A stretch of DNA of 63,844 bases, the filler included, from Octopus bimaculoides (lineage: Eukaryota): NCBI RefSeq assembly GCF_001194135.2. It is 10 parts of 10 records of this genome, joined end to end, with 100 filler letters (N's around TTAATTAATTAA, not from the genome) between each part and the next. Parts side by side here need not be neighbours in the genome. Positions count along the whole stretch, not along the records: positions 4,073 to 15,848 come from NC_069009.1; 9 more parts are not named here. One strand, written 5' to 3'. The position numbers and the translations under genes were made by a program. The notes beneath the pieces were generated by a model. That model worked only from the letters and a program-made list of their open reading frames with translations. It was not told the DNA's origin and made no database searches. Below are positions 1 to 63,844 of this stretch, in pieces. Numbering within the stretch: the first letter of the stretch is position 1; each line of letters begins with the position of its first letter.

Positions 1-649
1 ATATATAAATATATATATATATTAATGCCCTTATATAAATATATATATATATATATATATGCATATATGTATAGCCATACATACGTATATATGAATATAT
101 ACACATTTATATACGCGAATAAAAACCAAAGAATCTAATGAATGGAACCAATTTGAATGTAATTGAACCTGGCGATTAACTAACCGGTTTTTGGCAATGT
201 AAAACATAAAGTTTAGGCTTGAAACATGTAACATTCATTTATCTTTACTTTTCCTTAGCTTTGATTTTTATTCGCAATATTTAGCAACTTTCGTTAGCAA
301 TACGTGAGTTGTACAGTAACTGTCAACTTATTGGAATTTCGATCGATTTCAATATGGGACCGAATGTATAACTTACGCCAGTTATTAATCTTTCTTTATC
401 GTATATCGTCTGCTTCTTCTCATTTATACACGCTGAGTACTTTCTTGATGCTTATTAATTTCCTGTACCTGAATCTTTCCGGATCACAATACCCAGCAAC
501 TATACATACATACATACATACATACATACATACAAGCAGGTCTTTGAGTTACTACAGTTCAAAAGTTAATCTGTATGTATACATAAATTGACACATAAAT
601 ACGGGTAGAGGTTACATTGCTATATATTCGTAAATTATTTATGAATTTC

Positions 650-1800
650 AAACTGACTTCAGGCTAAAACACAAATGGCTCGTTCTTCATGTCCTCCAGT
701 AATAAGCTGTGATAACAAAATAGATACAATCACAATTTGAAAAGTACTGTCTTTCGGTCTTGTAAAAATTTGTTAATATCTTTTTTTTTGTATATGCTGA
801 AGGAAAAAAATTATAAGATTACAAGAGACAGCATCATCATAAGAATATCTCTCCATATTTCCAGGTGTTCATCCAGACATCTAATCGTATCATTCATTAA
901 TATTTCCATTCCTGCTTTGAATTCAATTCCAATTCGGCAGTTTTGTTGCAATTAGGAATTGACAAACTACAAATTCATCAATTATTAACAACAAAAATAA
1001 AAATACGTAATCAAAAGGTTTCTTTTGATATTGACATGTATATTTTTCAACAGAACTTAGGGAATTTAACAAGTATTGGACTGTATTTGTTCTGTTTCTT
1101 TTCATTCATCTAGAAGCTACGTATCCGTATTTTGACTTTCCGTACAAGCGATTAAGTTTTGTATTGTAAAACTTTACAAAGCTATGATAAATGTTTACCC
1201 AATCTTATTGTTTCATTAATCTAATGTTTAGTTCCAGCTTTTTGTCTCTTAAATACACATCATTCAGCTCTTCTGTTAAATATGGCAGATAATATTAATA
1301 TTTGATGTAATTAGGTTGATTAAATATTTACAAGACAACTCTTGTAAGAGTTGTGAGAGAACCCTTCACATCAAAGTGTCATAATTCTATTTCTAAACAT
1401 ATTAACATAATTTGCACAATTATTTCTAAAATAACTAATAACTTAACAACACGCAGAAATTTTTTACATGGTTGGCATTTTACTTAATTTTCAGTTGTAT
1501 TAAGTAGACAAGGTTAGAGTTAAGGTTTCGCACTCTACAGAGGATACTCATTGTTTCAAAAGTATCTTCCCTACAGACCAAACATTCTACTTTTTATCTT
1601 GGTAAATGCAAACAATTTCTTGTATAAAGACAAAATATAAACTTACGTCTCAGAATCCTCTACTTTTTATCCCACATCTTATTCAGTCAGCAACTTTGTT
1701 TCTACACGTCGAAAAACCGAAATATTTTTCGTGCTGGATTAATCAATCATGCATCCGGGCAAATATTATCGATTGCCTGTCATATCAAGTGGAATATGGC
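650..1800 (-). mobile_element. Highly decayed Penelope-like RT remnant
   Basis: Minus-strand translation has PLE-RT-like pieces (HFDVKGSLTTL resembling SFDVxSLFT; YQKKP..) broken by many stops. Confidence 0.35.
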
Positions 1801-2022
1801 TATCAAACTATCTGCACGACTTTACAGGATTTTCTTTACTAATGGAGAAACGTACGGGTTTTGACATCTGGGTCTAGCAATATAGTTTGCATGACATGTG
1901 GACATTTGCTCTGCTACAGAATTACAATTCATACAAACTGTAACTTAAGAAGCTACCAAGCACGATAGTCACTAAATCACTATCTTGCTAAATCTCTCAT
2001 GTAATATCATATGACCAAGATG

Positions 2023-2063
<41 letters not shown>

Positions 2064-2090
2064 CACAAGTAGTAGTTGTTGTTATTATTA

Positions 2091-2280
2091 AGGCGGCGAA
2101 AGGCGGCGAGCTTCCAGAATACTTTGCGGCATTTTTCTGTCTTTACGTTCTCAGTTCAAATGCCGTCGAGATCGACTTTTCCATTTATCATTTCGGCGTC
2201 GATAAAATGAGTACCAGTTGAATCACTGGGGTTGATGTAATCGACTTACACCACTACCCGAACTTGCTGGCCTTGTGTAG
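2091..2280 (+). mobile_element. tRNA-derived SINE family A, diverged copy
   Basis: GGCGGCGAGCT..CAGAAT..TCTCAGTTCAAATGCCGTCGAGATCGACTTT..GAGTACCAG; homologous to 7741-7915 and 44907-45140. Confidence 0.7.
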
Positions 2281-2284
2281 AAGC

Positions 2285-2650
2285 TCTACAGAACATTCTA
2301 TTCCAATCTCCTTCAACCATTTGTCTATATCTTTATTCACAGTTCCCAGTGCACCAATTATTACAGGTAGAACCTTTAAAGTTTTTATACTCCGAATTCT
2401 TACAAGTTCACATTTTAAAAGATTCTATCTTTTAATTGTTCATCCTCCTTCTTTACAATTCTGGAATCAAATGGACATGATGGATCAATTAGTAAGCAAC
2501 TTCGCATTTCATTCCCTAATTTTGTTATATCTGGCTTGTTATTTTCTAGCTTGTTATCTGAATAGGAAAATCCCATAAAATTTTGCATGTCTTCGAATCC
2601 AGCGCTCTTTTGACCCGATGATCATATCATGTTCCTCTAGCTTCAAATCC
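2285..2650 (-). mobile_element. R4/Dong-type (REL endonuclease) non-LTR retrotransposon 3' fragment
   Basis: Minus strand ILWDFPIQ..NKPDI..CLLIDPSCPFD..PVIIGALGTV, with stops and frameshifts. Confidence 0.7.
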
Positions 2651-2699
2651 ACATTTCTGACACAGCTACCAGTATAAAACATTTTATAACTTAATATTA

Positions 2700-3560
2700 T
2701 TATATGAAGACTCACAGTTTATTTTGCTGGGTATGATGGAAAGTATCAGCTATCCACAGCCAGCAGACTAAAGAAACAGTAGCTTACTGGTCATGCTTCA
2801 AGAACCCTGCGAAGAATTCTTGCAGTTTCAAGCAATGCTGATTTTGTAGGTGCTCTACATTCACGCTTGCACCAATTGTTTTCAGCCATGTTGGTAGTTG
2901 AGTGCTGACAGTTCCAAGTGCACCAATTACTACTGGTATCACCTCTACTCTCTTCATTGACCACAACCTTCGTATTTCTCACTTCAAATCGTCATAGTTG
3001 TTTATTTTTTGTTCTTTCACATTCATCTTGTTGTCACCGGGGCATGTTATCTCGATTATCATACATGTTCATTCTTTTTAATTCACCACAGCAACGTCCG
3101 GTTTCCGATGTATGGCCGGGTGATTGCACTGGATCATTGCATCTCACAGGATTTTGCAATTCTCGTTTTCAGTGACCATTCTGGTGTTTGCTCATACCAC
3201 GTATTTGCTCTTCGTAGGCCGTGATTTCTACATGAGCTCCCAGTGGATCGTTCTTGTCACATGGTCATGGCGTCTTTTGAATTCGTGTTGTGCCAATTTC
3301 GGGCATTCACTAACGGTATGCCATACCGTTTCACCCCTCTCCTCACACATTCTGCATTTGTCGCTATCAGTTGTGTTGTCAATTCTGCACTTCATAAAGT
3401 CGGTCCTTAACGCTTGTTCCTGAGTTACACACGTGAGTGCTTCTGTCTCTATCTCCAGGTATCTTCAGGTCCTCTATATCTGTCTTGACATTCACATCTA
3501 TTGCAGACTGACCATACATATTCTTTTCCTGCCACGACTTTTTTTTTGTTCATTTCTTGT
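2700..3560 (-). mobile_element. R4/Dong-type retrotransposon 3' fragment (CCHC knuckle plus REL domain)
   Basis: TQEQALRT..CRMCEERGETVWHTVSECPKLAQHEFKRRHDHV (CCHC, RHD), then KPDVAVV..IIEITCPGD (PD..D/E REL), then IPVVIGALGTV..QKSALLETARILRRVLEA*. Confidence 0.85.
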
Positions 3561-3569
3561 CTAAATTTT

Positions 3570-3795
3570 TCTATCGTTATTTTCTCTTTATCACATGTTT
3601 TGTTCGAGCTCCTGGAGTCTTTCATGTGTAGTGGGCTTACTATTTGCAGTCTGTGGTACCACACTGTTCATTCTTTTCAGCTATCTAATACTTTCCTGAT
3701 TGTTCTGGCAGTGGCAAGGAGGCAACCCTTTTGTAACAGTTCTACTTGGCATTTTATTCCAATTTCCTTTATATTCCTCTTCATTTTCCATAGCC
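3570..3795 (-). mobile_element. R4/Dong-type retrotransposon, extreme 3' fragment
   Basis: Minus strand ..ELLQKGCLLATARTIRKVLDS* plus 3' UTR, directly abutting a (TAA)n/(CAA)n tract. Confidence 0.7.
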
Positions 3796-3819
3796 GGACT
3801 TATTATTATTATTATTATT

Positions 3820-3852
<33 letters not shown>

Positions 3853-3870
3853 ATTATTATTATTATTATT
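3791..3870. repeat. Compound (TAT)n(TGT)n(TAT)n microsatellite
   Basis: Read directly from the sequence. Confidence 0.95.
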
Positions 3871-4016
3871 CAGTAGTTTTATTTTTATAACGTGCTTTCA
3901 CTTCACTACCGACCGCAGCTCTGTGCGCCTTGGGTATGTGCTGTGGTTTGCTGTGGTGCTCTTATGTTTACTNNNNNNNNNNNNNNNNNNNNNNNNNNNN
4001 NNNNNNNNNNNNNNNN

Positions 4017-4028
4017 TTAATTAATTAA
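4017..4028. other. Synthetic six-frame-stop contig linker (first of nine: 4017, 15893, 19296, 25677, 48079, 50186, 53262, 60999, 62407)
   Basis: Identical 44N-TTAATTAATTAA-44N (100 bp) cassettes. Confidence 0.95.
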
Positions 4029-4236
4029 NNNNNNNNNNNNNNNNNNNNNNNNNNNNNNNNNNNNNNNNNNNNTATATATTTTATTATATGTATTTATTTT
4101 CTCTTAGTTAACAATTAACTCCGACAAAATAAATTGGTTAACAGATACCAGGGTAGCAAAGATCACAAAATAACTGTGGTGTAACTCCTGTTTACAAGGT
4201 AGAAACTCCCTGTTATTTTGGGGTATTTTGAGTAAA

Positions 4237-4322
4237 TATAAAATTTAATAAATGGAGTAATATGCATATGTTAAATGAATTCATTTAACATATGTGTACT
4301 ACTCCATATATTAAATTTTATA
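4237..4322. repeat. 86-bp spacerless AT-rich palindrome (30-bp perfect core centred on GAATTC)
   Basis: 4265-4294 CATATGTTAAATGAATTCATTTAACATATG is self-complementary; the arms extend a further 28 bp with 4 mismatches. Confidence 0.9.
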
Positions 4323-4602
4323 TATGTATGTATGTTATTATAATTGTTGTTGATGACATCAATGTTGTCATTGTCATCGTTGTCGTCATCAACCCTAACA
4401 CCACCTCCACCACCGTTAACCCAGGACACTGTTATTACCTCTTTTAGTGTCCAATGAAGGAGAGAGAGGTTGGCATGGGTGCCAGTCGTCGGATTCGGTT
4501 CAATTTCGATTTCAGATTTCAAATTCACTTGCGCCTCAACAGGTCTTCGCAACGAGAGTTTAGTGTCCAATGACGTAAAGCTAAGAATAAGTGTATATAT
4601 TT

Positions 4603-4789
4603 TACTCTTTACTCTTTTTACTCTTTTACTTGTTTCAGTCATTTGACTGCGGCCATGCTGGAGCACCGCCTTTAGTCGAGCAAATCGACCCCAGAACTTA
4701 TTCTTTGGAAGCCTAGTACTTATATTCTATCGGTCTCTTTTGCTGAACCGCTAGTTTACGGGGACGTAAACACACCAGCATCGGTTGTC
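4603..4789 (-). mobile_element. SINE family B (3' tail AGAGTAAA repeats), truncated by a gap
   Basis: TACTCTTTTACTTGTTTCAGTCATTTGACTGCGGCCATGCTGGAGCACCGCC..; near-identical copies at 22715-22867, 25965-26167 and 50222-50325. Confidence 0.85.
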
Positions 4790-5711
4790 NNNNNNNNNNN
4801 NNNNNNNNNNNNNNNNNNNNNNNNNNNNNNNNNNNNNNNNNNNNNNNNNNNNNNNNNNNNNNNNNNNNNNNNNNNNNNNNNNNNNNNNNNNNNNNNNNNN
4901 NNNNNNNNNNNNNNNNNNNNNNNNNNNNNNNNNNNNNNNNNNNNNNNNNNNNNNNNNNNNNNNNNNNNNNNNNNNNNNNNNNNNNNNNNNNNNNNNNNNN
5001 NNNNNNNNNNNNNNNNNNNNNNNNNNNNNNNNNNNNNNNNNNNNNNNNNNNNNNNNNNNNNNNNNNNNNNNNNNNNNNNNNNNNNNNNNNNNNNNNNNNN
5101 NNNNNNNNNNNNNNNNNNNNNNNNNNNNNNNNNNNNNNNNNNNNNNNNNNNNNNNNNNNNNNNNNNNNNNNNNNNNNNNNNNNNNNNNNNNNNNNNNNNN
5201 NNNNNNNNNNNNNNNNNNNNNNNNNNNNNNNNNNNNNNNNNNNNNNNNNNNNNNNNNNNNNNNNNNNNNNNNNNNNNNNNNNNNNNNNNNNNNNNNNNNN
5301 NNNNNNNNNNNNNNNNNNNNNNNNNNNNNNNNNNNNNNNNNNNNNNNNNNNNNNNNNNNNNNNNNNNNNNNNNNNNNNNNNNNNNNNNNNNNNNNNNNNN
5401 NNNNNNNNNNNNNNNNNNNNNNNNNNNNNNNNNNNNNNNNNNNNNNNNNNNNNNNNNNNNNNNNNNNNNNNNNNNNNNNNNNNNNNNNNNNNNNNNNNNN
5501 NNNNNNNNNNNNNNNNNNNNNNNNNNNNNNNNNNNNNNNNNNNNNNNNNNNNNNNNNNNNNNNNNNNNNNNNNNNNNNNNNNNNNNNNNNNNNNNNNNNN
5601 NNNNNNNNNNNNNNNNNNNNNNNNNNNNNNNNNNNNNNNNNNNNGAAAATATAAAAATACAAATTTTGTTTCAATTACATCATATCTATTTATCCATTTT
5701 TCTAATTTTCT

Positions 5712-6065
5712 ATGTATGTGTCTGTCCATCTGTTTGTCTGTGTCTATCTATCTATCCATTTATCTGTCTGTCTGTCTATCTCTCTATCAGTGTGTGTCTG
5801 TCTGTCTAAGTATGTATATATCTATCTATCTGTCTATCTATCTCTTCTAAGCATCTATGTACGTATCTGCCTATCTGTCTGTCTATCTATCTATGTATCT
5901 ACCTATATGTCTATGTATTTATCTGTCTGTCTATGTATTTATCTATCAATCTATCTCTTTCTCTAAGTATCTATCTATCTATCTATCTATCTATATTTTT
6001 GTCAGTTTGTTTATGTGTGTATATAGAAACGTGTCTATCTGTGTATAAATATATCGTTTATCTAT
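5712..6065. repeat. Degenerate (TCTA/TCTG)n tetranucleotide tract
   Basis: Read directly from the sequence. Confidence 0.9.
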
Positions 6066-6269
6066 CGATCTTTTTTTTCCTGTCTATACATACATACATG
6101 AACGAAGTGTGTGTCGTCTATGACACACACAAACACATACGCGCGCTCGCACCCCCTCACACACACGTGCAATTCAGGGTCACCACTAGCGTTGTTCCAC
6201 TTCACTTATTTCCCTTTATTACGAAATCTCTTGCACTTTTTACCATTCTGAAGGTAATTTAAGCGTGTT

Positions 6270-6658
6270 CCTCTTATCCCTTCGTTCTCTCTTTCTTTCT
6301 TCTTCTTCTTCCTCCCCATCTCTCTCTCTCTTTCTTTCTTCCTATCTCTTTCTTCTCCCGTGTGTGTGTGTGCATCTCTCTTTCTTTTTCTCTCTATCAG
6401 TTTTTACTTCAGTCTCTCTCTCTCTCTCCCCGTTTCCTTTTTCCTTACGCGTCTCTACCCCCTCACTCTACTTTATTTCCTCTCTCTCTCTCTCTCTCTC
6501 TCTTCCACGCTGTTTAGCTGTCTTTCTCCCCCCCCTCCGCCACTGTTTTTCGTCCCCTCCTCAATATCCCTTTCTTTCTGTCCGTCTCTCTCTTTCTTTC
6601 CCCGTCTTTCTAGCTCTTTCTCTCTCTCTTCCCTCCCCCGCTTTCTACTTGTCTAGCT
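6270..6658. repeat. Polypyrimidine (CT)-rich low-complexity tract
   Basis: Read directly from the sequence; explains the spurious Ser/Leu/Phe ORFs. Confidence 0.9.
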
Positions 6659-7621
6659 NNNNNNNNNNNNNNNNNNNNNNNNNNNNNNNNNNNNNNNNNN
6701 NNNNNNNNNNNNNNNNNNNNNNNNNNNNNNNNNNNNNNNNNNNNNNNNNNNNNNNNNNNNNNNNNNNNNNNNNNNNNNNNNNNNNNNNNNNNNNNNNNNN
6801 NNNNNNNNNNNNNNNNNNNNNNNNNNNNNNNNNNNNNNNNNNNNNNNNNNNNNNNNNNNNNNNNNNNNNNNNNNNNNNNNNNNNNNNNNNNNNNNNNNNN
6901 NNNNNNNNNNNNNNNNNNNNNNNNNNNNNNNNNNNNNNNNNNNNNNNNNNNNNNNNNNNNNNNNNNNNNNNNNNNNNNNNNNNNNNNNNNNNNNNNNNNN
7001 NNNNNNNNNNNNNNNNNNNNNNNNNNNNNNNNNNNNNNNNNNNNNNNNNNNNNNNNNNNNNNNNNNNNNNNNNNNNNNNNNNNNNNNNNNNNNNNNNNNN
7101 NNNNNNNNNNNNNNNNNNNNNNNNNNNNNNNNNNNNNNNNNNNNNNNNNNNNNNNNNNNNNNNNNNNNNNNNNNNNNNNNNNNNNNNNNNNNNNNNNNNN
7201 NNNNNNNNNNNNNNNNNNNNNNNNNNNNNNNNNNNNNNNNNNNNNNNNNNNNNNNNNNNNNNNNNNNNNNNNNNNNNNNNNNNNNNNNNNNNNNNNNNNN
7301 NNNNNNNNNNNNNNNNNNNNNNNNNNNNNNNNNNNNNNNNNNNNNNNNNNNNNNNNNNNNNNNNNNNNNNNNNNNNNNNNNNNNNNNNNNNNNNNNNNNN
7401 NNNNNNNNNNNNNNNNNNNNNNNNNNNNNNNNNNNNNNNNNNNNNNNNNNNNNNNNNNNNNNNNNNNNNNNNNNNNNNNNNNNNNNNNNNNNNNNNNNNN
7501 NNNNNNNNNNNNNNNNNNNNNNNNNNNNNNNNNNNNNNNNNNNNNNNNNNNNNNNNNNNNNNNNNNNNNNNNNNNNNNNNNNNNNNNNNNNNNNNNNNNN
7601 NNNNNNNNNNNNNNNNNNNNN

Positions 7622-7915
7622 TTCGGGGGTCGATTAAATAAGTACCAGTTACGCACTGGGGTCGGTATAATCGACTTAATCCCCTTGTCCGTCTTTGTTT
7701 GTCCCTTCTATGTTTAGCACCTTGAGGGCAATAAAGAAATAGGTATTTCGTCTGCCGCTACGTTCTGAGTTCAAATTCCGCCGAGGTCGACATTGCCTTT
7801 CATCCTTTCGGGGTCGATTAAATAAGTACCAGTTACGCACTGGAGTCGATATAATCGACTTAATCCCTTTGTTTGTCCCCTCTGCGTGTAGCCCCTTGTG
7901 GGTAGTAAAGAAATA
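7622..7915 (+). mobile_element. Tandem pair of SINE family A copies (the second is 5'-truncated)
   Basis: TTCGGGGTCGATTAAATAAGTACCAGTTACGCACTGG occurs twice; B-box-like TCTGAGTTCAAATTCC; 3' end GTAAAGAAATA. Confidence 0.85.
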
Positions 7916-8204
7916 ACACAAATAACACTCACACTCACACTCATACATACAAATTCACACACATACAGTGAGCCTCACACAGACGTGCACACGTTCACAC
8001 ACACACAAAGCATGACACATGCAAAGCTACACACACACACACACACATACGGAAGGCATCTCACACACACTGACGCACACATAGAGCTTCTCATACTTCC
8101 TACACGTACACAGAGACACGCAAACCCATCTTTACTTCCTCCTCCTCATCCACTGTGTGATGACGTCATCGGAGGTCACCATGTCACATGATTCAATGCT
8201 TCGC

Positions 8205-8608
8205 AGTGAGCGAGACGGAGGAAGGGATTGATAGATAGATAGATAGACAAGGTGGAAGTGGGAGGAGAGGCGGAGGCGGAGGCAGGGATAGAGAGCGAAT
8301 GAAAGAGAGAGAGAGAGAAAGAAACAGAATTGATAGAGAAGGTAAGAGTAGGAGGCAGAGGCAGAGACAGTGATAGAAAAGGTGAAGAGAGAGAAAGAGA
8401 GAAAGAAAGGAATATATAACGAGCGATAGAGAAGGTAAGAGTAGGAGGCAGAGATAGAGAGAGAGAAAGTAAGAGTGAAAGGTAGAGGCAGCGAAAGACA
8501 GATAGAAGAGAAAGCAATAAATAGAGAGGGTGAGGTAAAGGTAGCGAAAGATAGAAAGAGGTTGATTAAGAGATAGAGTGTGTGAGAAGTAGAGGCAAAT
8601 ATATATAC

Positions 8609-8640
<32 letters not shown>

Positions 8641-9790
8641 GGACGGAAGAGAAAGGGACAGAAGTAGCGTTAGACAGAAAAAGTAAGAGAGAGAGTGAGA
8701 GAGAGGTAGAGAATGTGGGAGTTAGAGGATGAGTGGTGTAGTCAAAGAGGGAGAGGGAGAGTGAAGAGTGTGACACTAGTAGCGATAAAGAGAGGGGGAT
8801 ACGGAAAGGAACAGCGATAGAAAGGGTATAAGAGGGTTGGCGGTTGATTAAGTGATAGACAGAGGTAAGCGAGAGAGAGAGTGAGTGGAACAAGTAGTGA
8901 TAGATAAAGAGGGTAAAAGAGAGTGAGTGATTGATGAAGAGGTAGAAAGTAAGAGAGAATGAATGACTTAACGATAGACAGTGAGTGCTAAAGAGAGAGA
9001 AGGGGAGGAGAGAAAATGTGTGGGAGAAGTGGTGATAGAAAGAGAGGGTGAGAGAGCGTCGGAGATTGACAGATTGAGAGAGAAAGAGAAGCAGACGATG
9101 AGGCTGGAGTGTGAGGGTGAATGGCACAGGCATGGATAGACAGAGAATGTGAGAGAGAGACGTAGGGACAGACAGAGAGGGTAAGAGAGCGTTGGCGATT
9201 GATTAAAACATAGAGGGAGGGTGAGAAGTAACAATAGACAGAGTAAAAGTGATTGAGTGAGTAATTGTGTAAGAGAGAGAGACGTAGAGATAGACAGAGA
9301 GGGTGAGAGAGCGTCGGGAATTGATTGAAAGATAGAGAGAGGGTGAGAGAGGTAACACTAGATAGAGTAAAAGTGAGTGAGTGAGTAATTGTGTANNNNN
9401 NNNNNTGAGTAATTGTGTGAGAGAGAGAGACGTAGAGATAGACAGAGAGGGTGAGAGAGCGTCGGGAATTGATTGAAAGATAGAGAGAGGGTGAGAGAGG
9501 TAACACTAGATAGAGTAAAAGTGAGTGAGTGAGTAATTGTGTAAGAGAGAGAGGGTAAGAGAGCGTTGGAGATTGATTAGAATATAGAAAGAGGGTGAGA
9601 GGTAACAATAGACAGAGTAAAAGGGATTGAGTGAGTAATTGTGTAAGCGTTGGAGATTGATTAATAGAGTGGAAGGGTGAGTGAGACAAAGGTAGCGATA
9701 AACAGAAAAAGTGAGAGATAGATAGACAGAGAGAGAGAGAAAGCGCGAGAAAGTGAGGCGAAGGAATCAATAAGGAGAAAGTGAAAGAGA
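8205..9790. repeat. ~1.6-kb purine-rich (GA) tract with degenerate ~120-bp minisatellite-like units
   Basis: Recurring GAGAGGGTGAGAGAGCGTC..ATTGATT..GAGTAATTGTGT units; the + strand is almost entirely A/G. Confidence 0.85.
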
Positions 9791-10149
9791 GAGTGTTACT
9801 TCTGTAGGCCAGCAGTCTACTCAAGCTTTTCCCCTCCTCATGTTATTGTAGCCCTTCCTCCTACTTTTCCTCCAAGCGCACATGTCACTGTGTGTATATA
9901 CACAGACGTATATATAACACATCTGCTTAAACATCAATGTATACGCACACACATGCGTACGTAGATAGAGCCATGGCTATATATACACACGTATTATCTT
10001 TTCTTTCTTCTTCCTATACATAAACACACGTATATGCTGTATATATATAGATATATATAGATACTCATTCATTCATATTACACATACAAACAAGATATCT
10101 TTCAAGTAAATCATTACAACATTATGAAGAGAGAGAGAACATCGTTGTC

Positions 10150-10361
10150 TGGCTGGTCTCCTCTTCCAGTAGCCAAAACACACAGAAAAACATTGGACTT
10201 TTATGAACAAAGCCATTAGAAGAAGCCAGGTTTTGATCAAACTTAATGCTGCCGTCCATACAGCTTTCATTTATTAATTATTATTATTATACGGTTACTC
10301 GCAAATCAACGTGTCCCCTTCAGAGTGAAGCCCTCCATCACGACCACGACCACCACTGCCA
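10150..10361 (+). promoter_or_regulatory. Probable 5' UTR / proximal promoter of the SPHK gene
   Basis: Unique, non-repetitive sequence directly upstream of the ATG, rising into the CpG-rich exon. The TSS cannot be determined. Confidence 0.35.
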
Positions 10362-11355
10362 ATGGCTTCTCGCAAACATTGTGTGATTCTCAAGACCGTC
10401 GTCACTATCTATCCCCGCAAGAAGCGATATTTATTGGTCCTGAGGCGGGGGTCCCTGACATATTGGCCCTACAACGATAACAGTGACGACGACGAATCGT
10501 CGTGGTTTAACAACAGCACCGACAAAACGGCAGCTGGTTCGGGTTTTGGAGGCAACCCCGTCGCTGCTGCTGCTGCTGCTTCGAACCCCGTTCGCAAGGT
10601 CAGCTTCGATACGAACCCGCAGAATTACAGCGAGTGGAACGATAGCATAAGAAAGGACTCCGATCAGAGAACCCCTTCGGTCGAACCCTTGGCAGGAGCA
10701 CGGCCCACGGAGACCACAACACCAGCAACGCAACCCCAGCCTCCGTCACCACTTTGTGCCTCTCAGGAGACGAGTGCCGCTTCGGAAAGCGGCGGCGGCA
10801 CTTTGTCCAACATCACCAACACCACTTTCCACCACCAACACCATCACAACAACAACAACCACCACCACCACCACCACAGTAACAACCATCACCACCACCA
10901 CCACCACCACAACAACAATTATAATCGTCATCATCACGAAAATCGTCGTCATAATAGTAATAACATCAACAATAATAATTATTATGATACTAATACCAAC
11001 ACTAACAGCAATATTGATTATAATAATAGTTACATTAGCGGTAGTGGTGGTGGTCATGTTGGGAACGACAATTCCTACAACGATAATAACACCGAGTTTT
11101 GTATTAACCTGAACGATGTTATAGGGTGTCATTGTTACAAAGGGAAAACCCCGGACGACAGCCAGGCGTATTTTACTGTATATGCCTACCCCTTCAGACG
11201 GAAAATCCTCAGCGGTCGGCAAATCCGGCACAGGTTGTCGGTGACATTTGGAATATTCTGCCAGGAAAATTTCCAAGAGAATCTGAGACTAGCCGAGACA
11301 TGGAAAAAATTAATTGGACATTTAGCACGTGGGAAACCAATCAATGGACTTGAAG
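10362..11355 (+). CDS. SPHK: Sphingosine kinase (SPHK2-type), first coding exon: N-terminal PH-like domain interrupted by a 209-aa low-complexity insert
   Basis: ATG in good Kozak context (gccaATGg). The C-terminal part LNDVIGCHCYKGKTPDDSQAYFTVYAYPFRRKILSG...QENFQENLRLAETWKKLIGHLARGKPI resembles my recollection of human SPHK2 (..VSGCCTLRSRSPSDSAAYFCIYTYPRGRR..ATYEENRAEAQRWATALTCLLRGLP). The N-terminal TIYPRKKRYLLVLRRGSL resembles GSYPARGPRFALTLTSQAL. Donor GAAG|GTAAAG at 11355/11356 (phase 1). CpG/GC-rich against an AT-rich background. The kinase core exons were not found in the window. Confidence 0.85.
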
Positions 11356-12345
11356 GTAAAGGCCCTGTTTTTCTTTTTTAATCCCGTGTATTTCGTTTTA
11401 TTTCAATTCGAATGTGTGTGTGTGTTTATAGTTTATGCTTTTGTTGTATTTAAACATTTCATTCTTGTTCCTCATCTTAGCAGTCTTTCGGGGACGCCAA
11501 AGTTCAATACTGGCACAAGAGGGGGAGAAGGGGTGACGTTCAAAAATCTAAGATTTCGAACCCTCTTCCGACCCCCTTTTTTTTTTTATTAGAAAGGTTT
11601 CTCCCCCATCGTCTTCAAGTGCGTGGTACAAACAAAAAATGTGGAGAATATTTATAGTCATCCTTTTCTTATATTTAGCATCTCGTTCGATTCCCCTCAC
11701 GAAGGCAGATTTGAGGGATGCTAAAATTCAACACTGGTCGACGAGAAAGAACAAACGTGAAAAAATTAAGGATTTCGTAAAAAACAATTATTTTTTTTTT
11801 ATATTTCAAAAAGGGACCTTGAATCCTTTGGTGTAAAAAACAAAATATTGAAAAACCCCGACGTAAAACGGATAAAATTCAACTTATGTGGGACAGCTAT
11901 CCTGGAAGCCTACCTAAATTTTCCTTTAATCATACATAATTACATATATTTATTATGTATATAAAGATGCACGATTAGTTACTCCCATTGTTATACTTTA
12001 GCGTCCCTCTCCTTGTTCTCCATCAAATCGGTCGTGTGGGGGTTGCTAAAGTTCAATACTGCCTCTATTCTGCTTCTTGCTTCATTCATTGTCTCGCAGA
12101 CTTAAGACGGTAAATTTGGTAAGAAGTATTACAATGGTGGTGAAACGGTAGACAAGACTGTCTTCAGGTTCTATAGACCTTGACACTGAGAGTTCAAATT
12201 TTACTAATGTCTGTTTTGTCTCTCATTCTTTCTCCATTCGGAATAAATAAATGAAAGAGTTTCTGTTATGCTTTTTCGTTTTTTTCCTCCTTCATTCTTT
12301 TTTTCTTTCATTCTTTTACCTTCTTCCGCTGCTATCGTTTCCTAT

Positions 12346-12520
12346 GCCTTCTTCTTCTTCTTCTTCTTCTTCTTCTTCTTCTTCTTCTTCTTCGTCTTCT
12401 TCTTCTTCTTCTTCTTCTTCGTCTTCGTCTTCGTCTTCGTCTTCTTCTTCTTCTTCTTCTTCTTCTTCTTCTTCTTCTTCTTCAGGTATCTGTCTATTTA
12501 TTTATTTATTTATTTATTTA
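12346..12520. repeat. (TTC)n ~45 units plus (TTTA)n
   Basis: Read directly from the sequence. Confidence 0.95.
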
Positions 12521-12631
12521 TTTGCCTCATTCAAAAGCTACGTTGATTATTCCACTTGGGAGCAGTTCTGAGGCTGGGTATACGTCTGCATTAGGAATAC
12601 TCGTCCGTTTATGTTTTCTATTATTATGATT

Positions 12632-12760
12632 ATTCCACCGAGGTCAACTTCGTCTTGCATCCTTTCGGGGATCGTTCAGTACTGGGGTCGATATAATCAA
12701 CTTACCCCACTCCCTTATAGGCCTTGTGCCTATTGTAGAAATTATTATTATTATTATTGA
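12632..12760 (+). mobile_element. SINE family A 3' fragment with (ATT)n tail
   Basis: CCGAGGTCAACTT..CCTTTCGGGG..GGGGTCGATATAATC..GGCCTTGTGCC. Confidence 0.7.
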
Positions 12761-12769
12761 GTGAGAGAG

Positions 12770-13301
12770 CAACGCATGCCATCAAAATAATCCTAGGGTA
12801 CAAATATACGAAGCCCAATATACCCATCATGACTACCCGTCTGCACGTGCTTCACAACCATATGTGCACGACATGGTGACCTCATATCAAGATAAACAGC
12901 GCATGACCTTGCAGGTGGAGCCCAGTTAGAATTTTCTTAAGGTCGAGTAGCCCGTTCCTATCAAAAGTTCCCTGAATAAGGTTTGTTTAAAGATGATGAA
13001 CAAAACATCCATGTTTCCAGAGGTGAATTATTCAAACCCCAAAGAATTCCTATCAACACATGGCTACGATGCTCCTCAACTACTTCTACTCGTGATCAGA
13101 GATGCACATATCGTCAGCCACCAAGGGACATGCTCAACTGGTTAAGGTCAAACAACTGACAAGCAAATCTGTGGTATTGAGCAGAATATTTGCTGTAGCC
13201 CGTCTTTTATACCAAGACAAAACAATGTACATGATAACACTTCCAATCAATTAAGATCAGAAGCCATGAGAGCCACTGCCTGGTACTGCATCAGGGCATT
13301 T

Positions 13302-13332
<31 letters not shown>

Positions 13333-13337
13333 TTAAT
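12770..13337 (+). mobile_element. Interspersed repeat ending in an (ATT)n tail (retroelement 3' end / SINE-like)
   Basis: Ends CTGCATCAGGGCATTT(ATT)n. The family is recalled from octopus genomes, not verified. Confidence 0.4.
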
Positions 13338-14145
13338 NNNNNNNNNNNNNNNNNNNNNNNNNNNNNNNNNNNNNNNNNNNNNNNNNNNNNNNNNNNNNNN
13401 NNNNNNNNNNNNNNNNNNNNNNNNNNNNNNNNNNNNNNNNNNNNNNNNNNNNNNNNNNNNNNNNNNNNNNNNNNNNNNNNNNNNNNNNNNNNNNNNNNNN
13501 NNNNNNNNNNNNNNNNNNNNNNNNNNNNNNNNNNNNNNNNNNNNNNNNNNNNNNNNNNNNNNNNNNNNNNNNNNNNNNNNNNNNNNNNNNNNNNNNNNNN
13601 NNNNNNNNNNNNNNNNNNNNNNNNNNNNNNNNNNNNNNNNNNNNNNNNNNNNNNNNNNNNNNNNNNNNNNNNNNNNNNNNNNNNNNNNNNNNNNNNNNNN
13701 NNNNNNNNNNNNNNNNNNNNNNNNNNNNNNNNNNNNNNNNNNNNNNNNNNNNNNNNNNNNNNNNNNNNNNNNNNNNNNNNNNNNNNNNNNNNNNNNNNNN
13801 NNNNNNNNNNNNNNNNNNNNNNNNNNNNNNNNNNNNNNNNNNNNNNNNNNNNNNNNNNNNNNNNNNNNNNNNNNNNNNNNNNNNNNNNNNNNNNNNNNNN
13901 NNNNNNNNNNNNNNNNNNNNNNNNNNNNNNNNNNNNNNNNNNNNNNNNNNNNNNNNNNNNNNNNNNNNNNNNNNNNNNNNNNNNNNNNNNNNNNNNNNNN
14001 NNNNNNNNNNNNNNNNNNNNNNNNNNNNNNNNNNNNNNNNNNNNNNNNNNNNNNNNNNNNNNNNNNNNNNNNNNNNNNNNNNNNNNNNNNNNNNNNNNNN
14101 NNNNNNNNNNNNNNNNNNNNNNNNNNNNNNNNNNNNNNNNNNNNN

Positions 14146-14710
14146 NGTCCACTGCAACAGTGAAAGTATCTGACATAAACCTGTCAGTGAGCGATCAATA
14201 CATCGAAAATTTGCTTTTCTCAGCCTGACAAACAGCAGAGCCTAGGCTGGTAGGTGAACGCATGTTGTTGCCGGAGAAGGTGTCACAGAATATGGTATCC
14301 CAGATGAGGGGTCTACCATCACAGAACAGGAACATTGTCATACTGTAAGGCCTTTTATCGGCACCTCAGTCTAGCCCTGTTGGATCGAGCTGAGAAGAGA
14401 ACCCTGCGGTATATAGGCTGTGCTTTATGATTTCATTAAGGGCAACATGGCGTAGAAGGCAGGCAGCCCAATACTGGCACGAGAATGGGTGGGGGCCGAA
14501 AAATTCCACTGGATTCCCAGAGGGCATTTGTGAGCCTCAGGGAAAACCCTAGTTTCAATGAATAGACCTGCTCCAAATATGTGCCTGTAGACTGGAGAAC
14601 GACATCTGGATGAGGACCTGTAACCTTAGTGGTCAGGGTAACCCTGTATCCTTTGGGTTTCCTTGATTGGCCCAAGCTGGAGTTTTTCCTTCATCAAGGA
14701 GGACTGCATC
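14146..14710 (-). mobile_element. Probable RTE LINE 5' region remnant
   Basis: Minus strand TGATGAAGGAAAAACTCCAG resembles the RTE 5' UTR motif (GAAGGAAAACTC); GC-richer than its flanks. Confidence 0.3.
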
Positions 14711-14718
14711 GTTTATAA

Positions 14719-15019
14719 CAGGGGTTTTCAAACTGTGGTCCGCGGACCACAGGGGGTCCACAAGGACAAGACAGGGGGTCCGTGGACAGCAAATACTTTT
14801 TATGGGCAATTTGATTTTATATATGTTTTTTTTTAATCGAAATCTTTTAATTAACAATAAACCTATTTGTTAAATACTGTTAAATAAACAAATGTAAAAA
14901 TATATGTTATTTTAAGCAAATATTTATGTATAAATTTCATAAGCGTTTATAAGGGAGGTCCCTAAGGTAAAGCCTGAAATATAAAGGAGTCCGCAAGTCA
15001 AAAAGTTTGAAAACCCCTG
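14719..15019. mobile_element. hAT (Charlie-type) MITE, 301 bp, intact ends
   Basis: Perfect 16-bp TIR CAGGGGTTTTCAAACT / AGTTTGAAAACCCCTG; perfect 8-bp TSD GTTTATAA (14711-14718 and 15020-15027). Confidence 0.95.
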
Positions 15020-15049
15020 GTTTATAATACAGTTCTATGTTTAAGAGAT

Positions 15050-15410
15050 GAGGAATTATGTACATTATATACATTGTTTACATTCGATGGATATTTGTCC
15101 CCATCTTGTTTGTTGTCAACACAACATTTCAGCTGATATACCCTCCAGCCTTCATCAGGTGTCTTGGGGAAATTTCAAACCTGGGTTATCATTCCTAAGG
15201 TATTTTTTGCTGGTTTTCTGGTCATCCGTGTTGTATATTTTGAACACTGAGACGTATATGTTTGTTATTTCTAGCAATGTCTTGGGGCCAGATAGATGCA
15301 CTTCTTCGTTCCTGTGCTGTGTTCGACCCGTCAGGGATAATTTGTGGACCCTACTGGAGTTTAAAGAGAAAAGGGTGGGGGATAGCTTATTTTTTTGTTT
15401 ACCTACATGA
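15050..15410 (-). mobile_element. Penelope-like element 3' end / pseudo-LTR
   Basis: Contains the CTGATGAAG...GAAA motif typical of PLE pseudo-LTRs; the upstream decayed ORF weakly resembles a GIY-YIG C-terminus. Confidence 0.5.
15118..15163 (-). ncRNA. Minimal type-I hammerhead-ribozyme-like motif (probably decayed)
   Basis: GACAC-CTGATGA-A-GGCTGG/AGGGTATA/TCAGCT-GAAA-TG-TT-GTGTT: core CUGAUGA and GAAA, 6-bp stem II (2 G.U), 5-bp stem I, near-absent stem III. Confidence 0.45.
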
Positions 15411-15573
15411 TCGATCAAGCTACCAAATGTGTCTATGTATGTGTATGCATGTATATATATGCATATATATGTATATACACTCACGTGTGTGATATTTTGT
15501 GACATTAATCTCCTAGATCATCATCTACGTCATTCACCCATATATGTATCATCATCATCGTTCAACTCATGTA

Positions 15574-15607
<34 letters not shown>

Positions 15608-15617
15608 CATATATATA

Positions 15618-15648
<31 letters not shown>

Positions 15649-15948
15649 GTGTGTGTATATATATATGTGTGTGTGTGTGTATATATATATGTGTGTATAT
15701 ATATATGTATGTGTGTATATATATATGTGTGTGTGTATATATATATGTGTGTGTGTGTATATATATATATATATGTTTGTATATATATATATATGTTTGT
15801 ATATATATATATATATGTTTGTATATATATATATATATGTTTGTATATNNNNNNNNNNNNNNNNNNNNNNNNNNNNNNNNNNNNNNNNNNNNTTAATTAA
15901 TTAANNNNNNNNNNNNNNNNNNNNNNNNNNNNNNNNNNNNNNNNNNNN

Positions 15949-16253
15949 CCTGACTGGCTCCTGTAGGATTTTCGAGCGAGATTGTTGCCAGTGCCCCTGG
16001 ACTGGCTTGTGCAGGTGGCACATAAAAGACACCATTTCGAGCGTGGCCGTTTTCGTGCGGGTGACACATAAAAGCACCCACTACACTCTCTGAGTGGTTG
16101 GCGTTAGGAAGGGCATCCAGCTGTAGAAACTCTGCCAAATAAGACTGGAGCCTGGTGTTGCCATCCGGTTTCACCAGTCCTCAGTCAAATCGTCCAACCC
16201 ATGCTAGCATGGAAAGCGGACGTTAAACGATGATGATGATGATGATGATGATG
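15949..16253 (+). mobile_element. SINE family C with (GAT)n tail
   Basis: ..GAGTGGTTGGCGTTAGGAAGGGCATCCAGC..GGACGTTAAAC(GAT)n; 1 mismatch to the copy at 21650-21800. Confidence 0.85.
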
Positions 16254-16261
16254 AAGCCTGG

Positions 16262-16740
16262 TGTGATGGTGAGAAGTTTATTTGTCTATTACCGACATTA
16301 TTCATATCTTGTTTTGTGTTGGCATTACCACTGCAATCAGTAGCCAATAAACTGTTTACTTTCTACCACAAACACTAGTGTCTCTGACATGTGCAGCTTG
16401 ATTGTTGGTTTCATCGATGAACAGCTGATGCAGTTCATTCACAAGCCATCCCACAGGATTATCTGACTCTGCAGTAGCGTTATCCAGGTTATTTTTAAGT
16501 CCTAGGTCTTCAGTGGGGTTGAAATTATCATCAGAAAAAACATCATTATTACAAATCTAATGATAAACACTAAGAGCATCACCATACCCCTTACTCTCTT
16601 CTTTTGCCATCATTGTCTGGTTCACTATCACCTTAATCCAAGTCATATTCTCCTTCAAAGTCACGTGAGTGGCCATAACCGGAGCCATGCAGATTCTACT
16701 CATCATCACTAACATTGAAATTTCTCTCCTATTCACTTGT
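16262..16740 (-). pseudogene. Decayed piggyBac-type transposase N-terminal remnant
   Basis: Acidic N-terminal region, then ..NPVGWLVNELHQLFIDETNNQA.. resembling the piggyBac (PGBD) F..ELL..IV.ETN.YA motif; many stops. Confidence 0.45.
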
Positions 16741-18230
16741 CAGTCTTTTACACATCACTAAATCTCACACTAAATCTCACCTAAATCTCACAAAAATCAC
16801 AGCAGTAATTTTGTGAAGAACTTAGAATGTAGCAATGATATAAAAAAAAATGCAGGTAAACAACAGTAGTAAACAGAAGTAGCAGAGTGGAATACCGGCT
16901 GGCAAGATGTAATCAAACATCATCGACACTGGAAATCTGGAAAGCAACTGGAAAGCTTTAGAACAACCATTAGTTTTGGAGGAAGTTATCTGAGGTTCAG
17001 ATTCTGTCCCATACACCAACATGCACATGTGGGTGTGTATGTGTTCAGCAAATCCCACCTACTGACTTTATTTTCATATCTGTTTTTTTTTTTATGCTGG
17101 CATAAGTTGGACAGGAGTTCTTGAGGCAGTAAAATGCCCTTTCTGTTACTAACCCTCTCTTATTTCTTCAGGTTAGATAGTTTTATTCCTCTAGACGCAG
17201 CAGCAAAAACCACCAAATGTCAAGACATTGTTTACAAAGCACATAAACACTGACACCAATTTTACTTGCACAGTGAAAATGTAAAAGAACACACATGTAC
17301 ATACACAAACACTTTGAGTTTAATAGTTTTGCTCTCCCGAATTTCACTCATGTAGCAAATGTTGCACTGAGACTACAAATGTGTGTAGAGAGAGAGAGAG
17401 AGAATTATAAACAAAAAATAAATCCACCCCAATTAAGAGCTCAATTAATAACTGGTCTTTAAGCTCCAACAGTTTATTACATTGCAGTAAATTCAAGTGA
17501 AAATGACTTGTATGTATATGCATAATCAGCTAAGACAAACTTTATGGACAATATATTTATAAAATAAACAGAAAAATATAAATTTCAAGTATTGTTCATA
17601 TTTTGTGTTCAACAGCTGTTTCATTAACATTAAACATCATTAGATGTATAATTACATAATTGTGATACTTTATTAATTTAAAAGTTTTGTTTATCCAAAT
17701 CATTTGGAACATTTCATGTTATGTGAATCAGAAAGCTATTACTGGTTTAAATTCATCGCAACAGAAACACAAAAAAGATGATATATAAATTCTGTAAAAG
17801 ACTGATGGAATGACAGTTGTATTAGAAAATGTAACTAATGCATCTATCAATCATCCAAATCCAAGAAATATTACTCCTTGCTATTTATTGAAAATATCTT
17901 CACTATTTCGAATACCTATTTCTCCATAGCTTGTAATAAATAATGAAGAGCTATTATCAATTTTCAACCTCTGTTTGGGTTTTCACAAAATTGTCTGCAT
18001 CACTTGACCAGCCCCAGAGATACAAGTAGCTAATTTACTTGTATATTCATTATATTTAGTAAGTGGCTCCAGAGAATTAGAGCTGCAAATCAGCAAACAA
18101 TGTGTTTAACATTTTATTCTATACCAGAGGCCTATCAACATGATACCCAGGATACTAAGTAACAAAATGTGTATGTAAACTATGCAGCAAATGTACAAAC
18201 ATGTTAGATTTGTGTAGTTCTCTATGTGCG

Positions 18231-18263
<33 letters not shown>

Positions 18264-18497
18264 TTCAGTCTGTATATGTGTAGACACACCCATACATTCT
18301 TACCTCTATATGCTTATTCTACTTATGCTTTAGAGTAAGGCATCAGAAGAGTAGAGAGCATAATATCATTTAATAGATGACAAAAGAACAAGCGTTATGT
18401 AACCACTTTCATTAGCTTCCTGCTCTTTCTGATGTAAGATGCAGAGCACTCACAGCTGACTGCTTGTGCAACATTTTGTACCTTTTTGGAGGTTAGG

Positions 18498-18534
<37 letters not shown>

Positions 18535-18536
<2 letters not shown>

Positions 18537-18718
18537 AGGGAAAAGAACCAAGGTTCATGAACTCACCGATGAAAATCCACTGTCACATATAAAAAAAATT
18601 AATAAGTAAAAGCACAATAAATAAGTATAATATAATACAAAGTAAATATCATTAATTTTTCTATATGTGACAGTGGATTTTCATCGATGAATTCATGAAC
18701 CTTGGTTCTTTTCCCTAA
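18535..18718. repeat. Foldback: ~68-bp inverted arms around a 47-nt A-rich spacer
   Basis: TTAGGGAAAAGAACCAAGGTTCATGAA..CACATATA..AATTAAT and its reverse complement at 18651-18718; about 3 substitutions plus 1 indel. Confidence 0.92.
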
Positions 18719-19002
18719 CATTATATATTTATATTTTATACTGTGAAACTTATTTAATTTTAATTTTTAATAAATTGAATTTAATTGAGTTTTTACCTGT
18801 AAATTTGGATTAAAATGCAACTCTCTGAAGTGAGCAACTTAAAAACAGATTCTGCCGCAGATCATATAATTTCAAAATTAGTGCACAAAATGCACTTTTT
18901 AATCGTGAGTGCAGGCATAATCAAGACACAAAAAAAATTAACAAAAAATCAACATACCAGAGGAACACCAAATGTATACTGCCTAGTAAATAGAGTTGTT
19001 CA

Positions 19003-19251
19003 TCTATATATATAAAAATGAGAATGTGTGTCTGTCTGTCTGTCTGTCTGTCTGTGTGAATCCCTAAAACTCGAGAACTACGCAACCAATTTCATTCAAA
19101 TTTTACACATGCCTTACTTAGGGTTCCAGTTGTGTTTTAGTCAAAAAAAATTATTAACTTCTTGCAGAGTTCGAGCACACGGCAACATAATATCTCCTCC
19201 ACTATTTAAGTATTACGTGTCAAAAGTGAAACTAAAACACTCATGTCAAAT
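19003..19251 (+). mobile_element. Non-autonomous Helitron 5' end
   Basis: A|TCTATATATATAAAAATGAG followed by (GTCT)n, the usual Helitron 5' TC terminus plus internal microsatellite; cut by a gap. Confidence 0.6.
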
Positions 19252-19330
19252 NNNNNNNNNNNNNNNNNNNNNNNNNNNNNNNNNNNNNNNNNNNNTTAAT
19301 TAATTAANNNNNNNNNNNNNNNNNNNNNNN

Positions 19331-22300
19331 NNNNNNNNNNNNNNNNNNNNNTGATGTAGCTACCCTCATTTGCACCTCTTGCCGTGAGGTAGGTTCATCT
19401 GCGACTCTCGACAGGAAGAGGCCCAGATTTGATTTAATAACGCCTACATTTACTTTGTGCAGGTTGCTCAGGCTCTTTGGGAGAATATTAAAGAGCTGTG
19501 GGCTCCTGAAACCCAGACTTTAGCAGTAACTAGTCCTGAAGTGCGATGGCGGTGCTGGGATCTTTGGCACTATGCAGTGTTGTCCTGTTCTGGTATTGGT
19601 GTAGCTTTCAATGCCAAAATTTGGCACAATTCCTTCCAGAATCTCCCAGATGTATATTGCTGCATACCTCTCCTGCCTTACCTTCAGGGAGAAGAGTCAT
19701 AGCTGATTCAGCCTTTCACAGTAGCTGAGCAGTTGCAAAGAGACAATCTTCTTTATGAATCTTCTCTGGATTGCTTCAAGGTCCGCTGTTAATTTCACAC
19801 TGGCGGATGACCATAGCTGTGAGCAGTAATCCAGGCGGCTGATGACAAATTTTCTCCAGAGGACCATCATGGTTTCCTTATCTCTGGTTCTGAATGTTCT
19901 CAGGATCCATCCAGCCAGTCATCTGCACTTTGTCGCCATCCTGGTAATGTGCACTTGGAAAGAGGTATCATCACTCATGTCCCTCGATGATTTAGGCTCT
20001 AGGATTGTCATCCCCTGTGGACCAGTGTATCCTGTAAGTTTCATATTCAGTTTTGGACGCTGGTAGCGCAGGGCTTGGGATTTTTCAGCATTAAACTGCA
20101 TATTATTATCCTCAGCCTATCTGTAAATTGAGTCCAACACCTGCTGCAGATGTGCAATATCGCTGGGTTTCTATATTTTCAGTGAGACTTTTGTATTGTC
20201 TGCGTAGCTTGCAAGGATGGCTATCCGGACACTTGAGGGTATATCTGAGAGGGCCACTAAAAATAGCAGACGTCCCAAGACAGTGCCCTGTGGAACACTG
20301 CTCACTAATTGTGAGCTACCTCTATGAAAACATAGAGGTAGCTCCCTTAGCCACTACTGCCTGACTTCTATCTTTCAGAAAGTCATGTAACCACTCTCCA
20401 AGTTTTCCAGCTATGCCAAGATCACGCAGTTTGTGGCATATCATACCATGATCCACTTTGTCAAAAGCTTTTGCAAAATTGACGAATATTACGTCCACAT
20501 TTGAGTTGTTGAATAACTGCCATGAAACCCGGTCATGTTGTTGTAAGAGCTGGGTCAGGCAGCTCCTACCTGGTTGAAAGCCATGTTGGGTATCACTAAG
20601 CAAGTTATTTTCTTCAAGGATTTCAATTACTTTTTCTTTGACTATCCGTTACATGACTTTGCTAACGTGTGAAGTCAGAGAGATAGGCCTATAGTTTTTT
20701 GTCATCTGCTCTGTTTCCCCCTTTATGGATTGGGCATATTATTCCCTCCTTCAGCTTGCTTGGCAGTCTGCCATTTGCAAGAAAGCGCTGGAAGAGAATC
20801 TGGAGAGATTTTGCCAGGGCATGCTTACACGATTTGAGGAGGATTGCTGGGAAACTGTCAGGACCAGCAGTTGAGCTTGTGTCCACTTCATCTATAGCTA
20901 GTAGTACATGTTCGCTAATGTCGATGTATTCCATTGTAACTCCTTGCTGGTTATAGGGGAGGTGGCAAAGAAGTCCACTGGTTTGTTCACTTGTCTGCGT
21001 TCCAACGGGATGGTGAAGACACTTTTGAACTGCTCATTCAGTACCTCACTGATCCAAGTTGGACTGTCTGTGAGGGAGCTATCCTTTTCGTAGAATGGTC
21101 CAATCTTGCAGCATACTGAGGCTGTTTCTTTTGCGTAATGAAAGAAGGCCTTTGAGTTTGACTTAATGTTTTTTATAACCCAGGCTTCTTTGTCTGCTCT
21201 CTCCCTCACATAGGATTGTTGCAGCCTTCTTTCAATCTCCATCAATGTTGTTTTTAGGCGGGACCTTTCGCTACTTTTGGGATGCTGGTTGAGTCGATTT
21301 GAAACCTTTGTCCATCGTCTCATGAGGATCTTCCTCTCCCTTGGAATCTTGTTCCAATTTGTTTTAGCCTTGTGCTCTGGGACATATTTCTGACATATGG
21401 CTTGCACAATAGACATGAAACATTCTAGTTCCATGTCAATGTCTGGTGTGGAGAGACATTTTGGCCAATCCTCTCTGTGGATCTTTTTCTGGATCGATTT
21501 CCAGTGTGTTTTGTGGCAGTTCAGATTGGAGAGATTTCGGGTGCTTCCTTTAGGCTGTATGTCTCTGATTACTTGCAGCCCAAACATAGACAGCTCTATA
21601 ATGTTGTGATCCAAGATTAATGTTGGCGTCACTTTTATATCATGAATGAGTGGTTGGCGTTAGGAAGGGCATCCAGCTGTAGAAACTCTGCCAAATCAGA
21701 CTGGAGCCTGGTGTTGCCATCCGGTTTCACCAGTCCTCAGTCAAATCGTCCAACCCATGCTAGCATGGAAAGCGGACGTTAAACGATGATGATGATGATG
21801 ATGAATGATGTCCATGTTGTTCGTGAAGCAGAGATCCAGAATGTTATACGCTCTAGTTGGTCTGAGTACAGCTTGCTCCATGAATAGGGCATTGGTGAGG
21901 TTGAGCAGGGACTCCACCTATGCTTGCTTGCGATGAGTCATTCCNNNNNNNNNNTCCACCTATGCTTGCTTGCGATGAGTCATTCCTGAGAGTATGAGAC
22001 CTTTGGGCCATTTGACGTTGGGGAAGTTGAAATCACCCATAAGAAATGTGGTCACGTGGTGTTCCAGTTTCATGAGGATTTCTGTAATTCTTGTGAGGCA
22101 ATCTTCAAATTTGCCTGTGTGGTTTGGAGCATCCGGTGGGCAATATGTATTGCATATGACTATATTATGTTGTCTTATGTATACAATTAGAGTGTCACAT
22201 ACCGAATTTGAGTATGACAGTAAGACCTGGGGTGTGAGGTCGTCATGAATGTATACAGCAACTCCACCATGGCTCCTTTCCCTTCTGCCTGTTCGCAGTA

Positions 22301-22445
22301 TGACATATTTTGGTACGTGTACTTCTGCATCCTGTATATCAGGGCGGAGGTGAGTTTCCATGAGTGCTATGCATAGAGCTTGATTGCATGCAGCAAGGTC
22401 ACTCAGGAAATAAAGGAGTAGAGAAAGAGGAAACAGGCGAGGCAT
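19331..22445 (-). mobile_element. CR1-type LINE ORF2 (APE endonuclease plus RT), decayed, interrupted by a SINE
   Basis: APE: IALMETHL..GGVAVYI..ICNTYCPP..MGDFNFP..ILDLCFTN..LDHNII. RT: AGPDSFPAILLK..PIHKGG..QHGFQPGRSCLTQLL..NFAKAFDKVDH..WLHDFLKDRSQ..NMQFNAEK. Multiple stops and frameshifts. Confidence 0.92.
21650..21800 (+). mobile_element. 5'-truncated SINE family C inserted in the CR1 LINE
   Basis: 8-bp TSD ATGAATGA (21642-21649 and 21801-21808); removing it restores the LINE frame NNMDIIHDIKVT. Confidence 0.9.
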
Positions 22446-22714
22446 TTTTTTTCTTAATGAAGGAAATGGTCAGAAAGATAGATCCCCTTTCGTCATGTGT
22501 CAGCGACGAGAGAGTCAAAGAGGAAGAGTGAGAGAGAGAGGGAACTGTGAAGGGGAGAGGAGAAGAATAGGGAAAGGGTGGGAGAGCAAAACAGAAAGCA
22601 TGAAGAACAAGAGAGGGAGAGAGAAAGACAGAAAAGCGATACTAGAGATAGAAGAAGAGTGCACATCATAGTTACTAAGACAAAATTTACTTGGAAAAGG
22701 ATGCGTGGCGTTCA

Positions 22715-22867
22715 ATTACTCTTTTATATGTTTCAGTCTTTTGATTGTGGCCATGCTGGAGCACCGCCTTTAGTCGAGCAAATCGACCCCAGAACTTATT
22801 CTTTGGAAGTCTAGTACTTATTCTATCGGTCTATTTTGACGAACCGCGAAGTTATGGGGACGTAAAC
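22715..22867 (-). mobile_element. SINE family B, truncated by a gap
   Basis: Homologous to 4603-4789. Confidence 0.85.
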
Positions 22868-23805
22868 NNNNNNNNNNNNNNNNNNNNNNNNNNNNNNNNN
22901 NNNNNNNNNNNNNNNNNNNNNNNNNNNNNNNNNNNNNNNNNNNNNNNNNNNNNNNNNNNNNNNNNNNNNNNNNNNNNNNNNNNNNNNNNNNNNNNNNNNN
23001 NNNNNNNNNNNNNNNNNNNNNNNNNNNNNNNNNNNNNNNNNNNNNNNNNNNNNNNNNNNNNNNNNNNNNNNNNNNNNNNNNNNNNNNNNNNNNNNNNNNN
23101 NNNNNNNNNNNNNNNNNNNNNNNNNNNNNNNNNNNNNNNNNNNNNNNNNNNNNNNNNNNNNNNNNNNNNNNNNNNNNNNNNNNNNNNNNNNNNNNNNNNN
23201 NNNNNNNNNNNNNNNNNNNNNNNNNNNNNNNNNNNNNNNNNNNNNNNNNNNNNNNNNNNNNNNNNNNNNNNNNNNNNNNNNNNNNNNNNNNNNNNNNNNN
23301 NNNNNNNNNNNNNNNNNNNNNNNNNNNNNNNNNNNNNNNNNNNNNNNNNNNNNNNNNNNNNNNNNNNNNNNNNNNNNNNNNNNNNNNNNNNNNNNNNNNN
23401 NNNNNNNNNNNNNNNNNNNNNNNNNNNNNNNNNNNNNNNNNNNNNNNNNNNNNNNNNNNNNNNNNNNNNNNNNNNNNNNNNNNNNNNNNNNNNNNNNNNN
23501 NNNNNNNNNNNNNNNNNNNNNNNNNNNNNNNNNNNNNNNNNNNNNNNNNNNNNNNNNNNNNNNNNNNNNNNNNNNNNNNNNNNNNNNNNNNNNNNNNNNN
23601 NNNNNNNNNNNNNNNNNNNNNNNNNNNNNNNNNNNNNNNNNNNNNNNNNNNNNNNNNNNNNNNNNNNNNNNNNNNNNNNNNNNNNNNNNNNNNNNNNNNN
23701 NNNNNNNNNNNNNNNNNNNNNNNNNNNNNNNNNNNNNNNNNNNNNNNNNNNNNNNNNNNNNNNNNNNNATATATATATATATACATACATAATACATATA
23801 TACAA

Positions 23806-24730
23806 GTGGGCTGAAAAGAATAGCATGCAGTTTAATGCTGAAAAGTTTCAAGCCTTCTGCTATCAAAATGCAAAACTAAATGCAATACCCATGAAATATA
23901 CTGGACCTGGAAGAATTGCAATCCCAGAGGCACAGTCAGTGTGAGACCTGGGCATTTACATGAGTGATGATGCATCTTGTCATCTGCATGTTGCTAAATT
24001 GGCAATGAAATGCAGGTGACTGACCGGATGGATTCTTAGGACTTTTAGAACAAGAGATCAGGAAACCATGATGGTCTGCTGGAGGACACTTGTCCTAAGA
24101 CACTTTGACTATTGCTCTCAGCTATGATCACCTCCCAGTGTCAAATTATTCTGCCTCAAGTTCTGTGTCAAATTAATCTCAGAACTTGAGGCAATCCAAC
24201 GAAGTTACACGAAGAAGATAGCCTCTATGCAGCATATAAGCTATTGGGAAAGACTCAAGAGATGAAGACTCTATTCCTTAGGCATAGTTGAGAAAGATAT
24301 GCCATAATACACATCTAGAAGATTCCCGAAGGACTTGTCCCTAACTTTGGCATCAAAAGTTACACAAATACTAGAACTGGGCGCCACTGCATAGTGGCAA
24401 GGACTCCAAATTTGCCATCAAGATGTAGGACAAGATACTGCAATAGCTTGGGATTCAGAGGTCCACAGCTCTTCAGTATCCTCCCAAAGGACCTAAGAGA
24501 CCTGCATGGGGTGGATGTAGGTATCTTCAAAATAAAGCTGGACCTCTTCCTCTCAAGTGTCCCAGATGAACCAACTTTGTGGCAGGAGGTGCAGATGAGG
24601 GCAGCTGCATCAAACTCTCTCATTCATCAAATGTCAATTTCTGAAAAGCATTTGTGAAGTAAAATTATGTAGTAACACCAAATGGCGGTGCCCCAGAATG
24701 GCCACAGCTCAAGAGCTGAAACTAGACAAA
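23806..24730 (+). mobile_element. CR1-type LINE 3' part (same family as 19331-22445, opposite strand)
   Basis: WAEKNSMQFNAEKFQA..GWILRTFRTRDQETMMV..DYCSQL..ELEAIQRSYTKKI..GFRGPQLFSILPKDLR, then 3' UTR and (TA)-rich tail. Confidence 0.9.
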
Positions 24731-25058
24731 ATGAGAAAAAATGAAAAAATATAATATATATATAATATCTATATACATAATATATATATAATATATATAA
24801 TATATATATAATACATATCATATATATATAATACATATCATATATATATNNNNNNNNNNNNNNNNNNNNNNNNNNNNNNNNNNNNNNNNNNNNNNNNNNN
24901 NNNNNNNNNNNNNNNNNNNNNNNNNNNNNNNNNNNNNNNNNNNNNNNNNNNNNNNNNNNNNNNNNNNNNNNNNNNNNNNNNNNNNNNNNNNNNNNNNNNN
25001 NNNNNNNNNNNNNNNNNNNNNNNNNNNNNNNNNNNNNNNNNNNNNNNNNNNNNNNNNN

Positions 25059-25632
25059 ATACTAGCAGTATAACCCGACTTTGTCCGGGTGTAACTTATT
25101 ACGCCATCTACGATAAGTCTTGCTAGGTGAAAATCAACTAAAAAAGAAAGCCTTACAACGAGAAAACCCTTATGATGTAAATATGTTCATAATTCAAAAG
25201 ACGATGAAATTAATAGGGAAAGTCTGAAGGCTGTTTAGCGTAAAATTATTAAGCGTACGTAAATTTCATCCGTCTAATTGGCTATAGAAATGCTTGTGCA
25301 AAACAAGTTTTTGCGCTGCCCTGATTATACATAGCAAGGTAATCCCTTTTCGCAGGAGCTAGGACGGCAATTTATGATGAAGCAATTGCTGGCGATCTGT
25401 TGCTACACAGTTTTGCCTGAATTCTATCAGATTGGGCAGAAAATGTTGATGCACCATTTCGCAATATGTTTAAAGTAGCTTCTGGAATGTGGTGAATTGC
25501 TGCAGTCTGTTGCTGTCATTTTAAACCGGTTGCTGTCTTTCCCCAGCAAACTCTAACACCCTAGTGAAAATCGTGGTATATCTACAAAACATTGACAAAC
25601 ATGAGTTATATTTTACTGAATGATTGTGTACT
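25059..25632 (+). mobile_element. Probable Helitron-derived fragment
   Basis: Starts ATACTAGCAGTATAACCCGACTTTGTCCGGG (Helitron-like end); weak Pif1-helicase-like pieces (YDE, GD, CLK..LWN) with stops. Confidence 0.35.
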
Positions 25633-25964
25633 NNNNNNNNNNNNNNNNNNNNNNNNNNNNNNNNNNNNNNNNNNNNTTAATTAATTAANNNNNNNNNNNN
25701 NNNNNNNNNNNNNNNNNNNNNNNNNNNNNNNNGTTGAGATGTATTGTAAGATACAGAAATAAATTTATTTCTCAAACGCGTGATAATGCTATAAATAGCG
25801 TGATCAGGATAAATTATCCATATAATGCAGAAAAATACGTTACCGGCCAGCCATGAGACTCGAACTCACATCTCTGTGATTACATGTCAAGTGTTTTACC
25901 ATTAAACCAAACTGTTTAAAAAGTCAATAAAAGAAAATGGAGAAGAAAAAATATAAAAGATGCT

Positions 25965-26167
25965 TACTCTCTTTTTACTCTTTTACTTGTTTCAGTCATT
26001 TGACTGAAGCCATGCTGGGGCACCGCCGTTAGTCGAGCAAATCGACCCCCAGGACTTATTCTTTGTAAGCCTAGTACTTATTCTATCGGTCCTTTTTGCC
26101 GAACCGCTAAATTACGGGGACGTAAACACACCACCATCGGTTGTCAAGCGATGTTGGGGGACGGACA
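25965..26167 (-). mobile_element. SINE family B
   Basis: Homologous to 4603-4789; followed by (CA)n(TA)n. Confidence 0.85.
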
Positions 26168-26170
26168 CAG

Positions 26171-26250
<80 letters not shown>

Positions 26251-26386
26251 CTGTGTGTATGTGTATATGTTTACGTGTCTGTGTTTAGGGCGTTTATGGT
26301 TATTATCAGGTATATGTTTTTTATATGGTGTAGGTTTCTTACGTTCCTTACTATTAGTTTTGTAGCTGGATTCTGTTTAATAGTGA

Positions 26387-26645
<259 letters not shown>

Positions 26646-26659
26646 TACTTGAATGATTG

Positions 26660-27950
26660 TTTTTATTTGTATTGTAATTCTTATTAATTCGAAGCATAGA
26701 TTCAATTTTATCTATAGACAATTTATCATTTATCTTGTTGACTGTCTGTGTATACCTTGCCTTAGCCAATGCTGAGTTATAATATTCTTTATTAATATTA
26801 AAAAATTCTTTGTTAGATGAGAGCTAATTAATTCTACATTGTATATTTTTAACTAAGCATTTGGTAATTATTTTGGGATGATTACTATCATAATTGATAT
26901 ATGTTAGCTTTGAATTAGGTTTCTGATATGATGCATAGTTTCCTGTGAGTAGGTTAAGGTTGACATCTATAAACTTTAGTGAACTTTGCTCATTTTCTAC
27001 AGAAATTTTCTGGCCAAACGTATTACAGAATCTATGAAATTTTTTAGTATAATTTTCTAATTTCATATTACTAGTAGATTTAATTATAAATAATGCATCA
27101 TCCCTATTTCTGGAAATTCATTATTGAACTTATAGAGAATATAAATTACTACTATATCAGTGACCTGAGCTGAATCAGTAGATCCCATAGGTATATCAAA
27201 GTAGTCGGGTGTGTCTTTTCTAGCCCAGTATTTGTTGTCAAATTTAATTAATGATTTTCCATCATTGAGAATGATATTAATTTCTTTGCGAGACAAGTTG
27301 GTATGACCCATAGCAAATATTAGGGCACTATTTAATACTATGGGGTTTATTAAAGAATAATAATCATTGATATCTACCTGTATAAATCTGTTTATCCTTA
27401 TTATCTATCCGATTAAACCAATTTATGGCTTTTTGTGTATTAAACCAGAGTTCTAATTTTAATTTATTCTTAAGTTGGACTATATATTTATCTTTAATTA
27501 ATTCACTTAATTTACTTATGTCTGCTTTTTCTGGACAAATAAGTCTAACTTTAGGGAGGGTACAAAAATTTGGTCATCAATATTATATTCTGTCATTTTT
27601 TACACACAAGGTTAATATTTCTATGTTATTATGTACTATTTTAAATTCTTTTTAGTAATTTCCTTGTGCATAAGGTCATGATATAAGTCAATGTTTATAT
27701 TGTATAGATTTCCAGTCTTATCAGAGGTAGCCAATATTCCTTCTTTAAATTTCAGGTGTGAGATAATGTTCTTTAATTTTTCATGTGCTGGTCTGTAAAT
27801 AGGTGTTTCACAAATGTCAATTTCTTTATTGCATCCCAAATATTATCTTCGAAAGTATCTCTTAATCTTGTAATTATACCATTCAATGATTTACCTTAAC
27901 CCTTACTATTTATTAATCATAGATATACATATATTCACCATTAAATAAAC
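26660..27950 (-). mobile_element. Penelope-like element reverse transcriptase, decayed
   Basis: SDKTGNLY..LPKVRLICPEK..IQVDIND..KSLIKFDNKYWARK..YFDIPMGSTDSAQVTDIV..FIDVNLNL..YQKPNSKLTYINYDSNHPKII; PLE-RT motifs with frameshifts. Confidence 0.85.
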
Positions 27951-28129
27951 CCCAAATTTATATTTTTTAATACAAACCTTATTTTTACATAAATGCAGTT
28001 AGCATCTGGATTATTTTTAGCAATCCCTTACGGGGATATCGTTTCTTCAAATTTGTGAATTATACACATACATACATACATACATACATACATACATACA
28101 TACATACATACATGTATATATATATCAAA

Positions 28130-29290
28130 GGTTGAACAGAAAGAACACAAAGAGAAAAGGCAGAGCACACGGGAAACTAGACGGAAACTTAAAGGACAGG
28201 AAATTTAGACAAAGACACGATACACATTATATTCGCAACACAGTTTTCCTCGTCAGTCAATGACGCAAAGTATCATAAAGGTTTCGCTCCATTACCACTG
28301 AGACCATTCAAGTTTGCAGGCGTCAATGCTATTATCAAGCTACTGGGAAAAAGCTAGTGAATGTATACTGAGACAGAAACAAACAAGACATTATATAAAT
28401 ACAACAGTCAAAGAATTATGCGTATATAACAGTGCAAAGCCTTACAGCTATATACAACAGAAGAATAAAATAATCATATGATACATATATCACTATTACA
28501 ATAGAGATAGCTTTGCAGCTATCAAACGAACTTAGTGGGGTTGCGCAAAGATGAAATGGAGTAAGCCCTAGAGGACGTAGCAGGAACCCAGACCAGTATG
28601 ACCAGTCTGGTCAAAGGCAAGGCGAAAAAGAACAATACCACCTTCACCGGATACCAGTCACGTAGTAGGGAAGAGGAAGTGTTGAGAGAGAGAAAGAGGG
28701 GGTGATAAAGAGAGAACGAAGGAACAGAGGAATTAGAGAAACAGAGGAGAAAGGTACAAGGGAGGCAAGCAAAGGCGGAAAGAGAGGGTAAGAGTGGAGA
28801 AAGAGATAGAGTAAGAGTAGAGGTGGAAAGAGATAGAGTAAGAGGGAAAGAGGTGGAGAAAGAGAGAGAGAACGAAACAGCAGGGGAGACAGAAAGAGAC
28901 AGAAGAGAGAAGTACGAGGGAGGAAAACAAAGGTGGAAAGAGAGAGTAAGAGTGGAGAAAGAGAGAGAGAGAGAGTAAGAGTAGAGGTGGAAGGAGATAG
29001 TGTATGAGTAGAGATAGAGTTAAGAGTCGCACTATAAATATTCAACGAATATCCTTTATTCAACAATAAAGCAAACAGAGTGTTTGTTGCGCTACATGGA
29101 TGTATCAAGATTTCAACAGAAGAACACAACAAGGAAAAATGATATTTTGCGTCATTGACTAACGAGGAAAACCCAGCTGTGAATATTCCGTGTATCGTGT
29201 CTTTGTCTAAATTTCCCGTCCGTTAGTGTCTCGTTTGGTCTGCTTTGGTCTAACATCTTCTCCTTGTTGTGTTCTTTCTGTTCAACCCTT
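28130..29290. repeat. Diverged ~150-bp inverted repeat pair (28130-28280 / 29140-29290)
   Basis: Shared blocks TTTGCGTCATTGACT.ACGAGGAAAAC, TGTATCGTGTCTTTGTCTAAATTTCC and TTGTGTTCTTTCTGTTCAACC in opposite orientations. Confidence 0.85.
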
Positions 29291-29929
29291 CAAACATTCA
29301 TCTAGCGCAACGCACAGCCTGTTTGTTTGCTTTATATATATATATATATNNNNNNNNNNNNNNNNNNNNNNNNNNNNNNNNNNNNNNNNNNNNNNNNNNN
29401 NNNNNNNNNNNNNNNNNNNNNNNNNNNNNNNNNNNNNNNNNNNNNNNNNNNNNNNNNNNNNNNNNNNNNNNNNNNNNNNNNNNNNNNNNNNNNNNNNNNN
29501 NNNNNNNNNNNNNNNNNNNNNNNNNNNNNNNNNNNNNNNNNNNNNNNNNNNNNNNNNNNNNNNNNNNNNNNNNNNNNNNNNNNNNNATGTTTGTAAATAT
29601 GTATACATCCTTTTTTTATATGTGTATACATGTATAATTATACTTTACATATAAGAGGAAAGACCACTAGGTGAACTCATCTTTTAATTGCATATTCTTT
29701 ACTTTTTTTATACAATATTATTTATATGTAATTCTTATTCACACATTGTATCTTTTTATTTTTTATATGTATATATATATATATATATTTTTACTTTCAT
29801 ATATATATTTATATTTATTGCATATCTTTTACTTTTTTATATTTATATATAATTCTTATTTACATTTGCAAATCATATATCGTACCTGTCTTTTTTTCTT
29901 TTCTTTTATGAATGAGCTACTCCGCATCG

Positions 29930-32350
29930 GTCACCGGAGCGATATTTGATCACTTTATAAAGTGTCTCATAAATCCAGTGACTGGTTCTCACACAAATCA
30001 GCAGAAATACATGACCTACTTTTAGAAAAACAAAACTTAGGCAATACACTTCTTTCTCAGTCCTTGAACCCTAACTCAAACGAAACTTACAGAAAGCCGG
30101 AAAGGGAAGTGCAGTCTGCTCTAAGGAAAATTAAACAGGAATGGTAGAATGATAGAACAAAAGGGGTACAAGAAGCAGCTAATAGAGATGATACCAAGGG
30201 TTTGTACTCTTATGTTAAGGAGTTATATGGCCCAAAATCTTCCTCAATAACTCCAGTGAGAACAGCAAATGGACGTTTGTTTCTGACTGACACCGCTTAA
30301 GCGTTAGGTAGAACATTTTTCTGCACTTTTGAATAGACCATCATCCGTTGACATGAGGACGATAGAAAAAATTGAACACCTTTCAGTTATAGAGGACATG
30401 GCATCTGAACAAACTCTAAATGACATTTATTTAGTTGTGAATAAGCTGAATAACAATAAGTCTCCAGGGTCTGATGGAATCTGTGCAGAAGTCTTGAAAT
30501 ATGGGGGTGAGAAAATGTTTGAACTCTTAGATATATTAATTTGCCACTGTTGGAGAACTGGAGACCGGATTGATGCTATTTTAGTCTCCTTGTATAAATC
30601 GGGGCCAAAAGATCTGTGTGGTAATTTTCATGGGATTTCGCTTTTGTCTGTGGTTGGAAAGGTACTTGCCCGCATTTTGTTAGAACGTTTAAATACCTTC
30701 ATAGTTCCAAATATAGTGTTTGAGTCCCAGTGCGGTTTTCGTTCTTCCAGGGGCACAGCTGATTGTATCTTTATTGTCAGACAATTACAAGAAAAGTGCA
30801 TTGAACAGAATCTTGCTCTATGCCATTGCTTTGTTGATTTGAGCAAAGCATTCGATACTATTAATCGAAATGCTCTGTGTATAATTCTAAGGAAAATAGA
30901 TTGCCCAGAAAAATTTGTAAACATGGTCAGGGCTTTGCATCAAGATATGAAAGCTAGAGTTAATTTTGGTGGTAGGCTCTTTGAATATTTTGCTGTGGAA
31001 AATGGAGTAAAGCAAGAGACCTTGATGCACTCACCCTCGTTGCAATATACTTTGCTGTTGTGTTGTCACATACTTTTCAAAACTCTGAGGAGGGTATTTA
31101 CATAAAATATCGAACAACAGGGAATGTTTTTAATCTGACCAGATTGAAATTCAAAACAAAGGTTTTTACTTCACTCATTAGGGAACTTTTGTATGCTGAC
31201 GATTGCGATCTTGTCAGTCATTCTGAAACAGGTCTGCAATCTCTTGTATCTGCATTTGACTCAGCTTGTGATGATTTTGGCTTGACCATCAACTTGAAAA
31301 AAAAAAACAATTGTAATGCATAAACCTGCGTGTGGTGCTGGTATTCTTGTTAAGGAAAAAGTTTTGTTAGGGGAAAGTTACTTGAGGTTGTCGATTCGTT
31401 TGTCTACCTTGGAAGCTCTGTTCAAAATGATGGAATTCTTGATACAGAAATACAGCTGCGAATTCAAAGGGCAGTGAAAGCATTTGGTGGCTTGGAGTCA
31501 CGCGTTTGGTGCCAGCGACATATGAATAAGAATACAAAGCTGGCTCTTGCAAATCATTTGTCTTGCTATCCCTGTTGTATTTCTGTGAAACTTGAACTTG
31601 TTATGAAAGACATTTTAAATTGTTAGAACAATTCCACCAAAAATGCCTTCATCGCGTTTTAAATATTAAATTGAGTTCTTTTACTCCAAACACAGATGTC
31701 CTTGCTTCTGCAGGCATCACCTCAATTAAAGCTATGATTTTGAGGAACCAATTGAAATGAGCTTGCAAAGCGGAAACGTTATCGGCGTAAACCTAAAAAA
31801 AGTTTTAAGGACGGAATAAGGACTACTATGAAGTCACTTGGAATGGTTCTAGAAGATATAGAAACCCTTGCTTCGGATAGAGTTGGATGCCGAACAAAGG
31901 TGTGGAGTAGAGTAAAAGCATTTGAAGAGGCCAAGATAACGCAAGTTAAGACTGCAAAGAGATTTAAGGAAAAATGTAACGATCGAGAATGACAATGACC
32001 TTTTTGTGTGCACAGTCTATGACAGACCATGCTTGTCTTTAACTGGCCTCAAATCTCATCTGTGAACGCATGGAAAACGAACCTCCACCAACTATTCTGA
32101 CTATATGTCTGTGCACACCTTTGAATGCTGTGTATTCCAGAAGGTTTGCAAATCCAATGGAGGCCTCAAAAGACATGTTAATATCCACAAAGAGCAGAAC
32201 TTATCTGCAGGTATTGGTGGTCCAGATCAGAGGTGAAATCTATGTGGGTGTCTTTTCAGAACATTGCCTGGTTTAAAAAGCCACATCAAACACCATGATG
32301 ATGCTAAGGTGTAGGTACAGGAGGTGGTCAAACTCTTTATAAGGAGTAGA
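29930..32350 (+). mobile_element. RTE-clade LINE (RT plus C-terminal zinc fingers), 5'-truncated and decayed
   Basis: KSPGSDGICAEVLKYGG..GISLLSVVGKVLARIL..ESQCGFRSSRGTAD..RQLQEKCIEQN..FVDLSKAFDTINR..RELLYADD..GLTINLKK; (TA)n tail at about 32350. Confidence 0.92.
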
Positions 32351-32461
32351 CAACCACCGTATATATATACATGTATATATATATATATTTATATATATAT
32401 ATGTATGTATATATGTGTGTGTGTGTGTAGACATGCATACGCATACTTACACAGCGCGCAC

Positions 32462-32502
<41 letters not shown>

Positions 32503-33365
32503 CTTACTTAGCAGTGATCCCAAAGTTAAAATAGAAATACAAACAATGCGGCGGCTTTATGTTGTTTTGCTACTACACTAAAAAGAAAAGCAATTCAAAT
32601 CTATTCTAGTCATTATTAGAATAACAGGCAATACATGAATCTGTCTGATACAAAGCACGATTTAACTTGGATTCTCATGAGTAAGAAAATAATTCCATAA
32701 TCCAGAAAACTAAGATAAGTACCTTAGCAAGACTGATAAATATTTACAAAACCTTTATGAAAATTAAAGAATGAGCAGACGTAGAACAAACAGTGCTAAA
32801 AACCGAGACATTCTCATCTCACTTGTTTTCTTTCCTTCTTTTTCTTTTTTTGTTCATTTCTCTTTCTCTTTCTCTCTCTTTCGCTCACTCCTTTGTCCTC
32901 CATATTTGTTCCTGTAACCTTGCCAAGAGCAGATGGCCAGTAAAAAAAAAAAAAAATCATATATCATATTAAATAGATACGCACGCATCGCATACACATA
33001 CACACACGCAAAGACTCCCCAGACACTTATATTTATTTATATGTAAAGTAATGTACACACACACACACACANNNNNNNNNNNNNNNNNNNNNNNNNNNNN
33101 NNNNNNNNNNNNNNNNNNNNNNNNNNNNNNNNNNNNNNNNNNNNNNNNNNNNNNNNNNNNNNNNNNNNNNNNNNNNNNNNNNNNNNNNNNNNNNNNNNNN
33201 NNNNNNNNNNNNNNNNNNNNNNNNNNNNNNNNNNNNNNNNNNNNNNNNNNNNNNNNNNNNNNNNNNNNNNNNNNNNNNNNNNNNNNNNNNNNNNNNNNNN
33301 NNNNNNNNNNNNNNNNNNNATATATGTATATATATGTATATATATATGTATATATGTGTACATAT

Positions 33366-33413
<48 letters not shown>

Positions 33414-33796
33414 TTTTATGTATATGTATATATGTATGTAATTTCTTCCATGCAAGTGTGAGTGTGTGAGTTCTTATAAAAAGTATAAATACACTTATAA
33501 TTGTGAGTGTACTGAAGTGTTTTCTTTTATAATGATTCAATTGTTGAGTTTGGAGGTTTGTCTAGTCTATTTGTGATCAAATTATCCACCTATATTTCAT
33601 ATAATAATGTTTATCCCCCTGCAGCAAAATGCGTATTTATACAAACACGAACACCCATATAATGACACCTGCAGACACACAAAGAAACGCACAATCACAC
33701 ACACACGCATATAGAGTCATACTTATATGCATACTTTTGCAATGTATATATATGATATATGCATATATATTTTATATGTATATACATACATATACG

Positions 33797-33832
<36 letters not shown>

Positions 33833-33835
33833 ATA

Positions 33836-33904
<69 letters not shown>

Positions 33905-34199
33905 CTATATATATACACATATAAGCATATACATCTTTATATACACTTATATAAATACACACATGCATACTCACACACATAAATATATAAACATATATAA
34001 CCTTAAATCAAAGTAAAAAGAAATCACATATAGTGTCTCACATTTATTTTTTTGATGCTTTATTTGAAACAACCAAGTCAAACATAAATTATAATATTTC
34101 TTATAGCTGTCTATTCATGGTTTCAGCTATACATCAAGAGTTTAATTTCTTACATTATAAAGAATTACTTTATATCTAGGAAGACATGCTTTTGAAATT

Positions 34200-34510
34200 A
34201 TTCAAGGTAAACAAGTACTGGGCGACAATGGCCTAACGACATGTTCAGATCGCCACAGTATTTTTATTTCCTGTAACAATGCGATGTCTTTCCTTGCAGG
34301 GAGTCTGTCTATGTCTTTTCAGAAGTAGTTGTGTATCAACATTTCTTAACTGTCATAATTATATTAATTCAAGTTATGTTGGTGTTATTCTTCAACTTTT
34401 CGGTTTGCTTCAGTACAACATTGTTGTCCTTCGGCATTACGGTGTCCATTATTAAAACATTTTTATCGTGTTTGTCATGGAAAATTACATCAAGTTTCTA
34501 ATGTGTTTTG
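34200..34510 (-). mobile_element. R4/Dong-type REL domain remnant
   Basis: LDVIFHDKHDKNVLIMDTVMPKDNNVVLKQTEK resembles the PD..DK..K..IID...P.D.N...K..EK pattern. Confidence 0.6.
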
Positions 34511-35049
34511 TATGCTATAGCTCCAAAATATCTTCGCATAGTAATTTGTTACGATTTTCAGCTTGGGATTTTCCGGCTAGTGCCGCGTTCAGTCTGACCA
34601 GATTTGATGGGTAAAAGATTTCCCTGCAAACGTTTTAGCCTAACCCTTTGCAGTCCGGTTTTTATTATACTCACGGAATTTCAAACGGAGATAGTTATCT
34701 ACTCAGATTGCACCAAACAGGTAATCATGTGTGCGCTCACAATACACCCCCCCCCCCAAAAAAAAAACAGGAGCTGTTGTAGCAGTATAGAAGCTAATGC
34801 TGGAGAACACGTCGGGAGCTAATTGATGCAGGGTGCTGGGATTTGCGAAGTGTTTACTCTGAAAAGCTCTGACTGGGCTTGAAGTTACTAGTATATCAAA
34901 AATGTAGAGAGATAATCCTTTCACCAAAACTGAAGAGAAGTCCACTAGGATAAAGAGGGCAGACCCGTTGCATTTCAGTTTCTACTGAAATGCAAGCTGA
35001 AACTTGTTCAACACCAGCTAGGTCGATTGGGCGAGGCAGTCTACCATTG

Positions 35050-36250
35050 AAAAATCCCAAACTTCCTTAAACCTCAGGTGCATCACTGAAGATGCACCCC
35101 TTAGACCATCCATGAGATTTACTTTGCAATTAGCGAGCTGTCCTTTTTACACCTGACAATTAACCTCGTCTCTGTATTATATTTGTTGGTGTTCTTGTGA
35201 GTCACTCGGACGTTGTTTCTAGTTCTTTCGCTAAATCATGAAGATATAGTTTGGAAATTTTCTTTTATTAGTGTCTGTTATTTTGCCAGTGGCACCTTCT
35301 CATTTCAGGATATTTTTTTTAGCTGTTTCTACCGTGTAATATCTGGGTTACTACTTTAGCTCTTAGTGCTTTCAAGCAATATTATTTTGTACTTGTGGTT
35401 TTATAAGTTTTCACTATTAACGTTAAATTCACTGTTCATACCCTTTCCACTAAAGCGCCTACTTGCTGCTGAAAGTGCATGGGATTTTGTTTTGCTTTTA
35501 CGGTCTTCTTGTTAAAATCTTTTTGGATTGGAGAAATGTTGCTTGTTTTGTTCAAAGAAATATTATCACTTTTCATAACGACTGAGACTTTGTGATTTAG
35601 CGAGAATGTTTTGTTTTAAGTGTTCTTTCATTCCAGGCAGTTCTTTTGCATTGCTGCAGTACTTGTCACTCTTTTGTTCATTTATGTCTTTTAATTGTCG
35701 ATCTCATTAAGGCTTGAAAGAAAATATTCTTTTCTTTTTATCTTTTTCTATACAATTGTTCTTCACGTTTTGTTCTTGAACTTAATTTTTGCTATATGAG
35801 AAGTTTTGAGGAAATACTAACTTTTCATCACGACTAAAACGCAGCTGCAGTGATTATTGAGTTTACTCTGGTTATAGTAACGCTGAAATACAGCGTTACG
35901 TTTTGTCTTTTGAAATGTTTTCGTTTGTTTTTCTAAGATTTTCTATCGATTTAAATTATTTTACATATGTTCACTTTAGATTATTGTCATGTACAACATT
36001 TTAGCTTCACAAATCTATATTCTGAAATGATCAAAAATATCTAATTACGTTTCTATTTTCTTTGGGCCTACTTCTGGTTCAGGATTTGGTAATATGGCAT
36101 TTTATTTTGAAACCGTTCGTGATTTCCTTGGTTTACTTTTCTTGTCGATGTTTTATTTTGGCTGTTCATATTTTTATTGTCTTCGCTTTTGTCAGTTGAT
36201 TCTTTGTATTCTTACTGTTAAGTGTTATATTTCTATGATTGATATTTTCT
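35050..36250 (-). mobile_element. R4/Dong-type ORF N-terminal/pre-RT remnant, heavily decayed
   Basis: LAKSQSLSRYEK..EQNKQHFSNPKRF resembles the better preserved copy at 60048-60954 (KAARIARYEK..KNNPKIFY). Confidence 0.5.
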
Positions 36251-37559
36251 GAGTTTAAGAAACTATCTTGAGAGGTACTTTGCCAAACAGTTTTATGGAT
36301 GATATTGACCGAAGAAAACTGATTTTAAAGCCCACTTCAATGGACTCCCGCCACCCTCGTCGGAAGAGGCGAAAGAGTGCAGCTGGACGGTAGAGTGGTC
36401 TGTCACTGAAACTGTTTGGGAATAGGCAAGTTTTGTTATATCTTGTAATTGATAGAAAGAAATACCAAATATGTCTATTTCTTTGTACTGAGGAATGTTT
36501 ATGGGGTAGGGGGAATGAAAAACATTCTACTTGTATGGAACACAGGGGTAGATTAGTGTTGGACATTTCCTTAACCGATGGAATTTAAGATGTTAATTGG
36601 AGCAGTGATTAATTAGGAAAAATCAATATGTTAGTAACTTGCGCCAAATGCCATACGCCTACATCGAACAGCATTTGATGCTGATCCGAAGTTGCAGTAA
36701 AGTTGCTTATCATAGAACTATTGATCAGTGGAACACCTTTCACTTCTAACAAAAGGATCGTTTTTGGTTTGTCCGTTACTCTAACGAGGCCACATACAGT
36801 TACTGAATGGCAAGTTTGGATAAGTTTCGTCATACACACATTCTAGCAGTCCACTTATTTGACTGAGAGGCAATACTCAGGCTAAACACAGCAAAAGCAA
36901 CGTGTTCGTTTGATAGAAAGTCCTTGCATTTTATGTATTTTATTGGTTGACGAAATGAACGACAACAGGCAGAGTAATGCAGTGGGTATCGACAAAAATG
37001 AAGCATTGAATAAAGGCCTTCAGATAGGGATTATAGACAATTTTCAACAGCCATTGATCTTTCTGTGCTATGGGCAATACATATATTTTAAGTAATCAAC
37101 CGAGTGTTTCTGTAATCTGGAAGAAAGTATGGTGACAGGATACTGATGAGCTGTAGGTTTATGTAGAATAGTCTTTATGTCATGAAATATTTATCCAGTT
37201 GTCAAACAAATATATTATGAATATAGTTCTTCCAACAGCTTTTAGCATGAAGAAGCCGAAGTAAAAGAACGTTGTATGAGGGACAAAATTAAAAAAAATA
37301 AAAACTGACTAGCGGTTCTTGTTTTCTGACAAAACATCAATACCTTTTTACAAGTATTACTTGAAACAAAAAGAGAGATTGGAACGAATACACATGCCCT
37401 AATTGCCCAGAGTATTCTACGAGAAACAGGAATGAGTCAGTTGAAAAATTGAAAGCTGAAACAGAAAGAATCCGTTTCTTGAATAGAGGATGGTCCGGGT
37501 TTTGAAATGTCTTAACTCGAGTGAGTATTTTGTACAACTCTTTGTGATCCTATTTATCG

Positions 37560-38450
37560 ATGTATGTATGTATGTATGTATGTATGTATGTATGTATGTA
37601 TGCATGTATGCATGCATGCATGCATGTATGTATGTATATCATTATTCAGTTTTATTTCAAGATTTCTTGCCAATAGAGGAAGAGCTGGTTTCTAACCTAG
37701 ATCATTATTTCCTTCACTGGAATTTCAATATCAACAACAGGGTATGTTTGTATGTCTTCTATTTATTAATTATTATATATCTTCCACAGAAGAGGGAGCC
37801 GGTTTCCAACAAAGACACAAGGCTTCATCTTTGGGAAGTTGTTAACACAGACAAATTCACATTTGGAACGTGAGAAAAGTCTTGCATATTTTTACTATTC
37901 CGCTCACAGATTGCATTTGTGATGTACGAATTAGCTGGTCGATTTCTCTTTCTGAAAATCCCAGTTTATCCAGATTCTCCAGTATGTATGTATGTATGTA
38001 TGTATGTATGTATGTATGTATGTATGTATGTATGTATGTATACGTACAAATTCTGTATGTTTTGTTTTATGTATGTCTTCTTATGCATGTCTACACATGC
38101 TCATATATATATATATACTTAAATGATAAACATCTGGAAAATTTTACAGATTTTTAGAGTTCCAGTATGTATGTATGCATGTATGTATGTATGTATGTAT
38201 GCATGTATGTATGTCATTATTCAGTTTTATTTCAAGATTTCTTGCCAATAGAGAAAGAGCCGGTTTCTAACCTAGATGCAAGACTCCTTCATTGGAGTTT
38301 CAACATCAACAACAGGGTATGTATGTATGTATGTATATCTGCAGATTTGTATGTTTTGTTTTATGTATATATTCTCATGCATATAGTTGCATATCTGGAC
38401 ATATTTATATATATTTAAATGATAAACTTATGGAAAGTTTGCGGACAACT
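37560..38450. repeat. Complex local duplication of a ~120-bp unit interleaved with (TATG)n tracts
   Basis: CATTATTCAGTTTTATTTCAAGATTTCTTGCCAATAGAG..GGTTTCTAACCTAGAT..CAACAACAGGGTATG occurs at ~37640 and ~38215. Confidence 0.85.
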
Positions 38451-39642
38451 GCTTATGATGTGGGTGATATCTTCGGTGTTAACTCCACAAAGTCTGCATC
38501 GGTGGTCACATTTTACTGTAGATAATTACTGTGGTTAATTACTGTCGCACGCTACTTGTTTACATATTTGGTTGGTTTATAATGGTATAAGCGACCTTGG
38601 GCCACTTATGACATATGCTACTTCTCCATACGTTTACTTTTTATTTTTATTTCTTTATTTACAACGGTCTAAGCTTATCCTTGGTTTTTTAAATTTAACT
38701 GACCAATTATAGTGATGGCTGGACTTTGGTCAGGTGGTTTGTCTTTAAAATATATCAATAAGTATATTAATGTAATAAATTTATGGGCATGTTATTTGGA
38801 TAAATATTAATTAGTACTATTCTTTCTAGACCTATAGGCGAATCCCGTTATACTGAAGTACTTGTTATATTTCTATTAATATTTATACACTCTGGTACTC
38901 TTCAAGAAAGATTAACCCACCAATTAATTTCCTAGTTTAATCATTTGTTTATCGAATTCAAGGGTTACACTGCAAAATGGTATGATTCAAATATATTAAG
39001 CCATCTTTCCTCATCTCGAGACCCTGTTCTCTTCTCTTCTTTTATTTTATGTATTTCTCTTCACTCTGATGAAGCTCCATCTACCAGATCTGATATGTCA
39101 TAGAATATGACGAATATTATTCTCAGAATTTTCTTTGGCAGCACTGACTGACATTGGAAGCAGAAACAGCTGTTAGAAATGTTAAGCTTTGTATCAAAAA
39201 ATAATAATAATAACTGATGGTAGTCAGTTTGTTTGTTGACCAAGAATTTTCTCTATTTTCTGCTTAATTTAAATTTGATTCCTGATAAACTCTTGTTTAT
39301 TTTTTATTGCCTGTATCCCATGACCATAGTATGTTTGTATATATATGCCCAGGGTTAACATAGGTAATTTATACCGGTAGTAAAAACGGATATTCTTATC
39401 CCTTAGACGGTTATTCCAACCGCTAACTCTACTAACCTATATGTATATATATGCGTATGTATTTGTATATAACTATGCGTATGTATTTGTATATATATAT
39501 GTGTGTGTTCCTTTGCTTGTCTTACAAAGAATGACGTTTCTTTGTATTTTCTTATTTTAATGTTTCCAGTAAAACATGTTAATAAAGGACAACAATTACA
39601 ACAGTTATGACAATAATAATAACAACAATAATAGTAATAATA

Positions 39643-39702
<60 letters not shown>

Positions 39703-41166
39703 GTAACAACAACAATAATCCTCATTACTATCATTTGTTGCATAAGAAATATATATTTATAAAATAAGAAAGTATTTGGTCGATTTTTTTTTGTGTTTAG
39801 GCAAGATTGTTCGCAGATTTGTTTTGAAGGATATATTGATATCAGTTCATCAAAACTGAAGTAAATCTCTAGAAATTGCTCCCACGCTTCACCTTAACAA
39901 CCATTCGTATGTAAGTATGTGTGTATGTACACATACACGCACACACACATATATATGATATATACACACATTCATATACATATACACATACATATGTGCA
40001 TTTTTACGTATATTTGTGTGTGCGCGTGTATCTGCATGTATGTATGTATGTGTTTTGTATTTAAATGCATGTGTAGAGATGTCTAAATCAACATAGTACA
40101 AGCGGTATTTACGGTTTTACCGTCAGTACACGTCAGCTGAAGCTATCATTTGGCAAGCAACTCTTAGAATAAATCAAAAGATAATTCTTTACAAATCCAA
40201 ATCTAGACAGAAAGGGAAAATATAGATTTTTTTAAAGAAAGCCAATAATAATAACAACAACATCAACACCAATAATAATAATAAGAATAATAGTGATGAT
40301 GATGATGACGACGACGCTGATAATAATATAGAAAAGTAATACAAATCTTCTGTAACTTCTATTTTTGTTTTAGTTTTCGTTTGATCTCTTGTGTGTAGTT
40401 CAGCGAGAATGTCAACGTCTTATCTCAGCTCAGCGTGGTTTTAAAGGTGAGCTTATGACTTAAAGAAATTTTTTTTAAGGAAATTTATCTTTTGCCTACC
40501 TGTCTATCTTCATTGCATCTTTACTTTCTTTTATTCCCCATCCTTTTTTTTAAAGATTTCTTTTATATACATTTTCCTAATGCAGTCTCTGATTAGTATG
40601 TACTTTTTATCCAATTTATCTCTCAATCATAGAATTTACCATCTATCTTTGTTGAGCCGAAGGCCAATATGTTTTGTTTTCACTTTTCTAGTGGTTTCAC
40701 GTTCAAAAGCATTTTTGCATAGCAATGGTGTTTCCTCCTTTAAAAACGAATGTATTTTTCAAATAGTTTCCGTATTATTCCTTTGTCAGAGGTATAGAAG
40801 AAGAAAATATAGCTTTTTTACGCAAACAAATTTAAACATTTACGATAGATCTCCGTTTATATATTTAAACCGGGTTGTTATTCATGTATAATTGGTGATA
40901 ATATTTCTTCTTACATTGGCATCAGGCTACAAATTTGTTGACGAACTGCATAGCTGATCGAACTGAACTCAGTATATTAGAGATGCTTATTGTATCGAAT
41001 TCAGTGAGTTGAAATGTGAAGTTGAGAACATTAGAATCTAAATTCAGAATAAAAGTAGTTATAGCATAACATAGCATAAAACAAAATACCAACAAATGTA
41101 GGTAAACCGAACTAAGCCCGATGATCTACAACTACTGTTCAAACATTTCTCTGTAGCCAATGTTAG

Positions 41167-41363
41167 CACCGTATTTTCTGGTATGCAAGTTGAATTTTCT
41201 AGATAAAAATTTAGGTTGATTTATACACCAAGACGACTTTATAAAACTAAACATTCCACGTGAAATACCAGAAGATATTAAAAGATAATGACGATGTCTG
41301 AATGTTTACGCCGTACGCATAAATTATATACTTATGTCAACTTGTAAGCCGGAAAACACGGTA
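41167..41363. mobile_element. Tc1/mariner (pogo-like) MITE, old
   Basis: Imperfect ~27-bp TIR CACCGTATTTTCTGGTATGCAAGTTGA / TCAACTTGTAAGCCGGAAAACACGGTA. Confidence 0.6.
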
Positions 41364-44023
41364 ATAATTTTAAACTTACAATTAAGGATAGAGATTTGGA
41401 GGCAGTGCATAGTCTATTAAATCAACCCTAATCAATGCCCGATGCCACATTTTTCTTGGCCCTTGAGGAATGGAAGTTTAACCGGGTGGTTCTTAAACGG
41501 CACACCGTAGATTTCTAAAAAATATAATTTAAGGCATTATAAAAAAATAATACTAATGTTTTGAATGGTTTCAAAGGTGTGTTTTATTCTTTCATAATTA
41601 TGTTATACTCAAGTTTGATTACTAAAACAAGGTAATAAAATCATCTCGACATATTAAAAAAGTACGTTTTTTTATAACTTTGCCTACGAAATAGGTTGGT
41701 GATTTGTTTTTTGTTTGCTTATCTATATACGAAGTGAAAAAAATTAAAAAATGCTAGGCTGAGTTAATTTGTCCAATAATTCTGTTAACCTTAATTTTAT
41801 GCGACGATAATAATAAAGCTTCTTAAACATTAGTTAAAGTTTTGTCTTAGTTATTCTGTGATGGATCTTTCTCATCAATCAACACCACTCTGCTCTGTGC
41901 AGAATCAATTGCTGCACCGAGTTATACACGTTAGCATGCATTATGGAAACTAGTCCAAACAATAACCTGATTTGAGATGAATTACACAATATACTTATCA
42001 ATTCATTATTATTGGTGGTTAAGTACTGATTCACGTTCTGCTGGGACAAATGTCCACACAAAGTCTTCTCCAGTATATTTCATGAAAGTTATCTTTTTTG
42101 TTTAACCAAAAAATCCAACATGATTTGAAAGGTGCAGCTGGAATCAACATCATATATTGACAATAAAAGATGGAACAAGCGGGGGAAAAGTGGAAATTGC
42201 AACGGCAGCGTATCTGAAAGTGTTAACGTTCCAAGAAACTTGCATATTTTGGAAAATACAGACAGCAGAGGATTCCTTACATAGCTTTCCACAAAATTTA
42301 TTAAAATACACTTTCTAGACCATATATCTGTCTACGTAATTCGAATGATAGTCCTCAGTGCAAGAAATAGCAGTTTCAGTTTGACTAAGTCATTTTGAGA
42401 AAGTGGATACCTGTGAACAAGTATATTTTCCTGCGAGACGATTTTCAGCCTTTGACTTGGTTAATATTCTTTTCTATTCTAGGCACAAAGCCTGAAATTT
42501 TTGGGGAGGTTGCCAGTCGATTAGACTTTGTTAATATTGTAGACACAGGTGTTCTAACTATTCTTCTGAGTAATTGTCAACACATCATTATTGAAAACCT
42601 AGAAGTAAGAATCTGGATTTCATTTAAAGTTGGAAAAGAAATCAAATCAATTCCCATAACCGTACTGCCTCAACTTTAGGAGAGGCAGCATGCAAAACAA
42701 CTGCACCCGCTTCTCTCTCTCTCTCTCTCCTTCTCTCATGTCTTCTGTAGATCAAACAGCTTTGAAGTTTAAGGGAATGTGATTTCAAAACGAAAGAAAA
42801 TGTTTAACACCTCATCGAAGTATACAGCTGCAGCCAACACTTTAAGTTTTTAAATTTTAAAGCAGTGTTAAGTGTGCTTGGCACTGTATATTTCAAGTAA
42901 GCAAATGATACGGATTAATTCCACTAACATAATTATCTCAAAAAATATTTTTATTTATAGTCCAGTGACATTTTGGTTGGAATAGCGACTCTGCGGCTAC
43001 TCAAAAGGTTACTACGTACGATAGCAGCCAAAACGTAATATTACAGAAGGATTTTGATTAACAACATCGTGAATAAAATTGTTCCAAAGTTAACAGTAGC
43101 ATATGAATATGAATATGTAAGAAAAGAAAATCAAGCATGATATAAAATTGTGCATGCAGAGAAAATATATGGCCACGAAAAAAATAATAAATACCTGATA
43201 AGAACAAATGAATAAGTCAAATGAAAAGCTATTTCTAGCACGTCAAGAACAGACGATGGAGTGGAAAACTGCTGTGTTTACGCGACGGTTTTGACAAAGG
43301 CAAAAAGAAAACAACTTTGTTGTGTTAAATAAAGCAGAAGGAATGAAAATGAGAATACTGTGAGGAAAATGCTATTAGTTTGGTTTGTTGTTAAATGGTT
43401 AGGATACATCGTGCGTTGATTCGATCCAAATGCACTGATCAGATGAAATCTGTTACAAGATGATACTGTACTGTTGGCTCGAACGATAACGGTAAAGCTT
43501 CATCTCTCTGATTCCGAAACTCGTGAGCTGTAACGGGTTATTTCTGAATAGAACTGTTCAGTACCTTCTAGTCAGATCGTTTTCAAAGGAACGCTTGAGA
43601 GAATTGTCAAAACTGACGAACCACCACCGCAGCCGCCGCCACCACCACCATCACCACCACCACCACCGTTAACTTTGTAATACGTGATTCTATTCCTTTT
43701 GTATTAATACCAGCCTCAAACTAATTTGTTTATTGTTTTCATTCTTCTGCACGTGGCTGGCTTTCTTAATAACCAGAAGAATTTGGTATGTTTTGTTAAA
43801 TATTTGTCTAGATCCTGTTATACACGCTTTCTGAGAAAACTTCATATCCGATACCTTAAGCCTCACAAGAACTTAACCAATTTTTCCCCATCCATGTAAT
43901 TTGGACTAATAAAGAGTGAGATTATCCTCATATAATTCTTAATCTCTTTTCTTATTTCGCCTTTCGTTTTAGATCCCCACTCGTATCTTACTCATTTTTC
44001 TAGTTTTGTTGGTCTGTATTGTA

Positions 44024-44167
44024 TCTTCTTCTTCTTCTTCTTCTTCTTCTTCTTCTTCTTCTTCTTCTTCTTCTTCTTCTTCTTCTTCTTCTTCTTCTTC
44101 TTCTTCTTCTTCTTCTTCTTCTTCTTCTTCTTTGACGTTGTCACCGTCGTTGTCATCATCATCATTG

Positions 44168-44205
<38 letters not shown>

Positions 44206-44334
44206 TTTTTATTCATAATGATGATGATAATGGTGTTGTTGCTGCTGTTGTTGTTGATGATGANNNNNNNNNNATCATCATCATCTTTTTATTCATAATG
44301 ATGATGATAATGGTGTTGTTGTTGCTGTTGTTGT

Positions 44335-44368
<34 letters not shown>

Positions 44369-44460
44369 AATGATGATGATCATGATGGTGATGATGACGA
44401 TGATGATGATGGCGATGGTGACGAAGCTGATGTTGATGAAGATGATGACGATGAAGCCAA
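44024..44460. repeat. (CTT)n, (CAT)n and (GAT)n microsatellite cluster
   Basis: Read directly from the sequence; a 10-N gap with duplicated flanks lies inside it. Confidence 0.95.
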
Positions 44461-44906
44461 TATTGTTATTACTGGGTGATGACGAAATAAAGCATAGGAG
44501 TGAACACTTTACAGCATTTAGCTTCGCTCTTCTTGCTTCTGAGTTCAAATCCTGGAGTTGTTTTTCATCATGTGGTTTCTGAGTTCAAATCCAGGGGCAA
44601 TCGTGGTTATCGACTAAAATGAGTACTAGAAGTATGAAAATAAAGATAAATGCCCTGAAAACTTTAAAATGATAGATCACTGGGTTATCACAAAGAAGCC
44701 TACGCCATCAAGTAATATATTAAGGGCCAGTTAGTCTATTTCTTTATTGCAAAGGACCAGAAATTTAAGTTATAATGAATAAGTACATCGACAGGGCTCA
44801 GTCGATTATTGAACGTACATGATACACCTAGATTCCCGTGACACTTCTTAGTATCATTCCAAAATGCACGTATACCATCAATATACCGGGGTTCGATTTA
44901 GTCGAG

Positions 44907-45184
44907 TTATTTCTTTACTACCCACAAGGGGCTACACACAGAGGGGACAAACAAGGACAGACAAACGGATTAAGTCGATTATATCGACCTCAGTGCGTAA
45001 CTGGTACTTATTTAATCGACCCCGAAAGGATGAAAGGCAAAGTCGACCTCGGCGGAATTTGAACTCAGAACGTAGCAGCAGACGAAATACCGCTAAGCAT
45101 TTCGCCCGGCGTGCTAACGTTTCTGCCAGCTCGCCGCCATTTTGTTTTCCATATGTGAGTTATTTCTTTACTACCCACAATTTA
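44907..45184 (-). mobile_element. Full-length SINE family A plus an extra upstream SINE 3' end, within one 16-bp TSD
   Basis: TSD GTTCGATTTAGTCGAG at 44891-44906 and 45185-45200; head GGCGGCGAGCTGGCAGAAACG; B-box TCTGAGTTCAAATTCC. Confidence 0.9.
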
Positions 45185-47226
45185 GTTCGATTTAGTCGAG
45201 TGTACTATCAAGTGTAAATGCCAATAGACAATAGAAATAAAAATCTCAGTGAGGCGATATCGTATCACTGATTTTAACTTTATGTAAGCGAAATCATTAT
45301 CTAAATTTATATGATGTCTAAAAGACTGTATAGTGATTAATTCAAACATAAACCGGAGTAATCAGGTTAAAAAAAAACAAAAGATGGTGGGCAGTAGATG
45401 CATTGTCTGAATTAACGAAAAGCTAAAAGTATTGACCTTGTAACAAAAAAGATAAAGTAAAAACGAAAAGATAACTTAATGTAAGTGAAGAAATATTCTC
45501 TCTTTACTTATGCACAAAGCTTTTCAATTTATCCACCCCGATTGCACTGCAAACTCAGCTCAGCTAATCCAGCTGGTTTCTTACCTTCTCCACCTCCCAG
45601 TCCCCACAACCCTACCGCATTTCACAATCTCAACCCAAACCTCAATACTAATTCAGCTTATGAATATTTAAACCCTGCAAAATACTGCACTACCTAAACA
45701 GCCCACTCCACCTATCTAATGCATAGTATTAATACATAATAGCACAGCAAAGAAAAAACAACAAAAAAACATACAAAGTCAATCCCTATAAATACCCAAA
45801 TCCTGTTCCCTTTTCCTCCGTATCCACTATACCAATGATTCCCTCACCATAACATCTACAAAACAAGAGCTGCGAGTGCTCTATAATATACACGACTAAA
45901 ATAATTTACGAAAATGATCCTTACATATAACTTACATGCATAACCTTTGCAATAATTAATAAAATGAATTATCGCGGCAGACCACACAAATTTACGCATT
46001 AGTAAGGAACTATAGAATGGCGTTGCTACATGTACAGGGCGTCACCACTAAACGCACAGTTGTGCAAATGCTGTTACACTGACACCATAATCCAAAATAT
46101 TTCGTCTTAGTACGCCTGATCTAAAATGAAATGAAACAGTACCGTTTACTGAATATAATATGAATATAAACAGAATACATTTAACCTTTGCTTTATAAAA
46201 ATTGGGTACGCATATTTATATTAACAATGGGCAAAGAATGACCCTGAAAGCAACTTCAGAACGTACCTCGCTCCATTCATAACCGTGATATATACATCCA
46301 CTGTACAGCGCAACATACCGTTTGTTCTATTCGCAATAAACTATTAAGTATATTGAAGTGACACTTTGACCTCCTAATTAGTGATCGTATTGTATAGGCA
46401 ATATCCGAACACACCATACACACAACAGTCGACTGGGAAACATGAACGAGCATCTACGAGACAGATATACTGCAGAGACAAAGTAAAAACAGCAATGTGT
46501 ACAAAAATGTATGAAAGTACAAATATATGAAATTATATGCGTGTATTTTTCACCTAGGTTATCGTTTTTCCTAAACTTACCACACTTCTCCCCAAATATG
46601 TACACTGTATGTGTCATCTTAATTCTAGACTGTACTAAATTCGTCGTTAAGACATCAAGTTGATATCCGATACAAGAGACGATGCTCCCAACAGCACATT
46701 GCAATATGTGAAATACATGTACATCTATTTAGTCACATATATTTTTATGCACTGTATAAATTCATATGCACTATTTATTCCCACTTAATATATTTATATA
46801 AGTATACTGTGCAGGGTTGCGTGCGTTGATATACAAAACCGGAAAATGCACACAGGATCTAATGCGACAATATACTACCGATATGCTTGAGCACAAATAT
46901 TTCACTAGACACTCAAGCAATACTACGATTCATGAATTACTTCTCCTTATGTATGTATGTATGTATGTATGTATGTATGTATGTATGTTCTGTATTTGCC
47001 ATTAATTTATGGTTGTTGACATCTCGCATCATCCGTAATCTTATGAAATTTCATAGCACTCTCACCATTTAAATTGTAGAGTCGTCATCCATTATTCATC
47101 CACCGACTGAATAATTGTGATTATATTCGCGCGAAATCTATGGTATCGAACAATTGAATTCTATTAAAGGAAATTATTTATCCACCGATGCGATGTTGAG
47201 ATCTCATTCTTCCAGTTCGTCATTAA

Positions 47227-47266
<40 letters not shown>

Positions 47267-47408
47267 CCCACGTACACACGCACACTCATATGTATGTATG
47301 TATATATATATGCTTGTCCATGTATATATATATATGTACACACACAGATACAGACACATGTTTACTTTAATTACCAGTATATATGTTAGTCTTACAATTA
47401 TATGAATT

Positions 47409-47444
<36 letters not shown>

Positions 47445-49243
47445 TTACATACATATGCATACTATCTTATTAACACCTGTTTAAAAGATATAGAAAATGC
47501 ACCGTAAGACAAAGACAAACAATGTGATCATAGAGGTACTAGTAGATTTACACACAAAGAAATATTTCTAAAATTATTGTAAATGTTCAATTACAAACTG
47601 CGGTAAATATTCGAGCAATAGCTGATTTTACCGCTTCTAAATGATCATCATCATCGTCGTTGCCATAGTCATCCTCATCAATTGTCAGCTTCAAGTGATG
47701 CGATATTACTGTATGACTTATAATAAGAAAATAGGTTTCTCTAAAGACGACGAATTTTTTTTTCCAGTTTCCTTTATTTCGTGTAAAGGCGACAATTTGT
47801 TGTTGTTACTTTCGTCTTTTCTTATTTTCAGTTTACTAATCTACGATGGTAAGAACTGGAGTGAAGAAACATACTTAAAATTCCAACGCCCCACCACCTC
47901 AAAAGCATCATAATATGAAACGAAAATTGCGAGATCTCAAAGAAAATAGTAAAGAATAATATATATATATGTATGTATATGTGTGTGTGCATGTGCGTGC
48001 GTGTGTGTACTTATATATATATATATATATATATNNNNNNNNNNNNNNNNNNNNNNNNNNNNNNNNNNNNNNNNNNNNTTAATTAATTAANNNNNNNNNN
48101 NNNNNNNNNNNNNNNNNNNNNNNNNNNNNNNNNNGACACTTCCAGTCCACTCATCTGAAAAGAAGTACCACCTACAACCAAGGGCTAACCTTGCGACAGA
48201 CTGGCATCTCATTCAGTGGGGTGTCTTGTATCCTCGTTTGTTGAAATGCATTGGATACCGAGATATTCTGGGGTCTAATGAGCCTGTAGATTAGGTAGAG
48301 AATTTAACATAGAATATACATCAATGTAGACATACAGGCATGCGCATATAAGTGTTAGTGTTACGTCTATTGAATGAAACTAGACATGAATGTGAAAAAC
48401 CAGAAATGCTTAGTTCTTTGATCGGAATGTAGCTGTTTGTGAAATGTTCATTACTGGATTAAGTTCATTGCTGGATTAATGACAGTTGCAAGACCTGATA
48501 ATGCTAATTAGATAAATGATTCTAAAACTAATCAGCTAGATACATTTTCGACGTTTTAAAATAACTGATAAAATCACTACCTCTCCAGGCGGTATTTGAA
48601 CTTAGACTGCAGTATTACAATATTTCATCTAAAACAAAAACGAAGGTAGCAACACGTCATATTCAATCCTTTATTTAACAAATTTAAAGCTTACATTGAT
48701 AACATTAAATTGGCAAGAAGAAAAAAAATATTAATATACTTTCAAATCAATCAACATTTTCTATTTTCCTCTGTTTCAAGTAATAGAAATCACAAATATA
48801 GTTTCTCTACCAGGAAATATATGTAATATTATATATGAAAAAAATATTATGTTAACACGTCAAAATATTATCAAACATGATTCTTGGAGGCTCTTTTTCG
48901 ATTTTCAGTTATATGTTTGTTTCTGTTGTTTTATCCATTATTTCATTAACAGAACTTGAACCTGGAAACACAATGAGGAAACTATATCAGATATTATATT
49001 GCTAAACTTGTCTATATTGCTAAACGTGTCTATAACGGATGCCTTTTAGTNNNNNNNNNNNNNNNNNNNNNNNNNNNNNNNNNNNNNNNNNNNNNNNNNN
49101 NNNNNNNNNNNNNNNNNNNNNNNNNNNNNNNNNNNNNNNNNNNNNNNNNNNNNNNNNNNNNNNNNNNNNNNNNNNNNNNNNNNNNNNNNNNNNNNNNNNN
49201 NNNNNNNNNNNNNNNNNNNNNNNNNNNNNNNNNNNNNNNNNNN

Positions 49244-49601
49244 CGGACTCGCGGTCATAGGTTCGCGGTTTCGATTCCCAGACCGGGCGTTGTGAGTGTT
49301 TATTAAGCGAAAACACCTAAAGATCCACGAGACTCCGGCAGGGGATGTTGGCGAACCCTGCTGTACTCTTTCACCACAACATTCTCTCACTCTTACTTCC
49401 TGTTTCTGTTGTGCCTATAATTCAAAGGGTCAGCCTTGTCACACTGTGTCACGCTGAGTATCCCCGAGAACTACGTTAAGGGTACACGTGTTTGTGGAGT
49501 GCTCAGCCACTTGCAAGTTAATTTCATGAGCAGGCTGTTCCGTTGATCGGATCAACTGGAACCCTCGACGTCGTAAGCGACGGGGTGCCAACAACAACAA
49601 C
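49244..49601 (+). mobile_element. tRNA-derived SINE family D with (CAA)n tail
   Basis: B-box GGTTTCGATTCC; homologous to 52421-52598. Confidence 0.8.
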
Positions 49602-49974
49602 CTAATTCAATATTTGCAATGTTGAAATGTCTGTATTTCGGAGCTGCAACTACACGTGAATGTTTGTTGGTAATGTTATATGTATACGTTGGTTTATATT
49701 TAGATAAATTTTAGTTATGTCGTTCCGGAAAAAGATTTTAGCTGATACCTTTGTATGTTACCTAAAGATTTCGCTACCAAAATATATAAGATGTTTCTTT
49801 GTCATTCGCATTGATTTAGCGTCTGAATGTAGTTTGCAGTAACATCAAATTTTCAATGGCTGAGGATTAATATCACGCTTTGAAACTATGAATTTAACCA
49901 AAATGCTTTGACTCATACAGATATGAGAATATATAAATAGAAACAGACATATGCATGATTATATAATCGGTGGA

Positions 49975-50141
49975 CTCTCGTAGTTATCGAGTGGTAACCG
50001 CGCGAGCGGAAACGACCACTCGGAAGGCCTCCACAACGGTGGAGTTACGATTTTAGGAGGGCGATTGGGACCAGGTGGATGAGGAAGGCATGATCCAGAG
50101 AGGAGTGGACAGCGTGTTGTGACCAGCAGTGTCAAATGGAC
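49975..50141 (+). mobile_element. RTE LINE extreme C-terminal fragment
   Basis: VIEW*PRERKRPLGRPPQRWSYDFRRAIGTRWMRKA*SREEW matches the RTE pattern EW.PR..KR..GRP..RW.DD......WM..A..R..W. Confidence 0.75.
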
Positions 50142-50221
50142 NNNNNNNNNNNNNNNNNNNNNNNNNNNNNNNNNNNNNNNNNNNNTTAATTAATTAANNN
50201 NNNNNNNNNNNNNNNNNNNNN

Positions 50222-50325
50222 NNNNNNNNNNNNNNNNNNNNCAACCGATGCTGGTGTGTTTACGTCCTCGGAACTTAGCGGTTCGGTAAAAAAGACCGAT
50301 AGAATAAGTACTAGGCATACAAACT
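50222..50325 (+). mobile_element. SINE family B internal fragment
   Basis: Reverse complement of part of 4603-4789. Confidence 0.75.
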
Positions 50326-52420
50326 CAGTATACATATGCTTCAGAATGAAGCATCAGTCGAGTACAGAAGTAAAACTGTACTTCATGTTTGAAGCTCCGA
50401 TGAACCACTCAGTTATACTCATGCTTTCAACTCATCTTGTTGCAGAAACAGCTGTAAGATAACGAAGTTCATAATATAAATATCTTTCCCTTTGTCATTC
50501 TAATTTCTTATATAAGTACATAGAAACACACACATCCGTAGTATATGAATGAAAAGGCGTACTTTCACTCAGTAAAGGCAGGGATAATATATGTGTGTAG
50601 GTATAAGATGAACGTAACTCTACATGAATGTTTAAACATAGGTGTTAGTGTGTGCGCGTGCGTGTCTATGAGTGCGTACGTCTATATGTGTGTGTGTGTG
50701 AGAGAGAGAGAGAGTGTGTGTGTGTGTGTGTGTTTAAGTGTTTATACTGGCATGTAGATGTGAAAGCAGGGCAGATAGACAAATGACTGTGGTGACTACA
50801 TAACGCTACAACGTTGTGTGTGTCGTGCACGCGTGTATGTGTGTGCGTGCGTATGTGTGTGTTTTGTCCACCTGTTATCTTTGGTCATGCTCCAGTGGGC
50901 ACACTCACCACCTGTCATGCTAACAACTCCGTACAGCAACCTCATGTACTTCTAGACCTGCTACAAGTACAGTGCTAGCGTTGTTGTTATTGTTGGTTAG
51001 ATTTGGGTCAGTTCTGACGGAACAGCACTGACGATCAAACATGCTCCTGCCACGACCAACCACCCTGTTTCATTGTACTCTTAATTCATTTCTAGACACA
51101 GTGCGCATTATCATGTGCGGATTATCATATGCGCGAGATTTACCACACTGCTATTTCTAGCAGGTTGACGGAGCACCTAGAAGCCCGCCTCTCCCATATA
51201 TAATATGGCGAAGAACTTCGTGGGCATGTTGTGTCCATGGTGCCGATAGTGGTGGTGGTGGTGGTGGTGGTGGAGGTGATGATAGTGGTGATGGGGATGT
51301 GGGTAGGTGTGATGATAAATGAGGGGAGCGGAGATTCTGGAGTGTAAGGTGGGGGTTGAGGTGATGGTTATAATAAAAGTGATTGTTACTAATTGTTGCT
51401 GTAGCAGGAGTGAAGGAAGGAAAGCTGTGGTGGTAGTAGCAGTAGTAGCAGCAGCAGCACTAGAAGTAGTAGTAGTAGTGTTGNNNNNNNNNNNNNNNNN
51501 NNNNNNNNNNNNNNNNNNNNNNNNNNNNNNNNNNNNNNNNNNNNNNNNNNNNNNNNNNNNNNNNNNNNNNNNNNNNNNNNNNNNNNNNNNNNNNNNNNNN
51601 NNNNNNNNNNNNNNNNNNNNNNNNNNNNNNNNNNNNNNNNNNNNNGGTGGTGGTGGTGGTGGTGGTGGTGGTGGTAGTGATATTTCGTTATTGCCTTACT
51701 TGTGCATGTGATTATTTTTAAGGTTTCGAGCAGTACTATGATCATAAAACTTCCAGCCATGACGAACCCGCCTTTTTTTAAGGCTATTGCATTTTGGGCC
51801 ACGTTATCCAACTTGTGCTTCCCGTATTTGTAAGACGGCTGCTAAGAATCGATTTAAAGAAAATTTGGTTGCTATTTCTGGCGCTTCGAGGTTTTCAATC
51901 TTTGAGGCAAATATTAACAATGAGAGAGAATAAGAGAGAAAGGGGGGGATTTAGACGGAAGTGGTGATGTGAGAGGTGAACAGATTTAGATGTATAACAG
52001 TAGCAGGAGGAAGAGTAATGAAGAAGTATGCAGAAATAAATGGGAGAGAGGGAGGCAAAAAAAAAGGTTAAAAGAGAAGGAAACAGCCTTCAGAAAACCA
52101 CGGAGCTTGGCCCCTCTTATAAAATGATTGAATGAGCTGTTATGTTTCGGTCCTTTATATTGTGAGCAGAAAAGTCCCGATTAACTGAGATTACCTGTGG
52201 ATTAGTAGACAAATAATCCATCTACAGCTGCTTAAAAGCAACTGCCAAGGGAAATAACTCCAGTAAGATCAATTAATTAAATTGCTTAGAAATACGTGGT
52301 CGGAATGTATTTAGTTTTTAAAGTAAACTGATGAAAGTAGCATATGTTTCGGTGTTATTAGTCCTCCTCAGTAAATCATATATAACTGCGCTGGCAAGAT
52401 TTAGTATATACATGTATATA

Positions 52421-52598
52421 GTGGAGGCGCAATGGTCCAGTGGTTAGGGCAGCGGACTCGCGGTCGTAGGATAGCGGTTTCGATTCCCAGACCGGACGTT
52501 GTACTCTTTCACCACAACTTTCTCTCACTCTTACTTCCTGTTTCTGTTGCACCTATATTTCAAAGGGTCAGCCTTGTCACACTATGTCACGCTGAATA
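52421..52598 (+). mobile_element. tRNA-derived SINE family D (internally deleted)
   Basis: A-box TGGTCCAGTGG, B-box GGTTTCGATTCC; body shared with 49244-49601. Not a tRNA: no cloverleaf 3' half. Confidence 0.8.
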
Positions 52599-52608
52599 NN
52601 NNNNNNNN

Positions 52609-52639
<31 letters not shown>

Positions 52640-53037
52640 CACACACACATTGACATATAAAGAGAGTGTTTGAGAGAGGGAGACAGACAGAAAGAGGTTG
52701 TCTATGAATATCGGGAAGTGGAAAAGAACCTCTGGTAAACGATTTACATAATACATAGAAATACTGCAGATCCTGACTATGTGACCCACCGCTCTTACTG
52801 GTATCTGCTTCCCTAACGCTACCCTGTATGTAGTTTTCTGTGCAGGACGCTGCTCTGAGCTACTATCGCTGATACTACAGGGCACTCGGAGAATTGTTGG
52901 TCTACTTGTCTCGCTCCAGGTCTGTCGTAGATCGAGCAGACATAGGTTCAGTGGCATTCCAGATATGACCGTCCCGTTTTCGCGGTGGTTAGGGTGATCG
53001 TGTGTGAGTACCGTTGAACAGATGTCTGATATTTGTA

Positions 53038-53088
53038 TTAGTAGTGGTAGCAGAAATAGTAGTAGTAGTAGTGATTGCGGTGGTGGTG

Positions 53089-53148
<60 letters not shown>

Positions 53149-53455
53149 ATGGTGGTGGTGGTAGTAGTAGTAGTAGTGGTAGTAGTAGTAGTAGTGGTGG
53201 TGGTGGTGGTGGTGGTANNNNNNNNNNNNNNNNNNNNNNNNNNNNNNNNNNNNNNNNNNNNTTAATTAATTAANNNNNNNNNNNNNNNNNNNNNNNNNNN
53301 NNNNNNNNNNNNNNNNNAGAAGAAGAAGAAGAAGAAGAAGAAGAAGAAGAAGAAGAAGAAGAAGAAGAAGAAGAAGAAGAAGAAGAAGAAGAAGAAGAAG
53401 AAGAAGAAGAAGAAGAAGAAGAAAAAGAAGAAGAAGAAGAAGAAGAAGAAGAAAG
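53038..53455. repeat. (TAG/TGG)n tract, then (GAA)n ~45 units across a linker gap
   Basis: Read directly from the sequence. Confidence 0.95.
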
Positions 53456-53809
53456 ATTGTGTTTGTGCTAACAGAAATATATAAAAAAATTGTAGTGCTA
53501 TATATATATATCTATATATATATATATATATGGTGATTGCTTCTTTATGAAAGGCCATCTATTCAATTAGTAAATGCTGTCAAGAGATCTCCTATGACTA
53601 GGAGGTTCAGCTTTTGAAAAACAGACGCTACTGCAGATGTTACAAATATTTTCAATCCCCAAAGTCTTTTGGGATTGAAGTTACGACCTATTCACGAGGT
53701 GCTCGTGTAATGATGGTACGTTTCAATTGCTTCGCAACCATCGTGAATCACTTCTTTCCAAACCGATCTATTCACCATCATTTGCTCACAGTCATCAACA
53801 CCCACTTTA

Positions 53810-54000
53810 TCATACATAAAACTATTTCCGACGACGTCCCTAAAACATTTCTAAGGTTTCAGTCTTGGACGTTTACCACGTGCAATTCCTTCAGAACAAG
53901 TCCACCAAACCCATCGCGATTAAGGACCAGTTACTGTGCAACAGCCTGGGTTTCACGGGCCCACAACTTTTTACTATTCTCCCAAAAGCATAGGGGTCCT
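53810..54000 (+). mobile_element. CR1-type LINE 3' fragment
   Basis: TGCAACAGCCTGGGTTTCACGGGCCCACAACTTTT..ATTCTCCCAAAA is homologous to 24436-24490. Confidence 0.7.
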
Positions 54001-54910
54001 ATATAGATATAGATGAATGTATATGTATGTATGTATATATATATATATATATATATATNNNNNNNNNNNNNNNNNNNNNNNNNNNNNNNNNNNNNNNNNN
54101 NNNNNNNNNNNNNNNNNNNNNNNNNNNNNNNNNNNNNNNNNNNNNNNNNNNNNNNNNNNNNNNNNNNNNNNNNNNNNNNNNNNNNNNNNNNNNNNNNNNN
54201 NNNNNNNNNNNNNNNNNNNNNNNNNNNNNNNNNNNNNNNNNNNNNNNNNNNNNNNNNNNNNNNNNNNNNNNNNNNNNNNNNNNNNNNNNNNNNNNNNNNN
54301 NNNNNNNNNNNNNNNNNNNNNNNNNNNNNNNNNNNNNNNNNNNNNNNNNNNNNNNNNNNNNNNNNNNNNNNNNNNNNNNNNNNNNNNNNNNNNNNNNNNN
54401 NNNNNNNNNNNNNNNNNNNNNNNNNNNNNNNNNNNNNNNNNNNNNNNNNNNNNNNNNNNNNNNNNNNNNNNNNNNNNNNNNNNNNNNNNNNNNNNNNNNN
54501 NNNNNNNNNNNNNNNNNNNNNNNNNNNNNNNNNNNNNNNNNNNNNNNNNNNNNNNNNNNNNNNNNNNNNNNNNNNNNNNNNNNNNNNNNNNNNNNNNNNN
54601 NNNNNNNNNNNNNNNNNNNNNNNNNNNNNNNNNNNNNNNNNNNNNNNNNNNNNNNNNNNNNNNNNNNNNNNNNNNNNNNNNNNNNNNNNNNNNNNNNNNN
54701 NNNNNNNNNNNNNNNNNNNNNNNNNNNNNNNNNNNNNNNNNNNNNNNNNNNNNNNNNNNNNNNNNNNNNNNNNNNNNNNNNNNNNNNNNNNNNNNNNNNN
54801 NNNNNNNNNNNNNNNNNNNNNNNNNNNNNNNNNNNNNNNNNNNNNNNNNNNNNNNNNNNNNNNNNNNNNNNNNNNNNNNNNNNNNNNNNNNNNNNNNNNN
54901 NNNNNNNNNN

Positions 54911-54941
<31 letters not shown>

Positions 54942-56329
54942 TATGTACATAGATATTTATATATTTATGTCTGTGTGTATCAATAGAAATGATGTTTTTT
55001 TTATATAATGATACATACGCATGCATATACATTCGCACACATATGCCAACACACAAATGTTTGTAAAAATGTTCTGTTTGTTTGTAATCCCAAACAATTC
55101 TAAATAAATAAATTTAAATTCTCTGTTTAGAAATCACAACTTTAATAAAATAAAAAAAAGTAGGGGGATTCTATGGAAATGCTTATTTTATTTCATGGAT
55201 TGCTGGTCATTGTAACAATACAATTGTGGTATGATAGAAGGAAAACAACAATTAATGCAACAATTTTAGGAGTATCTATTCTGCAATGAAAATATACACA
55301 ATGAATATATCAGATTACAACGTATACAAGATATCTGTCTATTCTTTGCATAAATAAACCCTTCTAGCAATGCGTGATATCAAAAGTCGTAATGATATCG
55401 TACACTGTAAAAGCTTATCGTTGCCGTGGTTGTTTTGTATGCGTTACGTTCTTATTTTAAAGTTTTATGTACAAATAAACGTAAACAGAATATCTCTTAA
55501 AATTTGTTTACTATCGAAAAAAGCATATTAAATAAACTAGTCACCGAACCTTAGAAATCAATTGTGCAGATGTGCATGATAAAAACAGATACAATTTTAT
55601 AAGAAATATTCCATTATACATAAAGATATAACGCTATAATAAACATTAACGAAGATAAAGTCTATAGTAGAAGACATAGCTTCGTTTTCTACATTTTGAG
55701 TTCAACTCCCAATTCTTTTCGTGTTCGGTTCATAAATGTATAAGTCAAAGAGAGTCGGTTGAAATAACTGAACGTTTTCACCTGAAAATTCTTGCCACGT
55801 ATTTATTACAATCTATATAAGATTGAGGTAGAGTAAAATAATCTTACATTTCTCGCAGTCTCTTATGTCTTCCGAGTGGATGTATCGCAACACAAATAAA
55901 TTTGGAATATATATTTTCGTAATGAATAAAATATATACGGGGAATTTGGTGGAATACATTCAGTTGGCTCTAACCCTCAGCGAAAAAATTATATGCCAGT
56001 TATATGCAGCCTTACTCTGTTCATAATGGCCGTTTGTTATTAATAAGGATAATTCACAAAAAAAAAAACAACAGGCGAAGACAGGTGGTGTAGAAAACAA
56101 ACAGATGTATTAGTATAACCCTCGGGAATTGAAAAAGTATTTAACGTTTTGAGCCTACGCTCTTCCACAGAATGGAACACAGAAAGAAACAAGTAGAGAA
56201 ACAAGGAGAGAAACAAATGTGTGTAGTGGTTAGAGATCTATCATGGCGAATCTATCTGTTATTAATAACATGTATACTGACTTATAATGAATATTCCATT
56301 GTACGTAAGGTTATTTCGTTAAGATAAAC

Positions 56330-56600
56330 TCCGAGGTTTCAGGGGCCCATAGCCTTTTAATATTCTCCCCCAAAAGCCTGAGAAACGGACACAAAGTGGA
56401 TGTGTGTCCTTTCAAATCAAAACTGGATCTCTTACTGTCGAGAGTCCCAGATGACCCTACCTCGTGGCAGGAGGCGCAAATGGGGGAGGAGAAACATCAA
56501 ACTCCCTTATTCATCAAATGCCACATATCAGAAGAGGCTCACAATAATAACAACGTAACAAAACTGTGCCCCAGGATGGCCAAAGCTTGAAGTTGAAACC
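56330..56600 (+). mobile_element. CR1-type LINE 3' end
   Basis: FKSKLDLLLSRVPDDPTSWQE.. and 3' UTR GTGCCCCAGGATGGCCA homologous to 24530-24720. Confidence 0.8.
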
Positions 56601-56628
56601 AATTAGCATATATATATATGTATACACA

Positions 56629-56660
<32 letters not shown>

Positions 56661-57345
56661 TACACACACACACACGAACACACACACATACACACACACA
56701 CACACATATATATGTACATAAATATATATATACAGGCCGAAATATCTCCCAATCAGAGTTCCGCCTACTAAATTCTATCATACGATTCCATGCAGTCTCT
56801 TTTGATGGTAAATACACATGATAAGTAATAATCCAGTTGTAGCAATTCCGTTGGTTTCAGAATCATCGTATCAAAACTCCACTATCTAGTGTAACTTTTC
56901 TCTCTTAAAATAAAAGGAAATTTTGACTGCTATTTCTAGCAGGTTAGGAAAGCACTAAGAGACGTGGGCGTTGAACTGTAATTATTTCATAAAATGTAGT
57001 TACATTGTCAAACAAGACACTATGAATTAAAATTGATACCCATTCAATTTCATTGTTATTATTTTCAGAGCAAATCCTTGAGCAGTTCAACTATGTTTTG
57101 TCAAACCAGTGCTAGTCAAACTATTACCCATTAACTGTAATTATACTTCTAATAGAATTGGATGCATTCATTTAGTTACATCATTATTAATGCTCCATAA
57201 CATTTATAAGGTTGTAACTATGCTACTCTAAAAAATAATAATACTTAGAAAATTATGGTATAGATGTATTTCAAAATTAATTTCAACCCCGTTGGAACTA
57301 ATTTCAAATCCTGAGGACATTTGTGATATTAAAGTTTCATATTAA

Positions 57346-57635
57346 CCCATTACCTACCAGTGATCTCATATGAGATAACTTAAAAATTACAAATTTCGTA
57401 ATTATCTGTCAATATTTACACATATCTAACCTTTTTGCTATATCTACTAGGTATATTTCTCTGATATTCAAATGAGGTTCGCTAAATTTTCACCCAATAT
57501 CTTGTTTATTTCTTATTAAAAATGTTATTTTGAAATGTTATTTTGATCATGCCAGCATGTTTCTGAGGCTGTTTTATGTTAGAATTGAAAGTTTCATAAA
57601 ACATTCCAGTTAATAGAATTATGGGAGGTAATGGG
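57346..57635. mobile_element. piggyBac MITE, 290 bp
   Basis: TTAA|CCCATTACCTACCA ... TGGGAGGTAATGGG|TTAA: 14-bp TIR (1 mismatch), CCC/GGG termini, TTAA TSD at 57342-57345 and 57636-57639. Confidence 0.9.
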
Positions 57636-58851
57636 TTAACTGACGTGTAATATCTACAAATATTTCGGATATTGATGGAAATTCTATGAAATCAATCATG
57701 CTAGAAACAGCAGAAGAACTCACTCTTGCAAGGACATTGGACATTCCTGAAATAAAACACCTTCCTTCAAAATTGGTTCCCTTGTTCTTAAATTAGAAAG
57801 CAATTATTATAAAGCGAAAATATCTTCAACTTTTTCTGAAAGAAAACACACAGATTATGGCATAATTTTTTGTCTTTATAATAAATATTAAATTCCATTT
57901 GTAAAAGCGGTTGGCGTTAATAAATATTACTTGATGTGATTTATTTGAAGAAATCATATAAAAAATATCTTAATAATAATAATGATCTCCTAACACACTG
58001 TAAACGTTAGGTCATACATATTTTCTTTTCTTTTTGTTTAATAGAAAACTTCCATAAATTTCGTTGAATTATTTATTATTTCTTTAAACGCCAGTAAGAT
58101 TTTACTGTATTTTTCATACAGATTTATCTACTTAGATCGGANNNNNNNNNNNNNNNNNNNNNNNNNNNNNNNNNNNNNNNNNNNNNNNNNNNNNNNNNNN
58201 NNNNNNNNNNNNNNNNNNNNNNNNNNNNNNNNNNNNNNNNNNNNNNNNNNNNNNNNNNNNNNNNNNNNNNNATATATACATTTTTTTTAGAAAGAGAGCA
58301 AAGCATAAAAGATAGGCAAAACTATCGATCCAGATGAAAAGTAAATTTTTTATTGATTCCATTAGCGTCTAATGGCGAGTGAAACATTTTAGTGTGGGTA
58401 CAAAATGGACAAAGTGCTGCTACTAGCATTAGCCCATTTAACAAAATGGTGGCGCGTTTTATTTCTTTTGACATCGAACGCATAAAAGACGGGTTTACAC
58501 ATCGTAAATTTATCGTTGTACTCCACCTCATTATTTGATGGCAAATTTTATTATAAATCTATTTTATGATATAAACATCACTGACTGACAACAGTCTATT
58601 TCCAGAAGATATGTTATCGCAAATTAAAATACATTGTAACACTAATTACTTTGGCGTAAGTTTTTCGCCAAAATCATGTCAAATTTCCTATCATTCAAAA
58701 GATGATTCAAGTGCTTTCAGTCTGAATTTACCAGGAAGGAATTTCTGGTAATATCAAAACAATTTTTAACATACACGTTAGCCTTAAGCATCATTTGCTT
58801 ATACAGAGCAATATTTCCGAAGGTATAATATACTCTAAACTGCACTATCTA

Positions 58852-58852
58852 C

Positions 58853-58910
<58 letters not shown>
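58852..58910. repeat. (TAA)n microsatellite
   Basis: Read directly from the sequence. Confidence 0.95.
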
Positions 58911-58911
<1 letters not shown>

Positions 58912-60047
58912 CGGTGGAAGATTTGAAGGAAGCGATCTTTTAACGAAGATAATTTTTTTAAAATATTTCTTATTCTTAAAAAAATGAAATTTTACTGTCA
59001 TACAAAGCATAGGTCCTCCTATGCACGATGTCTCAGTGAAACACGTGCGATCACACACGCAAAACCAACACCGGAAAGTTTACAAACTATATAAAAAAGA
59101 AATGGAACAAAATAGTAAGTACATCTATTGAATAACTACGCATACACTCGAACGTGTACACAATGATATATACGTTTTGATACCCATAGAACTACACATG
59201 CATCTTAATGTTTACACAACTACGTGAAATTCACAGGACACACTCACGCACACAAAAACACATATCACACACGAAGCAAAACCAAAACTTTTTTTTCTTC
59301 TTTATTTTCATTTTGTGAACAAACACAGACANNNNNNNNNNNNNNNNNNNNNNNNNNNNNNNNNNNNNNNNNNNNNNNNNNNNNNNNNNNNNNNNNNNNN
59401 NNNNNNNNNNNNNNNNNNNNNNNNNNNNNNNNNNNNNNNNNNNNNNNNNNNNNNNNNNNNNNNNNNNNNNNNNNNNNNNNNNNNNNNNNNNNNNNNNNNN
59501 NNNNNNNNNNNNNNNNNNNNNNNNNNNNNNNNNNNNNNNNNNNNNNNNNNNNNNNNNNNNNNNNNNNNNNNNNNNNNNNNNNNNNNNNNNNNNNNNNNNN
59601 NNNNNNNNNNNNNNNNNNNNNNNNNNNNNNNNNNNNNNNNNNNNNNNNNNNNNNNNNNNNNNNNNNNNNNNNNNNNNNNNNNNNNNNNNNNNNNNNNNNN
59701 NNNNNNNNNNNNNNNNNNNNNNNNNNNNNNNNNNNNNNNNNNNNNNNNNNNNNNNNNNNNNNNNNNNNNNNNNNNNNNNNNNNNNNNNNNNNNNNNNNNN
59801 NNNNNNNNNNNNNNNNNNNNNNNNNNNNNNNNNNNNNNNNNNNNNNNNNNNNNNNNNNNNNNNNNNNNNNNNNNNNNNNNNNNNNNNNNNNNNNNNNNNN
59901 NNNNNNNNNNNNNNNNNNNNNNNNNNNNNNNNNNNNNNNNNNNNNNNNNNNNNNNNNNNNNNNNNNNNNNNNNNNNNNNNNNNNNNNNNNNNNNNNNNNN
60001 NNNNNNNNNNNNNNNNNNNNNNNNNNNNNNNNNNNNNNNNNNNNNNN

Positions 60048-60954
60048 TAAAGAAGATACTACAGAGGAAATAATTATAAACCAACCCAAGGCTGATGAAA
60101 ATACAGTAATGATTGAAAGAGTTAAGGTAACTGATAGGCAAAGTGAAATACTCTCTGAACCAACCATAAACACTAAGGCAGGTGAAAATCAAATAGATGA
60201 AGTAAGTTATACAGAAATCGACGCAACAAAACTACATGATCTAAAAAATCAAATCATGATTGAATGGCTGAAAATTAAAGAAACCAGTATGAATGAACGC
60301 GACACTCTCCCCAAAATTCACAATTCTAACCAAAACCTGAAAATAATTGGTAAAATCCGCCTTGCACTTAAGGATATAATTTCAGCTAACGATGTTGATA
60401 TTACAGATCGCAACCACCTGTACTATGCATCCGCAAAAATCTCAACGGTTCTATGAGGTGAAAAGATTAGAAAACGACAACACTCCCCACAAAAAGCCTT
60501 CTTGGCAAGAGCGCATTCAACACCAAATTAAGATACTTAGATCTGACATAGAATGTTTGAAAAACCTTAAATTTGACAAGAGTATCAAACCTACAAAGAC
60601 CCAAAAACTAAAGAACAAATATAATGTGAAAACCATACTTGACATTGATACCATCATAGAAACCATCAAGCAAAAGGTATGTGCTAAAGCTGCCCGTATA
60701 GCAAGGTATGAAAAGCGTGTTAGATTCTTCCGAGATAATAACATGTTAAAAAATAACCCAAAAATTTTCTACAGGAAGATAGGGAAAACACCAGTAACAA
60801 TAAAGTCTGTCCCATCAAAAGAAGAAGTGCAAGAATTTTGGAATAAAATCTGGGCAGAAGATAAAACACACAATGAAAAGTCCCTTTGGATTGATAGAAT
60901 AACTACAGACCTAGACTCCTTAGAGGAACAAAAGTGGGAGGGGGTTAAGGTAGA
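60048..60954 (+). mobile_element. R4/Dong-type retrotransposon ORF, region N-terminal to the RT
   Basis: KKPSWQERIQHQIKILRSDI..ETIKQKVCAKAARIARYEKR..NNPKIFYRKIG..PSKEEVQEFWNKIW; one stop/frameshift near 60455; both ends are cut by gaps. Confidence 0.8.
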
Positions 60955-61399
60955 NNNNNNNNNNNNNNNNNNNNNNNNNNNNNNNNNNNNNNNNNNNNTT
61001 AATTAATTAANNNNNNNNNNNNNNNNNNNNNNNNNNNNNNNNNNNNNNNNNNNNTAATTCATTCCCCACTCTTAATTTGAAATTTGATTTTAATTAATAC
61101 CAATTTTTCTAGCAACAAAGACTATGTAATGAAATACACAATAAAATATCTATATATGATGCAAAAACTGCCCAAAGAAAGAAAGAGAGGATAATAGCCC
61201 CCCTATCTTGCTTTCAGAAAGGTAATGTTACTGGCCATTATAATTTATTAAAAAACCGGGCATAAATATTTATCTATAACAATATACTTTTGTTACACAA
61301 ATCAAGGAAACATATTCACATTAATAACAGCCATTATCATTATTTATTTTAAACAACAACAAGAGCATAATGACAAACTTGCAAAGAAAAGGAAATATG

Positions 61400-61790
61400 A
61401 AAAGACTTGATGTAAAAGATTTGAATCTTCCAACGCCACTGAACCATGCTTAATGTACCACTGCAGTTCAAATGTCAGGAAAATAAAATAATAATGTTTG
61501 ATGGTGAAGTGGTGAGGGTAGTGAGCTTTGGTTTGTACAAATTGCAACAGCAGTTGTCAAACACAATACATGGCGAGCAACTGAATATGCAGACTAAAGT
61601 TTCCCCATTGTCAACAGATAATTCTTTACAGATGCCATAAATGGATATTAGCAGGGTTTGACTAAGTAAGCCATAGAATCATACCGTGTAAAGTTTATCA
61701 AAACATAAATGACTCAACACCATTCAATTTGAGGATGAATCACTTGTAGCAAAACTCTTTGATCAATGAAGCTGTCATAAGATTTTGTGT
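61400..61790 (-). pseudogene. Decayed piggyBac-type transposase catalytic-region remnant
   Basis: LSHLCFDKLYTV*..IYGICKELSVDNGETLV then QFVQTK..PHHFTIK; echoes piggyBac LHF..DKLYK.R..Y.P..ELSVDE...QFIP.KP.RFGIK. Confidence 0.5.
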
Positions 61791-62710
61791 ACTGATGTAC
61801 GCATCACAAGGATCAGGGGGCATAACTGTGAATAGAGAGATGGGGGGGGGGAGTCAGCGGATAAGGGAGAATAAAATAAAGGTTCTAACAAGTGGAACAA
61901 GAGTAGCTCTTTTATTCTTCTGGTATAAATGGGAATGTTAAAGAATTTGCTGAATATGGTGCATCAGTGAAAGACAAAATATTTCAACTTTTCTATTTCT
62001 TTTTTCTTTTTTTTTTTCCAGAAAACTTTTTCTTTATTAATGCTGGAGGCAACCAGGTAACAACCCCATCCACCACTAATTTTTAATTTCTCTTTAACTG
62101 TTGGCTCATGAAATTAAAAAATTTAAATTACTTGATTAAAGTTTAGACACAAAAGACCTCACATGGAAACAACCATAATGAAATGAAATACATATCAGAG
62201 AAATTATTCTACATTTTAGTGAAGTGAATTGGAATAAATATATGAATCAATCAAATATTTTCTAATTATCAAAGCAGTTTAAAGTCTCTTTCTCTCTCTC
62301 CCCCTACATATGTAAATGTATGTGTGTGTGTGTATTTGTGGCTGTGTGGTAAGAAGCTTGCTNNNNNNNNNNNNNNNNNNNNNNNNNNNNNNNNNNNNNN
62401 NNNNNNTTAATTAATTAANNNNNNNNNNNNNNNNNNNNNNNNNNNNNNNNNNNNNNNNNNNNAGCTGGAGGAGATGTTCTCCTGGGGCTAAAAGCAACAG
62501 TAACATCCAACCGTAGAGGTCAGCCACATTTAAGTGGCAAATATACTTCACCTTGCCGTGCAGTTACTGTTATGTGATCTTCCTCTAACACATTAACTGT
62601 CCACCTAGTGGCCTCCTTTATATATATTTTATATATATATATATATCTGACTGTGCTAAAAGTATTGTGTAAACTCATTAGTAAATTTGTTGTTTCTTCG
62701 TAACTATCAG

Positions 62711-62746
<36 letters not shown>

Positions 62747-62828
62747 TACACCCTGTCATTCATTCCATGTATAATCATTGAGATGATGTCTTCATCTTCT
62801 TAATCGTTTACTTCCCATTTTCTTTCAG

Positions 62829-63001
62829 GTCTCATTAGCGAAGTGACCGAATCCTACAAGAATGGTTTCCTTCTTTTCGGCATCTTGGCAGCCGCCAGTG
62901 GACTCATCCTGTGTGTTTATTTGCTGGTCAGTAAATGCCGATGTGGAACTGACCAGTCAGAATCAACGAAAGAAACCAATGTAAAACCTGTTCATGTCTA
63001 A
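62829..63001 (+). CDS. Terminal coding exon of an SLC16/monocarboxylate-transporter-like MFS protein (last TM helix plus cytoplasmic tail)
   Basis: Polypyrimidine acceptor cttcccattttctttcag| at 62828. A phase-1 start gives (G)LISEVTESYKNGFLLFGILAAASGLILCVYLLVSKCRCGTDQSESTKETNVKPVHV* with TAA at 62999-63001. This fits the MFS/SLC16 TM11-TM12 pattern G-x-[LI]-x-[DE]-x-T-[GE]-S-Y-x3-F-x3-G followed by a hydrophobic helix. The family is assigned by motif recall only. Confidence 0.7.
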
Positions 63002-63810
63002 CGAACTTTCATTAGAACGACAACATACACATTTACAAGACATCTCACTCCCCTCTTCTCCGTCCCCTAACTGACATCATTAATTAATGATCGTTAGCCA
63101 GATTGAAAACAAATCCACACTGACTCATTTGGATTCATATATTTTTTTTCTTCTTTTTTGTTACTTTATTTGTTGTTGTTTGATATCTATATACACCCAT
63201 GTATATACACATACTTTATATTTTTACCAAACTTTATATAGTAAAGTCCGTTATTCATCAATAATGACAATGGTTACGACGAGGGTTCCATAGAATCAGA
63301 CAATACAATTTTTTTTTTAAATTCTGAGCCAACATCCTGCCAAGGTGGACGAGGTCAATGAAATATGAGTCCACTGAGTACTGAACTTCTGTATCATTGA
63401 CTCTGCCTACTGAAAGCAGTACTCCAGTATAGCCATGGCAAACTAGCAAAATAACAAAATTTATTACCAGTGGCAGCAAATGTGCTTCATTTGTGGCCCA
63501 TCTCAGTGGGTCACTGATTCCATACTCCTAGGTGTGTGTGTGTGTGTGCGTGTTCATGTATATATGCATTATATACAACTTGTGCAGGTTTCGATTAAAA
63601 TAGTCATCTGTATATCATATTCAATGCATATACATTTCATCGTGGCCAATTAACTACAGAATTCATCAGCAGGTAATATCCCATTATGAGCAAACTGCAA
63701 ATATATCAAAAAGCAGCCTACTGAGTGCAGTATTTGTCTGGAGAGTGTGTCTATAAGAGATATCACTGCAATTAACTGGCTTCTTCCTGATCTATTTACA
63801 TTAAAATTAT

Positions 63811-63844
<34 letters not shown>

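What the first reader, a model, noticed from the sequence alone, without database searches (positions are those of the whole stretch)
10470..11096. Sphingosine kinase PH-like domain split by a 209-residue in-frame disordered insert
Two blocks that match the SPHK2 N-terminal domain (..YLLVLRRGSLTYWP and FCINLNDVIGCHC..) are about a dozen residues apart in human SPHK2 as I recall it. Here they are separated by exactly 627 nt. The insert stays open in the kinase frame through TAA-rich triplet repeats, and I found no GT donor at its 5' edge, so it appears to be coding rather than a retained intron. It is modular: acidic SDDDES, Ala6, Pro/Thr-rich, Gly3, His/Asn run, Asn/Tyr run. A split-PH architecture created by microsatellite expansion could rewire localisation or regulation of a lipid-signalling kinase. 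The functional effect is inference.
Basis: partly seen in the sequence, partly recalled or inferred. Interest (0 to 1): 0.75.

Follow-up and report, generated by a model that had tools for sequence, protein, structure and literature searches.

The report
Long disordered loop inside sphingosine-kinase PH-like domain
The first coding exon of a sphingosine-kinase gene carries a real, in-frame 209-codon low-complexity stretch inside one surface loop of its small lipid-binding (PH-like) domain. It is an unusually large example of an ordinary kind of change, loop expansion by simple-sequence growth, and no function is shown.

Summary
One open exon runs from ATG 10362 to 11355, with the donor GT at 11356. 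It encodes two conserved blocks (residues 1-36 and 246-331) separated by exactly 627 nt (209 codons) with no stop in the kinase frame.

- **Family.** Both blocks match the N-terminal domain of annotated mollusc, amphioxus and shark sphingosine kinases.
- **Fold.** AlphaFold2 folds the two blocks together (pLDDT above 90) into seven strands plus a C-terminal helix. Foldseek matches are PH-like domains. The insert sits in the β3-β4 loop and is predicted disordered.
- **Loop length.** In 90 homologues this loop has a median of 13 residues, including scallop, oyster, periwinkle and pond snail. Here it is 212.
- **Nearest relative.** The closest relative (ENA contig, synonymous sites saturated) has a 102-codon in-frame open insert at the same place, with weak collinear similarity.
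- **Coding evidence.** There is no internal Met, no GT-AG pair that removes the insert in frame, GC is exon-like, and RNY periodicity follows the kinase frame. I conclude it is translated.
- **Limits.** Only about half is simple-sequence DNA. Other lineages expanded the same loop independently, to 34-128 residues. The kinase exons lie outside the piece. Transcripts and function remain untested.

It is a new variant of a known kind, of modest interest.

The parts
10362..10469 (+). Start codon and the N-terminal half of the PH-like domain (residues 1-36; predicted strands β1 8-16, β2 20-28, β3 31-36)
   Evidence: ORF. MAS... aligns with the start of the scallop, oyster and periwinkle sphingosine kinases. 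pLDDT is 92-95. dN is 0.29 against the L001 copy, with synonymous sites saturated.
10470..11096 (+). In-frame 209-codon insert in the β3-β4 loop, predicted disordered. Part A (10470-~10805) is unique sequence, net acidic, rich in Ser/Thr/Pro and 58% GC. Part B (~10806-11096) is a His/Asn/Tyr-rich simple sequence.
   Evidence: 0 stops in frame. pLDDT is 32-60. No Pfam domain. RNY periodicity follows the kinase frame. The homologous position in L001 holds a 102-codon open insert.
10563..10580 (+). (GCT)6 microsatellite encoding Ala6
   Evidence: TRF
10807..10918 (+). CAC/AAC triplet array (period 3, higher-order period 27-30) encoding the His/Asn runs
   Evidence: TRF
11097..11355 (+). C-terminal half of the PH-like domain (residues 246-331; strands β4-β7 and the C-terminal helix 304-322). 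The exon ends in phase 1.
   Evidence: 70% identical to P0001. tblastn matches to about 30 full-length sphingosine kinases. pLDDT is 93-98. dN/dS is about 0.08.
11356..11361 (+). Splice donor GTAAAG after GAAG. The L001 copy has its donor (GTAAGT) at the same position, and read-through ORFs of many homologues diverge from the spliced full-length proteins at this point.
   Evidence: for example P0017 ...VHKQ|GK... against the full-length P0024 ...VHKQ|DV...

Best explanation
This is exon 1 of an SPHK2-type sphingosine kinase gene. It encodes the basic, PH-like N-terminal lipid-binding domain of the enzyme. The β3-β4 hairpin loop of that domain is about 13 residues long in most animals. Here it has grown to 212 residues by gaining an intrinsically disordered, low-complexity segment that is translated with the rest of the exon.

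β3 and β4 are neighbouring antiparallel strands, so the two ends of the insert sit side by side. The domain can still fold, with the insert extruded as a floppy loop at the open, membrane-facing end of the β-sandwich.

The insert predates the split from the nearest relative found, which carries 102 codons. It has since changed length, partly by slippage of the CAC/AAC/AAT and GCT codon repeats.

What is shown: the reading frame, the homology of the two halves, loop lengths across homologues, the predicted fold and predicted disorder, and purifying selection on both halves. What is inferred: that the insert is present in the mature mRNA and protein, and what it does. My best guess is that it is a tolerated, near-neutral loop expansion. 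At most it tunes membrane or partner binding, because its acidic first part and His-rich second part lie next to the basic lipid-binding face.
For: - **One exon.** A single ORF runs from 10362 to the donor at 11356.
- **Frame.** The insert is 627 nt with 0 in-frame stops. Only 0.02% of shuffles are open.
- **No alternative start.** There is no in-frame Met after codon 1 (sequence). The conserved C-half can therefore only be translated through the insert.
- **No intron.** No GT-AG pair removes the insert in frame. The only in-frame pair, 10599-10766, is 168 nt and has a weak GTCAGC donor.
- **Composition.** Part A of the insert is 55-62% GC, against 27-40% in the flanking non-coding DNA. RNY periodicity is in the kinase frame: R1 0.66, Y3 0.59, G1 0.37, against 0.41-0.50, 0.33-0.50 and 0.20-0.23 in the other two frames.
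- **Second genome.** An independent genome (L001, ENA contig) has the same exon and donor with a 306-nt insert. That insert has 0 stops in frame and 2-16 in the other five frames.
- **Selection.** Synonymous sites between the two genomes are saturated while dN is 0.22-0.29.
- **Insert similarity.** The two inserts align collinearly with z = 4.1 and share the motifs SSW..NNSTD and HNNNYN.
- **Family.** 265 homologues were found. The full-length ones that carry names are sphingosine kinases of Mizuhopecten, Littorina, Ostrea and Branchiostoma (UniProt names for Sinanodonta and, as a DAGKc-domain protein, Lymnaea). All of these have the short loop.
- **Fold.** AF2 gives both halves pLDDT above 90, seven strands plus a C-terminal helix, and the insert below 60. 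The short-loop homologue P0003 has mean pLDDT 88.5, and all of its top 50 Foldseek PDB matches are PH-like folds (SIN1, Spt16M, Tfb1/p62, GRK2, Trio), with probability 0.99-1.00.
- **Literature.** The SPHK2 N-terminal domain is treated as a phosphoinositide-binding PH domain (PMC10041065, citing Don & Rosen 2009).
Against: - No transcript or peptide evidence could be obtained. The protein collection holds no annotated orthologue from this or a closely related species.
- Two other frames of the insert have only one stop each, so openness in part B owes much to repeat composition.
- Part B is 30-39% GC, which is as AT-rich as an intron.
- The window model's Foldseek matches to PH domains are individually weak (E of 0.08 or more). 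The fold assignment rests mainly on the short-loop homologue.
- The kinase exons are not in the piece, nor within 10 kb downstream in L001.
- Nothing bears on function.
Confidence: 0.8

Rival explanations
1. All or part of the insert is removed from the mRNA, either as an unrecognised intron or as an 'exitron' inside the coding exon. The mature protein would then have a short or shorter loop.
For: - Part B is AT-rich, like the introns here.
- One in-frame GT..AG pair exists: 10599 AAG|GTCAGC to 10766 CCTCTCAG|GAG, 168 nt. Its acceptor scores above the 99th percentile of the piece.
- No transcript data were available.
Against: - No donor/acceptor pair removes the whole insert or restores a loop of about 13 residues.
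- The one candidate donor has C at +3 and no G at +5.
- The insert length is a multiple of 3 and the frame is open in two genomes whose synonymous sites are saturated. An intron has no reason to preserve that.
- Part A is more GC-rich than the conserved exon parts and shows codon periodicity.
Confidence: 0.12
2. The insert is a functional regulatory module rather than tolerated filler. The His/Asn tract and the conserved Trp motifs would mediate pH- or metal-dependent membrane binding, partner binding, condensate formation or nuclear targeting of the kinase.
For: - An insert at this loop has persisted in two deeply diverged genomes. Short motifs (SSW, NNSTD, HNNNYN) are retained although the rest has diverged.
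- The loop lies at the lipid-binding end of a strongly basic domain, with 22 K/R against 8 D/E.
- Part A is net acidic (15 D/E against 7 K/R) and part B holds 24 His.
Against: - Length and sequence differ about two-fold between the two species, and only the conserved C-half of the exon, not the insert, aligns at DNA level.
- The similarity is weak (z about 4) and partly compositional.
- Independent expansions of the same loop with unrelated sequence in other lineages suggest a permissive site.
- No known domain was found.
Confidence: 0.15
3. The region is an assembly artefact or a decaying pseudogene exon, not a functional gene segment.
For: The piece is a gapped scaffold with N runs at 4790-5644, 6659-7621, 9396-9405 and 13338-14146. 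No downstream kinase exon is visible.
Against: - No gap lies within 950 nt of the exon.
- An independent assembly of another species has the same architecture.
- Both halves are intact and under strong purifying selection: dN/dS is about 0.08 in the C-half, and the start codon and donor are conserved.
Confidence: 0.03

Closest known systems
N-terminal lipid-binding (PH-like) domain of SPHK2-type sphingosine kinases (e.g. Mizuhopecten XP_021347415, Littorina XP_070183088, Ostrea XP_048758666, Branchiostoma XP_019628153; human SPHK2 N-terminus, Don & Rosen 2009)
   Same: - Both halves align over the whole domain.
- The start codon is conserved.
- The intron position after ...EG is conserved.
- The domain is basic.
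- The predicted fold is seven strands plus a helix.
   Different: The β3-β4 loop is 212 residues here, against 10-27 in most homologues. The catalytic exons are not in the piece, so the linkage to a kinase is by orthology only.
Split PH domains (PLCγ1 2fjl, α1-syntrophin 2adz, myosin X, ROCK, Vps36 GLUE 2hth)
   Same: A PH-like fold is interrupted in a loop and predicted to reassemble from two distant halves. PLCγ1 and syntrophin are also split at β3-β4 (my own knowledge). These entries appear among the Foldseek matches.
   Different: Classical split PH domains carry folded domains as the insert (SH2-SH2-SH3, PDZ, C1, a second PH, zinc fingers). Here the insert is low-complexity and predicted disordered, with no domain.
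Low-complexity (Asn-, His-rich) insertions in loops of conserved domains, as is common in Plasmodium and Dictyostelium proteomes
   Same: In-frame simple-sequence expansion within a surface loop, rapid length change between relatives, and conserved flanks.
   Different: The host here is an animal. Half of the insert is non-repetitive sequence, and a few motifs are retained between species.
Ceramide kinase / CERKL N-terminal PH domain
   Same: A related lipid-kinase family with an N-terminal PH domain that packs on the catalytic domain (PMC10041065).
   Different: The named full-length homologues here are sphingosine kinases, not CERK. No CERK-named homologue appeared among those looked up.

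Membership tests
SPHK2-type sphingosine kinase, N-terminal PH-like domain | Sequence homology of both halves to the N-terminal domain of annotated sphingosine kinases | tested here: met
   Exhaustive profile search found 265 hits. The named full-length hits are sphingosine kinases. tblastn of about 30 full-length kinases hits 11079-11357, and some also hit 10362-10496.
SPHK2-type sphingosine kinase, N-terminal PH-like domain | PH-like fold: seven-stranded β-sandwich capped by a C-terminal helix | tested here: met
   The AF2 window model has strands 8-16, 20-28, 31-36, 246-260, 269-275, 278-289 and 292-298 and helix 304-322, with pLDDT above 90. The homologue P0003 model has Foldseek top-50 matches that are all PH-like, with E down to 1.4e-4. 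The window model's own matches are weaker (SIN1 PH, E = 0.08, probability 0.99).
SPHK2-type sphingosine kinase, N-terminal PH-like domain | Followed by a DAGK-type lipid-kinase catalytic domain in the same protein | tested here: inconclusive
   No catalytic-domain match lies in the 4.5 kb downstream in the piece, or in 10 kb downstream in L001. The exon ends at a conserved donor, so later exons presumably lie beyond the piece.
SPHK2-type sphingosine kinase, N-terminal PH-like domain | Conserved phase-1 intron right after the domain (...EG|) | tested here: met
   GAAG|GTAAAG at 11355/11356 in the window and GAAG|GTAAGT in L001. Read-through ORFs of many homologues diverge from the spliced proteins at this point.
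SPHK2-type sphingosine kinase, N-terminal PH-like domain | Binds phosphoinositides or acidic lipids | not testable with these tools
   The only evidence is indirect: the domain is basic, with 22 K/R against 8 D/E, and the literature makes this statement for SPHK2.
Split PH domain (PLCγ1 / syntrophin type) | Two PH half-domains separated in sequence that fold into one PH domain | tested here: met
   This is a prediction only. Both halves have pLDDT above 90 and form paired strands in one model.
Split PH domain (PLCγ1 / syntrophin type) | The intervening sequence consists of one or more autonomously folded domains | tested here: not met
   No Pfam family matched (best E = 0.48). pLDDT is 32-60, with only two four-residue helices across residues 37-245.
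Retained intron / exitron | Canonical GT..AG boundaries whose removal keeps the frame | tested here: not met
   No pair spans the insert. The only in-frame pair is 168 nt with a weak donor. Actual splicing could not be tested.

The most novel reading that the evidence does not exclude
The β3-β4 loop insert is a selected regulatory module of a lipid-signalling kinase. An acidic segment and a 24-His / 40-Asn tract sit at the phosphoinositide-binding face of the PH-like domain. Together they would make membrane recruitment, or nuclear or condensate targeting, of the sphingosine kinase sensitive to pH or metal ions. The conserved Trp motifs would act as docking sites.
Probability: 0.1. Interest if true: 0.6.

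Novelty: new variant of a known kind. Interest (0 to 1): 0.3.

Why it matters
- **Fold tolerance.** If the insert is translated, a 123-residue PH-like domain carries a loop 1.7 times its own length. That makes it a natural test case for how much disordered sequence a PH fold tolerates at the classical split-PH position.
- **Recurrence.** The same loop has grown repeatedly in this family, to 34-128 residues in other lineages. This marks it as a permissive site, useful for engineering tags into sphingosine kinases.
- **Annotation.** Gene predictors may wrongly introduce an intron here or start the model downstream.
- **Signalling.** It matters for sphingolipid signalling only if the insert turns out to affect localisation or lipid binding, which is untested.

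Tried and rejected
- **Whole-exon search.** It found only P0001. The His/Asn words seem to have swamped the candidate list, because P0002 and P0003 were missed.
- **Flank-profile search and C-half search.** They found two hits and none, so the word index is sparse for this family. The exhaustive representative search was what worked.
- **Exact look-up of the window ORF.** It is not on record, so neither the species nor more flanking DNA could be obtained.
- **Source of P0001.** The ENA accession of the P0001 contig appears in no paper.
- **Mixed alignment.** Aligning the two window halves as separate rows with homologues misaligned the N-half onto the C-half. This revealed an internal resemblance but made that alignment useless for searching.
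- **Pfam on the exon.** Nothing was found, and Pfam seems to have no model for this domain.
- **Rfam and tRNA scans of the piece.** Nothing was found.
- **DNA comparison, window against L001.** Only 11114-11338 aligns, so no nucleotide-level test of the insert, such as an indel-phase count, was possible.
- **Don & Rosen 2009.** The paper is not held in the library.
- **Rejected readings.** The minus-strand ORFs 10431-10733 and 10746-11276 and the plus-strand ORF 10756-11112 overlap the insert. They are by-products of stop-poor triplet repeats and have no homologues.

Full report
**1. What is in the sequence**

A single ORF runs on the plus strand from ATG 10362 to a stop at 11381. The exon almost certainly ends earlier, at 11355, where GAAG is followed by GTAAAG. 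The translation begins MASRKHCVILKTVVTIYPRKKRYLLVLRRGSLTYWP (residues 1-36, ending at 10469). It ends EFCINLNDVIGCHCYKGKTPDDSQAYFTVYAYPFRRKILSGRQIRHRLSVTFGIFCQENFQENLRLAETWKKLIGHLARGKPINGLE (residues 246-331, starting at 11097).

Between these lie exactly 627 nt, or 209 codons (10470-11096), with no stop in this frame. TRF finds (GCT)6 at 10563-10580 and a CAC/AAC array at 10807-10918. The AAT/TAT-rich tail is cryptically simple. The first ~335 nt are unique sequence at 58% GC. The out-of-frame TAA triplets are real: the +2 frame has 23 stops.

Openness is significant against shuffles, only 0.02% of which are open. Two other frames have just one stop each, however, so I did not rely on openness alone.

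**2. What the two blocks are**

The word-indexed protein search was almost blind to this family, but it returned three useful proteins:
- P0001 is a 317-aa read-through ORF on a 206-kb ENA contig. It is 70% identical in the C-block and 46% in the N-block alignment.
- P0002 and P0003 have short loops.

An exhaustive profile search of 1.84 billion representatives gave 265 homologues. The full-length ones have this domain at the N-terminus, followed by a DAGK-type catalytic domain (...LVLINPxSGxGKA...SGDGL...). Where named, they are sphingosine kinase 1-like or 2-like from:
- Mizuhopecten, Littorina and Ostrea (molluscs);
- Branchiostoma (amphioxus);
- a shark.

Sinanodonta and Lymnaea entries carry the UniProt names 'sphingosine kinase' and 'DAGKc domain-containing protein'. 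The Solemya entry is only a 'hypothetical protein'.

The start codon aligns with theirs. Many read-through ORFs diverge from the spliced proteins exactly after ...EG, so the phase-1 intron position is conserved. No catalytic-domain exon lies in the remaining 4.5 kb of the piece, or in 10 kb downstream in the relative's locus L001. Attachment to a kinase is therefore inferred from orthology.

**3. Fold**

AlphaFold2 was run on the window exon with a 79-sequence alignment.
- Residues 8-36 form three strands with pLDDT 92-95.
- Residues 246-322 form four to five strands and a 19-residue C-terminal helix with pLDDT 93-98.
- Residues 37-245 have block-mean pLDDT of 32-60 (the margins score higher) and essentially no secondary structure.

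This is the PH-like topology with the insert in the β3-β4 hairpin loop. Foldseek matches of this model are led by the SIN1 PH domain (probability 0.99). They include the Tfb1 PH domain, the joined split PH of syntrophin and the split PH of PLCγ1, but the E-values are weak at 0.08 or more.

The short-loop homologue P0003 modelled at mean pLDDT 88.5. All of its top 50 PDB matches are PH-like folds with probability 0.99-1.00 and E down to 1.4e-4. A published domain classification also treats the SPHK2 N-terminal domain as a phosphoinositide-binding PH domain, citing Don & Rosen 2009 (PMC10041065). 'PH-like' is therefore supported, and the halves are predicted to fold together.

**4. Is the loop unusual?**

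I built HMMs of the N-block and the C-block and measured the residues between them in every hit. Among 90 confident homologues the median is 13 and the 5th-95th percentile range is 10-27. All the named molluscs fall in this short range. The long-loop cases are:

| Protein | Loop length (residues) |
|---|---|
| Window | 212 |
| P0150 | 128 |
| P0001 | 106 |
| P0045 | 53 |
| P0137 | 48 |
| P0064 | 34 |

The window has the longest loop seen. It is lineage-specific and not pan-molluscan. Several lineages have expanded the same loop with unrelated sequence, so it is a permissive hotspot. A second loop, after GCxC, is expanded in other members.

**5. Coding or intron?**

Six lines of evidence point to coding sequence.

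- **(a) No internal start.** There is no in-frame Met after codon 1, so the strongly conserved C-half can only be reached by translating through the insert or by splicing the insert out.
- **(b) No excising intron.** A PWM scan finds no donor at the 5' edge and no in-frame GT..AG pair spanning the insert. The only in-frame pair (10599-10766, 168 nt) has a poor donor, GTCAGC.
- **(c) Composition.** Part A is 55-62% GC, above the conserved exon parts and far above the flanking non-coding DNA at 27-40%. It also shows RNY periodicity in the kinase frame only.
- **(d) Second genome.** L001 has the same exon, start and donor. At the same loop it has a 306-nt insert with 0 stops in frame and 2-16 in the other five frames. 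Only 0.37% of its shuffles are open.
- **(e) Selection.** Between the two genomes synonymous sites are saturated (pS 0.73-0.96), while dN is 0.22-0.29 and dN/dS is about 0.08 in the C-half. Neutral DNA of that age would not stay open and in phase in both.
- **(f) Insert similarity.** The two inserts keep weak collinear similarity (z = 4.1 against shuffles). They share SSW..NNSTD(K/Q) and HNNNYN motifs and a Pro/Thr-rich middle. This suggests one ancestral insert that later changed about two-fold in length.

I put about 0.8 on the insert being translated in the main isoform. Direct transcript evidence could not be obtained. The exact ORF is not on record, and no annotated orthologue of a close species surfaced.

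**6. How it probably works**

What is shown is the anatomy described above. What follows is inference.

β3 and β4 are adjacent antiparallel strands, so the insert's ends are close and the loop can be extruded without breaking the fold. The same principle allows classical split PH domains, which in PLCγ1 and syntrophin use the same loop (my own knowledge).

The domain is strongly basic, with 22 K/R against 8 D/E. The insert's first 112 residues are net acidic (15 D/E against 7 K/R) and rich in Ser/Thr/Pro. The last 97 residues hold 24 His and 31 Asn.

In PH domains the β1-β2 and β3-β4 loops frame the lipid site, so an effect on membrane binding is conceivable. It could be electrostatic shielding or pH- or metal-dependent charge. 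The fast divergence in length and sequence, and the independent expansions elsewhere, make near-neutral tolerated expansion the most likely reading.

Codon-repeat slippage explains the Ala6 and His/Asn tracts but not the unique first half, so 'created by microsatellite expansion' is only partly right.

**7. Comparison and verdict**

The exon belongs to the SPHK2-type N-terminal PH-like domain family. Homology, fold and exon structure were tested and met. Linkage to the catalytic domain was not testable in this piece.

It works formally like a split PH domain, but it fails that family's usual feature of a folded inserted domain. It resembles most the low-complexity loop insertions known from Asn-rich proteomes.

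The organism was not identified.

I rate it a new variant of a known kind with interest about 0.3. The phenomenon is ordinary in kind, exceptional mainly in size, and without evidence of function.

Noticed in passing
window 10398-10463 vs 11163-11240: The N-block VVTIYPRKKRYLLVLRRGSLTY resembles the C-block FTVYAYPFRRKILSGRQIRHRLSVTF. MAFFT aligned the one onto the other, and BLASTP paired VTIYPRKKRYL with VYAYPFKKKIL. These are two 'YP-basic' β-hairpins of the same PH-like domain. This could be an ancient internal duplication or convergence.
   Followed up: no
window 10494-10526 and 10626-10667; L001 10163-10204: The insert contains two copies of a Trp-centred motif, ESSWFNNSTDK and YSEWNDSIRKDSDQ. 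The relative's insert has one, YSSWDPVINNSTDQ. This may be a short linear motif conserved within an otherwise divergent disordered loop, duplicated in the window species.
   Followed up: partly
window 10599-10766: This is the only in-frame GT..AG pair inside the exon (AAG|GTCAGC ... CCTCTCAG|GAG, 168 nt = 56 codons). The acceptor is strong and the donor weak. It could be an exitron giving a shorter-loop isoform.
   Followed up: partly
homologues P0150, P0045, P0137, P0064; P0034, P0060, P0062, P0063, P0100: The same β3-β4 loop is independently long (34-128 residues, unrelated Ser/Arg-rich sequence) in several unnamed homologues. A second loop, between GCxC and AYxxxYxYP, is expanded in another set that includes Lymnaea. 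The domain has two insertion hotspots.
   Followed up: partly
window 9151-9647: GA-rich tandem units of about 100-150 nt (about two copies for each period TRF called, 85-92% matches) with extreme GC skew (+0.8) lie 0.7-1.2 kb upstream of the start codon. The wider region 8132-9824 reads as CT/GA-rich simple sequence.
   Followed up: no
window 12348-12483; 5743-5994; 15578-15848: There are long microsatellites: (CTT)45 in the first intron about 1 kb after the donor, (TATC)n/(TCTATCTA)n, and (TA)/(TG) arrays at the end of the piece. The locus is very rich in simple repeats, which fits slippage-prone DNA.
   Followed up: no
window 4790-5644, 6659-7621, 9396-9405, 13338-14146: There are four internal N runs (assembly gaps) in the piece. 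None is within 950 nt of the exon.
   Followed up: yes
L001 14965-15813 and other called ORFs: The relative's contig carries several 160-280-aa ORFs around the exon with no Pfam hits on record. They may be repeat- or transposon-derived and were not examined.
   Followed up: no
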